From: Podarcis cretensis
Taxonomy: Eukaryota
Length of the DNA: 64,000 bases
Direction: 5' to 3'
Assembly (NCBI GenBank): GCA_951804945.1
Contig: OX638149.1
Span: 63,302,001-63,366,000, forward strand
Part shown: positions 1-64,000 of the stretch, one piece after another
How positions within the stretch are numbered: the stretch's first letter is position 1
How the letters are laid out: each line of letters opens with the position of its first letter
The notes under the pieces: model-generated
What the model was told of the DNA's origin: nothing
Seen by the model: the letters and a program-made list of their open reading frames with translations, nothing else
Databases searched by the model: none
Program-made: the position numbers and the translations under genes

Positions 1-3000
1 AGACAAGAACACACTGAAAGATGAGCATAATTTCCATCACTGCGCTGAAATGTTGATATCAAAGCTCAGACATCAATGAGCTCAGAAAATGTACAGAACA
101 CTCATCCCTAAGGGGATATTTTTGCTACAAGCATGCTTTAAGGCTTAAAAAGTTGCACAATTGACCTTTAATGAATAATTCTGCCCTTGGATGCAGCATT
201 TTCTCCCACTAATCCTATTAGATAAACTAGTGGGGCTGTAGGGGGCTCTAAACCTCATCTCTCATGAAAGTCCTGATCTGGAATAGGACGAAAATCCCTT
301 CTAAATGAAAAGGACATTTTTACAGGAGTGCCCCGAATCACATTTGAAACGAGAGTGAGGAGGGAACTTGTTGGAGTCCGGATCCACATTGGCTGTTTAT
401 TGGGTAAGGGGAGCAAACCCTGTACTCAAGGGCAGAACTATGACATTTAAGTCACGGGTAGGTTGGTCTTAGTACTTAATCTTTTGGAACAGAGTTGTAC
501 GTCCTGGTGCAGCCAGCAGCCAGCAGAGAGGTTTTCACAGGTTGCTAGCTGTGAAATAAGCTGCGAAACCGGTTGTGGACCAACAGCAGTAGTGCACACA
601 AAATGTGTTGGTTGTAAAAGCTGAAGGCTGCTCACCTTAACTCAGGGAAGTACAGTCCCCACCCCTGATTATTTGGAAAATACTGTACCCAGAGCTAAAC
701 TGAAGCCTGTTTTATTGTGGAGTGAAAACTTTTGCGTATACTCAGTGATTGCTGGCTCTTGTTAAGTGTTGTTGTTGTTGCTGAACTGTGCTTGTTTTGC
801 ATGGACATTTTATTTTATTTTTACGTCCCCCTTTGGATATTTTCCCTATTTCTCCGTCTCCCCACAACTTTCTAAGTCTGTGGAAATTTGCAGAGAATGA
901 GGATCTGAAGTACAAGTGATCGTGAATAACCTATTCCAACATGGATGTTTCTGGTATTTGGAGACTTTTGAGAAGTTTTCGCTCATTCACAGGACTTCTA
1001 AGTGATAGCAAGAGTATTTCCACTTAAAGGTGTTCCAATAAATATTTGCTGGAAACTATCAAGTGAGAACTACAGAGGAAAATATGTCGGTGTATTTATT
1101 CCACTCATACCTGAATCATTTTTAGTTAATGGTGATGGGTATCTGTATTGCTAGAGCCAACGACTCAAATCTTTACCACAATGTTCTCATTTCCAGTTCT
1201 ATTGCAAGGGGGGATGAGTTTGGCATTGTTTAAATGCTTCTAAATTATGCCTTTGGTATCAAATAAGTAAATGAATCAGAGGAGAGGACTGATTTGACTT
1301 TGTGCCATTAGTGCTTTTGTATAAAGATGGCAACTAAGTTGATCAGCCCAAAGCGGAGTACATCAGTCATGTACTAAAGACACAAACCACTTCGCAGTAA
1401 GTGCAGTCGAGCAGCACACCACAACCAGAAATATGGATTGCTTGCATTTATTTCCCTTGAAAGCCAATTGTTGTGACACTCCAGAAGCTTGACTGAAGAG
1501 GCTTGAAAACCCTGTGGTATTACAAATGGCACCTAGGCAAAAATGTTATGTGCCTGACCTTTCCTCGATGTGCCACACAGCAGCCAGTAACAAAACAAGC
1601 TGTCTAAATGTCAAAGCAGCAGAATAAATAAGAAAATCCAATCACTGAGCCGGTAGCTACCAGTTAGATTCCTCTGCTTATATCATCGGCATGCGGCAAG
1701 GGAAATCTCATTTGTTTTACTGCCCCATCATTGAGTCGTCCTAGCCTAGCACAAAAAATGCCAGTGCTGTGCAGTCTTCATATTATGGGTAGAAGTCTGA
1801 TACTTGGGGAGGGGGTGGGACAAATGGTATTGGATAATGTTTTTCTATCGCCCTATCCTTCTATCACTCCATCCCCCCATTGTATGAAAGAGCTGATCAT
1901 GACTTTTCAGAAACAAAGTTTGTCCGATGTGTATCTCAGTAATGGACTGGATGAGCGCAAACAACACAGAGCTCAATCTAGATAAGATTGTCGGTAGTGG
2001 TTGCCAAGTCCAGGCAGGGGAGGCACAACCCATTCTGCATGGAGCCACACTCTTCTTGAACGAGTAGGTGCACAGCTGAAAGGGTACTCCAGGACCCATC
2101 ACTGTCACAAGCCTCCATGGTGCAAGGAAAGGCAGCTGGCTTTCTCCTGATGGCATCATATTAGTTGGCTGGTGGTGAGGACAGTATCTCACACACTGGT
2201 TCTTCATTTATCCTGGTCTGCAGTGTAGACCAGAGGTAGCCAATGTAGTAACCTCCAGGTGTTGCTGAACTATGGCTTCCATCAGGCCTGATCATTAGCC
2301 ATCCAGGTTGGGGCTGATGGGAGTTGCAGTCCAACAATGTCTAAAGGGCATCAGGTTGGACATAGATAAACTGTAGATAAACCACAATGGACTCAATGGA
2401 AATTCCAAAGCAGTGCTCCCAACCCACCAACTTAGAGGAACACCGTTCTTCATATGCTTGCCTCTCTCCAATTGAATTTCCCCCTCCATCCTGGGGCTTG
2501 TCACACTGTTACATTTAATTCCCCCTGTGATCAAGAGCCCTTTTCTCAAAGAGCATGTATAAATAAACCACCCAAACTTTTGTTTTCCCACTCCCTCCTA
2601 CAGTGTTGACTTAGTAATGTACGTAAGGAAAACAGGGCCACTGTGACCTCATGCTGAGCAGAATAAAAGGAGAAGAAATGTGCTTTTTGAAAAACATCTC
2701 AGCCTCACATCCTTGAGTGCATTAGTCCCCAAAAGTTTAGTTCCTGGAGTTTGCTCAGCAAGCTGACAACAGGGCTGTTTGGCTGCCAAAACCTGAAAGA
2801 GAAAAACAGATCTCCAGCTGAGATGCAGCCACTGTTTCTGTATTTTATTTATTTATGTAGATGCTTTCCCTTTCCTGCCTCAATTACAATTTCAAGAGGG
2901 CTCATTACAGTATCTCTCTCCCTTGGGCACGGTTCTCGTTTACGCAGTTTTGTACTTTCACAAAGGGTGGGATCCAATGGGTGCTGCTGCACTGATGGAA

Positions 3001-4208
3001 GGCATCCATCAGCGGAATGGGAAGAGAGGCAGCTCTCAGTGATAACTCCGCTCTTCTGAATCCACCCCCCCCCAACCAAAATCTGTGATGGGAGATTGGG
3101 AGATATGTGGGAAACTATGGGGAGGCTTTCAGACACAGTATGCCTCTGACTACCAGTTGCTGGGAGCTGCAGGCGGGGAGAGAGCTGTTCTGTTCAGCCT
3201 CTGCTTGCAGGCTTCCAGTGGACATCTGGTTGGCCACTGTGAGAACAAAGGGCAGGACTACATGGGACTTTGGCCTGTTCTAATGGGAATGAATCTCTGA
3301 AAGTTGCCTCTTTCTCCTCATTCCACTGGCAGGCATCTTGCATCAGTGTAGCAAGACTCCTTTGATTCCACCCCCACTTTTTTAACTCCCAATGACATAG
3401 ATGCTTTGTCAGAGCAGAACTCTCCTATCAGAATTTTCCCTGCACCAGGTACCAAGAGTTTTCAGAACTCCAAGTGGTCTCTTTACCTCAGAGATACCCC
3501 TCACGGACGGGGCCCTTACTCAGAGAGATTGGTCATCCCCTTCTCCCGCCACTCTTCCCTTCTTCCTAGTTTGCTTCTGGGGTTTACAGTCCCAAACTCT
3601 TCCTTCCTGTTTCTCTTTTCTCCACTCTTCTTGTCCTGACAGAGCTAGCACAATTTCCATCTGCTGTTTGGTCCTTCCTATGCCTCTCTCATTTTCTCCC
3701 TCTGCTCCAAGGCCTGTTGACTTCCTCGTAGTATCTGTGCTTCTAATCTGTCACTCCTGTTCCTTTCCTCCTCTATGCTAGGACTGGTACCGGGCAGTCC
3801 CACACAAGAGCTTTCAAAGAGATGCTGACCACTCTCTGCATCCTTCCAATGTGCATCATTCCTGCGCAGCTCCACTTTTGTCATACAGGCTGAAGAGCCA
3901 CACAGAAACAGACTGCTTTGATAGGATCCCCTCATACCTCCCTATTGACTTTGCCTTCTTTTTGCAACTTCTAGCAGCAAACTTTCCAAACCTGCCTGAA
4001 TTGTAATTCAATCCCATGTCCTACAGATTCAAGATCCAGGCTTAATTGCCCTATATTTTTTGTGGGGGGGAGAGGTGTTTGATAATTCTAGCCTGCTTCT
4101 CAAGTCTACCACAATTTTGAGAACATTGCCCTCATTCTGTTTTGGGAGATTATAATGCTTGCATGCATAATCCTACTTCTTAAATGGATTTGTTTCTTAA
4201 CATCTAGC

Positions 4209-4209
<1 letters not shown>

Positions 4210-4246
<37 letters not shown>

Positions 4247-4350
4247 ATTTATTATACCCTGCCCATCTGATTTGGTTGCCCCAGCCACTCTGGGCAGCTT
4301 CCAAGAAAAATACAGGAAAAACAACAACAAACATTAGAGGCTTCCTGAAA
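4210..4350 (-). mobile_element. Short L2 3' end with (ATT)n tail
   Basis: Reverse complement of the same 3' motif (gcccatctg...ccccagccactctgggcagcttcc), with an (AAT)n microsatellite at 4210-4244. Confidence 0.75.
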
Positions 4351-4515
4351 CATACACTAATACATACTCTAGTTGATTAACTGTTGCCCGTCCACCTTTA
4401 GGCATATTAAAATATCCTAAATGTTTTAGAATAATTTTCTAGTTCCTTGTCAGACTAACCCCAAAGAAGTAAAAATTAAATATGCATCTTGCAGCTGCTA
4501 AACACCTGAAACTGT

Positions 4516-4585
4516 CTTATACTAACTCAGATTGTTTGTTCACCTTATACTAACTCACAATATACTAACTCAGATTGTTTGTTCA
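4516..4585. repeat. Local tandem duplication (TATACTAACTCA x3)
   Basis: TATACTAACTCAGATTGTTTGTTCA occurs twice, with a partial unit between. Confidence 0.9.
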
Positions 4586-5116
4586 TAGTATTGTATATCC
4601 TGGTTGCTAGTAGTTCTGTAAAGTCTCAGGAAGAAGCCACTCTCAGTAATGCCCATGATCCCTCATTTAAGTTCTAGGAATGGAAAATGGAACCTCCAGC
4701 ATGAAAAATGTGCTTTACTACTCAACTATGACCCTGCCAGTTCTTTCCTGTGTTGATGTTCCTGATACTGCATATGGCAGGTTTTTTTCCCAGCAAGCCT
4801 GTTGCCTGTAATAGCACTGCAGCTGGGATTTGGGTATTTGATTGTTTGTCTGGGTTGGCCTGATATTTCCAGCTTCTATGATTTGTAAGTTGTTCATTGG
4901 TTCACATCACAAGACATGAAGAGTAGTGAAATAATGAATCCTATAAAGTGGGATTCTATACATACTCATAGTAGTTGCACACATACATACATGGGAATAA
5001 GTCCCATAAAAAAACAGTGGGACTTACTTCCATGGAATTATGCATAGAACTGCAACCTAATAAGTCTTTTTGTTTGACTATGTTTTGTCCTATGCTTTCC
5101 CCATTCATTTGAAATA

Positions 5117-5477
5117 AAAAGGTAAGGTAAAGGACCCCTGACAGTTAAGTCCAGTCGTGAATGACTCTGGTGTTGTGGTGCTCATCTCACTTTACTGGCT
5201 GAGGGAGCCGATGTTTTGTCCGCAGACAGTTTTTGCAGGTCATGTGGCCAGCATGACTGAGCCGCTTCTGGCGAAACCAGAGCAGCACACGGAAACACCG
5301 TTTACCTTCCCGCCGGAGCGGTACCTATTTATCTACTTGCACTTTGATGTGCTTTTGAACTGCTAGGTTGGCAGGAGCTGGGACCGAGCAACAGGAGCAC
5401 ACCCTGCTGCGGGGATTTGAACCACCGACCTTCCGATCGGCAAGCCCTAGGCTCAGTGGTTTAGACTACAATGCCAC
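5117..5477 (-). mobile_element. Sauria SINE
   Basis: (ACCTTT)-type tail and a tRNA-derived head with B box GGTTCAAATCC. Homologous to the two other copies in the window. The 11-bp TSD CATTTGAAATA is at 5106-5116 and 5478-5488. Confidence 0.93.
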
Positions 5478-8114
5478 CATTTGAAATACATTTCATTTAA
5501 TAAGCATTTTATATAAGGGTATCAGCTTTTCAACCAACCTTTTAGCTGTGGCTTTATTTGAACCAATTAGCAGTTGAAAACACTTATCTGAATGAACTTA
5601 GACAAAGTATTTCACTTTGATGTAAATGTACATGAGAGTTTTAAGCTTGTAATTCTATACCCAATATCTGAGAGTCAAAGCCCCCCCCCAACAAAAAAAA
5701 GACTCAGTGGCTGTTACTTCTGAGTAGTCATGCATAGGACCCATATTGTCAAGGTAGGGGAAAGCTTGAGAAAATAAAAACCTCCTAGGCACATGCCTTT
5801 CGGTGTGTACAGCTCTGTCTTTCTGATTAATTGCTCACATTTTATTTTTGCAGAAGTCACAGACCGGGCAGTTTCCATCATTGACTAGTATATGAAGGGA
5901 TTCAGTTTGCATTATTCTCAAGTCCCTGTTCTTTGTGTGAAGTAATTAATCATTCTAAACTACTGAAATAAAGGTAAGTGAAGTGTAAAATAACTTATTA
6001 ATTTACTACTTTGCTCATATCCACTTTTGAAAGAGTTTAACTTAATTTGCTGCCAGAGGAAATGCCTCCTGCTAACTGGCATTATGCTGAAGTTGTGATA
6101 GATAAAAATTCCTCTTAATATATACAAGGCCAAATCACATATCTTGCATATCTTAACCAAATTGGAGCTCAGCTGAAATTGATCAGAAAACATTTTTACG
6201 AGAAAGTTTCTGCGACCCCTTTTTTCCTCCCCTTAGAAAATACCACTTTGCAGAATTTCCTTGGAATATTACCACCACGTCGTTTGAATGGCAAGCACCC
6301 CTACCGCTCCATAGTGCCCCACCCTGAATGATGCTTATCTTCTTCTCTCAAGAAGGTAAAATAAGTTTCTATATTGTATTTATCACAATGAGATTACTGG
6401 GCAGTAAGAATAGCCGTCAAACTGGTTTTCAAATGAGTTCTCATTCATCTAGACAGTTTTCAAGGCAAGATCTTCCTAGCTTCACCCAGCTGCCTAGCAT
6501 GGTTTTTCGGTGCCCACTGGGTGTGTGCACACCGGGGGCAGGGTGGGTCATGGAAGGTGAACGGAGCCTGCCATGCCAGCCCAGCCCTTGCTGCCAGTGC
6601 CTCTGGAGTGACTCTCCCACCTGAAGCCAAGCAAGGCCACATTGTGCCGCTGGCCTGCCCACAAAGTCTCACCCTTGCTTTGTAAGGCTGAGGTTGAAGG
6701 GCACATGGCTGTTGCATCCTCCTCACACGGCCCTGCCAGCCCTGAACCACTCTTTGAGGCTGGAATCTGATCTGAATAATTCACCCTGTACCTCCCCTGC
6801 CGCCTGAAGCTTGCATTGTATCTGCTTTTCTGATTCTGTCATGGTCCATGCAGGCTACCCAAGCATCTTCCTAGTCTTCACTGACTTGTCCTCCTTTTCA
6901 CTCCCTATAATAATCTTGCATTATGTTGAGTTCATTTAAACGATTGTAGAGCAGCCATGCCAGTTTTTTTTATCTTCGTTTTTGTAGGCTTACAATTCTC
7001 TGTCTAGAATATCTCAGTGGAACAGCCATGCCCTCTTGAACTCTTTTCTATTAGGTTTTCTTTCGAAGAAGATTCCCTTAATCATGAAGTCTGGTTTTCT
7101 AGAATCTTCTTCCTTTTTCCTTTACTTTGGGTCACAAAAATATATGTGTCCCCCCCCCATATTACCCCCGCTTTTTCTCACCCGCAAGGCACCTGACACT
7201 TGTGTGTTCACTAAGAATCCTCCTTTGCTAATCAATAAATGCTGACTCTAGCTGCCAACTTTTCATATAATATTTAATACAAAAATGCTGTCTGTAGAAG
7301 TCTTGTTGTGAAATACATCACAACAGTTGTTTAGCTGCTTTTCTCTGTTAATGAGAACCAGATCTAAAACAGTTGAGTCTTTACTTGCTGCTTCAGTCAT
7401 CTGAAGCAACAGGTTCTTACCACAACCCAAGTTTTCATGCATTTTTAAAATGAATATCAGTATTGACGTCCTCCATTATCTGACTTGTGCATAGTTAAAT
7501 CCTTTCTTCTAGAACCCCAGACAACTATGTCTCTTATCTGTTTTGGTGGTATACAGGAGACTCCAATTATAATACCTTAGAGAAAACACCGGAAAAATAT
7601 GAAGTAATGAGAATGAAGGAGGATAAAATCGCAGAGAACAAAGCAGGGAAGGCAGAGACAGGTTATCCACAAAATCAAACTGGATATTCTAGCTCTGGGA
7701 ATGAATTAAAATTTTGTCAGTGCACTTCTCATTTGGTATATGTTTCACTACACAAAGCAAGCAGTGGGTGCTGATGAACAACAGGTGAGGGACAACAAAA
7801 TGGTGGATGAGACTTAGGTCCCATTTACACTGTACATTTAAAGCAGTATCATAACTCTTTAAACAGTCATGGCTTCCCCCAAATGTATCATGGGTATTGT
7901 CATTTCTTAAGGGAGAGATGTTAGGAGACCCCCTAGTCCCCCCGCAGAGCCTCAGTTCTCAGCGTGGTTTAACAGTCAATCCCACTTTCCCAGAGAGCTC
8001 AAGGAATTGTAGCTCTATGAGGGAAATAAGGGTCTCTTACCAACCTTAAATGTAAACTGCAGAGGAGGTCCTACTTCATATGCAAACTGATGCACATGGG
8101 ACATCCTGACACCG

Positions 8115-8690
8115 TGTGATATGATCTGAATTGGCTGTTGCTATGAGGAAAGAGATCTTGGGAGTCCACTGAAACCATCAACTCACTGTGCAGCAGCTGT
8201 GAAAAATGCAAACCCAGTGTTGATAATGATTAGGAAAGAAGTTTGAAATAAAGCTGCCAGGATCATAATGCCTTTATGGTATGGCCACATTGGGAGTTTA
8301 GTATCCAGTTCTGATTGCCTCATCTCAAAAAGAACATCACAACACTGGAAAAGACAGAATGAGGAAAAACTCAATAAAAATACTGGTTGGTTGGTTTGCA
8401 TACAAATGTTTATATAAGCACTTGGTCCATTACTTTTTTGAGGGAGGACAATAACTAAGAGGGGGCACGATAGAGGTTTATACAATTACAATTGGCATGG
8501 AGATGGTAAAGAAAGATTTTTTCTTTCTTTCTTTCTCTTTAAATACTGGAAGTTTGGGTGCCATCCAAATAAATGGATCAGTAGCAGGTTCAGAACAGAC
8601 AAAAGGAAGTTGTGTTTCATACAACATATAGCTGATTTTAAAGAATTTGATTCCATAGGATGTGGTGATGGTCAGTTATATAAGATGGAG
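8115..8690 (+). mobile_element. Decayed CR1 LINE ORF2 3' fragment
   Basis: Degenerate CR1 peptide motifs (ERDLGV, CAAAVKNAN, IIMPL, PHLKKNI, LRGGTIEVY) with frameshifts and stops. Confidence 0.8.
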
Positions 8691-11600
8691 CAGATTGTGC
8701 TTATCCACCTCTGTGGGAAGACTTGAAAAGTAGAGGTCTCCTTGGATTCTGCCTGGCAAGTCAGATCAACTAAATTGATGGCAGCTGGCTTCTTCTAACT
8801 GCTTGCCAGATCCTGATTTGTCTTTGTGGCAGAGACTTTGTTAAGCTGCTGAAAAGAAGAAATGGATTTGGGTTTAATTTTATTATTGTAATATGTGCGT
8901 CAATTAAATCTCTAACTACCTAACAGCATACTTAATGGCAGTGCTCATATAGCTAAAAAAGTCAAATTGTGCCTCACAAATAATCCTTTAAAAGGGGATT
9001 TGAGTAAGACCGAGATGATAAGAGCTGTAATTTTGGATGATGTGTTCTATAAAGCTCAACATGCATCTGTAATAACTGGTAGTGATGAAGGTTTTCACCT
9101 CAGGGTTGAGTCATTTCCTCCAGCCACAATTACTCAGCTAACTCCTTGCCCTTCACAGAGCGAGAGCCTGAACTTGGCCCTGGATGTGTGTGGTCAGTTG
9201 ACTGCCGATAGGATGTTAGAAAGTGCTAAGCAATGTTTAACCACAGCAATTAAATGCAGACAGGCATTTATAAATCATCAAACTATTGTATGGGGTTGTA
9301 GCAGCTCAGCTCTTCTAGTTTAAGATGAGCATTTTTGGGTGTTCTGTGATCTTTAACACATCAAAAATATTAAGTGTCCTGCTATAATGAGTTCATATTA
9401 TTGTAATGATAAGGTCTGAACTGAAATCAAGGAGGGCGATATTCTGTAAAACGCTTTCAAAAATGTGACTCCCTTTAAGGACTCCTTAGAGGGGCTGCAA
9501 AATGGGTGCAGGGTCAATATAGTGCTTGCATTCAGCCATTGCCTGACCCTTTTGGTATTTTAGGTGCCACATGGCATTTAGGAAGCCAGCAGTCCAGGCT
9601 GTGCTTTTCATAACCTCAGTCAGCTTCAGCACCGTTTGTTGGCATTGAAAATAGTCATCCTTTCCCCAAGAATGACAGCATCACATAGCTAACCATATTG
9701 GGATTTGTGGTGATGCCAATTGGGGAAAATAAAGCTAATTCAGATTTGGGTTGGGCAAGCACACTCGACATTTCCTGAGCACTTGACATGCATAGTCTAA
9801 GGATATAGTTGCCTGCCAGCATGCCACCCTGCCCATCCCAGTAAACATGGGAGAGGACCAGCAGGTCTCTCTGCCAATGGCAAACAATGATCTGTTCATC
9901 TTCTGTCACTGTGGGGTTTGGAGCTTCATGTATGTGGCTGAATTCAGCTTTGACTAAAAAATAAGCTGAGCTACATGCGAGGTTGTGGGGGGATAGGTCT
10001 TTTTCATCCGAACTCAAGGCATTTCACAAGATAATGTCCCATTCATTATAGAATGTTTTGCTTATGGAAAGTTTTCTAAGCCAAAAGTTGCTAAGCACAT
10101 AATAGATTACAAGTGTACTCAGGAATTTTCCCATTGTTGCTGTTCTAGAAGATGCATTGCACTGGGTCCTCTCACTATTGTGGTGGAGATGAAGAAGTTG
10201 CTGCAACAAAGAGCTGTAGGAACTTAATCTATTGTTTCTCATCCTTTGGGTTCCTATTACTGTATGTCAGTTCCCTCCTGGTCTGATCCCTTCCAGTTTA
10301 GAGCACCTTATGATATTTTGACAGTCATCTTATGGAATATTGTACAATTATAGAGTTGCTTTTGTTGCTTTTAGTTTATTGAGCCTGCAATCGTTTGTGT
10401 TTTATCATATTGTTGGTACTTTGGTAGCTTTTCATTTATAAATGGTTTATAAATCTGCAAAAACAACAACAACCCAAACAAACCCAACTTCAAATTCAGC
10501 TCACTGAGGACGATGCTTATTGGGTGACCTTTAGCAACACACAATTTCCAGCCCAATTTGCCCTGGAAGGTGGTTATTCAGATAAACGAGCACTGTGGCA
10601 TCAAATTGCAGAAGTCTGGTCATTGGCTTTTATTGATGTGATGAAATCTGACTTGCGTTTCTGGCAGAAAATGTCCTTGTCAAACCCAGTTCAGGCAGTT
10701 AAGTCCAATAGATAAATTCCTGTGCTCTGCGCACAGTGGAAATTTTGGTGCATGTTACCCTTCCACCAGCTTCGTCTTTTAATGGACAATGTTGATGAAC
10801 ATAGTGCAAAAGCTTTGCTTAGAACAATGATTTAGAAGCCCACATCCCTGTCTTCTTTTTGGATTGGGTGTTTCCCTCATTTAAGTAACTGTAGAAAGAA
10901 GTACTCCTACCTTTGAAAGAGAAATAGCTGAATGACACACCTGAAAAGAGAGTTGGGATATATTTCCCCATATATGTATAGGATGATTTTCTTGCCAGAA
11001 GAGAGCAGTGCATCAGCAGTGGAGCCTTAGCAACATGCACATTGATTTTCTTCCTTCCTGAACTACTGCAGAACAATTGGTCAAGGTGAACAGAAATGCT
11101 GTAAATGAAAACAGAAGGAGATGGAGATAAATTGATAGCTCGCACAGCCAAAGCTTGAATTAGACAGGTACTTTGTAGGCCTTAAATGAATGGGGGCTTT
11201 AAACTCTGGGTATGAATTCAAAAAGGTCACGACAATACTTCTCCGATATCAGTTTTTGCCCTTGATTTGTTTCTAGGTAAATGAATTAAAGCATGACATC
11301 ATGTTGCCTCAGCATATGATAATGCCAACCAATCAGAATATACACTGTGTTGCACCTTTAAGTCATTTGATCCGTAGTGCAGTTGTGTTTGTTTGCTTTA
11401 TGTTTTTTAACATCTACAGCAGGGTGGTGTGTGTTTTAGCTTTTGAGCATTACTGATTTCCTTGTCTCCTCCTAACAGAAGGGGACTATATGACTTACAA
11501 AGCCAGCAAACACTTTGGTTGATACGAACATTTAGATTTGCATAATGCAGATTGCTTGGTATGGTGCCATTTAGAAGAAGGTGTGGGGATATGGAGAGAG

Positions 11601-11977
11601 AATGTGCCTAAAGTGAAAAAAGACTGTGTGGCAATGAGTTGAGGACAGGAAAAGGGAGAGGCAGATTTTTATTCTACGGCAAGATGTACCCTCCCTACAC
11701 ATACATTTCTATATCTTTCCATTTTCCAAAAATACATAAGGACTGCACCAATAATGGATGGTGGAATGGGGCTGCACTGCTTGCCTGGCCTCCCTCTGAC
11801 TGTATTGCTGCTGTATATCAGGATGGAGGCAAACAGGGGTGAGGCATGATGTTTTTGGTGTGGCCCAAGTGCACCAGCAGAGCCAATCCCGTGCTCCTCC
11901 TGCCACCTTGCCCCTACCTCTCTCCACCTCAGAATGCAGTAGTGACTTAGCCAGAGGGAGACCAGGTGCAGCCCCAC

Positions 11978-12180
11978 CACCTTCTCAGTGGTGATGCCCA
12001 CCCTGTGAAATGCTCTTCCATCAGATATCAAGGAAATAAACAACTATCTGACTTTTAGAAGACATCTGAAGGCAACCCTGTTTTGGGAAATTTTTAATGT
12101 CTAATGTTTTACCATTTCTTTATGTGCTGTAAGCTGCCCAGAATGGCTGGGGAAACCCAGCCAGATGGGCAAGGTATAAA
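11978..12180 (+). mobile_element. L2 LINE 3' end, same family as 17590
   Basis: Collinear with 17683-17880. Confidence 0.85.
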
Positions 12181-13160
12181 GAACCACCACCACCACCATG
12201 TCATCTGCTACAAACTATTCTGCAGCACACAGCACTGAGCTGTCTAACCCTAGGTGGCAAATTAGAGAATGCATGAACTAAGCAGCAAATCATAACTCTC
12301 GGGCCCCCATACTAGACTCTGAGAAAGCAGTGACACTTTTCTCTCTCATCTGGGGCCTCCTTTCAAGTGAGACCTCTGGATCCACCCCTTATCTTCTTCT
12401 CTGTGAGAAATTCCATCTGGGCTTACCTGCCCCCAACACAGGAGATGTAGGTGATAGGCTGTAGGTTGGCTACCCCTTTTCCTTCAAGTGGTCAGACCTG
12501 GTTCCAGCTAGTACAATTTGCTTCAGTGCTTGGAGTGGGGTTTGCCAAGCTTTTGGCACTCATGGGTACATTTGCAAACTGGAGAAAATGTTGTGGACTG
12601 CACATGCACACACACAGAAACCAGGGATGCATCAAAGTCCATTTTATTGTCTACAGTAGATAACTTCTTTGAAGCCTAATTTCAGCAGTGGGAGGGGTCT
12701 CCAGGATAGGCCTCTACAGGTGCATGGGTGCCCATGGTGCCAAGCTGACAGCCTCTAGCCTAGACACTGAAGTTGTGCAATTACTTTTCATTCCATTTAT
12801 ACCCACATTTCCTTAATAGAACTGAAGGGCTCCAAGAAAGGCTTCTATCCAGCCATGGAACCAAAGCTGCTTAATGTCAATAAATTCAGTTCTATAGATA
12901 GGTCTGGAAGCAGTGGCTGAAGGCATCAACTATTTTTTACCTGTCTATACTTTACCAGTGAAAGGACCCAGCTGGAAACTCTGACGTACACTGTAACAAA
13001 CCAAATAAAAAGAATGATTTGAGATAACCTTGAAGGGGTCTAATGAGCAGGCAAACAATTGACGTCACATAAGATTTCTATTGCTAGCAAAATGGAGGTG
13101 ATACTGAGTTTAAGAAAAGCACAAACTAAGTCTTACTTTGATTTGAAGAAGAAAAGAGGC

Positions 13161-13205
<45 letters not shown>
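13161..13205. repeat. (GT)n microsatellite
   Basis: Seen directly. Confidence 0.98.
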
Positions 13206-13206
<1 letters not shown>

Positions 13207-14680
13207 TGTCTTAGTCTTTGAGTGAAAGATTCTGTGTAGTTCTAATAGGAGGAAAGGATTAAATCTAATGACACCGTGGCAATGCAAAACAATTCTGTTT
13301 TCTTCAATAATTGTGCATTTCATAAATACAAAGCTTGCTCACCTACTAATAAAGTACTTCATATTGCAGTGCTTTTTGCAGAAATAGGAAGGGCCATAGT
13401 TTAGTGACAGTCGTACATTCATTGCTTTTAAAGTGGCTGGTTCAAATCCAGGTATCTCCAACTGTAGGTTCGCAGATAGCAGAGCTGGAAGACACCTCAG
13501 CTTGACATTTTGCAGTATTGTTTCTAATTTAGACAGAACTAATACTGTCAGGCTAAGGTTGCATTCACATGACAGTTTATCCCCTCTTTCCAACATTTCC
13601 CTACTGTTAATTGCTCTAGATGGACTTTTTGTCTGATCCAGCAGGGATCTGATGTTTATTAATTTCAATCTCATTATATTGCCTGTGGATTCACACATTA
13701 CATGAGTTACAGGGCTGGTGCTGGAAACATTCCCAGTTTCCCTCCCCACCTCAAAGTCACTGGCTGCCATCTGTCTGGTGAAGGAAATGCATAATACGTG
13801 GAGCTCATGACAACTACTGAAGTGGAGTAAAAACACATAAGCATGTTGATACTGCAACAGAGGGCAATATGGGACATTCTGTAGCAGCCTTCTCCAGCAA
13901 AGTTCTCTCCACCTGTTTTGGACTACAACTCCAACTCCAACTCAGCCCCAGCCAGCATGGCCAATGGTCAAGGAAGATGGGAGCTGTAGACAAAAACTTC
14001 TAGAGGGCTTCACATTGTGTATAGGGTAGACTTGGCTACAGAGATGGTAGCAGCCCAGGTCTCCCCCTTCATTCTACAGTGCCTGTGTGGAACTGAGGGT
14101 GATTTACAACAACCTGAAATCACAATGTCGTATAAAACACAACAAATAAATGCAACCACAAGGTGTGTTTCCACTCCTTTTCTTCCATAGCCTGATTCCA
14201 AATATTTTTATGTTATTTCGTAGATAATTTGACCCTTGCATTCGTCCCGAAGCTTGGAATATTCCTTAAAAAACCCCACATGGATACAGCAAGCAGGTAA
14301 TAAACAGATGGTGTACTCTGCGTGTGTGGGTTTTTTCGCCTGGTGCTCCACAGCAACAAGGCGGGAAATCGAAAAGTCCCCAACATAAACAGATGGGATG
14401 GCGAGCAAACTGACATTGTCAGCAGTGGTTTTGCTTATTTTCAGATGGCGCCCAGCCTTGCTCCACAGGATCATCTGCAATTCTCAAATTCACATTCTGT
14501 TGTAAAACTGGCTCCTACATTTCATTTTGTATTCAGAGGATCACTCCTGTGAGTGACCATGTGGACAAAAGTGTGAGCAAGTTATTTCTGTGGTTTGAGT
14601 CCCCGTCTGTGAACTCTGTCAAACAAGACAGTGTGGTTACTCTTTATCTTTTCAGTACTTGTACTTGTCCTTCTTTCTGA

Positions 14681-14756
14681 TTTTTGTATTTTTCTGTTCA
14701 ACCAAAGCACTAAGGTAGTTTTTGTATTTTTCTGTTCAACCAAAGCACTAAGGTAG
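14681..14756. repeat. Perfect 38-bp tandem duplication
   Basis: TTTTTGTATTTTTCTGTTCAACCAAAGCACTAAGGTAG x2. Confidence 0.95.
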
Positions 14757-17029
14757 TATTGTGCAATTCGTGATCTACCAATCTGAATGAAGCCCATTAG
14801 CCTGGCACTGTGCTTGGCTGCTTTCTTGACAAGCCCCTTGTCCAGAAATGCAGCAAAAAAATGCAAAAAAGATAGGTCTGATGAGCCCATAGAGGGAGAC
14901 CAAAGATTGTTGGTGTGATTTGTGAAGCTTATTGGATGGTTCCACAGCATTGCAGGAACAGAGCTGATCTCTCCTGCCCCATTTTAAAATGCCATTCCAA
15001 CACAGAGCTGCTGAGATTTTCAGATCACAGCTCCTGCTATTTTCATTCCTGCAAGTCCTGCAAATCATCCTCATGGTCTTCCCTGGCTTTTCCTGCCCAT
15101 CCTGGCCCTCTTTAGCAGCTGACCAATCTGTCAGGGCAGCCCAAGACCCTTATCCAGATCATCCAATGGCTGTCAGGGGCTTTACCTCCATCATACATTC
15201 TTCTTTTTCAAGGTACAAACTACACATCTCTGCACAAAAGCTTCTTTTCATTCCCCTTTCCCTTTTAAGCACGAGTTGTTGCTTAATGTCTTAATTGGCC
15301 TAGATATGACTTTGTGCTTTGATCTGGCATGCAGTCTTTGGTCTTTTTTCTACTAATCTTTCAGAGGAGCCCTTGAAGAATATATTAAACACCAAATGTC
15401 AGGTAATGGATTCTGTTTGTCTGGTTTTATTTGATTGGACACCACGAGACCATGACAAAAATAATATTCTTTTTAATCTTTACCATACTGTGAAGCTCTG
15501 AGTGACTGAAAGTGCTCGCCTGCACATTTTCTGTGTTTGTTAACTTATTTATTTTTAAAAAAGCTCTTTCTGCTTCCAAAATACTGTGTATTTTTAAAAA
15601 CTTTAGCCTGTTTCCCCTTAAATAGTATTCACAGTATGAGAATCACATGAAAGGCAATTCATAAGATAAAAAATTTAAAAAGATAAAACATTAATTCAGT
15701 TCAGGCACCAAGAAAGCAAAGCCTTGCATGATTGCAGTTTTCATTTCAATTAATTTGGGGCATTGCGTAACTACTGAAGGACATGATGATGCAAACATAT
15801 ATAGCATCACTTAATTTGGATGCAGTTCTTCTCACACAGATCCATACTGCTGAGAATAACAGAGCTGAACTTGATGGATACGTGAGAGACAACTTAGAGT
15901 TTAAGACTGATGGAAAGTACTGGGCATTATGAAAAAGAACAAAAATGTATGTGGTAATTGTGGGGGTACTTAATGTAGTACTCCCCGCCTCCTGGTGGAT
16001 TTTCCTCTCTTCAAAAAATGTTTTTAAGGGAAAACTAATGAAAAAAGCATGATTGAACCAAAATTAAACACTTTTGAGTCTCACTGCAGACCAAAGATGC
16101 TTGGGTGGGCTTTGTGCATCTGACTGGGAAGTTGTGTTTCTGTCCCCATTTTTAAATGCCATTTCAACATAAGTCAATGCTGCTGAGATTCACATATCTG
16201 TTCCTGCTACTGAAGAGTTATAAACAAAGTTTGGCTTTCTTTTATTAAATCAGTCTGACGGAATTGTGCCCACAGTGTGGGGAAGAATGTCCAGGAGAGA
16301 TAGGTTTAGAAGATTGATTTAGCCTTTGCAAGAATGATGAAACTAGGATTTCACCTGGAAGAAAAGAAAAGAAATCCCCGTGCCAGTAGACTGAGTGATG
16401 CATTCAATAGTGTTTGTAATTGGGCAGCACAACTGAATTATCACCACGGAAACTCAGACTCTCAAAAAGATCAAGGTCAAAGGAGGCAGTATGTAACACT
16501 GTGTAGAATCTGAGTTCTTTATGCCTTTCATTTGGGGGCTGTTCTGTTATTAACTTTCAGTTTCCATTATATCTGGAAGAAAGATCACCATCCCATAAGA
16601 AGACCTCAGGAATCTTTATAACCAAGCATTCCTCTTCCTCAGCAGTCATACCAATTCCATCTCTCCTCGAGAAGAGATGGAGGAGGAATTAGAGTAGTCT
16701 AGCAGTGCACCAACCTGATCCTACACAAAAACTTGCTTGTGCAGCACCCAGCAGGATCATATACACTTCTCTGAATTTTGCGATTCAGTTTGAATGTGCA
16801 AAAGGTATTCTCAAAAATACAAAAAAGTGTAAAGAAAAATGCATACAAAGTGCCAGTTTTACAAATGAATGCATTCAAATGCATATCTTATGTCACAGTG
16901 TGCAATTTCTGTAAAATTTGTGTACAATTTTAATGTAGATTTTTTGTGTATTATTTTTTTTAAATCCACATGAAACAAGACAGATGTGCTGTTCCACTTG
17001 TGCAAAAGACTTCCCTTGTTTAGGGAAGA

Positions 17030-17135
17030 TTTTAATATTTGATGCATTTCTGTATTATTTGATGCATTTCTGTATTGTTGGAAGTTGCTCAGAGTGGCTG
17101 GGGAAACCCAGCCAGATGGGTGGGGTATAAATAAA
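17030..17135 (+). mobile_element. Short L2 3' end
   Basis: Contains CAGAGTGGCTGGGGAAACCCAGCCAGATGGGTGGGGTATAAATAAA. Confidence 0.75.
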
Positions 17136-17589
17136 TGATGTTGTTGTTGTTGATGATGATGAAGAAGAAGAAGTGGAATTTCCCATTCTTTTCTCCATTA
17201 CAGGCTCCTGCACATCTCCAAGTTTAGCTCTGGAGGATTGGGGGACCCCTTAAAGAGGGTTCTCAGAGTTCACAGTGGGAGGAGAGATAATGGAAATCCA
17301 CTGGCCCTGCTTGGAATACAACTCGGAACTGATAATTGAGTTCCAGCGAAACTGAAATGGGATGAAATTAGTTCCATCCCTAACCTAACCCTAACAAGTT
17401 CAGTACCTTGGATAACACTCTGCACATGGTTCTTGGAATAAAGGGTAGAATTAATGGCTTCAGTTATTTCCTCTCCTTGCTTTTAATCGTATATATCAGA
17501 GGATGAACATTCATTGCTCGTAAATAAATATTCCTGACACAATTTCTCCAGCATATAATGTGAAACAAGATGCTTGCTGTTATAGATGC

Positions 17590-17890
17590 ATCTTTCAACC
17601 TGGACACTGAGGTCTAGCGCAGAGGGCCTTCTGGCGGTTCCCTCATTGTGAGAAGCAAAGTTACAGGGAACCAGACAGAGGGCCTTCTCGGTAGTGGTGC
17701 CGCCCTGTGGAACGCCCTCCCATCAGATGTCAAAGAAATAAACAACTATGTGACATTTAGAAGACATCTGAAGGCAGCCCTGTTTTGGGAAGTTTTTAAT
17801 GACTGATGTTTTAATGTATTTTGAATCTTTTGTTGGAAGCCACCCAGAGTGGCTGGGGAAAACCAGCCCAATGGGGGGGGGGAATAATAA
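17590..17890 (+). mobile_element. L2 LINE 3' end
   Basis: Encodes RAFSVVVPALWNALP...FRRHLKAALF and has the 3' motif CCCAGAGTGGCTGGGGAAAACCAGCC. Followed by a (CAT)n tail. Confidence 0.85.
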
Positions 17891-17892
17891 AT

Positions 17893-17893
17893 T

Positions 17894-17928
<35 letters not shown>
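17893..17928. repeat. (CAT)n microsatellite
   Basis: Seen directly. Confidence 0.98.
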
Positions 17929-18677
17929 TACTCTACCACTGTACACAGCGAGTATGCAGATGTGCTCAGAAGCCAGGTGGAGTTCTCATACACAAGGTCT
18001 CTCAAAGATTTGAAGGAATATTGTCATGAGGGAAAGTAATATCCTCCCACAATAAGACTGTATTATTAGTTTTTTTCCAGTTTTTTAATTGATTTTCCAA
18101 ATTTCAACCCAATCTCCATAAATTATTACAAATTAATACCAAATTAATACAATTTTGATTAAATGACTTCCCACTCGCCTTTGTTGATGCAACCTTAGCT
18201 TCTAATATTACTTCATTGAGTATTTTAAATTATCTCCAATTACAATCCATTACCCAAAACAATCCCTTAATTTTCAGCTGTATTCATAGCCATTCCCATT
18301 CATGTTGAAACATTATTTGAAGCATTACATACTTTTGTAAAACTTCAAGTGAAAATAGAATACTTCTTTTCCTTTCATTCTGTGTATGACAGTTCTGATA
18401 TAAGACCTTAATATATAATCTTCATTGGCCTTATCCTCTGCCATTTATATCAAACCTCACCATTTCTGAAGATGACCTTGAGCAGCATTCCTTTCTGAGT
18501 GCCTGTGGTGCTATTACTTTTGTTATTCAGTGCATGTGGTATTTGAGGGTGGCATTAATGCATTACCCTCTTGGTGCTGATAAATAATGGCAAGAAATAG
18601 TAACTTTCAGGCACCACCCATAAACAACCAGGCCTGGCTGTTAGGCCAAAGGTGGCTGAGGTGCTTCCATGCTGAAG

Positions 18678-18945
18678 AACATGAGAAGAACCCCGCTGGA
18701 TCAGTCAACAAGCCTAGCTACTCTAGTATGCTGTTTTCACAGTGGCCAACCAGATGTTGATGAAGACGTGGCTGCAACATTGCTCTCTCCGCATGCAATT
18801 CTTGGCCACTGGTATTTAGAGACATTCTGCCTGTGAGGATGGAGGGTATAGTAGTAATTGATAGCCTTATCCTCAATGAATTTGTGTTTTATAAGCAGTC
18901 CTAATTAGTGGCCATTCCTACCTCTTGTGGGGGCAGATTCCATAG
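18678..18945 (-). mobile_element. CR1-type LINE 3' end fragment
   Basis: Contains cacagtggccaaccagatg, the reverse complement of the plus-strand copies at about 3223-3243 and 49222-49240. Confidence 0.6.
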
Positions 18946-20437
18946 GGAGACCACCACGCTCTGCTCCCTGATTCAAACAGAGGGCTGCTGCAATTGCCCG
19001 AATGCCCTAAACGTGGGTGGATGCTTGAAGAATTTTCTCTTTGCAAATTGACTTGATCTGCACTTCCTGGACAAATGTTCAGATCGGGACTTGGAATCAG
19101 TATTCAGCAGCTCCCACAAATGTCAAATATCTCAATGCACTTCTCAGCTCAAAAAGCAAATCAACATATGTTTAGAAACGAGTGGGAGTTTTTTTATTAT
19201 TTAATAATTTTTGAAAGAGAGAGAAATATGTTTAGAATTCAGATGTGAACTTCATGGCAGGATTTTTATTTTGAATCACAGATTACTCTGGAAATGTGAT
19301 GTGGGGGAGGGACATATGGATGCAAAACTGCCACAGATTGGGGGGTGGGATGCTTTACTCACCCCTAGAGCACCTGTTACTATTACCAAACTAGTACGTA
19401 TACACAAGAGGGGGACAAATGGGAAGATGTCTGCTAACTCCACCATCCCTCATTGCTCTTGTTATTGCCTTCCAGCTCATGGAAGGTAAACCTACAGAGT
19501 GGACAGCCTTTTGCATCTGTGGAAGCTTCCTGCGGGTTGTAGAACCTGACTTCCCATGCCCCTAACATTAGCTGCCCCTGGTCAAGAAAAAGTAGCCGAA
19601 TCATTTGGTATTTCCCTGCCGCTATTGGCAAAATATGAATCTTCGCTTGGCTTTTCTAAATTTGTCAAGTTCTAGATCTCTTTTTACCACTAGCCCCATA
19701 CTTCCTTCCCAAGGGCGTACCAGTGCCTTGACTAGTACATTTATTAATTATATCATCTGCTATATCTGAAAGCATTAAAGTTATAATTGGGTATGTAGTT
19801 ACACACTGAAATTTCATAGTGAAATCAATGGGACTTGACCTGTGAACAAGACTGCAACGATAACCCTGAAAACGTATTGATTTCAAAGGATTTTGAACAG
19901 GCACAATTTCATCTCCAATAGTAGCTGCAATTTGCTTCAGAGAACCCTTATGTTTCTTTTTCATTCTCAATAGGCCTTAAGTGGAGGGGGCTTAATGACA
20001 TCAGGACACTCATGGACTCTCATGTTGTCTGAATGTGCAGGTGGGGGAGAATGATATAGTGACCTGGTGCATTGGCTGCAGGGCTTGATAATTTAGTTAC
20101 TTAAAATCTTTCTTTATTTGATAGATTCATATCCCAGCCTTCCTTCAAACAAGAGCAAGGGGTGGCTTCCAAGAAGGGTAATTAAATATCATTATCAAAC
20201 TAAAACAAGTATTAAAAACAACAAATCAAGGAATATGTAGTGGACACTGGAGCATTTATAGGAAGTCGCTGATTCCCTTCTGAGTGTGTTGAATGCTATT
20301 TTAGGGGCTCTAATGGCTTGCAGAAACATATTTCATATGCTTGAGGGGGCTACAATCTGAAAGGGAGCTTGTGTTGGTTTAGTCTGGGAATATGTGCAAA
20401 ATTGCACTAACTGATGGTATGTGTCTTGAGTTTTCCT

Positions 20438-21194
20438 CTTTTTTAAAAATAATATTTATTCAAATTTTAAAGGTTACAAAAAGAAAAAGAAAAGTAAAAA
20501 AGACAGAAAAAAGATCTCCTTGACCTCCTCACACCTCCCATTTTTGTATTCTAATTCAAATTATTGTTTCAGCAAATCCTTCCAACCTTGTTTTTATCTT
20601 AATAAAGGTAAAGGTAAAGGTACCCCTGCCCGTACGGGCCAGTCTTGACAGACTCTGGGGTTGTGCGCCCATCTCACTCAAGAGGCCAGGGGCCAGCGCT
20701 GTCCGGAGACACTTCCGGGTCACGTGGCCAGCGTGACATCGCTGCTCTGGCGAGCCAGAGCCGCACACGGAAACACCGTTTACCTTCCCGCTAGTAAGCG
20801 GTCCCTATTTATCTACTTGCACCTGGGGGTGCTTTCGAACTGCTAGGTTGGCAGGCGCTGGGACCGAGCAGCGGGAGCACACCCCGCCACGGGGATTCGA
20901 ACCGCGACCTTTCGATCGGCAAGCCCTAGGCGCTGAGGCTTTTACCCACAGCGCCACCCGCATCCCTTTTTATCTTAATAATTTGTCTTAATATACTATG
21001 ATTTTACATTCTCTCTTTCACCCATTCATTCTTACTTAATCCTTTATGTCCTTTCTGCCAAAACCACATAATTTTCATTTTCCAACATCTTTCTAACAAT
21101 CCTTAATTTTACAATATTTTTGAAGATAAACTTTAAATTTTTTCCAATCTTCTTCCACCGACTCTTCTCCTTGGTCCCGGATTCTGCCAGTCAA
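20438..21194 (-). mobile_element. 5'-truncated L1/Tx1-clade LINE 3' end
   Basis: ORF2-like C-terminus LTGRIRDQGEESVEEDWKKFKVYLQKYCK followed by a 3' UTR with AATAAA and an A-rich tail. The 17-bp TSD GTGTCTTGAGTTTTCCT is at 20421-20437 and 21195-21211. Interrupted by a Sauria SINE. Confidence 0.8.
20606..20966 (-). mobile_element. Sauria SINE (young, CpG-rich), nested in an L1 remnant
   Basis: A-box region GGTGGCGCTGTGG, B box GGTTCGAATCC and an (ACCTTT)n tail. The 15-bp TSD TTTTTATCTTAATAA is at 20591-20605 and 20967-20981. Confidence 0.95.
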
Positions 21195-21383
21195 GTGTCT
21201 TGAGTTTTCCTTTCCCCACACCTGATTTCTGTTCAGGGTTAAAACTTGGATCTCTGTATAGCTGTATCTCTTCATGTTAACCTCTAAAACCAGGTTACTG
21301 TACTTAGTAGTGTAGTTTATCATGCATCCACATCTCTTAACTTCATGTACATAGTGTTTTTGAACTGTTTAAGAGTTGCCATA

Positions 21384-21591
21384 AAGTCGTACCTTGGAAG
21401 TCAAAAGGAATCCGTTCCAGAAGTCCATTCAACTTCGAAAAGCTCCTGCAGCCAACCAGAAGCCGTGGAAGTCCCATCGGACATTTGGGTCCAAAGAACG
21501 TTCACAAACTGGAACAATCACTTCTGGGTTTGCAGCTTTCAGGAGCCAAAACATCTGAGTACCAAGGCGTTCGGGATCCAATGTACGACTG
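21384..21591. mobile_element. Tc1/mariner-type MITE
   Basis: Degenerate TIRs (A)AGTCGTACCTTGG / CCAATGTACGACTG with TA/CA flanks. Confidence 0.75.
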
Positions 21592-23856
21592 CATTTCAAA
21601 AAGTATGTCTTGAGGCAGTAAAACATTTTACACTGAACTGTGTGGGCAAGGAGTTTTCTTCACTGTCAACACTGGAAAGCTGACAACTGGAAATGGAGAA
21701 GACTCTGAAGGGACCGCAAAAGGAACGGCTCTATGTGGCTCACTTTATATTTTTCTGAGCAGTGGCTGTGTTATGCTGCTTTGACAAATGATATTTTATT
21801 ACACAAATGTTTCCCTTTCCCTTAAACTTTTGCTCTCTCAAGGATTGTACAAATGCAAGACAAAATTGAATGGCATTTCTTTAAACATGATGACAACTCT
21901 TTCACCCTATAATTATGATGTAATGTGGAGCAGGTTAGAAGCTAAACTTCATCTCGTTTGTATTTTCACAAAGTAAATAACTTCATGGAGTCAGTCAAAT
22001 TATACTGTAATACTTATACTGTTGTAATGGAGGTATAATGGGATTCTGCTGTTTTGAGGAACTATTGGTTAAGCAATAGCCTGAATAATTCACTGTTAAA
22101 TTGGCTTTGGAATATTACTTCACAGACATAAGTAGCTTGTTTTGTAAATGACCTAGAACAGTCTTTACCTCCTCAAATTCCAAAATCCATTGAAAATAAA
22201 AAGTGACAATGCTGGTCTATTATTCAGATTTATTTTACTTTTTTTTCTTTCTCCAGTTATGTAATCAGAAAATTAAGGATAAACCAAGGCTTCTTCCTTC
22301 TCCCTTCCCTTTCTCCCCTTGTGTTTCAGAGCTTAATTCCTGGCCTGGGTCCCCATTTATTAGCCTGGTCAGTTATCCCCTATTAACCAGAGTTCCCTGG
22401 TTTGGACATAAGGGGAACTCTGGCTTAATACAAGCCAGGAATGAACAGCTGAAGCTGGCATACTAGAGTAGGAGAGCAGAATTGCAAGCCCAGTACTTGT
22501 TCCTGTCTTCATAAACCATTGTTTATGAACCTGGGAAGATGGTCCAAACCAGCTCATTATGGAAAGATATGTGATTTCTGTTGAAAACTACAGCTCCACA
22601 CAGAAGAAGGAAATGTATGCTTACTCCCAGAGTTTTCTCATGCTCTTCTAGTGAAGCACAGCAAGGAACCTTGGAATGTGATCTACATGTTGTCTTTTTG
22701 CTACATAATTGCTATCAGGAGAACGACAAGTGGGAGAGATAGAACCCCCTTTTAAAGCTCCAGTCCTGTATGAGCTGTGATGTGTTGTTTCATTCTAAGA
22801 TTCTTTATTTGCAGATTCAAGGCCCTAGAGTTGTAAAATTCAAAGTTGGTGCTCTGCTGGGTCTTCTATTAACATCGTTGCTGAACTTACACAAGGTTCT
22901 CCTGGACGGGAAACACCAAGCAAAATCTTGCAATGCATGTTCACATGAGTTGTCCCCATATGCACCATAATGTCAATAAGCAAGTACAAAAAGTCGATTC
23001 ATAGACCATTATATAGAATGATACGAATGGAACATTTCCAGAAAAACTAGTCCAGTTTAATAGCTTAAAACAACACAGAAGAGAAAACAACATCTAACAG
23101 AGAGATAAAGGTCACAGTACCAGGGATGCTGAACGGAGGTCATATGCATTCCACTTCTATCAGAAGATGTATCCACTTAGTTAAATGGTCACCCAAATGA
23201 CAATAATGATGCAGATGAAGATGCACATTTAGATTTGCATCTCTGCATTGTTGTTGGTCTACTTTCACAAGTTAATCTCTATGCTGGACCTGGAATTCTG
23301 TATTTTCTAGCACAGCAGTGGACACATAGCCTTTATGTTGTTTCCCTAATTTTTACAAAGGGGGAAAGGTGTATATATAATTCATACTAGAAGTGCAAAT
23401 ATTAGCCCCTTACAAGTGTCTTTCATAGGAGTATATTTGTTTACCACACCTTATCAGGGAGCAAACCTGCAGCTATTTCCAAGGGTTTGATTTACTGTTC
23501 TACTATATCTTTTCATAAAGCTAGGTTTAGGATTGCTACATTATTCATGCCTCAGGCTTCATCTGAAACAAGTAGCATATCCTGGTAAGTAAATAACATA
23601 ACCTGACTGATGGTTTACCGCTTTGCCAAAAGGCGAGGTATAAAAGAAAAACTTACACTGTGTACGATCAAGGAAATTTTACTCCATAGATTATAGGTGT
23701 CTTTAAAAAATTACAAAAGGAACAGATTGTTAGAGATAAATGATCAACTCTTTAATAAGGGAACAGAATTGCAAAGTACAGAGTTTGACAGGGTGTTCTT
23801 CAAGCGAAGTTAAGTTACGAGGCAATTTGAACTGTCTCTGTAATTGTAAGCTAAAT

Positions 23857-23870
23857 CCACCAGATGGCAT
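23857..23870 (+). promoter_or_regulatory. Candidate CTCF site
   Basis: CCACCAGATGGCAT matches the CCAYYAGRKGGCR core and lies in sequence with no recognisable repeat. Confidence 0.35.
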
Positions 23871-24185
23871 AAGGAAATGAATGTCATTAACTGCACATGT
23901 CCCCTGTTCTGGGTTTAGTCCAAACTAAACAACTGACACTAGCATACAGAAAGAAGAAAAGCTTTATTACACCAAAGGGAAATAAAACAGGAATAAAAGA
24001 TGGCCCTCGTAATTAAAATCTAGGACTGGATCAGATGAAATACTTGGCTCATAAGTCATAGGGTAGCATTTGGGAGTTTGTGTGTTTGTTTGATTTTTTT
24101 AGATGGAAGATGTATTCAAATGGGGCATTTAAAAAGTTTTATAAAATTATGGAAGATATGGAGAGAATGAAAAGAGAGGCTTTTA

Positions 24186-24697
24186 CAGTGGTACCTTGCT
24201 TCTTAAATGCCTTAGTACTCAAGCAACTTGGAACCCAAACACTGCAAACCTGGAAGTAAGTGTTCCGGTTTGTGGACTGTTTTCAGAAGCCAAATGTGCT
24301 CCGTTTTTAGTGTTACACTTCCGATTTGAGTGCCACACTTCTGATTTGAGTGCTACACTTCCGATTTGAGTGTTATGCTGAGGTCTGTCTGTTTTTGCTA
24401 TTTATTTTGCGTTTTTGTTTTTTCAGCTCTTTTGTTTTTGTGACTGTGTAGAACCCAGTTCAGCTACTGATGGATTGATCGTGTGACTGCAGCATATTGT
24501 TTAGTGTTTTCATTTTATGGGTCAATGGTCTCGTTAGATAGTAAAATCCATGTTAAATCGCTGTTTTAGGGGTTGTTTGGAATGGATTAATCCATTTTGC
24601 ATTACTTTCTATGGGAAAGCACAACTTGGTTTTGAAACACTTTGGTTTTGGAACAGACTTCCGGAACAGATTAAGTTTGAGAACCAAGGTACCACTG
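24186..24697. mobile_element. Tc1/mariner (Tigger-like) MITE
   Basis: TIRs CAGTGGTACCTTG / CAAGGTACCACTG with TA on both sides. Internal ~20-bp tandem repeat (ACACTTCCGATTTGAGTG..) at about 24305-24375. Confidence 0.9.
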
Positions 24698-27600
24698 TAT
24701 TCCCCCACCCCCCAGATTATCTAGTGAGGAAGACCATCAGTAGCTTCGGGGGTGAACAAAAGGAAGAAATATTTCAGGTAACTAGAGCCTTCCCCAACCT
24801 GGTCCCCTCTACATGCTTTGGGCTACAACGCCATTGTCCCAGACCACTGGCCCTGCTGGCTGGGGCTGATGGGAATTGGAGTAACTTAGTTTGCAATGGA
24901 CCCAAATCTGTGCGACTGAGCTCCTGTTGCCAAGATGCTTCTCCAAGGAATTAGGTGGATTGACTTGGGCTTGGTGGAAGGAAAGGAATAACACATATCT
25001 CCAAGGACTTTTGGTGCAATAGCGCATATCACCAAGAACTTCTATAATAATTAATGAGAACCCTCTGTCCCCACAGAAGCCCTTCTGAGCCTGAGTTTAG
25101 CAACAAAACAACTTTGCAAAATTGTATTATTCTTTCAATTACTAAAATAGTTGTGTGATTTCTTTGGCAGATACATGGCATATTATACAGACGATGAACT
25201 TTTATTTTTGAAGCACTGGAGTGTGGCTTTGTGAACAGCATTATGAGCTTTGAGGGGGGAGGCGCAGCCACAGCAGCATTTGATATATAAATAAAGTTGG
25301 CCTACACAGTGAAGGGATGTTCTATTGGAATTCCCCCCCCCCCCCCCGGAATAAATAGAACCCTGAGCCTGTAGGATCAAAATATGCTAAGATCCATCAT
25401 TGTTCCATTATTAAACAGACTATGTCACTAAAGGCGCTCCTGGAGTGCGCTTATGCATCGCTACAACTCTGGTGTTAAATATTTGCACCCACACTTCTAT
25501 GTAACTAAAGATGATGAGTAATAATAATAATTATAATAAATCAGGTTTGAGGTGGGGGGCAGAAGCACCACTTCCTTTACATAGCTTGCTGGAACGAACA
25601 AGGAAATACTAAGGAACTGAAATTACAAGGGGAAATTAATGGTGACAAACTCATTTTGCATCATAAAAGTTGGCTTAATTGTTCCCAAGTCCACTAGAAA
25701 TCTGTTATACTGAAGTTCAAAGAGTGTGAATTCATCACTACTTTAGGTTTATGAGCAGTTAGCACCAGGCACTCGATATGAGGCCTTGCACACAGCTGTT
25801 ACATCTCTCTTGGTTCTTCTGCTGCTAAAGGCATCAAAAGGCCTCTTTCAGACTCCAGCAAAAGGCTGGTGAAGACCTGGTAAGGATAGATGTCATTAGG
25901 CCTTTGGCTTATAAATATCTCAAAAAGAAACACCTCAGAAAAATTGACCAACCTTCTGATACATCTTAGTTTGAACAGAGTTTGCATCATGATTATTTCA
26001 TTAAAGGCCCAGGAAGTTTGGTAAGGGGCACAATCTTTCTGATGGATACATAACTAGTGACAACTAGCACACCAGAATTTCTCAGTGTCCTTTTGTGCCA
26101 TTTAGAATGGTTTTTATAATTGCTTCCCTTTCCTGTTTTTCTTTTCTTTTTTGCCTAAAGAGCAAAATTTAAAACAATCTATGTAACTAATCCAGAGGTT
26201 TGCTTTTAGGAAGTCCTTGGAAGGGACTGAAGGGAATTTGGTTTCTTTTATGTCCCGGTATCTTTGTGCTTGCTCAGGCTGCTGCATCCATGTGGCTGTT
26301 TATTCCATTTTCAGAACTTTCCCCTAACAGTTAAGTTCTGCATTCTATTTGAGTTTTCACAGGATGTTCAATATAGTGGAATGTTGTGAAAGTTTGGTGG
26401 TCATTTTCATGTTATTTGCTTCCAGGAAAAAAATCTGGAAGTTTGCAAATGATTTAGAAATAAGTGCTAAGCTTGCAATATAGTCTACCATTGATCTGCT
26501 ATATTGCACTATAGTTCTGGAAGTGGCATTTACATTGTGTGAATGCTCAAATTTGAAGAAAATTTTAAAATAAGCTGCCATGTAGATGCAGCCTTAAACT
26601 TTTACTGATGTCCACATGCTTCTTTATATCAGGAGATGTGGGGAGCCTCAAGCCCAGGGTCTGATTGTGGTCCCCTTGGCCTCCATTGTCCATCCCTTGG
26701 GACTCTCTTGAGGCCATGCTCTTTTGCAATGCCATGTCCCGTCTCCCTTGGTCACACTTCTCACCAGTTCTGCTCCTGTGATGATGCTTACCTGGATGGA
26801 GAGGTGTGCATGTGTGGAAACCTGACATTTGTGTGGTTAGAATGTAGCCTACTGTAAAGACAAGAGTCATATCCATTGCCCTGCCCATTGCCTCAGATCC
26901 CGCCTATCTTGAGCATGTCACCTCTTGAAGGTTTGCCTATGTATTCCTTGGGAGTTGAAAAGGGTTATCCACCCCTTTTTAATATGGTAGGCCTTGCCTT
27001 CGGGGCAAAGGCTTCTAATGGCCACAGCATCTTTGGGAAAGCCTCTTCCAGTTGCCTAGATATGGCTGGGACATGGCTTCTTGCCTACCCTGGAGATCCT
27101 TCTCACTCACCACTGCTCAGTCATCCTGACTGCTTGTGGATTCTTCTTCTGGCACCTTGTTCAGAGCCAGACTTGAAGGTTAGAGTTGGGCTTCATGGAA
27201 AAAAAAATATGATAGCTTGTTTTAAAAAAGAACAAAAAATTGAAATGAAAGTGGGGGGGAATACAACATTTCAGTCAGAGGGACAATCCAGAACAAAAGT
27301 CAGCAAACCCCCCCCCCCCACTAATACTAATATTTCTGGTAAGTAAGCAAGGAGATTACATGAATTGTTGAGCTGAGTAGAGAACAGAGAATATTTCTGG
27401 CTGAAGGAGAAAGATTATGGGAAAGAGTAGCAGAAGTAGATGGTAGAAAGAGCCATCTGAAATAAAACAGGATAAAATGAACAGGGAATGGAGACAAGCA
27501 ACTCAGAACACAATTGTTGGAAATGGACCTAAAATATATACAATAGAAGGTTGCTCCAAATATACTACTTCTTGATCAGATTGATCAAGAGCAAGGCTCA

Positions 27601-29068
27601 GCACAGGTCAGAAGGAGCCAGTATTAAATTAAAAGTCTTTCACACAGATCCTAAACCAAAATTCCTTCAAAGAAAAAGAGCTATTAACTTTAATTTGTCT
27701 TAATGCTATGGAGGTAGCTTAGGATCACAACTGTCATTTTAATGGCTGACTGGGCATGGTAAATGTTTCAGATTACTTCTCTACTTCAGGCACATTTGTA
27801 AATTTAATACCCCCTTGTAAATGCTGCTACATGTACAAGTGGCAAACCTATAGTTCTCTCTTAAATCTGCATCCAGGGAAATCCCAGCATGTTGATCAAA
27901 GGTGGAGAAAAAGGCTTACAGAATAAGAGGTGGAATTTGACTCACCCATTGCTTGAAGGTGGGTAGGAATACTCCACACTTTATTCTTCGCTGGCTCTTG
28001 TTTTTGCACAGTCACTCAATGCTGGTAGGAATATAACTTAACACCTTATTGTTGTATAGCACTTTTTCATCCTTCAGTTTTTCACCTACTGTATATTGTG
28101 TGTAGCAGTCAGTGATATTGCACACTTTGGATTCTGTCAGAGTCTGAAGGTTCAGGAACAGAAGAGAATTGATGTTTCCTTCTCTTTCCGAACTGCACTT
28201 TGCCAAGGAAAGTCCTGTCTCTAACTGTACTCCCTGCTGTTCCACCAGCGTTTGTTAAACTGACGAGAAGCAAACTGTAGGGATCATCATCAAGCATTTC
28301 ACATTGCCTATAGCGCAGGTAGATTTTCCATTCCCTGGGACACCAGGACTTCCACAGTGGACAATAAAATAAAATAAAATAAAATGACAAGCTCATTGAA
28401 AGGTAGCAATGGAAGTTCATGGTTTGCAAAAGTGACAGTACTAGTTTGAGGAACACAAAATAAAAGAATCTACTATTTTCTGAATACTTCACTGGTTCAG
28501 ATAATTATATTGGTTCAAGTGTTTGTTGTTGTTTTATTTTCCTAAGCCATTCCCTTGGACTATTTCTACTATCCCATTATTGTTGTTTGTGTGTTTATTG
28601 CTGAGGGTCCATAGATCGACCAGGATCAACCAGGGACACCCCGCTATTGACCAGTAGATCATGCCACATTTTCCCATGAGTGCTGGGTGGATTCCTGCCA
28701 CAGTCTGAACAATTTATGTGAGGGGCCTTGGATTACTACTATATGTTGCATATTAATATGATGCACCGAGGGAAAGAAATTTCTCACAAAAGATAACAAG
28801 CACACAAATCCTTTTCCATGATGCCATGCCCTATGTTGATATCTGAACTTGTTTTAAATGCCTAGTACCAGTGAGCCACTCCTGAATATGCATGGCTGCT
28901 CCCTGGTGAATAAAGAACTGCCCCGAAGCTTGGGTAGCACCTATTTTAGGCACTGTCAGCTTTCATTTTATTGATGAGAGTATCTGGTTTTTTAAAAGGT
29001 TTCTTCACATTCTAAAACTCACATTGTGGATATTAGAGACTATATATCACTCACACATTGAGTTCCTA

Positions 29069-29540
29069 TGTCAGGGATGCAGCTGACCCGGATGTTTGGG
29101 AAGAGTCTGACTCTGGAGATGAGGGAATGCAGTCACAGATATGTCAAGGGTAGGTTAGTTTGCCCCCCCCCTTCCCCCAGAATTTCCAGATGCAGATAGA
29201 GCAGCAAACTCAGAAAGCTCGCAGTCGAGGGGGGAATGAATAGACGACCTTGAGGGGGTTGCTATGTAACCAGGAGGGAGGCAGCAATTAGAGGACTCTT
29301 CTTTTGAGAGTGGGTGGGGGGAGTCCATCCACCTTCTCCTCGAACCAGGAGAGCTGAAAGGGATAAAATGCAACAGAAAGACAAGAGAGGAAGGACTGGA
29401 CTTTGGCACTCTTCGTGTTATGGAAAGGGCAGAGCAGTAAGCAAGAGCAGTGGGCTCGGTGCTGCTCTCTCTGTGTTAATTGTAAATAAACCTGCCAGCG
29501 GCTCATTAATTCTTATTGGAGCTTGCTTGCCCACCTGAGA
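29069..29540 (+). mobile_element. Probable solo LTR (Gypsy-like)
   Basis: Termini TGTCAGG ... CCTGAGA (near-inverted), GATAAAA at about 29363 and AATAAA at 29485. GC-richer than the flanks. TSD not clear. Confidence 0.6.
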
Positions 29541-32500
29541 TCTTTCCATCCTATTTGTCTGCCCTGTTGCCATCAAGCATAGCCCATCCTGCTCCTGATG
29601 CCCATGTGGCAATGGGGCATATTTTCCTAGGAGTGAGATCTAAGTGCATGGAGACCAACATGTTTAGACCCCACGGAAATGAGCTGTACACTTCATTTTT
29701 CTCTTTAGGAACATAAATGATGATCAAATGCATGGATGTTGGGGGCTGAGGGACTTCACTGTGATAGCAGGACAGGATTCATATGGGCTGCATAGGGTTC
29801 TAGGATAACCTTGCAAAACAACTTCTTTGAAGTGCCTTTCATATAGCAGGTGTGTATCTCTTAACAGCAGAACTTTGTCCAATAAAAGAATCAGCAGGCA
29901 TCATTTGGGCCAACTAGAAATATAAAATAAGCTACACCATATTTACAAATATTGTTCCGAATGCTGACACATATGCAGTGCTTTAGCAACCCTTTACCAC
30001 CATTTGACTGGAAAAAGAAAACGCACCAAGCAGGGAACACAAAGGTTAGTCACAAGAGCCGGAAATCTTTGTACTAGCACTGTACTGAATGCTAAGAATT
30101 ATCTGTCATCACCCTGTGTTCATGGCTTAAACAGATGTCTTTTCTAGGGCATGACGAAGGGCTTGTTGACATGACAACCCCGTAATTCAGTCCCTATAGC
30201 TATAATATAAAGTGATGGTGTTGACCTTGAAAGCCCTATGCAGCTTGGGAGCAGATTACCATATATATGAGCCTTCCTGGGTGTTAACATCAAAAGTCGT
30301 AGCAGCAGATAGAATCATGAACTTGGCAGATTGGACATACTTAGTGGTGGCCCAATACATGTGGAACTACCTCCCAAAAGAAGTATGCTCGATCGCTTCC
30401 CAGCTTTCTTTTAAGTGGACCCTGAAGCTTTTACGTAAACCCATCTTTTGTTAAAATGTGTAAAATTGAATTATTACTACTTTGCAGTAGCAGACAGTGT
30501 GGTTTGGCTGAAATGCTACCCTGTCTTCCTTCTGGCTGCATTGCTGCTGCAAAACAAGGGGGAGAGGAGGAAGCAGTATAACAAGGCAGGCGTGGTGCAA
30601 ATGCAGTGGCAGGAATGCTGGATTGGTTCCATCAGTGTGCTTGCATCACATCAAGCTTGCTGCTGCTCCTCTCTGTCCCAATTTGCAGCAGTGATGCAGC
30701 TGGAAGGGGGTCAGGTGTGCAGCACAGATCCACCATACCATCTACAACTGCTGCTTCAACAGTATTTAGAACTGATCTGAGATGTAATGTTGTTCTGTTT
30801 TTTATATTGTTCTTAAAATGTTGAAGCATTTTTATAATTTTATACTGATTGTATCTTGCCATAGAATAAAATTATATTTTGAAAGGTGGCACAGAATATG
30901 TTGAAATGAATACATAGAGTTAAAGCTTTTTTAGCTTCTAAAGCTTTTAAGAACATAGGTGAAAAACTTTGCAATACTTTGCAGGAAAAAAAATGAAAAA
31001 AGAGATACCTATGTCAGTAACTCTGTATCTTATTTTCATTAGCGTCTTTCAAAGTTCTGCAAAGAACTGGTCAACCAGAATTCTTTTCTTTTTTTTGCCA
31101 TGTGTGCAATTTATTATGATTCCATCAAGAAAAATGTAGATAGGTCATTGTTTTCAATGATAATACCCTCTGCTGTTATTATACAAGAAAGATAGTTTCC
31201 CATAGTCATTCGTTTTTCAATGGCAACAGAATCTGTGCTGAATTTTTAAAAAAGTGTGTCGAACACCTACTTTGCTTTATCTCAGTTAGAACTGACCCGT
31301 TGTTTCTTCCACCCACAGGTCTTAGTTATTTCCTTTGAGGGGGGGACCCCCACATTTATTTATTATGTACCGGTATAAACTTTACAATGACATATAAATC
31401 AGTTATTTGTAAAACATGACTAAAATCTACCGGATGATTAAAGACAAATGCATATAAAAACACAATTCAAAACAAAGCTAAAATTAATAAAATGTTTAAG
31501 ATGGCTGTAACTAAAGCATGTGTTTGCTGAAAAAGAAAGGCTTTCAGCTGCCATGTAAAACAGTCCAGTGAAGGCACTTGCCTAATGTCAATAGGTGGGG
31601 AGTTCCAGTGCAAACCCCAGTTGCAACCAGAAGTGGGTGACGGGGTGGGGCTGCTGCACTCACCTGATCTCCATCCAGTGAAGTTGCTGCATCACACCAA
31701 GACAAAGAAAGGGAGGGGCATGGCAGTGATGAGCTTGGTGCAGTGGAAATGCATCAGCAGGAGCACAGAGGCAGCTCCAGCTGTGTGTTGGCACCACACC
31801 AACCTTTCCGCTGCCCCTTCACCTATTTGTCTTGGTGTGTTGCAGGGACTCAGCTGGAAGGACATCTACTGAGTCGAGCAGCCCTCCCATGCTGTCCACA
31901 GCTGATTACAACTTCCCAAACATTTACAGTTGGATTACACATTTCAAGTCCATTACCCCCCAGCATTCCCCCTTATCCTATTTCTTAGTGATTATTTGTG
32001 TCTATTCATTCCATTTATGATTGGTTTATGGAATAGCTGGACTATGTGTCTGTATGCCTTCCTAATTTCCAATGAAACAGGATCTTTTTACCCATCTGGA
32101 ATATGGCAGCTATGATCCCAAGGGTAGTAGTATGTCCAAACATTTCACATCCATCAGGTAGAAAATGAAGGTGTTGCAGGCAGTGGGAAACAAACATGAG
32201 TTGCAATAATGAAATGAATGATGTTGGGAAACAAAAACACAAAGTGTATGTAATTTTAAAGAATGTAATGTGAAATGAACGAGACGTTGAGTAACGAAAA
32301 TGGATGAATAACAAAACATTGTTTCTTGAATACTTTAAACCTATGCACACTTACCTGGGAGTAAGTCCAACTGGAATAAATAGAATCTGTGAGCTAGCAT
32401 ACAGTACATACATAGGACTAGGCTACAGATCTTTAGTCCACAGAAGGTCTACAGTTATTTTTAGTGCATGAATTTAAGTTGGTAGCAGGAAATTTACATC

Positions 32501-33001
32501 GGAATGAGAAAAAAATTGGTTGGATATTTGTCAGTTTCTGTAACACCTTGCTACTAAATATAGGTTTAGTAAAAGTCGTCCTTAAATTACTATGCAGACA
32601 CAGAAGATGACAGTCATTTCAAATCTCACTTTCTCAAGTTAGAAATAATGAAGAAGTGGCAGGGGAATCCAGGTTATATAGTGCTCATGAAGAAAATGCA
32701 CACACGAAAACACACTTTACTGCACTAGTAAAAGTTTACACAGAAAGAAATCTATACATCTTAAACACCTTAACCCTATCAGTAAGTTCATAGTTGTCGT
32801 CCTCCGCCATACCTCGGGGGCAGCAGTATCTTGGAAAATACCAGGATATTATCATGCATTTTGCTTTTCCCACAAGCCTCCAAATGTGAGCCCTATTCAT
32901 AGGATGAATCTGCTTTCATTTAACATGTAGGAGTTCATGTGCACAGAATCAGACCCACTGGCACTGCTTCCAATTTCTTCATGCTCAGACAACTATTTAA
33001 A

Positions 33002-33004
<3 letters not shown>

Positions 33005-33033
<29 letters not shown>
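33005..33033. repeat. (GT)n microsatellite
   Basis: Seen directly. Confidence 0.98.
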
Positions 33034-33035
<2 letters not shown>

Positions 33036-33182
33036 GCTTTGTTCAGTGTTTCAGGTGAGCATGCAGATGTTGGGAGGAGGGACTGCTAACTCCCTGTGTT
33101 CCTGGAACATGGATTCAGTGTGAATAGGGAGGCTGTACATATTCACAGGGTTGTAGCTGGGATTCTGACTGTGTAACATTAC

Positions 33183-33900
33183 AAGAACATATGAAGAGTC
33201 CTGCTGGAAAAGAGGAAGGGTTTATCTAGTCTAGCAACCTGTTGCTTACAAGAAGTTGACTAGCTCAGTTGGTTAGAGCATGGTGCTGTTTATGCCAAGA
33301 TTTCAGGTTTGAGCCCCATACAGGACACCTGCATATTCCTGCATTGCAGGGAGTTGTTGTTGTTATTATTATTTATTGAATTTATATCCTGCCCTGCACC
33401 TGGGGGTCTCAGGGCAGTTCACAGAATAAAGTTGGACTAGATGAACCTCAGGGTCCCTTCCACCTCTCCAATTCTATGCTTCTAAGCAATACATGGATGC
33501 AATAGCCCTAGCCCTGCTGTTTCCCCTCAGCAACAAGTATTTAGAGGCATGCTACCCCCCATTCTGGATGTACAGCCATCATGACATGTAGTCTTCGATA
33601 GCCTTATCTCCCATAAATATGCTGAATGCCATTTTGATGCTAAATTGGTTGCCCTCACCACAGCTTGTGGCAGTGAATCAGAGTTTAACCATGTGCTCTG
33701 TAAATAAGTACTCATGTATGGTCTTCCCTGAATCTCCTACAACTTAGGTTTGTAAGGTGATTCCAGACATAGTATTATGAGTGAGAGAGGAAAAATACCT
33801 CTCTTTTCAATTTTCTTCACACATGAATAGTTTTATTCACCTCTGCATTGATCCTCTTACCTTTTCTTCTAAACTAACCCCCTCACTAAAAGTGGCAACC
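33183..33900 (-). mobile_element. CR1-type LINE 3' end interrupted by a SINE
   Basis: Resembles the 3'-UTR copies at about 18678-18945, 3140-3290 and 49150-49300, and resumes after the SINE at about 33490. Confidence 0.6.
33255..33486 (+). mobile_element. tRNA-derived SINE with CR1-type tail (Squam3-like), carrying a nested insert
   Basis: A box TAGCTCAGTTGG, B box GGTTTGAGCCC and 3' GGTCCCTTCC...ATTCTATG. A foreign ~75-bp insert lies at about 33356-33429. Confidence 0.8.
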
Positions 33901-35090
33901 TTTCATCCTAGGGGATTTTATCCAAGACTTTTCAGGTTGTGGTTTTCCGGTTGCTATTGCTTACGACTCGTGTTCATTTCACCCTATGTTTGACCACAGT
34001 CTTGGTGCTCATATTTCAGGAAAAGCATTCTAGTCCTGTTCTAGTCTTGTGTTTCTAACCCATTTGCCTTCGGCCTACTGGACTAGTAATTTATTCAATT
34101 TGTCACTAGGCTGAAATTTTATTGTGCTTGTAACTCAGCCCTCTGGCTTAACGCTTCATTTTGGTCCAGTGCTTTGGCTTTTGACCTCCCAGCCTCTACT
34201 TCTGCTTTGCTCCTGGTTAGTTTACTATGTGAGACTTCATCATGCCCAGAGTTATAAAGTTAGGTGATGCTGCAAATAGCTCTTTGCATCCTGGTCCTAA
34301 CACTAACACTCTGTCATTCTCATTCCATGTTGTCCATGGTTGATGTGCAATTTGGTGTTTGTCATCAGCATCCCAGGCCATTTTATCGTGGCTCCGAGCC
34401 ATCTGCAGCACAGAATAGCTACATTGTGCTGGGGTAACTGTCCTGGAATTCAGCATTCATGGTTATTTAAAGCCTAACATAGATACTCTGCTAGGAAGAA
34501 GAAAAAAGGGAGGGGGAAAATAAAGGCCCAGCTGCATTCATTTCAATGATTACATATCCAGCTATGTCTGATTATGCGAATGTAAAACACAGCTGCATTC
34601 ATTTAAGTCATTACATGTTGAAACGTGTAGGGGCTGTACTTTGGTCTTTCAAAAATTAAATGGAGTTTTGCACTGATGGTAGGAAGACTAGCTTTTGGTC
34701 ATTCATGTGTGTTTGGATTATAAGCATTTAATAATTCATTTATCTCCCGGTAGTTTTTCTAGGCTAGGAATATATATTTCTCTCACATATTTAACAGTCT
34801 GTTTATTTCCATTAGAAATGAAAAGACATATTTTTAATTGAGGCATTGCTACTGACCTGTACAACATAGATGATTTTGTACCTGCAGCATACTGTTGTAA
34901 TTACTGCTACGGCTCTATAATTTAATGTTCATTTGCATTGGAGTATTCCAGGTTCCATGAAAACACTGGTCTTCAAAGGGCGAGGCATCACCTGCACTTG
35001 TTTGGCACTTGCATTTGAAGTGGGTCAAGCCTAGCAGCTTCCTTTTCCAGGATAGATGAGCAGACAATGAATGGAAAAATAAGAGCTATA

Positions 35091-35527
35091 TGTTGTTTAG
35101 TCATTTAGTCATGTCTGACTCTTTGTGACCCCATGGACCAGAGCACACCAGGCACACCTGTCTTCCACTGCCTCCCGCAATTTGGTCAAACTCATGTTGG
35201 TAGCTTCAAGAACACTGTCCAACTATCTCGTCCTCTGTCATCCCCTTCTCCTTGTGCCCTCAATCTTTCCCAGCATCAGGGTCTTTTCCAGGGAGTCTTT
35301 TCTTCTCATGAGGTGGCTAAAGTATTGGAGCCTCAGCTTCAGGATCTGACCTTCCAGTGACCACTCAGGGCTGATTTCCTTAAGAATGGATAGGTTTGAT
35401 TTTCTTGCAGTCCATGGGACTCTCAAAAGTCTCCCCCAGCACCATAATTCAAAAGCACCAATTCTTCAGCGATCAGCCTTCTTTATGGTCCTGCTCTCAC
35501 TTCCATACATCACTACTGGGAAAACCA
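35091..35527 (-). mobile_element. 5'-truncated BovB (3' end)
   Basis: Collinear with 36353-36790 of the full-length copy. Encodes RVPWTARKSNLSILKEISPEWSLEG with CpG-decay stops. Confidence 0.95.
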
Positions 35528-35667
35528 GTATATAATATGTATATAGTACATATTAAATGATTGTTGCTGTTGTTGTTAAAGCTTGCTAGTTGCTTGTTGC
35601 CACCAAAAGATCTCTAAGTGGCTTACAATATATTTAAATCACCAGCATAAGTAAAAAATGCATTATA

Positions 35668-35909
35668 CAGTGGTACCTCGGGTTACATACGCTTCAGGTT
35701 ACATACACTTCAGGTTACAAAATCCGCTAACCCAGAAATAGTACCTCAGGTTAAGAACTTTGCTTCAGGATGAGAACAGAAATCGTGCTCTGGCAGCGTG
35801 GCAGCAGCAGGAGGCCCCATTAGCTAAAGTGGTGCTTCAGGTTAAGAACAGTTTCAGGTTAAGCATGGACCTCTGGAACGAATTAAGTACTTAACCTGAG
35901 GTACCACTG
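35668..35909. mobile_element. Tc1/mariner (Tigger-like) MITE
   Basis: TIRs CAGTGGTACCTC / GAGGTACCACTG with TA TSD and repeated CAGGTTA motifs. Confidence 0.92.
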
Positions 35910-36372
35910 TAATATAAGCATTTTTACAAGACCTAATATACAAGATTGCTCTTGGAATCCCTTCCTGTTCTACAATTCTGTGATTCTATGTAGATTAAAA
36001 AGGCACCAAAAGGATTCTACCCTGCTCCCATCCATTTCATTTCATTGCTGTTAGACAAGCAAAAGTGAGATCTGCTAACAGCCCCCCCCCCCCGTTTTAA
36101 TGTATTTTAACTGAACGTTCAAATGTTCTGCAACAGGATCCTTCTTCCAAGGACATACCAGGGGAGAGAGAGAAAAGAGCAGAAAAAGGGGCGTCAGAGG
36201 GAGCGGACAGCAGGTGAGCTTATGCAAGATGACAAGCAAAAATTTACAGTCACTGTGAGAGACGCAGAAAATAACAAGTATAAGTAACAAGCTGATAATC
36301 AGCACAAATTATTGTTGAAGGGAGATTGTCATTGAGCAGTCCCATCATTTTTGTTGTTGTTTAGTCGTTTAG

Positions 36373-39300
36373 TCATGTCCGACTCTTCGTGACCCCATGG
36401 ACCAGAGAACGCCAGGCACTCCTGTCCTCCACTGCCCCCCGCAGCTTGGTCAGACTCATGCTGGTAACCTCGAAAACACTATCCAACCATCTCATCCTCT
36501 GTCGCCCCCTTCTCCTTGTGCCCTCCATCTTTCCCAACATCAGGGTCTTCTCCAGGGAGTCTTCTCTTCTCATGAGGTGGCCAAAGTATTGGAGCCTCAG
36601 CTTCACAATCTGCCCTTCCAGTGAGCACTCAGGGCTGATTTCCTTCAGAATGGAGAGGTTTGATCTTCTTGCAGTCCATGGGACTCTCAAGAGTCTCCTC
36701 CAGCACCATAATTCAAAAGCATCAATTCTTCGGCGATCAGCCTTCTTTATGGTCCAGCTCTCACTTCCATACATCACTACTGGGAAAACCATAGCTTTAA
36801 CTATACGGACCTTTGTTGGCAAGGTTATGTCTCTACTTCTCAAGATGCTGTCTAGGCCTGTCATTGCCCTTCTCCCAAGAAGCAGGCGTCTTTTAATTTC
36901 GTGGCTGCTGTCACCATCTGCAGTGATCATGGAGCCCAAGAAAGTAAAATCTCTCACTGCCTCCATTTCTTCCCCTTCTATTTGCCAGGAGGTGATGGGA
37001 CCAGTAGCCATGATCTTCGTTTTTTTGATGTTGAGCTTCAGACCATATTTTGCACTCTCCTCTTTCACCCTCAATAAAAGGTTCTTTAATTCCTCCTCAC
37101 TTTCTGCCATCAAGGTTGTGTCATCTGCATATCTGAGGTTGTTGATATTTCTTCCGGCAATCTTAATTCCGGCTAGGGATTCATCCAGCCCAGCCTTTCG
37201 CATGATGAATTCTGCATATAAGTTAAATAAGCAGGGAGACAAAATGCAGCCTTGTCGTACTCCTTTCCCAATTTTGAACCAGTCAGTTGTTCCATATCCA
37301 GTTCTAACTGTAGCTTCTTGTCCCACATAGAGATTTCTCAGGAGACAGATGAGGTGATCAGGCACTCCCATTTCTTTAAGAACTTGCCATAGTTTGCCAT
37401 GGTCGACACAGTCAAAGGCTTTTGCATAGTCAATGAAGCAGAAGTAAATGTCTTTCTGGAACTCTCTAGCTTTCTCCATAATCCAGCGCATGTTTGCAAT
37501 TTGGTCTCTGGTTCCTCTGCCTCTTCTAAATCCAGCTTGCACTTCTGGGAGTTCTCGGTCCACATACTGCTTGAGCCTTCCTTGTAGAATTTTAAGCATA
37601 ACCTTGCTAGCGTGAGAAATTAGTGCAATTGTGCGATAGTTGGAGCATTCTTTGGCACTGCCCTTCTTTGGGATTGGGATGTAGACTGATCTTCTCCAAT
37701 CTTCTGGCCACTGCTGAGTTTTCCAAACTTGCTGGCATATTGAGTGTAGCACCTTAACAGCATCATCTTTTAAAATTTTAAATAGTTCAGCTGGAATACC
37801 ATCACTTCCACTGGCCTTGTTATTTGCAGTGCTTTCTAAGGCCCATTTGACTTCACTCTCCAGGATGTCTGGCTCAAGGTCAGCAACCACACTACCTGGG
37901 GTATATGAGACATCCGTTTCTTTCTGGTATAATTCCTCTGTGTATTCTTGCCACCTCTTCTTGATGTCTTCTGCTTCTGTTAGGTCCTTTCCACTTTTGT
38001 CCTTTATTATGGAAATCTTTGTGCGAAATGTTCCTTTCATATCTCCAATTTTCTTGAACAGATCTCTGGTTCTTCCCATTCTATTGCTTTCCTCTATTTC
38101 TTTGCATTGCTTGTTTAAGAAGGTCTTCTTGTCTCTCCTTGCTATTCTTTGGAAATCTGCATTCAATTTCCTGTATGTTTCACGATCTCCCTTGCATTTT
38201 GCTTGCCTTCTCTCCCCCGCTATTTGTAAGGCCTCATTGGACAGCCACTTTGCTTTCTTGCATTTCCTTTTCATTGGGATGGTTTTCGTTGCTGCCTCCT
38301 GTATAATGTTACGAGCCTCCATCCATAGTTCTTCAGGCACTCTGTCCACCAAATCTAAATCCTTAAACCTGTTCCTCACTTCCACTGTGTATTCATAAGG
38401 GATTTGACTTAGATTGTATCTTACCGGCCCAGTGGTTTTTCCTACTTTCTTCAGTTTAAGCTTGAATTTTGCTATAAGAAGCTGATGATCTGAGCCACAG
38501 TCAGCTCCAGGTCTTGTTTTTGCTGACTGTATAGAGCTTCTCCATCTTTGGCTGCAGAGAATATAATCAATCTGATTTCGATGCTGCCCATCTGGTGATG
38601 TCCATGTGTAGAGTCGTCTCTTGTGTTGTTGGAAAAGCGTGTTTGTGATGACCAGCTTGTTCTCTTGACAGAACTCTATTAGCCTTTGCCCTGCTTCGTT
38701 TTGATCTCCAAGGCCAAACTTGCCAGTTGTTCCTTTTATCTCTTGACTCCCTACTTTAGCATTCCAATCCCCTATAATGAGAAGAACATCCTTCTTTGGT
38801 GTCACTTCTATAAGGTGTTGTAAGTCTTCATAGAATTGGTCAATTTCAGTTTCTTCAGCACCAGTAGTTGGTGCATAAACTTGGATCATTGTGATGTTAA
38901 AAGGTCTGCCTTGGATTCGTGTCGAGATCATTCTATCATTTTTGAGATTGCAACCCAGTACAGCTTTTGCCACTCTTTTGTTGACTATGAGGGCCACTCC
39001 ATTTCTTTTACGGGTTTCTTGCCCACAGTAGTAGATATGATGGTCATCCGAACTGAATTCACCCATTCCCGTCCATTTTAGTTCACTGATGCCCAGGATG
39101 TCAATATTTATTCTTGCCATCTCATTTTTGACCACCTCCAACTTACCCATGTTCATGGTTCTTACATTCCAGGTTCCTATGCAATATTTTTCTTTACAGC
39201 ATTGGACTTTCCTTTCGCTTCCAGGCATATCCGCAACTGAGCGTCCTTTCGGCTTTGGCCCAGCCGCTTCATCAGCTCTGGATCTACTTGTACTTGCCCT

Positions 39301-39462
39301 CCGCTCTTCCCCAGTAGCATGTTGGACGCCTTCCGACCTGAGGGGCTCATCTTCCAGCGTCATAACTTTTATATGCCTGTTGTCTTTGTCCATGGAGTTT
39401 TCTTGGCAGGGATACTGGAGTGGCTTGCCGATTCCTCCTCCAGGTGGATCACGTTTGGTCAA
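36373..39462 (-). CDS. BovB ORF: AP-like endonuclease + reverse transcriptase (1029 aa)
   Basis: Endonuclease motifs GTWNVRT, LGISE, QVYAPT, IGDWNAKVG, NQIDYIL and SDH. RT motifs QAGFR, FIDYAKAFDCVDH, GVRQGCILSP and YADD. No internal stops. The track start is TTG; the first ATG is at 39393. Confidence 0.96.
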   Translation of the reverse strand: MTKRDPPGGGIGKPLQYPCQENSMDKDNRHIKVMTLEDEPLRSEGVQHATGEERRASTSRSRADEAAGPKPKGRSVADMPGSERKVQCCKEKYCIGTWNVRTMNMGKLEVVKNEMARINIDILGISELKWTGMGEFSSDDHHIYYCGQETRKRNGVALIVNKRVAKAVLGCNLKNDRMISTRIQGRPFNITMIQVYAPTTGAEETEIDQFYEDLQHLIEVTPKKDVLLIIGDWNAKVGSQEIKGTTGKFGLGDQNEAGQRLIEFCQENKLVITNTLFQQHKRRLYTWTSPDGQHRNQIDYILCSQRWRSSIQSAKTRPGADCGSDHQLLIAKFKLKLKKVGKTTGPVRYNLSQIPYEYTVEVRNRFKDLDLVDRVPEELWMEARNIIQEAATKTIPMKRKCKKAKWLSNEALQIAGERRQAKCKGDRETYRKLNADFQRIARRDKKTFLNKQCKEIEESNRMGRTRDLFKKIGDMKGTFRTKISIIKDKSGKDLTEAEDIKKRWQEYTEELYQKETDVSYTPGSVVADLEPDILESEVKWALESTANNKASGSDGIPAELFKILKDDAVKVLHSICQQVWKTQQWPEDWRRSVYIPIPKKGSAKECSNYRTIALISHASKVMLKILQGRLKQYVDRELPEVQAGFRRGRGTRDQIANMRWIMEKAREFQKDIYFCFIDYAKAFDCVDHGKLWQVLKEMGVPDHLICLLRNLYVGQEATVRTGYGTTDWFKIGKGVRQGCILSPCLFNLYAEFIMRKAGLDESLAGIKIAGRNINNLRYADDTTLMAESEEELKNLLLRVKEESAKYGLKLNIKKTKIMATGPITSWQIEGEEMEAVRDFTFLGSMITADGDSSHEIKRRLLLGRRAMTGLDSILRSRDITLPTKVRIVKAMVFPVVMYGSESWTIKKADRRRIDAFELWCWRRLLRVPWTARRSNLSILKEISPECSLEGQIVKLRLQYFGHLMRREDSLEKTLMLGKMEGTRRRGRQRMRWLDSVFEVTSMSLTKLRGAVEDRSAWRSLVHGVTKSRT

Positions 39463-39572
39463 AACTCTCCACTATGACCTGTTCATCTTGGGTGCCCTGC
39501 TCGGCATAGTTCATAGCTTCTCTGAGTTCTTCAAGCCCCTTCGCCACGGCAAGGCAGTGATCCATGAAGGGG
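39446..39572 (-). ncRNA. Putative HDV-like self-cleaving ribozyme fold in the BovB 5' UTR
   Basis: Manual fold: P1 CCCCTTC/GAAGGGG, P2 GGATCAC/GTGATCC, P3 GCC/GGC, L3 TTGCCGT, an extended P4 (AGAACTC/GAGTTTT; GCTATGA/TCATAGT) and J4/2 C-C-A-A. The +1 base is a non-canonical C. Confidence 0.55.
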
Positions 39573-40119
39573 AGTCCCATCATATTATTATGCAATATTG
39601 TCCTTATTTATTCAGTCATCCAATCGTTTTCTATCACGCTTTTCAGCTCACAAGCTGGGATGGAGGAGGAATTTGTTTTACACATGGAAATTGGTGGTCC
39701 TGACCTGATTTGAGCTTTGCTAGTAGATTGCCGGCTGTATCAAGTGAACATTCACGTGTGAGCCGATTGTGCTTTTAAAGTTCATATAGAAATAAATCCC
39801 AAGCAAATTAGCTACCTCGAATACAATATTGTCAAAAAAATAATTAGCTCACATGACAGCAAATTCAGGTTTTAAGGGGGTGTTTTGAAGTGGAAAAATA
39901 ACAACATAGTGAATTTATGTTAGGAATTGGAAGGCAGGTACTATAACCTTCCAACCGTTTGACTTTACCCACACTGAACTCCTCCAGTGTCACCGAGACA
40001 GAAGGTTGCTAACCAAATCATTTTATATTAAGTCATATTTTATAGCAGAAAATGATGGGAAGAATTTTTTTTAATTGTCAAATCATTAAATGAATTAAAT
40101 TAAAGAAATTAAATTAAAT

Positions 40120-40405
40120 TAAAAATGCATATACTCGGGTAAGGGGTGTGTGTGTGTATAAATGCATACACTAGCAGATATAATGCAAGATATTAGGGGA
40201 TATTAGGGGAGATTGCTTAGCAATAATGTGCATAATAGTCAAAACAGCATGGAAAAATGTGTATATTAGGAGACATTAGCACTAAAATTTTCATGAGGTT
40301 TTTTAAAAAATTAAATTGCAAATGTGGAGATGTGGAGAATTTAACTTAAAATGGGAAAAATGAGAAAGTGAGAGAAATTAAAATTGACAGATCCATCTCT
40401 TCCTA
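40120..40405 (+). repeat. Unclassified interspersed repeat (second copy at about 50270-50540)
   Basis: Shares the blocks AAAAATGCATATAC, GACATTAGCAC and GGAGAA..TAA..GGAAAAAT..GAGAA..ATTGACAGAT with the second copy. Confidence 0.65.
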
Positions 40406-40559
40406 CATATAAAACAGTTGAGCCCCATGCTGTAATGTATTTCTGCAGCATAAATTTATATCACCACAACCATATTTTTATTCAGTTTTACACATTTAAA
40501 TGCACTGTTGTATGTGCCTTTTTATGTGCAAATGGCAGATTTTCAGATTAGGGGATTAA

Positions 40560-40750
40560 ACTTTATATTCCCCCTTCCCTCCAGGGAGCTCAGAGTGACA
40601 TACATGGTTCTTCCCCTCCTAAGTTTATCTGCACAACCGCCCTGTGAAGTAGGTTAGGCTGAGAGAAAGTGTTTGGCTCAAGGTCCCCCAGTGAGATTCC
40701 AGCTGGGTATAGATTTGAATGCTGGTCTATCCTGAACCCTTATCCAATAC
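40560..40750 (-). mobile_element. MIR/Squam2-like SINE remnant
   Basis: Pattern caaccgccctgtgaagtagg...ggctcaaggtcccccag...gatttgaa, typical of minus-strand CORE-SINEs. Confidence 0.6.
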
Positions 40751-41989
40751 AACAATGTGCTGCCTTTGCAACTGATGTTCTGGACACACTGCTGAATAGA
40801 CTTGTACTGGATCACATTCTCGGGCACATTTGAACCCCTGCATTTCTGTTTTATCGACTGCTGAATTCCATCACATCTGCTGTGATTTCACCATGTCTTT
40901 GCTGTTCTTAAAAGTGGAAACCATAAAGAAAAAGGGAGGCAAGAGAGGGCTGGTTGAAGGAAGGGTGCAGTTGAATGGGAGGAAAGCTTTCTGTCCTTGG
41001 CAATTATAAAACTCTTTTCACTGCAGCTCCCATTTCTGCTGCTAGTCAACTAATACTGTCCCCCTCTGCTGAGTCTGCTGTTCCAGAAACAGTATTTTCT
41101 GTCAGCAAATGACAGGAGACATTGCTTCTGGCAGGGCTGATGCAGTGGGAGGCCAGTAAACCAGAAGAAACTGTCTGGTAAAAGAATTTTTAAGGTCTAC
41201 TGCCTGCAAAGCAGGAGTTCCCCAGCACATAATAAGGAAAGAAGAGATTTAGTAGTGTATTAGCGTCATGATGGCTTCTGACAGGTACTGTATGGTACAA
41301 TAATGTTATTACACTATACTCTTTCTTGCTCACGGGGCTATAAATCTGTGTTTTAGTTATGAAGCACTATCTTTTGTTCCATTCTCTATAAAAGATGTGG
41401 CTTTCAAACATACGGATGTTTGACAATTTTGTTCTGCTAATTCTCTCAAATGGGGGATGTTTGTGTGAAAAGGGGAGGAAGGAGGAAAAGAAATGGAAAC
41501 CTATCCCATTCACATGCTCTGATTCTCCCTGCTGTTCAGAGCACTGAATGATTTAGTGAAAAGCCTTAATGGCTTTACATTAGGCATATATTATAGATAT
41601 TAACAAAGGCATCATGTCTAATTAATCAAATATACTGCACCATATCCCAAGGCGTTTTCTAATGAAGTCGTTTAGAAGAAACAAAAGAGGCAAACAAAGG
41701 TTGGATGTGGCTTGGTGGGGATGGACAGACACTTAGATAAAGGGTAGCAAACGTCTGGCAAAGGGACCAAATCCAGCCCTCTAGGCAGCACTGTCCAGTC
41801 TTTGGGATTTTTTCCAGGCCATGTCCCATCGGTGAGCAACCACAGACTACAACTCTTACTAGCCCTGATCTGCTCCCCATGACCTTCAGTGCTTTTGGCT
41901 GACTGGGGTGTATTCTTTGAACTGTGTAAGTATCTCTTGCTTCCCTGGGTGTGTAGGTTCAGATGTCTAGAAACCTCTGGCTTTTATAT

Positions 41990-43200
41990 GGTTGCGTGTG
42001 GAGGTCCCCAAGCCACCCCCTAAATAAATCACAATTCACACAGATTTTTTGTTTAAGGTTTTTGGCATAATTTTGGCCACAACCTTATTAAAATACATAA
42101 TGTGAGTGGTTGCTTAGGCATTGGTTACGACTATCTGTCCCCGCCCCAGGACAGAACTGACTTCTGGATTCCAGCGAAAGCCAGTAAAGGAAAACAATAT
42201 TGGGGAGAGAATGGGGCTGGGCACCATATCCTCACCCCTCCTCACATGCTCCCAGGGGCTTGCGCGGCCCAAGCCCCTTGTCAGGGATTTGGACAAAAGC
42301 ATGGCAAACCCCTGGATTCCTCTAACAGAATTCCCTTGCAGCAGCAGCGTTGGAGGGGCAGGAACTGCCAACCCTTACCCCTCCACCAACCAAATTTTAA
42401 CCAATGCCTAACCGCAACGATTTGCTACGCACTAGGCAAAAACCAAATGGCACCAGCCAATCAGCCAAATGGAAAAAATTCCTACCAGGCCCCTGCTCCA
42501 AAGCAGATGACCTCATGACAGGCATAGCAATGTCAAACGCAACAGCCCTAAATTAGGGAGGGTAGGCAGGCGATCCGATGCACACAGCCAAAGGGACTGC
42601 ACCATGCTGCATGCTAAGAATATATAACCTTTGGGCCAACCCACTAAATGGTAACATCAAAATCTCCCTAACAACCCAAACTGACCCAATCACAGTCATG
42701 GCCATCCAAACAGTTCCACCCAGCAACCAAGGGGGGGAGTCCTGCTAGACCCCACCGCAACATGTGCCCTCCACGAAGGAAACACACTTTGTTGTACATG
42801 TTAATGTTCAAAAGAGAGAGTAAAATTAATCCATAAGTGGTATTTGGCCCCAACCAGCAGGGAAAAGGTGGTGGGGCGTTTCCGCCCAGGGCTGCCTCCC
42901 CCCGGGCATGGAGGCTCTGATGCTGGCTCCCCTGTTTGACAGCTGTGTGGAGGGTGGCCGTCTGCCAAGTATTGAAGGGGTGTTGGCTGGTGACTCTCGG
43001 GGGTCCCTTTACAGATCCCCACCTCAGTTAGCAACCAGCCCGAAGGGGCTGTGTGTGTGGTGTGTGTAGGGGAGAAGCAGGCTAGGCGATGTGTGGCCCA
43101 CAGGTTCTGTGTCAAAATGGTGTTCAAGCGGGCGGCCTAGTGGTGAAGTGACCACTGACACCACTTCCAAAATGGTGCCAAGGCTTGTGTGCTCCTTATG
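41990..43200 (-). mobile_element. Non-coding (non-autonomous) relative of the YR retroelement
   Basis: 41990-42415 is homologous, as reverse complement, to 60235-60687 and ends at the same CACGCAACC terminus. The upstream part is GC-rich with no recognisable ORF. The far boundary is uncertain (43200-43385). Confidence 0.7.
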
Positions 43201-43381
43201 AAGTGCTCACTTAGGTGGGACCCCTACCAGCATGGGAGAAGCAGTAGTGGCTTCTGAGTTCTAGCAAGATACTAGAACCTGGAACCTGACCCTACAGTTA
43301 CACAACCTCGGCTGTGGCAGGGTGGTGGTGGAGGTGGCAGAAGCCAAGCTAAGCAACACCTTCTTTTCCACCTCAGGATGG

Positions 43382-43385
<4 letters not shown>

Positions 43386-43447
<62 letters not shown>

Positions 43448-43450
43448 ACA
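43386..43450. repeat. Compound (CT)n(CA)n microsatellite
   Basis: Seen directly. Confidence 0.98.
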
Positions 43451-45919
43451 TTGTTTAATTAAAAATAAGGACTAAACATGATTCAAGATTAAAGGTGAAT
43501 TTTACAATGTTGAAGGATAATTCATATGAACCTGCTTAGGATTTGCCCTCAGTTTGTGAGGCCCTTTCTTGTCAATTCATCTCCTGCCAGCTGATATCCA
43601 TCTGGTGGATACAACAGAGGGGGCTATTCTTGGTTGCTGCCCCTAAATTATGAAAAACATCCCAAGAGAGATTTGTCTGGCATCTTTTTACCAACTTTTT
43701 AAAGGTTCTTGACAGTTTTATTTCAGACTGTTTCATTTTCAGCAGGCTACCCCCCCCCCCCTTTATAATGAACTTCCTTGAGTTAACTTAGCTTAGGGGC
43801 CATGCCTATGTGTTTCATTTGCAACTCCTGTTGTGTTTTATTCAGTTGGTTTATTGCTGCTGAGGATTGCTTGCTGTTCTTAGAATTGTATTTTAAGCTT
43901 GCTTTTGTCATATATATTTAATTTATTACTTCATGAGTATGCCTTTAACATTGAAAATTAAGCCTACCCAGAAATGGAGAATGGTGGCATGTGTTTTTAT
44001 CTTGTTTTCGGCTTATCAAACATTTTATTTTTAAAAAAATGCTTTACATATTTTACTGGTGTTTTGTTTTTTGTTGGTCTTTTTTTTTTTTGCTTCATTC
44101 TTGTAAGCTGCTTTGAGGTTTTATTACAATCCAAAGGTACAGAAATCTTGTGAAATAAAATAACAAATGGATAAATGACACCAGCAACAGCAATAAATTT
44201 CCAGGTATAATTTGAAGTGGAGGCCTGAGTCAATATATATAACTGGACCAGATTTGCACATCTGATCAACGATTACCTCACTAAGTGGCAACGGGGAAAT
44301 GGGTGTTGCTCTCTCCTAAGTTACCCATTTCAAGGGAATGAAAAGGAACCAGTGCTAGATGTCCTTATAGGGCTTTAGTCAGGATCACTGGCTGTAAAGT
44401 GCCTGGCATGTTGCAATAGCTGAAATTTTCAGGCCTGGCAAAAGGACTTAGTGTCTATTGTGCTAACGAGAACTGTCTAAAAATCTATGAGAAATGAATT
44501 ATTTAAAATAGAACACACGATTCCATCACAGAAGTGCAGAAAACTGCAACAAGGGTACAAGTGTATGACATTATATGAAAATTAATCCAGAATTTCAGGC
44601 AGAAAAACAAACCGAATAACATTTAAATAAAATTGAAGAACTCTTTTTTAAAAAAAGAAGTATAGACCAATTACTTGTGGGTTGTTGTGGGGATCAAATG
44701 GGGAGGAACCATGTATCACTTTAAGTTTCATGGGGGAAAGGCAGGTTATAAATGTAATCAATATGTAAGATTATCTCAAGAAGGCAGAACAAGACTAGAC
44801 AAGCTGATGGTGCCTTCCCATGACAATTTGCCCACACTGAGGGAGGGCAGCATATCTGGAAACATTTCATTGGCCATCAGGTATCACCTGACTGTTCAAC
44901 CCAGGGAGCTTATAGGCTTCACTATGAACATTCCAACTGATAATTCTGTCCACTGACCAGTTTAGTGAACAGAGCAGGAAGCCAGTTTCCTGATCTACAT
45001 AACTTCTGGATTGAGTCCTGCAGCTTCTGTCATGAAACATCTTCTCTTAGGAACATATATTTGATTCTTTGCAGCAGAGTCTTTAATCAAAAGCAAATCC
45101 CAGAGTAAATGCCCAGAATCGCCTTCCCCACAGTCCCAAAAGTAACAACTTATTATCCTGGACCAAAATGTTTCTTCTCGCTTTTTGTTTTGAACCCCTT
45201 TGAGTATTATTGTTTTTAAAATTTGAAAATCACCAACTCCATGCCGCTGGATATGGTGTTTCATGGCATGTACATCCACAGGCAGCCTCTGGCTTTGAGA
45301 ATTCTTCCTACAGGTCACTGAAAGATTGAAGAGGCGACATGCCCTGTAAATCCGAAATCATCTGGCATTATTGAACATGCTCAGGTCACCAAAACCCAAC
45401 AGCATGTGCATTTTAAAAAGCCCATTCTGACTACTGAGAGTAATTAGCTCATGTTTATATGGTCTTTCTACCCACAGGCCAGAACACTGCTTTTTGATAG
45501 CTGGAAACCAATAGATCAAAAAGGCAACACAGGTGCATAGCTGAACAAAGGCTGACTGATATGAAAACATCCCACAGCAGCCCATCATGTAAACTACAAA
45601 GGATGACCTACAGGCAAACAAAAATATATGATATAAAGTATTGCACAGAGTAAGAAACTAAGAAGAACTCTGCTGACTGGCTGTGCTCACAGGGAGAGGG
45701 CCTATGGCAAATTGTCCCTAGAAGAGGAAGAGCAAACACTTTATTTATGATTTTGCTGCAATTGTTACTCACAGAATGACATATTGCTATATTAACCACA
45801 GATGCATACCAGGGAATAATGACCTATTATGTTTTCCCTTTTTTTCCTTCAAATTTCCAGTCTAATGCCTTTTTTGCAATAACAGCAACAATCTCCTTTA
45901 AAAATAGTAATGAGATGTA

Positions 45920-46145
45920 CAGTGGTACTTCGGGTTACATACGCTTCCGGTTACAGACTACGCAAACCCAGAAATAGTACCTTGGGTTAAGAACTTTGCT
46001 TCAGGATGAGATCAGAAATCATGTGGCGGTGGTGCAGTGGCAGCAGGAGGCCTGTTTAACTAAAGTGGTGCTTCAGGTTAAGAACAGTTTCAGGTTAAGA
46101 ACAGACCTCCAGTACGAATTAAGTTCTTAACCCAAGGTACCACTG
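45920..46145. mobile_element. Tc1/mariner (Tigger-like) MITE, same family as 35668
   Basis: TIRs CAGTGGTAC / GTACCACTG with TA TSD. Collinear with 35668-35909. Confidence 0.92.
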
Positions 46146-46870
46146 TATTGCATCTCATAGTAAACAGTGCAGACTGTGAGTATGTCACACTTTTGATTCA
46201 TCCATGGCTATTCCAGCCTTGTGTAACCTCACGATCTTGCTGGACTATGACTCCCATCATCTCTGGCCATTGGCCATGCTAACCAGGCCTGAAGAGAGCT
46301 GGAGTCTAACAACATCAGGAGAGCACCAGTTTGGGAAAGGATGACACACTGCTAGTACATAACACTCCACTTAGTTTCTACAGATGGAAAATTGAAATTA
46401 CTTCTGGGACTCCCTTTCCCCATGATCTGTTATGCAGTCAAAATGATGTCCCCTTGATTAGGGTCTTATAATTTACCCCATTTCTCTTGGTCTAGACGTG
46501 AGTATAGAGAACTCATGGAGGTTGAGTGGGCCTGTTGTCTCCACACTCCTTATCTCAGTGTACTAATATTGCACCTTGATAACTTCAATGATTTACAGTT
46601 AGTCAGGTTTGGGGGAGTGATGCATGTGTGTGTTGCTGGGAGAGGCCTATTTTTTAAATTATTATTAAAATTGTATACCACCCTATACCCGCAGGTTTCA
46701 GGGCAGTTCACAGGATAAAATCACAATACAAAAACACAGAATACATAATCAAAATAAAAACTAGAACAACCCAATAACCTCCCTCCAACACATTTTAAAA
46801 GGGCATTGAATGTCAGTCTAAAGAGACAACCACCAGCAGAGAAGAAAAAACCTCTTCAGAGTTTTGGCTG

Positions 46871-47190
46871 TGCTATGTATTCAATGGTTTGTGTTTACCT
46901 GAACTTCAGCCTGGACTAAGGAATCTGAGCCCCTGTGTGCTGATTCGATACATGCTATCCAATCACAGAACATTTCAGGATTTGGGCCTCTGCCATTGGC
47001 CCTTAAACTCTGAGTTATGATTTGCAGTTTGGCATTTAGACAGCCAATCATGTTGAGAGTGGGAGTGGCCCAGGCCTTCAGAAATGTATATAACCAGTTG
47101 TGTTGCCCCTGTTGTCTAGTTCTGTTAGTTCAATAAAGGTTCTTGCCATTATCACTGTGTCTTGCTTTGTGGGAACCCACCTACACTTTA
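46871..47190 (+). mobile_element. Solo LTR
   Basis: 5-bp TSD GGCTG (46866-46870, 47191-47195). Starts TG and ends TA (possibly a mutated CA). Two CCAAT boxes (about 46960 and 47044), TATATAA at about 47087 and AATAAA at 47132, in the expected order. Confidence 0.8.
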
Positions 47191-47396
47191 GGCTGGACTG
47201 TTAAAGAAAAAAAGGATCCCTTTCATGCAGAGCCCCCTGCCTAAACATATATAGCACGTGTGCACATAGTCTTACTCAGAAACATACTGCTAGTACATGG
47301 AGGTCAGGCTGGAGAAAGCAAGCATATCTCTTCACTGGAAAAATCTGAAAGGGCTGATGGTCATGGAGATAACTAGGCTTTCAAAGCCTGTTGCCA

Positions 47397-47512
47397 TCAT
47401 GGAATTGCAGAGTTGGAGAGAACCACGAGGGTCATCTAGTCCAACCCCCTGTAATGCGGGCAACCCACAATCCTGAGATTAAGAGTCTTGTGCTCTACCA
47501 AGTTAGTTATGC
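47397..47512 (-). mobile_element. Short tRNA-derived/CR1-tailed SINE remnant
   Basis: The minus strand reads ..TTGGTAGAGCACAAGACTCTTAATCTCAGG..GGTTGGACTAGATGACCCTC..CCAACTCT..ATTCCATG. Confidence 0.6.
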
Positions 47513-50500
47513 AGTTGGAATGGAATAAAGGCACACTGGGTTGTTTTGGGAAGCCTAACCACAAAGTTAGAGATTACCTTTCAGGAAGTATGGAATGAGG
47601 AAGGGCCTTATTGGAGAGCCTTGAGGCATGGCTACTGAGGCCTACTTTGGGGATTGTCAGCTGCCAGAAGTTCTTCTGCAAGTTATGCTTCATTAAAAGG
47701 CAAGCTTAGATTGCAGGACTTTATACAGATCAACACCTATCATGAGACAGAATGCTTATCAACAACTCCTGTTTTCATTAGGGGGTCCCCCCCATTTCAC
47801 AACAGTTCCATCTCTGACTAACTTCTTGGATATATAGATAAATGGAAAGTTGAATTGTTGTTTGGTAACTTCTCAGTATCCAAAGTGTAAGCAGGTGTAA
47901 GAGTGCATAAGGAGCTACTGTGAATCAGCCCATTCTTAGGTTTCAGTATTTCGTGCAATATTCAGTTGAGTGAACTTTTAAAAATGTGGGCATCATCAGT
48001 TCTGGCAGATAATAGCCCTACAGAACATTTTGCTTTTTATGTCAGCTGCAGCCTGATTTAGCCTCCCAAAATGTCCAGCGGAATGACGGAATCCACAGGT
48101 CACAAACAAAGCGGCTCAAAAAGGGTGATATGTCACAATCAGGGCAATACTAAAAGCTTAATTTATATGAAAGCTGATGTCTGTAGCACTTGCTTCAAGA
48201 AAGGGGACAAGAGAGAAAGAGATAATACCAAGCTAGGATGATAAATCTGCTCAGAGATGCAGTAGCCTCTGCCAGGACTGATGATTTTCTTTTTTAAAAT
48301 GTCAAACCTCTCACATTTTTTATCTGGAAGGCAAAATGTTAATTTTCCATAGCTAAGTGTCCACGTTTGCTTTCCACATACAAGTGTTCTTGACTAAGTT
48401 TTGTTTTCAATCTGATTTTTCTGAATGCTTGTTGCTAACTGCTCCTTGATTAAAAAAATGAAAGGCAGGTTACTACTACTTCTATGGCTACAAGCCACTA
48501 TGTACAAGCCACTCTCAGTGGCCATATTTATTTAATTTACTTTATCGCACAACATTTATGTGCCACTTGATTGTAACAAAACCTCAAAGCAGTTTGCAAT
48601 AGATATTAAAATAATAAATAAAAACAATTTAAAACATGGAAAGAGAATTAATATTAACAGCAAAACAATAAAAATATGTCAACATCTAGGTGTCTGGGTA
48701 GGCTTGCCTGAAGAAAAAGGGTTTTAGGAGGCACCAAAAAGAGTACAGCAAACAGGCAGGAAGTTTCAAAGTATAGAGACTGCCACACTAAAATATAGAT
48801 TTTATAACAGTGCAGATTGAGTATTATGTTGCACCTCTTATGTGGCACTTATAATAGTGCCAGTTCTGCAGATTGAAGTGGTTGACTGGGCAAATATGGA
48901 GTAAGGCCATCCCTTAAGTTACAGGGTTCCAAGCTGTTATGGGCTTTATATACCCTCCCACTTGACTCCTTGGTCTGGGCTAGTGCTGTGCCATGTTCTC
49001 AGATGGGTGCAGCTGACTTAGATCTGGGCCACTCAGCTCACCAATCCAAGTCTCAATAATACAGGCCAACTCAACCCCTTCAGCCAAGATCAAGTCATGG
49101 ATGAGCATGGTCTTACTATGTACTGATCAATAACAACAACACCAGACCAGCATGTCCCTGAATTCCAGTTCCTGGGAATCACAAGTGAGTAGAGTGATGT
49201 TGCTTTGGGGCTTCCCACAGGCATATGGCTGGCCACTGTGGGAAAAGGATGCTGAACTAGACGGGCCATTGGAATGATCCATCAGGCTCTCCTTGTGTTC
49301 TGAGACTGCAGTAGATTTGACAGGCCCTCTTCACCCTTAGTCAATGACAAGGGGGAACTTGAAGAATGTTAGCTAACTTACATACGAGGGAGAGCACAAC
49401 TGCAATTCAGAAGAACTCCTTCTGAAGGTCCAGCCACAAGCTGATGCTTTTCTCTCACACAGCAGCATAGTAAATATTTCTATTTCCTTCTGCCCATGAA
49501 GCTACAACTTAATAATAATAAAAAATAACCCAAGGTATACTGCTTTTTTGAATGACCACATAAGTCAGAGGTACTGGCTGTATTTCTGAGTAAGTTGCTG
49601 AAGTAAAAGTTGCTTGGCAAAAACTAATTTGAAACTTGTTTTCTGGGTTTTCCTGAACATGATCCCTTCTGGCTTACATATTTGGTGTTTATTGCACTAC
49701 AGATTTCTACTGCAGAAGGTATGAGTGGGTGTAGCTCTGTTTATGATTAATTATTTTTATTTAGACCTTATCTCTGCAGGTGAAATTTTTCCAACGATGC
49801 CATCAAGCAAATGCATCTGATGCTTTCTCTCTTAGCAACCTCCCAACATTATTTCCTCAGGAAGTTGCCATAGGCTACACCAAATGCGAACTCCAGTTTC
49901 AAGGCTCAATCAATGCCAGAGATGCTATAAAACTGAACTGTGAACTTCTGCATAGTATTTGCATGATGTGAGACCAAGGTCCTCTTTCCAAGGCCTCCGA
50001 TTCAAACTGGCTTTTTATTTCTCATGCACGTGTATAGATTCGGCAGTGCATAAAAATGAAGTGAGATTTCCCACCCATTTCACCAGTTACTCAGATATCA
50101 TCTTCTTTTGTCACTAATAGTTTTTTGTAATGACAGGCAAGGCTAGTGAAAGTAGAGGGAGACTATACAGTACATTACAGAAAACCATGGAGTGCTTTGG
50201 TTCTGAACTGTATGTAAATTAACCTGTCATCATTTTTGTAGCATTCAAGGTGCTCTTTCAAACAATCTGTACAAAAATGCATATACCGGGGGGAAAGTGT
50301 GAATGAAAACACATACATCAGACAAAACAACATCCACATAAACATTGTATTAAGGGAAATTGCTCTCCAAAAATATGTACATTGGGGGAAATTGCATACG
50401 AAAATGTATATTGTAAGACATTAGCACCCAAATCCTTGTCACTTTTTTTCATTTTCTCAAACTGTTGTGGAAATTTGGAGAACTGAGTTTAAGATTGGAA

Positions 50501-53500
50501 AAATAAGAGAATGAAGCATTGACAGATTCTCCCGTCCTTAGTTCAGTGTTCCAAGCAAATGGTTAAAGAGAGTCACCTTCTCTCAGAAAACAGCCACTTG
50601 GAGCACATTTGGGTCAAATCCAGTTGTAAGTCTGTTTTGGTCACATCTGTACCACTTCACCCACATGCAGCTTGAATAGGCCTAATCTATTGCTGGGGAT
50701 GAGGAAATACCATTTAAAAATAAATAGGTAAAGTACTGGAGGTTGCATATTGTGACTACTCCAAGGTCACTAAGAGATTTAGCTACATGTCTGCTATCCC
50801 AAGTGCTCTTGGACTTCAAGTCCCATCATCCCTGGCTGCTAGCCATGTTGGCTGGGGCTGATGGGAGCTGAAGTCCAACAAAATCTAGAGGGCACCAGGT
50901 GGAGGATGGTTGGTCTACTATAATGCTGAGGTTAAAAAATAAAGTTTTTATTTCTGACTTTTTTATTTTATTTCTCTCTCATCCCATAAAATATCTCCCA
51001 TGAATGTTGTGTGCATTTCCTGCTAGAAAAATGTGGGAACCTTAATCTGGCCTGCACAAGTCTCATTTATTGCTTATTGTTTTCTTTAGGACTCTGAGGA
51101 AATTACTGGCATTAACAATCCTAAACATGCTTGCTCTGCTTCTGTTTGCACTGAGGCTTCTTCAGTACTATCAGTTCGGTGTTTCAGTTCAAAGTGTTTT
51201 AGATCTGATCCTTTATCTCAGGCATTCACACAACAACTTGTGTTGTAGGTAGGACATTGTAAAGCCAGGACCTTGATTCATTTCAGAGTCCTAGAAATAT
51301 AAAGTTCTATGCCACAAGGTGGTTGTGTGGATGCATCAGATAAAGGCTCATATCTAAAGTAAAATGGCTTTTTTCCTCCTTCTTTCAAAACAAGTTTCAG
51401 AGGCCCTTGACACTGCTCTGTGCACTATGTAATCTATTCAAAAGAAGAAAAGACACTAATGAGCACACAAGTGAAGATCATGGCACATATGAGCATAATT
51501 CAACATTCTGCCCATTCTCTTCCATGAAAACTCCTTTATACATACATTTGAATTGCATATACCCAACACATTTCTTTGCTCATAAAGGAAGAAGAAAGTA
51601 CTACAGGCATAGGCAATGAACATATTTCAAAGCCAATGAATCATGACCGTAAAAGCTTACAGAAATTATTATTACTAAATATATATATATAATATAATAG
51701 GGAAAGCAAATAGAGTGAGAAACTATTATAAGGTATGAATAGAAGACAGAATCTAAAGAATTAAGATTTGGTGATAACATCAGGAATTATAGCTTCTTGG
51801 CATGCACTCAACATAACACTGACTTGATGAGGACAAATAAAGAAAAAATATAATGAAAAAGTATAAAGAAAATGTTGGTAATAACTTCAGCTGAAATTGG
51901 ATTTTATGTTGGAACAAGCCTATCTGTCATATAAAGTTCCTTGGAGGTTTTAATGATCATAAACATTGAGATTCAGCTTTCAGTTTCATCTTTCAGTTAA
52001 TATCACCATTAAAATACTCCTCCCTGATAGTTTTTTTTAAAAAATGTTTCTGCTAGCTAGCAGTTCTAACCTGATGCGTCACTGGGGCCAAGGACTCAAA
52101 GCTACTGCATTTGAAGGGCAGAAAGATGACATTATGCTTGCAATGAGGGGGGATTTGCGTACATGGCCATATTTAAGAATTGGATATATGTTAGTTCTCA
52201 AATGGAGGGCATCATGCATATAGCAGTCGTACATATGTTCCTTGGGCAGAGTGGTGAGGTGCGAAGGAGGCCACAGCTCCTGGGCCTTTAACAGGGGCAT
52301 AGGATTTCATAGGGCATTCATACTGTGGAAAATTAGCTTGCTATTTTAAAAGCATCAGTTCAAACAAAGCATAGACCTGGTATAAAATGATTAAGGGCAG
52401 CATAGAAGGGTATGCCTCAGTCCAAGTTTCAACTTTCCATTCAATAGAAAACCAGTTAAAAGCTCGTTTCAGGTTTTTCTTTTCCTTTCCTTTAAAACTT
52501 CCACATGGGTCACTGTCCTTTGCTTACTTCTCACTTAATCACCACCTATTGTCTACTCTCCTGACAAAAAAACACATCCATTTCATGGGGCTAAACTGAC
52601 CTAAAACCACCTTGCTTTCAAATTCCTACTCACTGGATTTGGGTGAGCCCAGTAGTTGAACCACACCTACTTTTGTCTTTCTATCAATTACTGGCTGCAT
52701 GAACAGCTGAGGGAAGCTAGCCAGGCTACAAATGCAGAACAATGCAAATTTAGAGCCAGAGGTAAGCTTCTGATGGTGAAGTGTCTCTTTAAGAATGGGG
52801 TACTTGACTAGGTGAGCCTTTGGGCTGGTCCAGCACGACTTTTCTTATGCCAGGCTTTGTCAGGGAATTTCCATTTGCCCTTGATACCTCCCTCAGAATG
52901 ATGTAATGGCCTATATATTGGCTTGAGGGGGCTAATACAACCCACAGACTCCCCACTCTGAAAGACATAAAATAGTGGACCTATAGTGGTTTAATTTTTC
53001 AAGTCACACCACCTCCTTTCATGGGACCCTAGTGTGTATTAGCACCATTTAAGAATGACTGTTTCGGAAGCACAAGATCCCCAGTCCCCATTGAAAGATT
53101 AACCTGATACAGCCTTTCAAAATTTGCAAAAAATAAAGCAGTTATGCTTCAGTTACCTCCTCTGTCTTTCTATAGCCAGAGACATACCACGAACTAAAGC
53201 AAGCAACTACACATCAGTCACGCTGCATATACACACTTTTAAATTACTCATTTTTTCCTCCCTTCTAAATTAACTAAATTAAGTATAAAAACCTAACTGG
53301 AAATCCCATGCCAGAAGTTTTAAGAAAGTGTTAGGATAAGCACAATTCTTGCTGAGAATAGTTTTTGTGGAAGAGACATCAATCTAACAGTTAAGGCAGT
53401 AATTCAGTATCGAGTGAGGAAAGACTGGGACATATTTTATTAGCTTCAGTTCGTGAATATAATTTTGTACTGCTCATAATTCAAAGGAGATTTGAAAACT

Positions 53501-53869
53501 TCAGCCAGATTTCCAAGTGCTGGGAAACTGACTTGTTTCCATTACCTGTAATTCTTATCAATCTTTTGTGTTGCTAAACTTCCCACCTCCCACTACATTA
53601 GGCTAGTGTAGCACCACCTGCAATTCATTCTGAGCATGCCACAACATCTTCACTGTGGCTACACAAGTTATGGTAAACCTCCAGTCAAACGACTGCAATG
53701 TATGGTGCATGGAGCTGCCACTTGTTCAACACAGACTACTAAATGGAACTGAGCATCAGTGTCATATGATGCCAGTGTCTGAAAAGGCTCTACTGGCTTC
53801 CCAGTGTGTTTTCATCCTCAGTTCAAAGTGCTGATGCTTAATGTGGCGTTTGCCCACTCATTATGGAGA

Positions 53870-54252
53870 TGTCGTACTGGGGGGGGGGGGAGAGAGAGAA
53901 AGTGTTAACAGGCTGAGCAATAAGAAAGCCCAGGGGCAGAGCCTAACTGTGTTTAAGGCTCAACACAGGGGTTTTGGCAGTTAGTTCGGATGTTTTCGTG
54001 TGGGTGGGAGGCATAGGAGTCAGAGTGAGTTAGAGACAGAGGGGAGACAGAGAGAGTGAATCGGATTACAGTGTTTCAAAGTATTTAAAACTTGTTTGCG
54101 TTCACAATAAACTGGAATCTTTGTTAATACGTTACAACCTGACTGAATCTGAATATATTATCGGGGAAACCTGGTTTGGGGCAGTGGAAGAGATAAGCCA
54201 TGGTGGTGCAGGGTCAATAGTCTGTGGAACGACCGGGGGCCTTGTGCAAACA
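53870..54252 (+). mobile_element. Possible solo LTR
   Basis: TGT...ACA ends, TTTAA followed later by AATAAA (about 54106), and some CpG retention. No TSD found. Confidence 0.3.
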
Positions 54253-54420
54253 CCACACTCACCTTCATGTCAAAGTCCTTCATGCCTTATGGTCCAGCTT
54301 GGACCATCTCCTCCTGAACTAGTCCATCCTGTTACTGAATCATTCCCTGACTTCCCCTGCTTTCTGTAGAGCAGTGGTTAGTGACAGAACCCTTTACAGT
54401 TTGGTGTTCTGCATTTCAAA

Positions 54421-54740
54421 TGGATCAAACCTATCCATTTTTAATGAAATCAGTCCTGAGTGCTCACTGGAAGGACGGATCGTGAAGCTGAGGCTCCAAT
54501 ACTTTGACCACCTCACGAGAAGAGAAGACTCCCTGGAAAAGAACCTGATGTTGGGAAAGATGGAGGGCACAAGGAGAAGGGGACGACAGAGGACTAGATG
54601 GTTGGACAGTGTACTCAAAGCTACCAGCATGAGTTTGACCAAACTGTGGGAGGCAGTGGAAGATAAGGAATGCTTGGCGTGCTCTGGTCAATGGAGTCAC
54701 GAAGAGTCAGACACGACTAAACAACTAAACAACAACAACA
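54421..54740 (+). mobile_element. 5'-truncated BovB (3' end)
   Basis: Encodes SNLSIFNEISPECSLEGRIVKLRLQYF and has a (CAA)n tail. The 8-bp TSD ATTTCAAA is at 54413-54420 and 54741-54748. Confidence 0.95.
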
Positions 54741-55563
54741 ATTTCAAACACACTTACCCGGGGTGCTCCCCTGTTGACTATGCTGATGCCATTTTGGCAC
54801 CAGGCAAAGGCCTTACTTTCTGAGCCTTTTAAACCTTGTAAGCCTATGTGAACTTTATATCTGCTATGATTTATTTCTGATGCTTTGTCTGCTTCTTTAT
54901 GCTGCCTTTTCATTTATTTTATGAGATTGTATCGATTCTGTTATTGTGGCTCACTGTGGGAACACCAGGAGCTAAAAGTACAGGTAATATATTTAAATAA
55001 GTATATACATAAAACATATAAAAAGTGTTTAATGTACAAAACACTTTACGGTTACTAAATGTGAAAAGAGGTATACAACATCTGTAGTGTTCCTCTTCAT
55101 AAGACCTCTGTTCAGAAAGGTTGTTTTTTTTAAAGTATCTGGTAATAAAAAGGTGGATGGTTAATTCAAGTTTAGAAAGTAGTGTTTTGAAGGACTTTGG
55201 CTCAAACTGGGATATAAAGTTTTACAAGACTTTTTCTATATATAAAAAAGGTGAGAGCCTCTGGGGTGATTAAGATTAATTGTGCTGGAGTTTTGGAACA
55301 GAACAATTTATACCTAGAACTAGAAATTTTTAAAAGTAAAGAATAACAGTTTAGATTAAAACTTTATCTGGGTTTTGATAGAGATATGGTGGTGAGGATT
55401 TCTGGAAATATGCTTTTTGTGACAGAAAAAACGGATTGAGAACCAGAGGCTTACCAGCTAAATACAAAAATTTCTGTTTGGAATATTTCTATACAGTATT
55501 TCTAATTGGAAAATAGTTTGATATCCTCTGTTATATATACCCAAGCTGAAAGAATGCATGTTG

Positions 55564-55565
<2 letters not shown>

Positions 55566-55619
<54 letters not shown>
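55566..55619. repeat. Compound (GT)n(GA)n microsatellite
   Basis: Seen directly. Confidence 0.98.
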
Positions 55620-56322
55620 ACATGAACATCCTATTCCTATTCAGTCTTAAATCTATTAAATAGAAAGCCCTACACAAATCTTCTTCATTCTTTTGAGGAG
55701 TGGTATAAAGTATCCTAACCTTCAGAGTATTTTATTTTTCTAAAAGGAAGCTTGAGCAACCATACGTGGGTTTTTTTTTTTTTTGCAGGGGGGAGAATAA
55801 CATTTCATTATCTTTATTTTACTTGAGGTGCCAATTTACTGAACCAAATGCACCAGCACAGCAAGGGATGATAACAGTGGAATCTTCTAATCTGTTCAAA
55901 TGTAGCTAACAAATTTGGCAACATGACGATTTTTGTGGGGGGACCAATTGCGCTTTGTAGATTAATTTCCTTCAAAACAGAGGCAATAACTGCAGGGTTG
56001 GAGTCTGAAAATATTAATTTGGTACTTCATAGTCTACAAAATCCATCACATAAATTGTAATCAGATTTGTCAGAGCCATTTTTCTTTTCAAAGGCAACAT
56101 TTTAAAGCTTTTCTGCAAGCACAACTCAGCTTTCATTGCTTTTTCTATTATGGGAAGCTTATTTCAACACTGCTGCTGAGGCAATGGAGTACGCCCTCCT
56201 CCAATTGTTGTTATTTCAGTTATAACATAACCATGCATTCTTTTATGTAGACTAGCTGGCTTTTCAAGCACTTTTATCTGTTTTCACCCTGGAAGCCCAG
56301 CCAGTAAGGGCCTGGGTGCAAG

Positions 56323-56648
56323 CAGTGGTTTTTTTCCATAATTTTTTAAAAAAATGTTTAGTGGTACTCTCATTTTGACTCAAGAAAAACACCATTTTAT
56401 AGTTCAAATTGGGAAAAATAAACACAGTAAATACAATGAAACTGACTAGATTTCAACTCCTACTTCACACATTAAACACTAACTTCCATCCAAAACTAAG
56501 GAAACACCATTATAGGAAATGAGGCTGCCATCAGGGGTAGCAACGGAACTGACGTTTCACCGTGCTAGAGAACAAACTAAAAAATCTAGTTTAATCTCCT
56601 GTTATATGCACAAAATGTACCCCTGCAATCCCTCAGAAAAAAGCACTG
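56323..56648. mobile_element. DNA-transposon MITE
   Basis: TIRs CAGTGGTTTTTT / AAAAAAGCACTG. TSD not evident. Confidence 0.6.
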
Positions 56649-56857
56649 GGCACCTTTGCAGGTGAAGGACATTTCTGGAGGTGAGATGGGCTGTGGGGCA
56701 CAGAGTGGAGAGATGCTAATCTTTGTAAAGCTGGAACCATGACCAACCTACCATTCTAGCACTCTTGATCCATACTCTTTGAGCATTACCAGGGCTGGCT
56801 TGCAAAGATCAGCATCCTCCCACTCTGTCCTGTGATGAGGTTAAAAAAAAAAGAAGA

Positions 56858-57227
56858 TAAAGGATTCATGGACAGTTAAGTCCAGTCAAAGGCGACTATG
56901 AGGTGTGGCACTCACCTTGCTTCAGGCCGAAGGATCCGGCGTTTGTTCACAGACAGCTTTCCGGGTCATGTGGCCAGCATGGCTAAACCGCTTCTGGTGC
57001 AATGGAACACTGTGGCAGAAGCCAGAGCGCACGAAAACACTGTTTACCTTCCCACCGCAGCAGTACCTATTTATCTACTTGCACTAGTGTGCTTTCAAAA
57101 TGCTAGGTTGGCAGAAACTGGGATAGAGCAATGGGAGCTCACCCCATTGCGCAGATTTGAACCACCAACCTTCTGATCAGCAAGCCCAAGAGACTCAGTG
57201 GTTTAGACCAAAGTGCCACCTGCCCCT
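56858..57227 (-). mobile_element. Sauria SINE (older copy)
   Basis: Homologous along its length to 5117-5477 (cttccgggtcatgtggccagcatg, tacctatttatctacttgcac, ctaggttggcag). Confidence 0.9.
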
Positions 57228-57717
57228 CTGATACTTGTGTGCAGGCCCTTACAGTGCAGTCCTGTATCTGATGGTCTGTTGGAGGATAGCCCTCTATTTG
57301 AAGCTATCCTCTATTTGAAGGGCTGTATGGTCCTTGTCCAATATAAAGCTAATTAACAATTAGAGGGGAGAGCAGGGACCATCAGTTGTCCATCAGTAAC
57401 TGGACAGCATGTATGAGCATGCAGAAAGCAGGCAGATCAGGCACACAGGTCACCAGCTCACATTCTCTCACACAAGGATGAAAGACATTGGAGTTCCATT
57501 TAAACTGTACTCATTATTCCCTGATTTGCATTGGCACTTAGAAAGTAACGTGTGCACATTTTATGCAAATCTGTGGCCTCTCTTTGGGCAATGTGTACAT
57601 GGCCACCCAGTGCAATGACCATTGCCTTGGTGTGTTTAGTGATGTGGTGGGAAAATTATGCTGATTAGATAGAATGAAGGTAAAGTCATGCTGGTGGAGA
57701 TTATTCATACAACAGAC

Positions 57718-57886
57718 ATGTGCATCTGCAAAAACACAACATCCAACTTGCAGGCTGTATTTACAGTTGTCACATTGTCAGGGAACCAGAACCATGTCTT
57801 TTTGCCCTGTCTCTTGCCCTCCATGGATTGGTTCAATTTGTAAAGAGAGCCTGCACGTTGGATGTTGTATTTTTGCAGATGCACAT
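57718..57886. repeat. Long inverted repeat (48-bp arms, 44/48 complementary, 73-bp spacer)
   Basis: Direct comparison of 57718-57765 with the reverse complement of 57839-57886. Confidence 0.9.
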
Positions 57887-58324
57887 ATCAGTCGTACACA
57901 CATCTTTCGGGGGGAGACAGAACGGAAGACAATTCATATAGCAAAGCAACGAGGAGGAATGTAAATCTGTTGTTGAAGAAGTAGTAAGCCCCTAGACATC
58001 AATACTTCTGTGAAAACATGCCTACTCAGAAGCAAGGTCCAGAGAGTTCAGTGGAACTTCACTTATGTCTAGCCAAACATGAGTTGACAGCCTAAGTCTC
58101 TTTCACTGGGATTTTCAGAAACAGTGTTGCAGGCAACGACCTTGCCAATACATAAGAAAACAAACAAACAAAGCATAATCCTGACATGCTCCTCTCCATG
58201 AAAAGCAGTTTTGTGTACAGACACCACGCCTGAAGTTTTTCCCTAACCGTTTGCTAATGTCTGCTGTTGTTGGAGACTCAGCTACGATGACCAGCTGAAA
58301 AACAGAAATTATGTAGGAAGTGGA

Positions 58325-58363
58325 TCTTTCTTTCTTTCTTTCGATCTTTCTTTCTTTCTTTCG

Positions 58364-58412
<49 letters not shown>

Positions 58413-58414
58413 TC
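58325..58414. repeat. (TTTC)n microsatellite with GATC interruptions
   Basis: Seen directly. Confidence 0.98.
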
Positions 58415-59335
58415 GGCACTCCTTCCTTATAAAAAGAAATGCAGCCCCAAAGAATTTTAAGCAAAGAAGCAACAAAGCGTGTGGGCAGGCTGCTTAACCC
58501 TTTCATCATCTCCAAATTAACTCCCCTGGTTTTCTCTCCTGAATGATTTAACACACATTTTCAATGAGGGAGATACGTTTGGAATTTAGCAGTGGAAGTT
58601 GTTGGGTGACGGTGATGAGCCTGTCACTTCCAACTTCATTGCTCTGCTTAGATTTTTTCCTTTCCTCCTGAGTTGCCTTTGTTATGAGAAAGCAAAATAA
58701 AAATGGGGATACGCATATTATTAGCACAGACTACACCATTTGCCATTGAAGAGAACTAGTGCTTTGCGGCTGCAGAAAACACATTATTTAAAATGCTTAT
58801 TTTAAAAATAGCGATGATCTAATTTCTAACATGGAGTGAAATACAATTTAAAAATTAAGAGATGGAAGGGTTATTTCCCTGGTTGCAGAGCTGCCCACTT
58901 GGAGTAGGGAAGGAAAGAATCAGATCAGAACTGCAAGATGAAAGTCCCTGGGATTCCTATGCAGCTGAAAAGGCAGGTGGTGGTAATTGCAGGCCAATGT
59001 GAGAAATGTTAAAAGGTTAACCAAAACAAACAAACATACAAAGAGTAAAAAGGGCTTTCTTAGACATCATTTTAAAAAACATGATAAGCTACATTGTTTT
59101 CAGTTTAGTTTTTGGCTCAAGCAAGAACTTTTACTTATTGATTGAAATAACAACCAGCCCTTGAATATTTCTTTTTCTTCACTGCTGATTGAACACTGGC
59201 CGTTTCTTAGCCCTTACCCTTAAATCCTAAGGTTATGTACAGAGGTAAATAAAAGAGTTAATGCTCTTATTATTTTCTAACTACCAGCAACAAAGTTTGA
59301 AGTTGAGCATATTCTTCTTCCTATATTATTACATA

Positions 59336-59524
59336 CAGTGGTACCTCAGGTTACAAACGCTTCAGGTTACAGACTCCGCTAACCCGGAAGTAATATCTCA
59401 GGTTAAGAACTTTAGCTCAGGATGAGAACAGAAATCGTGCAGTGGTGGCGCAGCGGCAGTGGGAGGCCCCATTAGCTAAAGTGGTACCCCAGGTTAAGAA
59501 CAGTTTCAGGTTAAGAACGGACCT
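59336..59524. mobile_element. Truncated Tc1/mariner MITE, same family as 35668
   Basis: The left TIR and TA are present and the sequence is collinear with 35668 up to GGACCT, where it is fused to YR-element sequence. The right TIR is absent. Confidence 0.88.
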
Positions 59525-59531
59525 TAATTTC

Positions 59532-59588
59532 ATTAAGGATCTGGGCCGGTGGAAGTCGGACACGTTCAGAGGTTATGTACGGAAATGA
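59532..59588 (+). pseudogene. Tyrosine recombinase C-terminal remnant (box II: GRW-S...Y)
   Basis: ATT AAG GAT CTG GGC CGG TGG AAG TCG GAC ACG TTC AGA GGT TAT GTA CGG AAA TGA translates to IKDLGRWKSDTFRGYVRK*. This is the GRWxS...Y catalytic-tyrosine motif of DIRS/Ngaro recombinases. Confidence 0.8.
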
Positions 59589-59599
59589 TGTGATTTTGT

Positions 59600-60202
59600 G
59601 TGCTTACGTTTCTTGTTTTCACCCTAGGTCCAGCTGCTATACGCATCTGGATAGTGGGGCACAGTATTGTACATTGGGCTGCTAGCAGAGCTCGACAGTC
59701 CGGATTGGTTGATGGCCTTGGCCTTCCGCAGCACGTGCGGGTGTCCTGGATCTCCAGAAGGGGGATGCTGTGGAAGGAACTTCTACCGCTTATGCAGAGG
59801 CGTGTTCTCATGGAAGGCCCTCCTACGGCGATTGTGGTGCAGCTCGGGGAAAATTATATGGTTTCCTCTTCCTGTTATGTTCTGCGTGCTGTTATGTTGC
59901 AAGATTTGAGGGAATTGGCAGCCATGGTGCCCGCAACTAAAATAATTTGGTCACAGTTGCTTCAACGCCACAATTGGTGGGGTAGTCCCTGTTCAGCTGC
60001 CACTGAATGGGTTAGAAAGTGGATTAATTCTGCAGTGAGCAAGTTGGTGGTTGATTTGGGTGGGTTTGTGATTCTGCACCCTCTTATTACCTTCAAAGCC
60101 ACTGAATTCTATAGGATGGATGGGGTTCATCTTTCATCAGTTGGGAATGATGTTTGGTTCAATTCGGTGGTGGACAAGTTGAGGGTGTGTTTGAGTTTGT
60201 GA
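59600..60202 (+). CDS. SGNH/GDSL-type hydrolase ORF of the YR retroelement
   Basis: Block I IWIVGHSIVHW, block II RRGMLW, block III VQLGEN(Y) and block V DGVH. Open for 200 codons with no ATG near the start. A splice acceptor falls at 59627/59628. Confidence 0.85.
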   Translation: MLTFLVFTLGPAAIRIWIVGHSIVHWAASRARQSGLVDGLGLPQHVRVSWISRRGMLWKELLPLMQRRVLMEGPPTAIVVQLGENYMVSSSCYVLRAVMLQDLRELAAMVPATKIIWSQLLQRHNWWGSPCSAATEWVRKWINSAVSKLVVDLGGFVILHPLITFKATEFYRMDGVHLSSVGNDVWFNSVVDKLRVCLSL

Positions 60203-61367
60203 GTGGTTGGCGGCGAGCGTAAGGGCTCGAGTGGCGGTTAGGTATTGGTTTAAATTGGTTGGTGGAGGGGTATGGATTGGCTGTGCCTGCCCCTCCAATG
60301 CTGCTGCTGTATGGGAATTCCGTTAAAGGAATTCAGGGGCTTACCATCCTTTCGTCCAAACCCCTGGAATCGGGTTTGGGCCATGTAAGCCCCTAGGAGC
60401 ATGCGGGGAGAAGCTGAGGGTCTGTGCCGCAGCTCCAGTTATCCCTGATCTTGTTCCTCCACACTGGCTTTCGCTGGAATCCAGGAGCCAGTGCTGTCCC
60501 CAAGGCGGGGGGGGGGGGGGGGAGGACGACGGGACAGATAGTCATAACAAATGCCTAAGCAACCACTCACAATTTGTATGTTAATAAAGTTGTGGCCAAA
60601 ATTATGCCAAAAACCTTAAACAAAAATTCATGTGTGATGTGTGAGTTATTGGGGTAAGAGTGTTTTGGGGGACCTCAGCACGCAACCCTTGTGGACATTC
60701 AAGAATCCAAACTCCATGCCACTGCCTTTAAATGCTCTCATGACATGCCAGATGATACTTGAAGCCCTGCTCATGCATTACAACAATGAATTAGGGCAAG
60801 ACATAAATTCGCTAATGTGCAGTTAATCACTAAGGAACAAGAAGACACATTCCTCAGACTGTGCTAGCTGCATGCAAATGAAACAGAACAAGGATGCAGA
60901 AGGGAAGAACAATACAGAGAATGAGAGAAAATGATGCTGACTCATGCCCACCCTCTCAAATTTTTGATGGTTGAGCCTTTACTAGTCATCCAGTGGCCTT
61001 TATTTTATTAATGTCCTTCCATCATCAAAGTCTATTCTGATCTGCTATGGCTGGTGTGCTAGCTAACTTGCACAGATGTGGATACCGGTTGACTTTCAAA
61101 GCACCCTAACTTACTCCTTTCAGGTTTTTCTACATAGAGCTGATATATTGGTCAGGAAGCTAGTCATGCACATCATTCTGAATTCCCACAAAGGCACAAG
61201 TACTTTGCAAGCAATTGTTTCAAAATCTGAATTTATAGCTCATAAAGATGGTGATATGCTGATATTTGAATTGGCCCATGATAGAGAAGGCTGTTTTTGA
61301 CCTACTTATTCTACCATGGCTCCCAAATATTTCTCATGATGTGCACCTACACTTCCACTGTCTATGA

Positions 61368-61440
61368 CAGGCATCCCCAAACTCGGCCCTCCAGCTGTTT
61401 TGGGACTACAACTCCCATCATCCCTAGCTAACAGGACCAG
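61368..61440. mobile_element. Left half of a palindromic 'GGACTACAACTCCCATCA' MITE, cut by BovB
   Basis: Same family as the more complete copies at about 2231-2360, 13880-14010, 24784-24880, 46205-46340 and 50790-50910. Confidence 0.7.
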
Positions 61441-61769
61441 TTGTTGTTGTTTAGTCGTTTAGTCGTGTCCGACTCTTCGTGACCCCATGGACCCCATGGA
61501 CCAGGAGTGCCACGCCAGGCACTCCTGTCTTCCACTGCCTCCCGCAGTTTGGTCAGACTCATGTTTGTGGCTTCGAGAACACTGTCCAACCATCTCGTCC
61601 TCTGTCGTCCCCTTCTCCTTGTGCCCTCAATCTTTCCCAATGACAGGGTCTTTTCCAGGGAGTCTTCTCTTCTCATGAGGTGGCCAAAGTATTCGAGCCT
61701 CAGCTTCATGATCTGTCCTTCCAGTGACCACTCAGGGCTGATTTCCTTCAGAATGGATGCGTTTGATCT
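61441..61769 (-). mobile_element. 5'-truncated BovB (3' end)
   Basis: Matches the full-length 3' end (KLRLEYFGHLMRREDSLEK), with a (CAA)n tail and a small internal duplication ACCCCATGG x2. No TSD seen. Confidence 0.95.
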
Positions 61770-61969
61770 GAGAGTGTGAGACAGGAAGTCTCAGTACTGT
61801 TGGTGTATTGTTGTAAGTTAGTTTCACTTCTGTGTGTGATGCTTTTCTGTACAGCTGCTGAGAGAGCACAGACATGCTGATGGACTCTTTGTATATAGAC
61901 TGTAAAATAAAGTAGTTTAGAGCTACTGATTGACTCTTTCTTCTGCTATGATATGCCAGAAGACAAGTG

Positions 61970-62215
61970 TGCCAGTGTGGTGTAGTGGTTAAGAGTGGTA
62001 GACTCGTAATCTGGGGAACCGGTTTTGCATCTCCGCTCCTCCACATGCAGCTGCTGTGTGACCTTGGGCTAGTCACACTTCTTGAAGTCTCTCAGCCTCA
62101 CTCACCTTACAGAGTGTTTGTTGTGGGGGAGGAAGGGAAAGGAGAATGTTAGCCGCTTTGAGACTCCTTTGGGTAGTGATAAAGTGGGATATCAAATCCA
62201 TATCAAATCCAAACT
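61970..62215 (+). mobile_element. tRNA-derived SINE with L2-type tail (Squam2-like)
   Basis: A box TGGTGTAGTGGT, MIR-core-like GTGACCTTGGGCTAGTCAC and 3' AGCCGCTTTGAG...AAAGTGGGATAT. Confidence 0.8.
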
Positions 62216-62269
62216 CCTCCTCCTCCTCTTCTTCTTCTTCTTCTTCTTCTTCTTCTTCTTCTTCTTCTT
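62214..62269. repeat. (CTC)n(TTC)n microsatellite
   Basis: Seen directly, at the SINE tail. Confidence 0.97.
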
Positions 62270-62604
62270 TGGAGGGAAGGGTCGCTTATCACTGGTCTCT
62301 CTCTGAACTGAGGGAGAATTAAAGCCAGAGAGTGACCACCGGAGAGATGCCCTGGTGTCTTGGGACGATGGCAGCCTTTTTCCAACAGGCACACCGCCTG
62401 CGGGGGCGTGGCGCCCAGTGTAGGCGGGGAGGGCAACCGCAATGGCACCCCACTGGGATCGCGCTGCCGGGGGCGCTGCACTCCCCCCGCACTTCTCTTC
62501 CTCTGCCAGTGGGGTCCGCACTCCATATCTTCCTCCTACATGAGAGTATCCCCTACCATGCTGGGTCTCCCAGTCACCTTTGAGTTTTTCTTGGGATTAG
62601 GCAC

Positions 62605-62812
62605 CATAGAATCATAGAATTTTAGAGGTGGAAGGGACTCTGAGGGGCACCTAATTTGACCCCTGCAATGCAGGAATCAAAACTAAAGCATTCATGACAG
62701 ATGGCAACCCAAACTCTCTAATCTCTTAAGGTCTTCTTGAATCTCAGTTCTGTCTTCAGCAGCATTGGTTAGCCCTCCTAATTTGGTGTCATCTGCAAAT
62801 TTGATTACCATT
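62605..62812 (-). mobile_element. CR1-type 3' end
   Basis: (ATTCTATG)2 tail, seen on the plus strand as CATAGAATCATAGAAT, and a GTCCCTTCC-like 3' motif. Confidence 0.65.
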
Positions 62813-63681
62813 GTGTCAAATAAGTGCTGCCTGTTTGTTTATTTAATAAACAAAACACTGAGGTCATGAATATGACACATCTGGAAGGCAACATAAAAGT
62901 ACTTAAAACTGGATACAAAAATGGAGGGATTATCCTTTGGCAACAGAAGGACAATTGAAACAAAGTGCTTCTAGTGCTTACTTAATATCAATAGGCAAAA
63001 AGTTCCGCAACCCAGTGTAGACACACTAAGCATTTTTTTAAATTTATTCTTTTGGTAGAATGAGGGTGAACATTATATATGGGCCTTTGGTCTGATCTTT
63101 TTTTGTTTCCTGGGCTGCAGAGGAAGAGCTGCCTTCTACTCATGCAATGTTGGACACAAGTGATACTTATTTTATAGACTAAATTTAGCATCCTCAAAAG
63201 AGGAAAAATATACCAGAATATGGATTCTACATTTTTTTTTCATGCATTCTCATGGTGCAATGTTTATGTTCCTTGCTGGCATGGGTTTGAAGGAATATGA
63301 AACAACAGGCTGTTCTCTTGGGTTTATTATTGTCACTGCACCCTGAGATAATGCAGCAGTGATACCAGGAGATAGCAAGGTAGAAGTGATCATTATTTCT
63401 GAAACTCAGCCATGCATCAGGTAATGATTTGTTCCTATTAGCTTGGTAACACTGTGTGAATTTTATTAGCCAAAATCAGCTTTACTTCTTATTTTCTTGG
63501 CCTGGTTTCCAGCAGAGGTGTTGCTTATTGAGTAAGAAAGAAGCACAGGAGAATGAAAAAGAGAGGAGGACAATATGTGGGTTGTTGATTTTCACGTGCC
63601 AGTGAGCCTCAGCTAAGATGAAGGGGAAACGTCTACCAACAAGTTACGGTATATGGGAAGACGTTGTTTATATGTATAGAC

Positions 63682-64000
63682 CAGGGGTAGGCAAACTAAG
63701 GCACAGGGGCTGGATGCGGCCCAATCGTCTTCTCAGTCCAGCCCACAGACGGTCCAGGAATCAGTGTGTTTTTACATGAGTAGAATGTGTCCTTTTATTT
63801 AAAATGCATCTCTGGGTTATTTGTGGGGCCTACCTGCTGTTTTTACATGAGTAGAATGTGTGCTTTTATTTAAAATGAATCTCTGGGTTATTTGTGGGGC
63901 ATAGAAATTCATTCATTTCCCCCCTCAAAATATAGTCCGCCCCCCCCCAGAAGGTCTGAGGGACAGTGGACCGGCCCACGGCTGAAAAAGGTTGCTGGTG
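63682..64000. mobile_element. hAT-like MITE (cut by the window end)
   Basis: Left end CAGGGGTAGGCAAACT and right end ...AAAAGGTTGCTG. Internal ~70-bp tandem duplication (TTTTTACATGAGTAGAATGTG...TTATTTGTGGGGC x2). Confidence 0.75.

What the first reader, a model, noticed from the sequence alone, without database searches (positions are those of the whole stretch)
39446..39572. HDV-like ribozyme fold starting exactly at the first base of the full-length BovB
Seen: in element sense the 5' end reads CCCCTTC-AT-GGATCACT-GCC-TTGCCGT-GGC-GAAGGGG-CT...-GA-CCAAAC-GTGATCC. This gives a 7-bp P1, 7-bp P2 and 3-bp P3 with a 7-nt L3 (U....GU), and a one-pair P1.1 (G-C plus U.U, like the weak P1.1 of the CPEB3 ribozyme). 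It also gives an extended P4 (AGAACTC/GAGTTTT, GCTATGA/TCATAGT, TGCC/GGCA) and a C at the catalytic J4/2 position. P1 starts at the TSD-defined element boundary (39572). Established: HDV-like ribozymes process the 5' ends of several non-LTR elements, including R2, L1Tc and some insect RTEs. Inference: BovB could self-cleave out of host read-through transcripts and so need no promoter of its own, which would help explain its wide horizontal transfer. Caveats: +1 is C rather than the usual G, and there is a one-base irregularity where P2 meets J4/2.
Basis: partly seen in the sequence, partly recalled or inferred. Interest (0 to 1): 0.8.

Follow-up and report, generated by a model that had tools for sequence, protein, structure and literature searches.

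The report
HDV-like ribozyme at lizard BovB start
The first 128 bases of this intact lizard BovB jumping gene very probably fold into a hepatitis-delta-type self-cutting RNA that would trim transcripts to the element's exact first base; this is known for related RTE elements, apparently unreported for BovB, and cattle-type BovB has lost the core.

Summary
An unbiased descriptor scan of both strands ranks this site first, with 18 of 18 Watson-Crick pairs. Random sequence gives that score about 7e-7 per position.

Rfam's HDV models match at the same place, just upstream of the ORF, in three BovB/RTE relatives from metagenomes (26-32 bits, below gathering scores). A fourth relative fits by hand. 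The tertiary P1.1 pair covaries across the five elements (G-C, U-A, C-G).

Against it:
- The window site scores only 14.9 bits in Rfam.
- Models built from the relatives do not recover it in a whole-window search.
- RNA-seq shows no pile-up of 5' ends.
- Cattle-type BovB lacks the P3/L3/P1' core and carries a long 5' extension, so "explains wide horizontal transfer" is weakened.

This scan already noted the same fold at two other BovB copies of this genome. I class it as a new member of a known kind. Cleavage is untested.

The parts
36349..39572 (-). Full-length BovB (RTE-clade LINE), 3224 nt
   Evidence: TSD on both sides. One 1029-aa open frame at 36373-39462. It is 95% identical to a Podarcis muralis protein whose precomputed Pfam hits include endonuclease/exonuclease/phosphatase (PF03372) and reverse transcriptase (PF00078) families.
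39573..39583 (.). 5' copy of the target-site duplication ATGATGGGACT (element sense)
   Evidence: Read directly. The 3' copy is at 36338-36348.
36338..36348 (.). 3' copy of the target-site duplication
39566..39572 (-). P1 5' strand CCCCUUC. The predicted cleavage is 5' of C at 39572.
   Evidence: 7/7 Watson-Crick pairs with 39536-39542. Rfam RF02682 model position 1 aligns to 39572.
39557..39564 (-). P2 5' strand UGGAUCAC
   Evidence: 8/8 Watson-Crick pairs with 39445-39452. Cattle-type copies have GGACCAC with GUGGUCC, a change on both sides.
39553..39555 (-). P3 5' strand GCC
   Evidence: Pairs with GGC at 39543-39545. The read variant C>U at index 30 keeps a G.U pair.
39546..39552 (-). L3 UUGCCGU. 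U21 and G26 sit at the reverse-wobble positions. G23 is the P1.1 partner.
   Evidence: The same U-Y-N-N-M-G-U pattern occurs in L006, L008, L012 and L063.
39543..39545 (-). P3 3' strand GGC
39536..39542 (-). P1 3' strand GAAGGGG
   Evidence: No read variant of 10% or more in either P1 strand.
39534..39535 (-). CU after P1'. C38 pairs with G23 of L3 (P1.1); U39 faces U22.
   Evidence: The same pair is U-A in L006 and C-G in L012, L008 and L063.
39461..39533 (-). Long, variable P4 domain (index 40-112)
Evidence: This is the most variable part among copies. The basal helix is weak.
39453..39460 (-). J4/2 GACCAAAC. The candidate catalytic C is index 115, at 39458.
   Evidence: It aligns with GGCCAAU (L006) and with GGCUAA (L008, L063, and the Rfam consensus).
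39445..39452 (-). P2 3' strand GUGAUCCA
39417..39441 (-). Leader motif conserved at nucleotide level (GGAGGAGGAAUCGGCAAGCCACUCC), 3 nt after P2
   Evidence: Found just after the ribozyme, or in the 5' leader, of all relatives that keep their 5' part.
39391..39393 (-). First in-frame AUG of the ORF (index 180)

Best explanation
The first 128 nt of this squamate-type BovB RNA form an HDV-like double-pseudoknot ribozyme with helices P1, P2, P3, a one-pair P1.1 and a long P4.

Inferred mechanism: whatever promoter makes the RNA (a host read-through transcript or an upstream start), the fold places the phosphate 5' of C39572 next to the J4/2 cytosine (39458). Self-cleavage then leaves a 5'-OH RNA that begins at the element's exact first base. 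Full-length new copies would therefore start at that base.

Shown here: the sequence has this fold at this place far beyond chance, and relatives have recognisable HDV-like ribozymes at the same place.

Inferred only: catalysis, its rate, and any role in translation or RNA stability.
For: (1) Every proposed helix is present and P1 starts at the TSD-defined first base.

(2) It is the top-scoring site of 128,000 positions in an unbiased descriptor scan, with the maximum score. The null rate is about 7e-7 per position.

(3) In a 181-nt search, the only match at E-value 10 or better among Rfam's 4227 families is an HDV ribozyme model. Its model position 1 falls on 39572, and P1, P3 and L3 align as proposed.

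(4) HDV models match on the + strand just upstream of the ORF in L008 (30.3 and 31.8 bits), L063 (26.6 and 31.1 bits) and L006 (26.3 bits, local E = 0.003). These elements have 52%, 35% and 59% protein identity to the window element. L012 (50%) fits by hand, with an 8-bp P2, P3 ACC/GGU, L3 UUCUCGU and a CGAA J4/2.

(5) Across the five elements P1 and P2 keep full complementarity with unrelated sequences. The P1.1 tertiary pair covaries: G-C, U-A, then C-G three times.

(6) Read loose ends with low-agreement continuations at 39570, 39572 and 39573 show that many copies end there. No variant of 10% or more lies in P1 or the P2 5' strand. The P3 variant keeps a G.U pair.

(7) An internally deleted derivative keeps the first 200 nt or so.

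(8) Published precedent: HDV-like ribozymes at RTE 5' ends (Ruminski 2011, as cited in PMC5786205 and PMC3774820), and the active L1Tc ribozyme with C1 and a one-pair P1.1 (PMC3185411).
Against: - The Rfam score of the window site is 14.9 bits against a gathering score of 44, and it is not listed in a 5-kb search.
- Covariance models built from L006 alone, or from L008+L063+L006, do not find the site in the whole window at E <= 10. They give only 6.7 bits locally.
- +1 is a C-G pair instead of the usual G.U wobble, and P1.1 has one pair.
- The sequence between P1' and P4 lacks the GGGCAAC-like motif of the relatives.
- A nested fold that competes with P3/L3 has similar energy (-38.7 kcal/mol).
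- RNA-seq shows no pile-up of molecule starts at 39572, and reads do cross the junction.
- Cattle-type BovB keeps P2 and part of P4 but lacks the core. That conserved stem could therefore serve some other function.
- Five other relatives with 5' sequence (L010, L011, L017, L042 and the 5'-cut L009) showed no HDV motif.
Confidence: 0.7

Rival explanations
1. The fold is an inherited HDV-like scaffold that no longer cuts, or cuts very poorly. It would now serve as a structured 5' leader, for example for cap-independent translation, protection of the 5' end, or protein binding. The 5' end itself would be set by an internal promoter that starts at +1.
For: - C-G at +1, a one-pair P1.1, and no canonical junction motif between P1' and P4.
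- No pile-up of ends in RNA-seq.
- Cattle-type BovB keeps P2, with a change on both sides, and part of P4, without the catalytic core.
- In L1Tc the same 5' 77 nt are also an internal promoter (PMC3383444).
Against: - All positions needed for catalysis are in place: the J4/2 C followed by N-A-A, the L3 U and G, and perfect P1 and P3.
- L1TcRz is active with C1 and a one-pair P1.1.
- P1 is invariant among copies at the 10% level. A decaying relic would not be expected to keep that.
Confidence: 0.17
2. Chance resemblance. A GC-rich terminal hairpin plus a long-range stem happen to satisfy an HDV descriptor, and there is no relation to HDV-like ribozymes.
For: - Weak covariance-model scores.
- The descriptor reaches its maximum score by chance about 0.09 times per window.
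- The nested MFE z-score is only -1.0.
Against: - The hit lies on the one position predicted in advance, the first base of a LINE, where the null rate is about 7e-7.
- Features that the descriptor does not score also fit: the L3 pattern U....GU, the P1.1 pair, and CCAA in J4/2. These match L006 motif by motif.
- Relatives have Rfam HDV matches at the same place.
Confidence: 0.08

Closest known systems
HDV-like ribozymes at the 5' ends of RTE-clade LINEs (Ruminski, Webb, Riccitelli and Luptak 2011). That paper is not held here; it is cited in PMC5786205 and PMC3774820.
   Same: Same element clade (RTE), same position (cleavage at the element's first base), same double-pseudoknot fold, and the same proposed role of 5' processing of co-transcripts.
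   Different: I found no paper in the held library that links BovB to any ribozyme. The BovB version has a much longer P4 (about 73 nt), C-G at +1 and a one-pair P1.1.
L1TcRz / Pr77 of Trypanosoma cruzi L1Tc (PMC3185411, PMC3383444)
   Same: An experimentally active HDV-like ribozyme in the first 77 nt of a LINE. It cleaves at C1, has a GC-rich P1 and a P1.1 of a single pair.
   Different: Different LINE clade (ingi/L1Tc), much shorter, and its DNA is also a proven internal promoter. No such test exists for BovB.
R2 ribozyme (PMC3774820)
   Same: An HDV-like fold that releases a LINE RNA from a co-transcript. P1 has 6-7 bp, P2 at least 5 bp, and P4 is highly variable. The L3 G and the J4/2 C are conserved.
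   Different: R2 depends on rRNA co-transcription and often cuts upstream of the element. BovB inserts throughout the genome, and the predicted cut is exactly at +1.
CPEB3 ribozyme
   Same: L3 of the form UU..CGU and a P1.1 made of one G-C pair plus U.U.
   Different: It is intronic in a host gene and not in a transposon. No Rfam CPEB3 match was found here.
Twister-variant ribozymes at the 5' ends of Schistosoma non-LTR elements (PMC8501958, and PMC7761336 for RTE)
   Same: The same logic: a 5'-terminal self-cleaving RNA in RTE-type elements.
   Different: A different ribozyme class.

Membership tests
HDV-like self-cleaving ribozymes | Nested double pseudoknot in the order P1-5', J1/2, P2-5', P3-5', L3, P3-3', P1-3', P1.1, P4, J4/2, P2-3' | tested here: met
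   P1 7/7, P2 8/8 and P3 3/3, all Watson-Crick. Best site in the window.
HDV-like self-cleaving ribozymes | Catalytic cytosine in J4/2 followed by N-R-A | tested here: met
   GA-C-CAA-AC at 39453-39460. It aligns with GGCCAA in L006 and GGCUAA in L008 and L063.
HDV-like self-cleaving ribozymes | L3 with the conserved U and G that form the reverse wobble pair (PMC3774820) | tested here: met
   In UUGCCGU, U is at position 1 and G at position 6, as in all four relatives.
HDV-like self-cleaving ribozymes | P1.1 between L3 and the two bases after P1' (two pairs in HDV) | tested here: inconclusive
   One pair (G23-C38) plus U.U. L006 and L012 have the same layout. The pair covaries across the five elements. 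A one-pair P1.1 is active in L1TcRz.
HDV-like self-cleaving ribozymes | G.U wobble at the cleavage-site pair of P1 (typical, not universal) | tested here: not met
   C1-G37 here. L006 also starts with C. L1TcRz cleaves at C1, so I treat this feature as typical rather than defining.
HDV-like self-cleaving ribozymes | Score at or above the gathering threshold of an Rfam HDV-type model (RF00094, RF02682 and others) | tested here: not met
   14.9 bits against 44. The relatives score 26-32 bits, also below threshold. The models omit P2 and penalise the long P4.
HDV-like self-cleaving ribozymes | Mg2+-dependent self-cleavage that gives a 5'-OH product starting at P1 | not testable with these tools
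   RNA-seq shows no pile-up of starts at 39572. Ordinary libraries are a poor test of this.
HDV-like self-cleaving ribozymes | Helices supported by compensatory change among homologues | tested here: inconclusive
   - P1 and P2 stay complementary with unrelated sequences in L006, L008, L012 and L063.
- P2 changes on both sides between the lizard and cattle types.
- P1.1 covaries.
- The sequences are too far apart for a proper aligned statistic, and cattle-type copies lack the core.
BovB / RTE-clade LINE | Single ORF with apurinic-type endonuclease and reverse transcriptase, about 3.2 kb, short simple-repeat tail, TSD | tested here: met
   1029-aa frame, 95% identical to a Podarcis muralis protein; that protein and the other homologues carry precomputed Pfam hits PF03372, PF14529 and PF00078; 11-bp TSD.

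The most novel reading that the evidence does not exclude
BovB lineages may switch between two kinds of 5' end. One is a ribozyme-defined, possibly promoter-independent end, seen in squamate-type BovB and in relatives from unidentified metagenome organisms. The other is a promoter-type end. The lineage now found in ruminants deleted the P3/L3/P1' core, kept the P2/P4 scaffold, and gained a 5' extension of more than 480 nt that contains tandem repeats. Loss of the ribozyme would then mark a change of expression strategy in the ruminant lineage, possibly linked to horizontal transfer. It would not be a general enabler of transfer.
Probability: 0.35. Interest if true: 0.7.

Novelty: new member of a known kind. 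Interest (0 to 1): 0.55.

Why it matters
BovB is the textbook case of horizontal transfer of a LINE among vertebrates, yet how its full-length RNA acquires a defined 5' end has not been described in the literature I could search.

A 5'-terminal HDV-like ribozyme would explain three things:
- why full-length copies begin at one exact base;
- why short non-autonomous derivatives keep the 5' end;
- how a copy landing in any transcribed region could yield a unit-length RNA.

It would also add a vertebrate LINE family to the HDV-like ribozymes.

The contrast with cattle-type BovB gives a natural experiment on how a LINE replaces a ribozyme-defined 5' end. In cattle-type copies the core is deleted, the scaffold is kept, and a long repeat-bearing leader has been added.

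Tried and rejected
I therefore could not fetch the 5' ends of the many full-length protein homologues (Paragonimus, Rotaria, Dinothrombium, Varanus and others).
- A viral-contig scan with the N-terminal part of the protein found nothing.
- The genome-contig scan gave only cattle-type contaminant fragments without 5' ends, plus distant RTEs.
- MAFFT could not align the ribozymes of the relatives correctly. I therefore built covariance models from single sequences (R1 from L008, R2 from L006) and from a model-made alignment (R3).
- R2 and R3 did not recover 39572 in the whole window at E <= 10. R3 gives 6.7 bits locally.
- R1 and R3 found no convincing ribozyme in L009, L010, L011, L017, L042 or the cattle-type loci.
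- Loosened descriptors were too noisy to be useful: 249 hits, and many chance hits scoring 15-17.
- No TSD of 8 nt or more could be found for L006, L008, L012 or L063, so the 5' boundaries of those elements are not independently fixed.
- The nested MFE fold is not exceptional, but MFE folding cannot see pseudoknots.
- I considered reading the leader motif as coding sequence upstream of the first AUG. I rejected this as a general reading because L008 has an in-frame stop there and L012 uses another frame.
- Ruminski 2011 is not held. Its content is cited only through other papers.

Full report
**What is there.** In element sense (minus strand) the window reads ...ATGATGGGACT|CCCCTTCATGG... at 39583-39562. 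At the other end it reads ...ACAACAACAAAA|ATGATGGGACT|GCTCAAT around 36349. The 11-bp direct repeat is a target-site duplication, so the element runs from C39572 to about 36349 (3224 nt). It holds one open frame of 1029 codons (36373-39462). That frame is 95% identical to a Podarcis muralis protein and 43-80% identical to many full-length endonuclease and reverse-transcriptase proteins of about 1000 aa.

**The fold.**
- P1: 1-7 with 31-37, 7 Watson-Crick pairs.
- P2: 10-16 with 121-127. It extends to 8 pairs as 9-16 with 121-128.
- P3: 18-20 with 28-30.
- L3: UUGCCGU.
- CU follows P1', and its C can pair with G23 of L3 to form P1.1.
- J4/2: GACCAAAC, with C115 at 39458.

The strand order is that of the HDV double pseudoknot. 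The long P4 helices exist and are worth about -16.7 kcal/mol on their own. The nested part P1+P3+P4 comes to -30.3 kcal/mol and P2 adds about -7.8. A competing nested fold that pairs 17-24 with 73-80 reaches -38.7. The HDV fold is therefore competitive in energy but not dominant.

**Is it more than chance?** I wrote a descriptor with P1 of 7 bp, P3 of 3 bp, L3 of 6-9 nt, P2 of 5-8 bp and C-N-R-A before P2'. I scanned both strands of the whole window with it. Site 39572 is the single best site and has the maximum possible score of 18 out of 18 Watson-Crick pairs. The runner-up scores 16.5. In 4.03 Mb of Markov-random sequence, 3 sites reach 18. That is about 0.09 per window, but about 7e-7 for the one position where a LINE ribozyme is expected. 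The descriptor does not score the L3 letters or P1.1, and both of those also fit.

**Library models.** A 5-kb Rfam search lists nothing of the HDV type. In a 181-nt search, the only family of 4227 matching at an E-value of 10 or better is RF02682, an HDV ribozyme. Its model position 1 lies on 39572 and P1, P3 and L3 align as proposed. However, the score is 14.9 bits against a gathering score of 44. On its own this is weak evidence.

**Relatives.** Rfam HDV models match on the ORF strand, directly upstream of the ORF, in three loci:
- L008: 52% protein identity, 30.3 and 31.8 bits.
- L063: 35%, 26.6 and 31.1 bits.
- L006: 59%, 26.3 bits, local E = 0.003.

All three are below gathering scores. 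Apart from hairpin and low-complexity matches to miRNA models and a few weak chance matches (one snoRNA, one sRNA), they are the only families to appear in 66.7 kb.

L012 (50%) fits by hand. It has P2 CCAUGCCC/GGGCAUGG, P3 ACC/GGU, L3 UUCUCGU, a J4/2 ending CGAAC, a 6/7 P1 with a G.U at +1, and a 96-nt J1/2.

L006 is the closest non-ruminant relative (no organism is named for its metagenome contig) and resembles the lizard motif by motif. It starts with C, has one base between P2 and P3, has L3 UUUACGU and CCAA in J4/2, and has a P1.1 of one pair plus U.U.

Across the five elements P1 and P2 are fully complementary with unrelated sequences. The P1.1 pair is G-C (lizard), U-A (L006) and C-G (L012, L008, L063). 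A covarying tertiary pair is specific to this fold.

**Negative results.**
- Covariance models made from L006 alone (R2) or from L008+L063+L006 (R3) do not recover 39572 in the whole window at E <= 10. In a 221-nt search R3's best hit is 39572-39492, with the right P1/P3/L3 alignment, but at 6.7 bits. The 73-nt P4 and short J1/2 are costly for these models.
- L010, L011, L017 and L042 have 5' sequence but no detectable HDV motif, and L009 is cut too short to tell. The ribozyme is therefore not universal in the clade, or it is too diverged to detect.

**Cattle-type BovB.** L001, L003, L005 and L021 are 77%, 77%, 77% and 73% identical to the lizard protein. L001 is 94% identical to a Bos protein. 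Their 5' region is homologous to the lizard's from P2 onward:
- GGACCAC...GUGGUCC replaces GGAUCAC...GUGAUCC, a change on both sides.
- A P4 helix changes U-A to C-G.

However, about 20 nt holding L3, P3-3' and P1' are missing. The element also continues more than 480 nt upstream, through 40-48-nt tandem repeats. The ruminant lineage therefore has no HDV core. It also shows that the P2/P4 scaffold is kept for some reason even without catalysis.

**Reads.** I laid two raw RNA-seq runs and two contig sets from a related species label.
- The unique flank has zero depth, which is uninformative because the species or locus may differ.
- Loose ends with low-agreement continuations sit at 39570, 39572 and 39573.
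- No pile-up of molecule starts is reported at 39572, and reads do cross the junction.
- The libraries are stranded, because variants differ by direction. If the first mate is antisense to the RNA, as in most kits, sense coverage tapers towards the end (63, 53, 39, 36, 24 in X22) while antisense coverage stays flat (53, 49, 51, 57, 50). This fits sense RNAs that end near +1, but it is indirect.
- No variant of 10% or more lies in P1 or the P2 5' strand. The P3 variant C30>U keeps a G.U pair. L3 has two variants. P4 has many, including G44>U in most copies, which weakens the basal P4 helix.
- A loose end at 39373 matches element index ~3144 at 27 of 30 bases. This is an internally deleted derivative that keeps the first 200 nt or so.

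**Literature.**
- No paper in the held library links BovB to a ribozyme.
- HDV-like ribozymes at RTE 5' ends are credited to Ruminski et al. 2011, which is not held, by PMC5786205 and PMC3774820.
- PMC3774820 gives the R2 consensus: P1 of 6-7 bp, P2 of at least 5 bp, variable P4, a conserved L3 G and a conserved J4/2 C.
- PMC3185411 shows an active LINE ribozyme that cleaves at C1 and has a one-pair P1.1.
- PMC3383444 shows that the same L1Tc 5' sequence is also an internal promoter, so a ribozyme does not imply the absence of a promoter.

**Earlier notes of this scan.** Two notes on other pieces of this genome describe the same fold at other intact BovB copies and reach the same verdict. I did not see those sequences and do not count them as independent support.

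**Verdict.** The site is very probably a genuine HDV-like ribozyme fold shared with RTE relatives (about 0.8). It is probably a working ribozyme (about 0.6-0.7). It is a new member of a known kind. Catalysis, any role in translation, and any link to horizontal transfer remain untested.

Noticed in passing
window 39417-39441 (-); L006 ~784, L008 ~128, L010 ~104, L011 ~1081, L012 ~314, L042 ~331; also after the ORF 3' end in L013, L030, L031, L037, L041, L043, L076, L077: A motif of about 25 nt (GGAGAAGGCAAUGGCAAACCACUCC-like) is conserved at nucleotide level in elements with only 44-60% protein identity. It lies just after the ribozyme or in the 5' leader. In several lineages it also lies directly after the 3' end of the ORF. 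It is not reliably coding: L008 has an in-frame stop in it and L012 reads it in another frame. It could be a cis signal shared by both ends.
   Followed up: partly
window 39373 (-), joined to element index ~3144 (about 36429): RNA reads and contigs join the first 200 nt or so of BovB to its last 80 nt or so; the loose-end consensus matches the 3' region at 27 of 30 bases. This is a short, internally deleted, non-autonomous derivative that keeps the ribozyme end, like the bipartite elements discussed in PMC5786205.
   Followed up: partly
L001 1-485, L005 1-452, L003 1-215, L021 1-220: Cattle-type BovB has a long 5' extension with 40-48-nt tandem repeats. It also has a deletion of about 20 nt that removes L3, P3-3' and P1', while P2 and part of P4 are kept with changes on both sides.
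   Followed up: partly
L023 3789-3700 (-) and L053 2535-2446 (-): A weak HDV-like candidate (12.4 bits with R1) that starts with CCCUGUC, has P1' GACAGGG followed by AGGCAAC, and lies on the strand opposite a distant RTE. It may be the 5' end of a neighbouring element.
   Followed up: no
window 39493-39500 with 39549-39556 (index 17-24 with 73-80): An 8-bp alternative pairing between the P3/L3 5' side and the tip of P4 dominates the nested MFE fold. It could act as an inhibitory alternative conformer.
   Followed up: no
window 52890-52941 (+): A hairpin CCCUCAG...UUGAGGG enclosing GCC...GGC and followed by GGCUAAU looks superficially HDV-like (R2, 8.3 bits, E = 5). It has no P2 or P4 and no G in the loop. 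Probably chance.
   Followed up: no
L006 445-526: A near-perfect hairpin of about 80 nt just upstream of the element gives strong matches to several miRNA models on both strands. It is most likely an inverted repeat of another transposon.
   Followed up: no
L081-L092 (genome contigs): Cattle-type BovB fragments (77-85% protein identity to the lizard, as for L001; one, L091, is 64%) sit on short contigs of bacterial isolate assemblies such as Aureimonas, Sinisalibacter, Veillonella and Lactobacillus. These look like host or reagent DNA contamination.
   Followed up: no

Follow-up and report, generated by a model that had tools for sequence, protein, structure and literature searches.

We propose that the open SGNH hydrolase frame (ORF4) found in the window, the 64,000-nt stretch of Podarcis cretensis DNA analysed here, corresponds to exon 2 of a Gag(N)-SGNH message that Ngaro retrotransposons make by splicing, and that the copy in the window is a neutral, 5′-deleted relic lacking the splice donor. 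We assign this reading a probability of about 0.8. In intact elements, the first ∼222 gag codons would be spliced to the SGNH exon, and the unspliced RNA would give full Gag and would also serve as the genome.

The Ngaro relic in the window and its family

The features of the relic are collected in Table 1. The original prediction described a tyrosine recombinase (YR) terminus, GRWKS...Y, followed by a frame with four SGNH blocks, and we found all of these in place. The YR frame ends with the C-terminus GRWKSDTFRGYVRK* (stop codon 59586-59588), and the ORF4 frame opens 5 nt past this stop in a different frame, remaining open for 202 codons from stop to stop (59594-60202, plus strand). Block I reads GHS (Ser codon 59663-65), block II SRRG (Gly codon 59762-64), block III GENY (Asn 59852-54, Tyr 59855-57) and block V DGVH (Asp 60119-21, His 60128-30). 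Hence, the Ser-Asp-His triad is intact as predicted, all the catalytic residues being present. The reading of block III as GENY was also correct; its Tyr is specific to this copy and is not the state of the family (Asp in 82 of 83 homologues, Tyr in 0 of 83), and among the 46 genomic copies the base change was seen in only one other.

Table 1. Window coordinates of the Ngaro relic and of its left flank
Feature	Position	Strand	Remarks
MITE-like high-copy non-autonomous element with TIRs, last ∼39 nt missing	59336..59524	+	not part of Ngaro
7-nt filler, deletion junction	59525..59531	.	MITE homology stops at 59524, Ngaro homology from 59532
Last tyrosine recombinase codons (GRWKS...Y) and stop	59532..59588	+	sister ORF matches Phage_integrase and Phage_int_SAM_4
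Predicted 3′ splice site	59603..59627	+	branch A 59606, pyrimidine tract, AG 59626-59627, phase 1
SGNH exon (ORF4)	59628..60202	+	open; 191 codons from split Gly; S, G, N, D, H present
Single B terminal repeat	60232..60685	+	AATAAA at 60583; its right edge is the element's natural 3′ terminus

The relic comprises the last 1.15 kb of the element (59532-60685). The deletion at the filler took the end of the MITE-like repeat together with ∼5.4 kb of Ngaro sequence, namely A1, gag with its donor, RT/RNase H and most of the YR, in agreement with the earlier statement that gag, RT and most of the YR are gone. The MITE-like repeat, which we take to be of the Tc1/mariner type from its TA flank, shows 91-94% identity in the best 40 of 3410 candidates, and full copies (L130, L131 and L134) reach the right TIR. 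At the other end, A2-B2 is missing and was likely lost by B1/B2 recombination. It is likely that the window copy is a 5′-deleted Ngaro remnant that decays neutrally, and without a donor it cannot make the Gag(N)-SGNH product.

Elsewhere in the window, a second Ngaro remnant (41992-42689, minus strand) consists of B and adjoining sequence only, 75-80% identical to the intact copies. A LINE with a 1032-codon open frame for endonuclease and RT, presumably RTE/BovB-like, occupies 36373-39471 (minus strand), and short 3′ fragments of the same kind of LINE lie at ∼54300-54800 and 61430-61790.

Searching the genome for relatives of 59532-60685 gave 61 matches, with the best 40 of 2525 candidates scored. 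Intact elements have the order A1-gag-RT/RH-YR-ORF4-B1-A2-B2, where the gag-like ORF has 518 codons; the full-length relatives thus carry gag, RT/RNase H and YR, as expected from the earlier reading as a tyrosine-recombinase retroelement. In one copy (L031), Pfam gave a weak CCCH match in the 518-aa ORF1, RVT_1 (E 1.7e-13) and Phage_integrase (E 4e-6). The absence of a methyltransferase domain separates Ngaro from DIRS-like and PAT-like elements, and no methyltransferase family was among the matches when the four ORFs of a single copy were run against Pfam in general. The data support a lacertid Ngaro-group YR retrotransposon with an SGNH ORF4, a class assigned from layout and Pfam matches. 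The nearest named proteins are from Podarcis and Zootoca, and further homologues occur in other squamates, salamanders and a clam. A hydrolase ORF past the recombinase had been stated to occur in some Ngaro elements, and this agrees with the passages of PMC9210276 describing Xenopus DIRS-53_XT and DIRS-54_XT as Ngaro-like with an SGNH ORF4; passages of PMC7192593 and PMC6681497 also mention an Ngaro hydrolase ORF.

In sisters that are 78-79% identical to the window copy over ORF4, the split direct repeats are 100% (A) and 99.5-100% (B) identical. Repeats this similar within intact copies indicate that the family was mobile recently. The B1/B2 pair was detected in 25 of the 46 fetched copies. 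The other 21 (among L021-L060 and L101-L110) show no such pair, fetch limits possibly cutting some of them; the more diverged ones stop after one B, and such single-B copies fit B1/B2 recombination, which in Ngaro would be the counterpart of solo-LTR formation. The sister closest to the window copy, L040 (G000:C1:45733800-45743700; 92-95% identical), has an insertion of ∼580 nt in ORF4 with a short target duplication. In intact elements, A1 is also separated from the gag ATG by a 1.2-kb leader (L041:860-1960), GC-rich and then AT-rich, which ends with a pyrimidine tract and AG directly before the ATG; it may be an extra 5′ intron, yet it is kept in the intron-less copy described below.

The profile search proposed with the original prediction gave a divided result. 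The window ORF4 protein had no Pfam match at E ≤ 1, whereas the ORF4s of all six sisters scanned gave weak GDSL-lipase matches (Lipase_GDSL(_2); best E 5e-4), under the gathering score. Many of the ORF4 homologues carry a precomputed PF13472 match. Neither the window protein nor alignment A1 as the query matched any PDB sequence. The predicted model of the window protein (pLDDT 69) matched SGNH hydrolases in Foldseek (E 3e-6 and up) and aligned with VIA at Z 13.3 (rmsd 3.4, 165 aligned). The SGNH domain of a RefSeq relative, P0001, was predicted with a pLDDT of ∼90 (Foldseek E 1e-7) and aligned with a solved SGNH enzyme at Z 19.9 (rmsd 2.9, 183 aligned). From these predicted models, we consider the SGNH alpha/beta/alpha fold of the ORF4 product to be settled.

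Proposed splicing of gag to ORF4

The spacer between the YR stop and ORF4 is 52-60 nt long, and each of the three frames is represented (9, 4 and 6 of 19 rows); YR read-through or a fixed frameshift into ORF4 was therefore rejected. No Met is present upstream of block I in the window ORF4. The first one, exon residue 47, lies 34 residues C-terminal to the catalytic Ser, which disfavours stand-alone translation. An AG is found 20 nt before the block-I Trp codon in 44 of the 46 rows, the exceptions being L034, where a 1-nt deletion shifts it, and the spliced copy; a branch-point motif with a pyrimidine tract lies upstream of this AG in 43 of 46. In gag, the donor CAG/GTAC follows the first base of codon 223 in all 33 copies holding the region (36 examined), and seven of nine sisters of the second subfamily have CCG/GTA. 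We take this donor to be a modest match to the usual donor consensus. Both the gag donor and the ORF4 acceptor are in phase 1.

We observed the same joint in gene models. Among 23 longer homologous proteins, 15 join the end of the Gag exon (∼222 residues) to SGNH at the predicted residue and three instead join YR or read-through sequence to SGNH; the Gag-SGNH proteins are RefSeq models from Podarcis and Zootoca and may be ab initio predictions reading the same motifs.

The strongest evidence for Gag-ORF4 splicing is a genomic copy without the intron. Using one of these Gag-SGNH proteins as the query, we found a copy, L101 (= L071; G000:C7:20211500-20219500, minus strand), in which Gag and SGNH are in one frame. 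Both of its ends are complete, A1/A2 being 100% and B1/B2 99.8% identical, and it is 97.7-99.5% identical to the full-length copies L102-L104. Missing from it are 3,375-3,377 nt, with GT at the start and AG at the end, exactly between the predicted donor and acceptor, which had been predicted from another subfamily before L101 was found. L101 is the sole intron-less copy found. It would have arisen when a spliced RNA was reverse-transcribed and the product integrated in trans; the RT of DIRS-1 is reported to act in trans in a passage of PMC7192593.

Near the end of its gag exon, L101 also carries a short internal duplication, and the exon frame changes at a G/C run; the RefSeq protein P0007 has a similar duplication.

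Next, we looked at contigs from four runs guessed to be RNA, among which X1-X3 are one sample and X11 hardly covers the element. Run X1 has contig starts at 2608 and 6024 of L041 and a contig end at 6053, which correspond to 2625, 6038 and 6067 when these contigs are placed on L057. Given contig overlaps of 30 nt, breaks would be expected at just these bases if paths branched at the donor and rejoined at the SGNH acceptor. In run X3, one contig ends on the last exon base (2652). Runs X2 and X3 have no break at the SGNH acceptor, though they are of the same sample as X1, and no donor-to-acceptor joint was present among the joint rows listed for the RNA-like runs (15 of 50 and 15 of 26). The contig breaks in this one RNA-like sample fit Gag-ORF4 splicing and are indirect evidence for it.

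The competing explanation is that ORF4 is made alone or as a YR-SGNH protein, by read-through, frameshift, re-initiation or a donor in YR, and that L101 is a chance deletion at microhomology. The 3-nt microhomology at the L101 junction would suit such a deletion, ORF4 is in the YR frame in the 9 of 19 spacers mentioned, and YR is joined to SGNH in the RefSeq models P0005, P0011, P0023 and P0030. However, ORF4 is out of the YR frame in the remaining 10 spacers, and the position of the first Met behind the catalytic Ser speaks against a protein made alone. For L101, a random deletion hitting both predicted sites has a chance of ∼1 in 10^6 to 10^7 (4 registers over ∼2 x 10^7 end pairs in 6 kb), and the five other large internal deletions among the 46 copies all miss both the donor and the acceptor (a count that leaves out '713-6627' and '1645-7759', two artefactual rows in which A2 had been matched to A1). 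We therefore regard this explanation as improbable and retain the spliced Gag(N)-SGNH message.

The recombinase and its probable use of the same gag donor

As in ORF4, no early Met is present in the YR ORF. Where this ORF starts, within the end of RNase H, a branch motif, a pyrimidine tract and CAG in phase 1 are present in 41 of 46 copies, a conservation confounded by the overlap with the conserved end of RNase H. Third positions at this putative acceptor are variable at 3-5 of 12, compared with 6-12 in most upstream blocks; the constraint is likewise confounded, since the YR frame overlaps here and one upstream block also stands at 3 of 12.

The YR homologues of at least 380 residues (n = 23) include 10 that switch to a non-RT N-terminus exactly at the YR acceptor, from lacertids, an anole, geckos, an amphisbaenian, a frog and a sea urchin; these fusion gene models may be ab initio. 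One Podarcis YR model shares its Gag exon with the SGNH fusions, and the SGNH and YR fusions of other lizards have common N-termini (E 2e-15 within Hemicordylus). An intron-less Gag-YR or Gag-RT copy was not found among 86 scored matches, and a pattern search for intron-less sequences gave 11 matches compared with 5 in the control, none with Ngaro homology. No RNA-like run had a break at the YR acceptor. From the conservation and the gene models, we think it probable that the gag donor is also spliced to the phase-1 YR acceptor, giving Gag(N)-YR.

Two further candidates were rejected. A contig break on L041 at 4993/5022, at first sight the YR acceptor, lies ∼20 nt upstream of it and is accounted for by a conserved 30-mer common to two element families. 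A third acceptor, for RT, had a candidate phase-1 AG in 28 of 40 regex rows (2 of them spurious); in the second subfamily, the position reads GG, and an RT acceptor is not supported at this site.

On balance, we lean towards a wider picture in which Ngaro elements are alternatively spliced. One gag donor would serve phase-matched YR and esterase acceptors, so that both enzymes would be fusions to the Gag N-terminus. The YR acceptor would be written into the end of RNase H from lizards to frogs and sea urchins, the layout would be like that of the LINE esterase ORF1p, and spliced RNAs could integrate as non-autonomous copies.

Selection, host use and likely function of the SGNH exon

Between subfamilies, the dN/dS of ORF4 is 0.16-0.29 in 14 of 15 pairs, which supports purifying selection in the element lineage and reflects the element's own needs. 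Between the window copy and L040, it is 0.43. By comparison with a sister plus an outgroup, we counted 11 changes specific to the window copy, eight non-synonymous (G28V, D77Y, R115H, R118W, R128W, R132W, P150L and L178F) and three synonymous, a ratio compatible with neutrality in what is a weak test (p 0.72 against neutral, p 0.08 against a dN/dS of 0.25). L040, equally dead owing to its insertion, shows 14 non-synonymous and 11 synonymous changes. The dN/dS check suggested earlier indicated selection for the element lineage; the changes of the window copy itself look neutral, though they are too few to reject selection firmly.

The open frame had been taken as a sign of either young age or selection, and this argument is not supported. 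A stop results from 4.5% of random changes, and by arithmetic 11 changes leave the frame open in ∼60% of cases. Stops were present in 5 of the 46 copies; together with the insertion in L040 and the 1-nt deletion in L034, this leaves ∼39-40 of 46 open, in a set picked by score, which favours open frames. With so few changes, a low stop rate and most of the sisters open, neither youth nor host selection is needed to account for the frame.

In mammals, the host genes TMPO and ZNF451 contain exonised DIRS ORF1 (LAP2alpha; passages of PMC4495291). There, the last exon of the host gene stems from a DIRS-order sequence that brought along an acceptor and a poly(A) signal, and a locus on C9 of the present genome resembles this case. 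At this locus, L137 (G000:C9:2048966-2049544, minus strand), we observed an old open Ngaro SGNH exon with the catalytic His changed to Asn and an adjoining YR containing a stop. The exon is 91% identical to the last exon of Podarcis muralis P0017 and 80% to that of Zootoca P0020. In both models, the exon is joined by splicing to a ZNF638/matrin-like host gene, and matches to the exons of this gene lie 17-40 kb upstream of L137. Another Zootoca model, P0018, has a similar gene with a different SGNH terminal exon, the triad intact. From the sequence comparison, the L137 exon is a candidate for an exonisation common to the two genera. The built-in acceptor explains why host genes can pick up these exons.

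As to the function of the fused protein, the shared Gag exon was modelled (monomer) with two helices (34-45 and 50-67; pLDDT 67-84) and then a long disordered stretch, and its final 30 residues contain 13 K/R, an arginine-rich motif placed before the esterase. The SGNH domain is strongly basic (pI 11.8 in a sister). This layout is like that of ORF1p of the LINE ZfL2-1 and of the related CR1/RTEX esterase ORF1ps, in which a helical N-terminus, a linker and an arginine-rich motif precede a basic SGNH domain with Ser-Asp-His and Gly/Asn; in ZfL2-1, the N-terminus is a coiled coil, the basic esterase (pI 10.8) is a slow ester hydrolase that also binds acidic liposomes (passages of PMC3905857). The LINE protein is, however, encoded by a contiguous ORF1 of a non-LTR element, whereas the Ngaro product would be spliced from Gag and a 3′ ORF, and the YR and split direct repeats show that the present element lies outside this LINE family, although its product would work in a similar way. 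Dimerisation, activity and lipid binding have been demonstrated in ZfL2-1 alone (PMC3905857), the Ngaro product being known from its sequence and from predicted models. The ZfL2-1 esterase structure was not among the fold matches listed, which excludes nothing.

Two other groups of elements offer comparisons. The Xenopus Ngaro elements share the A1...B1-A2-B2 arrangement with gag, RT/RH, YR and a hydrolase ORF of unproven function; the passages of PMC9210276 place the hydrolase ORF in amphibians, while here it is found in lacertids and with evidence for splicing from gag. In bdelloid LTR elements, ORF3 encodes a GDSL esterase, and ORF3 or env of LTR elements is expressed from spliced messages (passages of PMC5408684). 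These elements are alike in having an extra 3′ ORF reached via a spliced message and an esterase as an accessory ORF. They differ in being DDE-integrase elements, whereas in Ngaro half of Gag would be joined in frame and the YR, itself the integrating enzyme, probably uses the same donor.

Two further explanations concern what the SGNH exon is for. According to one, the host has co-opted the window copy, the acceptor and the poly(A) signal making the SGNH exon a host last exon. The acceptor, the open frame, the catalytic residues and AATAAA are all intact in this copy, and exonisation has apparently occurred elsewhere, as in the five RefSeq models from Podarcis and Zootoca that end the ZNF638/matrin-like gene in an Ngaro SGNH exon, with the matching open exon at L137, and in the mammalian DIRS exons (PMC4495291). 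In contrast to TMPO and ZNF451, however, signs of purifying selection and of host use are absent from the window copy; its own changes alter residues conserved in 82 of 83 (D77) and 70 of 83 (G28) homologues, no database protein returned was more than 81% identical to the window protein, and an open frame is ordinary among the sisters. Even with the weakness of the neutrality test, the co-option raised in the original prediction is not supported for this locus, which is itself ordinary, and we consider it very improbable. The other explanation accepts the splicing as described and takes SGNH for a non-enzymatic RNA- or membrane-binding module, comparable to the OSK domain of Oskar, or for a regulator titrating full-length Gag. 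The basic character of the domain, the presence of OSK among its fold matches (Z 17.5), and the low turnover and liposome binding of the ZfL2-1 esterase (passages of PMC3905857) would all be in keeping with this; against it, 79-81 of the 83 homologous domains retain the Ser, Gly, Asn, Asp and His, a conservation that spans lizards and a clam and points to selection on catalysis. A non-enzymatic SGNH domain is therefore unlikely, though less so than co-option.

By analogy with the LINE proteins, the most likely function is that of a particle- or RNA-tethered esterase that would act on membrane lipids in transport or assembly. The shared Gag N-terminus, with its helices and arginine-rich motif, would tether both the esterase and the recombinase to the particle or the RNA, and the basic esterase may bind or hydrolyse acidic lipids, as ZfL2-1 ORF1p does.

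The hydrolase ORF4 is already known from Xenopus Ngaro, and what makes the analysis worthwhile is the family's splice map, backed by the integrated copy that precisely lacks the intron. The main-text passages searched contain no description of spliced expression of Ngaro ORFs, and an earlier mention is possible. The string 'splic' is absent from the main text of PMC9210276, whose supplements list ORFs and ESTs and may bear on splicing, and Ngaro splicing is not described in passages of PMC6681497, PMC5408684, PMC3905857, PMC9341512, PMC7192593, PMC4495291, PMC3266345 and PMC5633606. In the same literature, how overlapping Ngaro ORFs without early starts are expressed is not addressed, and the hydrolase is described as lacking a proven function. 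Once splice sites are mapped to exact coordinates, the expression of Ngaro elements and the role of the hydrolase both become testable. The relevant proteins become Gag(N)-SGNH and Gag(N)-YR, in place of the products of ORF finders. Since the layout matches that of ZfL2-1 ORF1p, retroelements of unrelated classes may need the same tethered esterase.

Follow-up and report, generated by a model that had tools for sequence, protein, structure and literature searches.

Evidence for a selected plus-strand RNA fold in the B split direct repeat of a lizard Ngaro retrotransposon

Self-priming, in which an intramolecular helix supplies the RT primer, is used by Tf1. For the DIRS order, the consulted sections of PMC7192593 describe the RT primer as unknown and RT initiation as open, and cite the suggestion of Poulter and Goodwin that DIRS-1 primes itself from a 3′ hairpin. 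The helix described here resembles that hairpin (PMC7192593) in being an intramolecular helix proposed as the primer source. It differs from those of DIRS-1 and Tf1, however, in being long-range (it closes about 310 nt) and in lying at the boundary of a split direct repeat, and its cleavage site is hypothetical.

The layout of a Ngaro element with an SGNH ORF is known from Xenopus DIRS-53_XT (PMC9210276), which shares with the lizard element the order A1-gag-RT/RH-YR-SGNH-B1-A2-B2 and near-identical repeats. In the lizard element, however, B is about 430 bp long, compared with 152 bp in DIRS-53_XT, and a conserved spacer of ~160 bp separates A2 from B2; the phrase 'secondary structure' is absent from the consulted text of PMC9210276. 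Our literature searches turned up neither a structured RNA in Ngaro repeats nor an ENE among DIRS or Ngaro elements, though a mention in the Tycowski ENE surveys, the Goodwin and Poulter papers or supplements is possible. Ngaro elements, transposon ENEs and structured terminal repeats are thus each known already; what is new here is a closing stem specific to B1 and a predicted spacer closure, with an ENE-like loop, at B2. This RNA architecture of a known element is real, selected and apparently undescribed.

The element and its copies

The window, a stretch of 64,000 nt of the Podarcis cretensis genome, contains two fragments of the family. The structured region belongs to a Ngaro retrotransposon (DIRS order, tyrosine recombinase, SGNH), of which it is the B split direct repeat. 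Intact relatives were recognised among 20 ten-kb loci picked around hydrolase matches, eight of which have the order A1-gag-RT/RH-YR-SGNH-B1-A2-spacer-B2, with an A1 of about 210-220 bp, a B1 of about 390-460 bp and B1 and B2 of the same element 96-100% identical. Their ORFs match RVT_1 (E 8.8e-14) and Phage_integrase (E 2.4e-6), and the gag-like ORF only a CCCH finger, weakly; the ORFs scanned gave no methyltransferase match. From this layout it follows that the structured region consists of the B repeat (60232-60685) and the ORF end. The features of the first copy are as follows.

59532..60202, plus strand: 5′-truncated Ngaro remnant (end of the YR region and SGNH-hydrolase-like ORF), homologous to intact relatives from 59531-59532
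59626-59627, plus strand: splice-acceptor-like AG; acceptor-like tract in 11 of 13 copies inspected
60200-60202, plus strand: TGA stop of the SGNH-hydrolase-like ORF
60197..60209, plus strand: P1 5′ arm, formed by the ORF end and external to the B repeat; a closing partner at B1 only
60214..60229, plus strand: P1a hairpin, specific to B1 (342 of 365 cells paired, 73 sequences)
60232..60685, plus strand: B split direct repeat, from TGGCGG (60232-60237) to CACGCAA; no A2-spacer-B2 follows this copy
60239-60249 with 60547-60557, plus strand: P2 long-range stem (786 of 796 cells paired, 73 sequences)
60263-60297, plus strand: P3, within P2
60315-60334, plus strand: P4 with GTTAAA loop, within P2
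60335-60394, plus strand: P5/P6, within P2
about 60398-60460, plus strand: P7, within P2, from single-sequence folds and outside the per-helix scoring
60462-60493, plus strand: P8, within P2
60494-60537, plus strand: P9, within P2
60560..60572, plus strand: P1 3′ arm; from swap tests, its partner is the ORF end at B1 and, over a shorter length, the spacer end at B2
60583-60588, plus strand: AATAAA, candidate poly(A) signal by its sequence
60589-60596, plus strand: conserved GTTGTGGC, directly after the hexamer
near 60608, within 60583..60650, plus strand: candidate CA cleavage site and GT-rich downstream tract, of presumed use

The first copy, truncated at about 59532, lacks the gag, RT/RH and tyrosine recombinase ORFs and A2-spacer-B2, and the second, on the minus strand, is a solo A-spacer-B; neither can be active, and both are fragments. 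Solo A-(internal)-B remnants like the second copy are SIRE of VIPER (PMC6681497) and the isolated AB repeats of Cafeteria Ngaro (PMC8547959), for which the consulted parts of these two papers report no RNA structure. The first-pass annotation had called the ORF a hydrolase. The window protein itself has no Pfam match and a PDB search with the hydrolase found nothing; relatives match Lipase_GDSL_2, but with scores under the curated cut-off (E 1.7e-5 and 1.4e-3), and the GH(S) and DGxH motifs are invariant.

The family is abundant in its own genome. A DNA search of the 1.5-Gb assembly gave 2,558 candidates, and many of the 40 scored begin at window position 60232; for the remnant at 59532..60202, all 150 scored genome matches were 46-100% identical. 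The exact spacer motif occurs at least 3,111 times (control 0). A search of the genome for deeper hydrolase lineages returned mostly loci already in the set. Four contig sets, presumed to be RNA, cover the region piecewise and are uninformative on ends or strand.

Among 80 hydrolase loci (L043-L122), 24 carry the spacer, 34 end at B without it and 22 are unclassified; at least part of A1 is kept in seven of nine such ten-kb loci. Half-elements of either kind are frequent, and may therefore be products of precise resolution at the internal B|A junction and not of decay. The B1|A2 junction (e.g. L049:7890-7945) is a candidate recombinase site: its core, CAC(G/A)CAAAG, has a 2-4 nt A-rich overlap at both element ends, and next to it comes a hairpin of clade-dependent sequence. 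Directly 3′ of A2, and marking the 3′ boundary of the A repeat, 13 of 16 elements have a C-rich tract that is a short-loop G-quadruplex motif on the cDNA strand (L049:8116-8130; degenerate at window 42556-42572, minus strand). A possibly non-autonomous subfamily (L004, L006, L009, L010 and L016) has lost an internal part of the hydrolase region and carries, upstream, a second B-like segment that has diverged. The acceptor-like tract (window 59605-59628) before the SGNH ORF is branch-point-like and pyrimidine-rich with a YAG; the hydrolase mRNA is therefore likely spliced, and would have its end at B1. Elsewhere in the window, a 1032-aa endonuclease-RT frame (36373-39471, minus strand; Pfam RVT_1 and Exo_endo_phos) belongs to what we take to be an RTE/BovB-like LINE, with 3′ fragments at about 54323-54823 and 61428-61790, and a short interspersed repeat, 83-86% alike, lies at 35694-35872, 45918-46108 and 59346-59524, the last adjoining the truncated 5′ end of the Ngaro fragment.

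Selection on the fold and its strand

The multibranched structure proposed for this region on first inspection was found as drawn in most respects. Its 13-bp closing stem (60197-60209/60560-60572) is perfect and spans the stop codon, and all stems listed are present at the coordinates assigned to them. The second long-range stem exists too, but it is not fully canonical in the window copy, having one G-T and one G-A; these positions are C-G in 70/73 and G-C in 70/73 sequences, so that the mismatches are copy-specific. The CCAAACCC/GGGTTTGG hairpin is likewise present, but the register first given to it is paired in only 140 of 180 cells; the register conserved in the family is GTCC/GGGC (91 of 92 cells paired). 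The diverged copy, 78% identical to 60231-60687, does have the perfect 14-bp stem ascribed to it (42114-42127/42398-42411) but, as a B2 that follows the spacer, has no 5′ arm for the 13-bp stem. The compensatory change from A-T to G-C in AGGGG..C/G..CCCCT is genuine: among 23 window-clade sequences, 16 have A-T and 6 have G-C at pair 60343:60386. For the 376-nt region the folding energy is -176.8 kcal/mol (z -4.74), a stability that none of 100 shuffles equalled. No Rfam family matches the structure, as had been supposed: the best E values were 0.19 for the window and 0.44 for five relatives, all these matches being far below gathering scores and none a ribozyme.

For the comparison between lineages, 92 hydrolase loci with 41-100% identity to the window protein were gathered; removal of 17 (duplicates, insertions, frameshifts, no hexamer) and then of one more without a hexamer left 74 sequences (73 distinct) in 24 clusters. 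Unusually stable folding (z below -3) was seen for 18 of 23 lineage representatives and for none of the 23 ORF controls (16 shuffles each). Within the window clade (72 pairs, 23 sequences, the originally proposed helices with P6 in its conserved register), we counted 10 same-branch double changes to a canonical pair, whereas 0.45±0.73 were expected when partners were permuted (0/1000 permutations). Across all 73 sequences the count was 11 against 1.2±1.0 (0/300 permutations), with a different helix set in which the misplaced P6 contributed noise. These permutation p-values are too optimistic, since the lineages fall into two or three deep clades, and the helices tested were picked from folds of the very sequences tested; furthermore, the alignments used sequence only, so the middle helices are badly aligned between clades, which distorts the all-73 counts for P1, P3 and P5.

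RNAalifold on 24 sequences retained P2, P4 and P5, with two-sided changes at 14 of 35 pairs, and offered another outer pairing in place of P1, which it missed because the P1 register shifts between clades. No pair reached E<0.05 in an all-versus-all G-test with a tree null. Its top pair, 60249:60547 (E 0.75), nevertheless lies in P2, and ranks 6 and 26 also fall in the P2/P4/P1 set; the scan has low power because there are few deep lineages. The permutation tests thus speak for covariation among copies and the all-versus-all scan does not. P1, P1a, P2, P4, P5, P8 and P9 are conserved, and the selected cis-acting structure outside any Rfam family that the first-pass annotation envisaged is supported by the compensatory changes and the fold z-scores.

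The z-score does not fix the strand, being equally strong on the minus strand (mean -5.1 compared with -4.6 on plus). In wobble-free folds, however, 1x1 loops read on the plus strand were G-T in 30 cases and A-C in 4 (10:6 in the ORF control), with 17 of 24 lineages leaning to G-T and none to A-C. This excess indicates that the fold acts as plus-strand RNA and not as cDNA, and disfavours the ssDNA role once offered as an option. A role in single-stranded cDNA of the minus strand, or a neutral origin of the structure from base composition, is extremely unlikely: the equally low minus-strand z would fit such a reading, as would the single-stranded cDNA described for DIRS-1 in the consulted part of PMC7192593, but the 30:4 ratio, the compensatory changes and the absence of unusual folding in ORF controls of similar composition largely refute it. 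We conclude that the region very probably forms a selected plus-strand RNA structure.

Closure of the fold at B1 and its predicted closure at B2

Because the 5′ arm of P1 is ORF sequence outside B, P1 and P1a are confined to B1. When taken from the same lineage, ORF-end and pre-hexamer arms (P0/P1) pair with -29.1 kcal/mol, compared with -22.7 kcal/mol when swapped between lineages (0/20000 permutations; control p 0.25; 14 lineages). In the non-window clades P0 pairing extends into AAUAAA, and P0 is lost in the window clade. The spacer that precedes B2 is represented in the window by the second copy.

42573..42790, minus strand: second copy (solo A-spacer-B), A repeat
42422..42530, minus strand: spacer domain with the ENE-like U-rich internal loop, second copy
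42481-42487, minus strand: spacer lower stem, with U tracts within 42470-42480 and 42435-42445
41992..42418, minus strand: second copy, B2 repeat (78% identity to 60231-60687)

At B2 the conserved spacer is predicted to close the fold instead of the ORF end. Spacer GGT(A)TTGGC would pair with the P1 3′ arm, over a shorter length than at B1 (swap test p 0.02, 11 elements). An invariant spacer TCACAAC is moreover complementary to GTTGTGG just 3′ of the hexamer, with a pairing probability of at least 0.66 in 9 of 11 elements; this pairing showed no covariation (swap p 0.27), and TCACAAC, the B2-pairing segment of other copies, has been lost from the second window copy.

The spacer is conserved between clades whose A repeats are very different. 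It folds as a three-way junction, the right arm of which reads GGTAGG-A(A/G)-U tract-CCA...TGG-U tract-(C)G-CCTAC. Long-context folds make the lower stem probable in 7 of 11 cases; the RNAalifold consensus keeps both stems with slight two-sided support (3/23 pairs), the stems being nearly invariant and so offering little covariation. This arm matches the anatomy of an ENE, a U-rich internal loop that forms a triple helix with poly(A) (PMC12501189, PMC13541005). As in the ENEs of KSHV PAN, Arabidopsis Evade and plant and fungal transposable elements that the consulted parts of these papers describe, U tracts are paired beside short G-C-rich stems, and, as in the plant and fungal elements, the loop lies near a retrotransposon 3′ end (PMC12501189, PMC13541005). 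The Ngaro spacer differs from these known ENEs in having a single loop, in its distance from the hexamer and in belonging to an animal YR element, and its triplex is putative. The pattern is present in all 16 full elements, the same sequences from which it was derived, with U5/U5 or longer in 10 of them and U3-U4 in the young families nearest the window. The loop lies ~450 nt upstream of the hexamer in sequence and would be adjacent to it only via the predicted B2 closure. On this anatomy, the chances that the spacer loop is a working ENE appear about even.

The two closures could also be read as serving only 3′-end processing and stability: at B1 the fold would hide the poly(A) signal and allow readthrough, at B2 the ENE-like loop would shield the tail, and priming would have no part. 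The recurrence of the ENE-like pattern and its U tracts agrees with this, as does P0, in which each of the first three bases of AAUAAA is paired in 46-49 of the 50 sequences outside the window clade; in all seven distant-clade elements, too, the hexamer with 10 nt on either side is costlier to open at B1 than at B2. The order is reversed, however, in all seven window-clade elements (L078 and L092 left out), where P0 is lost, and the hexamer alone is harder to open at B1 in only 4 of 14 elements. Since it also leaves the invariant P2 and the B boundary unexplained, we consider this reading possible but somewhat unlikely. Simple occlusion of the poly(A) signal as a general switch is not supported (hexamer 4/14; hexamer ±10 nt 7/14, split by clade). 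In most relatives the hexamer lies +325 to +365 from the stop. HIV-1 places the two copies of its repeated poly(A) signal in different folds, by means of the poly(A) hairpin; the shared signal of the Ngaro B copies likewise lies in different predicted folds, but its order of occlusion is inconsistent across clades.

The multibranch core might itself be the signal, with the P4 GTTAAA loop and the P5/P6 internal loop acting in Gag packaging, dimerisation or nuclear export and the closures as mere scaffolding. Loops kept in sequence amid changing helices are typical of protein-binding sites, and the P4 loop and GTCC/GGGC are indeed kept while neighbouring helices turn over. But the core is in both B1 and B2, and would therefore not by itself tell genomic RNA from an mRNA that ends at B1, which makes this reading distinctly unlikely.

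The B boundary and the proposed start of reverse transcription

Identity between B1 and B2 begins exactly at TGGCGG in 11 of 17 elements; in two it extends further, and in four it starts later, inside or after TGGCGG (B2 of L101 and of L111 lack TGGCGG). The motif sits 7-8 nt before the AGGCATTGG core of P2. The B1-only P1 arm and a sharp B boundary at TGGCGG beside P2 are thus both observed. B1 and B2 are identical over their full length while clades differ at more than half of positions, and so both are probably copied from one template in each cycle. Judged from sequence, the repeat boundary favours priming or junction formation over packaging, although strand transfer without the fold could also explain a fixed boundary.

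More distant relatives from metagenomes numbered 19, at 26-39% identity. Of the 10 that were folded, with ends set by eye, four had z at or below -3 and six no strong fold (z above -3). Three SGNH-Ngaro relatives (L128, L129 and L140), which are not alignable to lizard B, have TGGC(G/A)G at or shortly before a 12-18 bp long-range stem 3′ of the stop. These three and L137 and L139 also carry a 3′-end motif like A(A/T)TAAAG(T/C)TATGAC or TGCGGCC, and hairpins between repeated TGGCG in a layout similar to lizard B1.

We examined the boundary for a tRNA primer. The 5′ strand of P2, GCATTGG, with a TGG 7 nt upstream, could form a split primer-binding site for host tRNA-Gly(GCC), since the P2 core is the acceptor stem of host tRNA-Gly genes, and in one clade 12 nt match and the tRNA outbinds the cis partner (L088, -27.4 versus -25.0). 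A contiguous TGG-starting complement of a tRNA 3′ end is absent, however, the match being split by 7 nt (tRNA-Gly only), and no tRNA-like fold was found in three element ends. Furthermore, the next pair, 60249:60547, covaries with the cis strand and not with the tRNA, and L059 alters the core with compensation. In 7 of 8 lineages binding is stronger with the cis partner than with the tRNA (genomic tRNA end, without CCA), and a tRNA primer is therefore a minor rival and very unlikely.

Our preferred reading is that the B fold, closed by the ORF end at B1 and by the spacer at B2, would mark where the genomic RNA ends 3′ and where RT starts or a cDNA circle is closed, a proposal that we hold at roughly even odds. 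In this scheme, the B1 fold would end the mRNA, likely spliced for the hydrolase, and the B2-spacer fold the genomic RNA, with the predicted B2 closure setting the tail beside the ENE-like loop. RT would start at or near the TGGCGG/P2 boundary of B2, or the circle would close there; B2 would be mainly the priming and tail-protecting end, and both B copies would be regenerated from B1. An extended form of the scheme, which we put forward tentatively and regard as unlikely, is self-priming: the B2 3′ strand CCAAUGC...GC(C)A, which resembles a tRNA end, would pair at TGGCGG, be cleaved and prime RT at the B boundary, while the spacer ENE clamps the tail and the ORF end locks B1 in the other fold.

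If true, self-priming of this kind would supply the missing primer of split-repeat YR retrotransposons, together with an ENE in an animal retrotransposon. An ENE-like tail clamp, if true, would extend poly(A) triplexes, so far mostly those of plant and fungal transposons, to an animal YR element. For the handling by one RNA of two B repeats that are identical and share a poly(A) signal, the helices and the base-precise boundary are now targets for mutation, and they offer concrete means of testing where RT starts in a family whose spacer is present at least 3,111 times in the genome.
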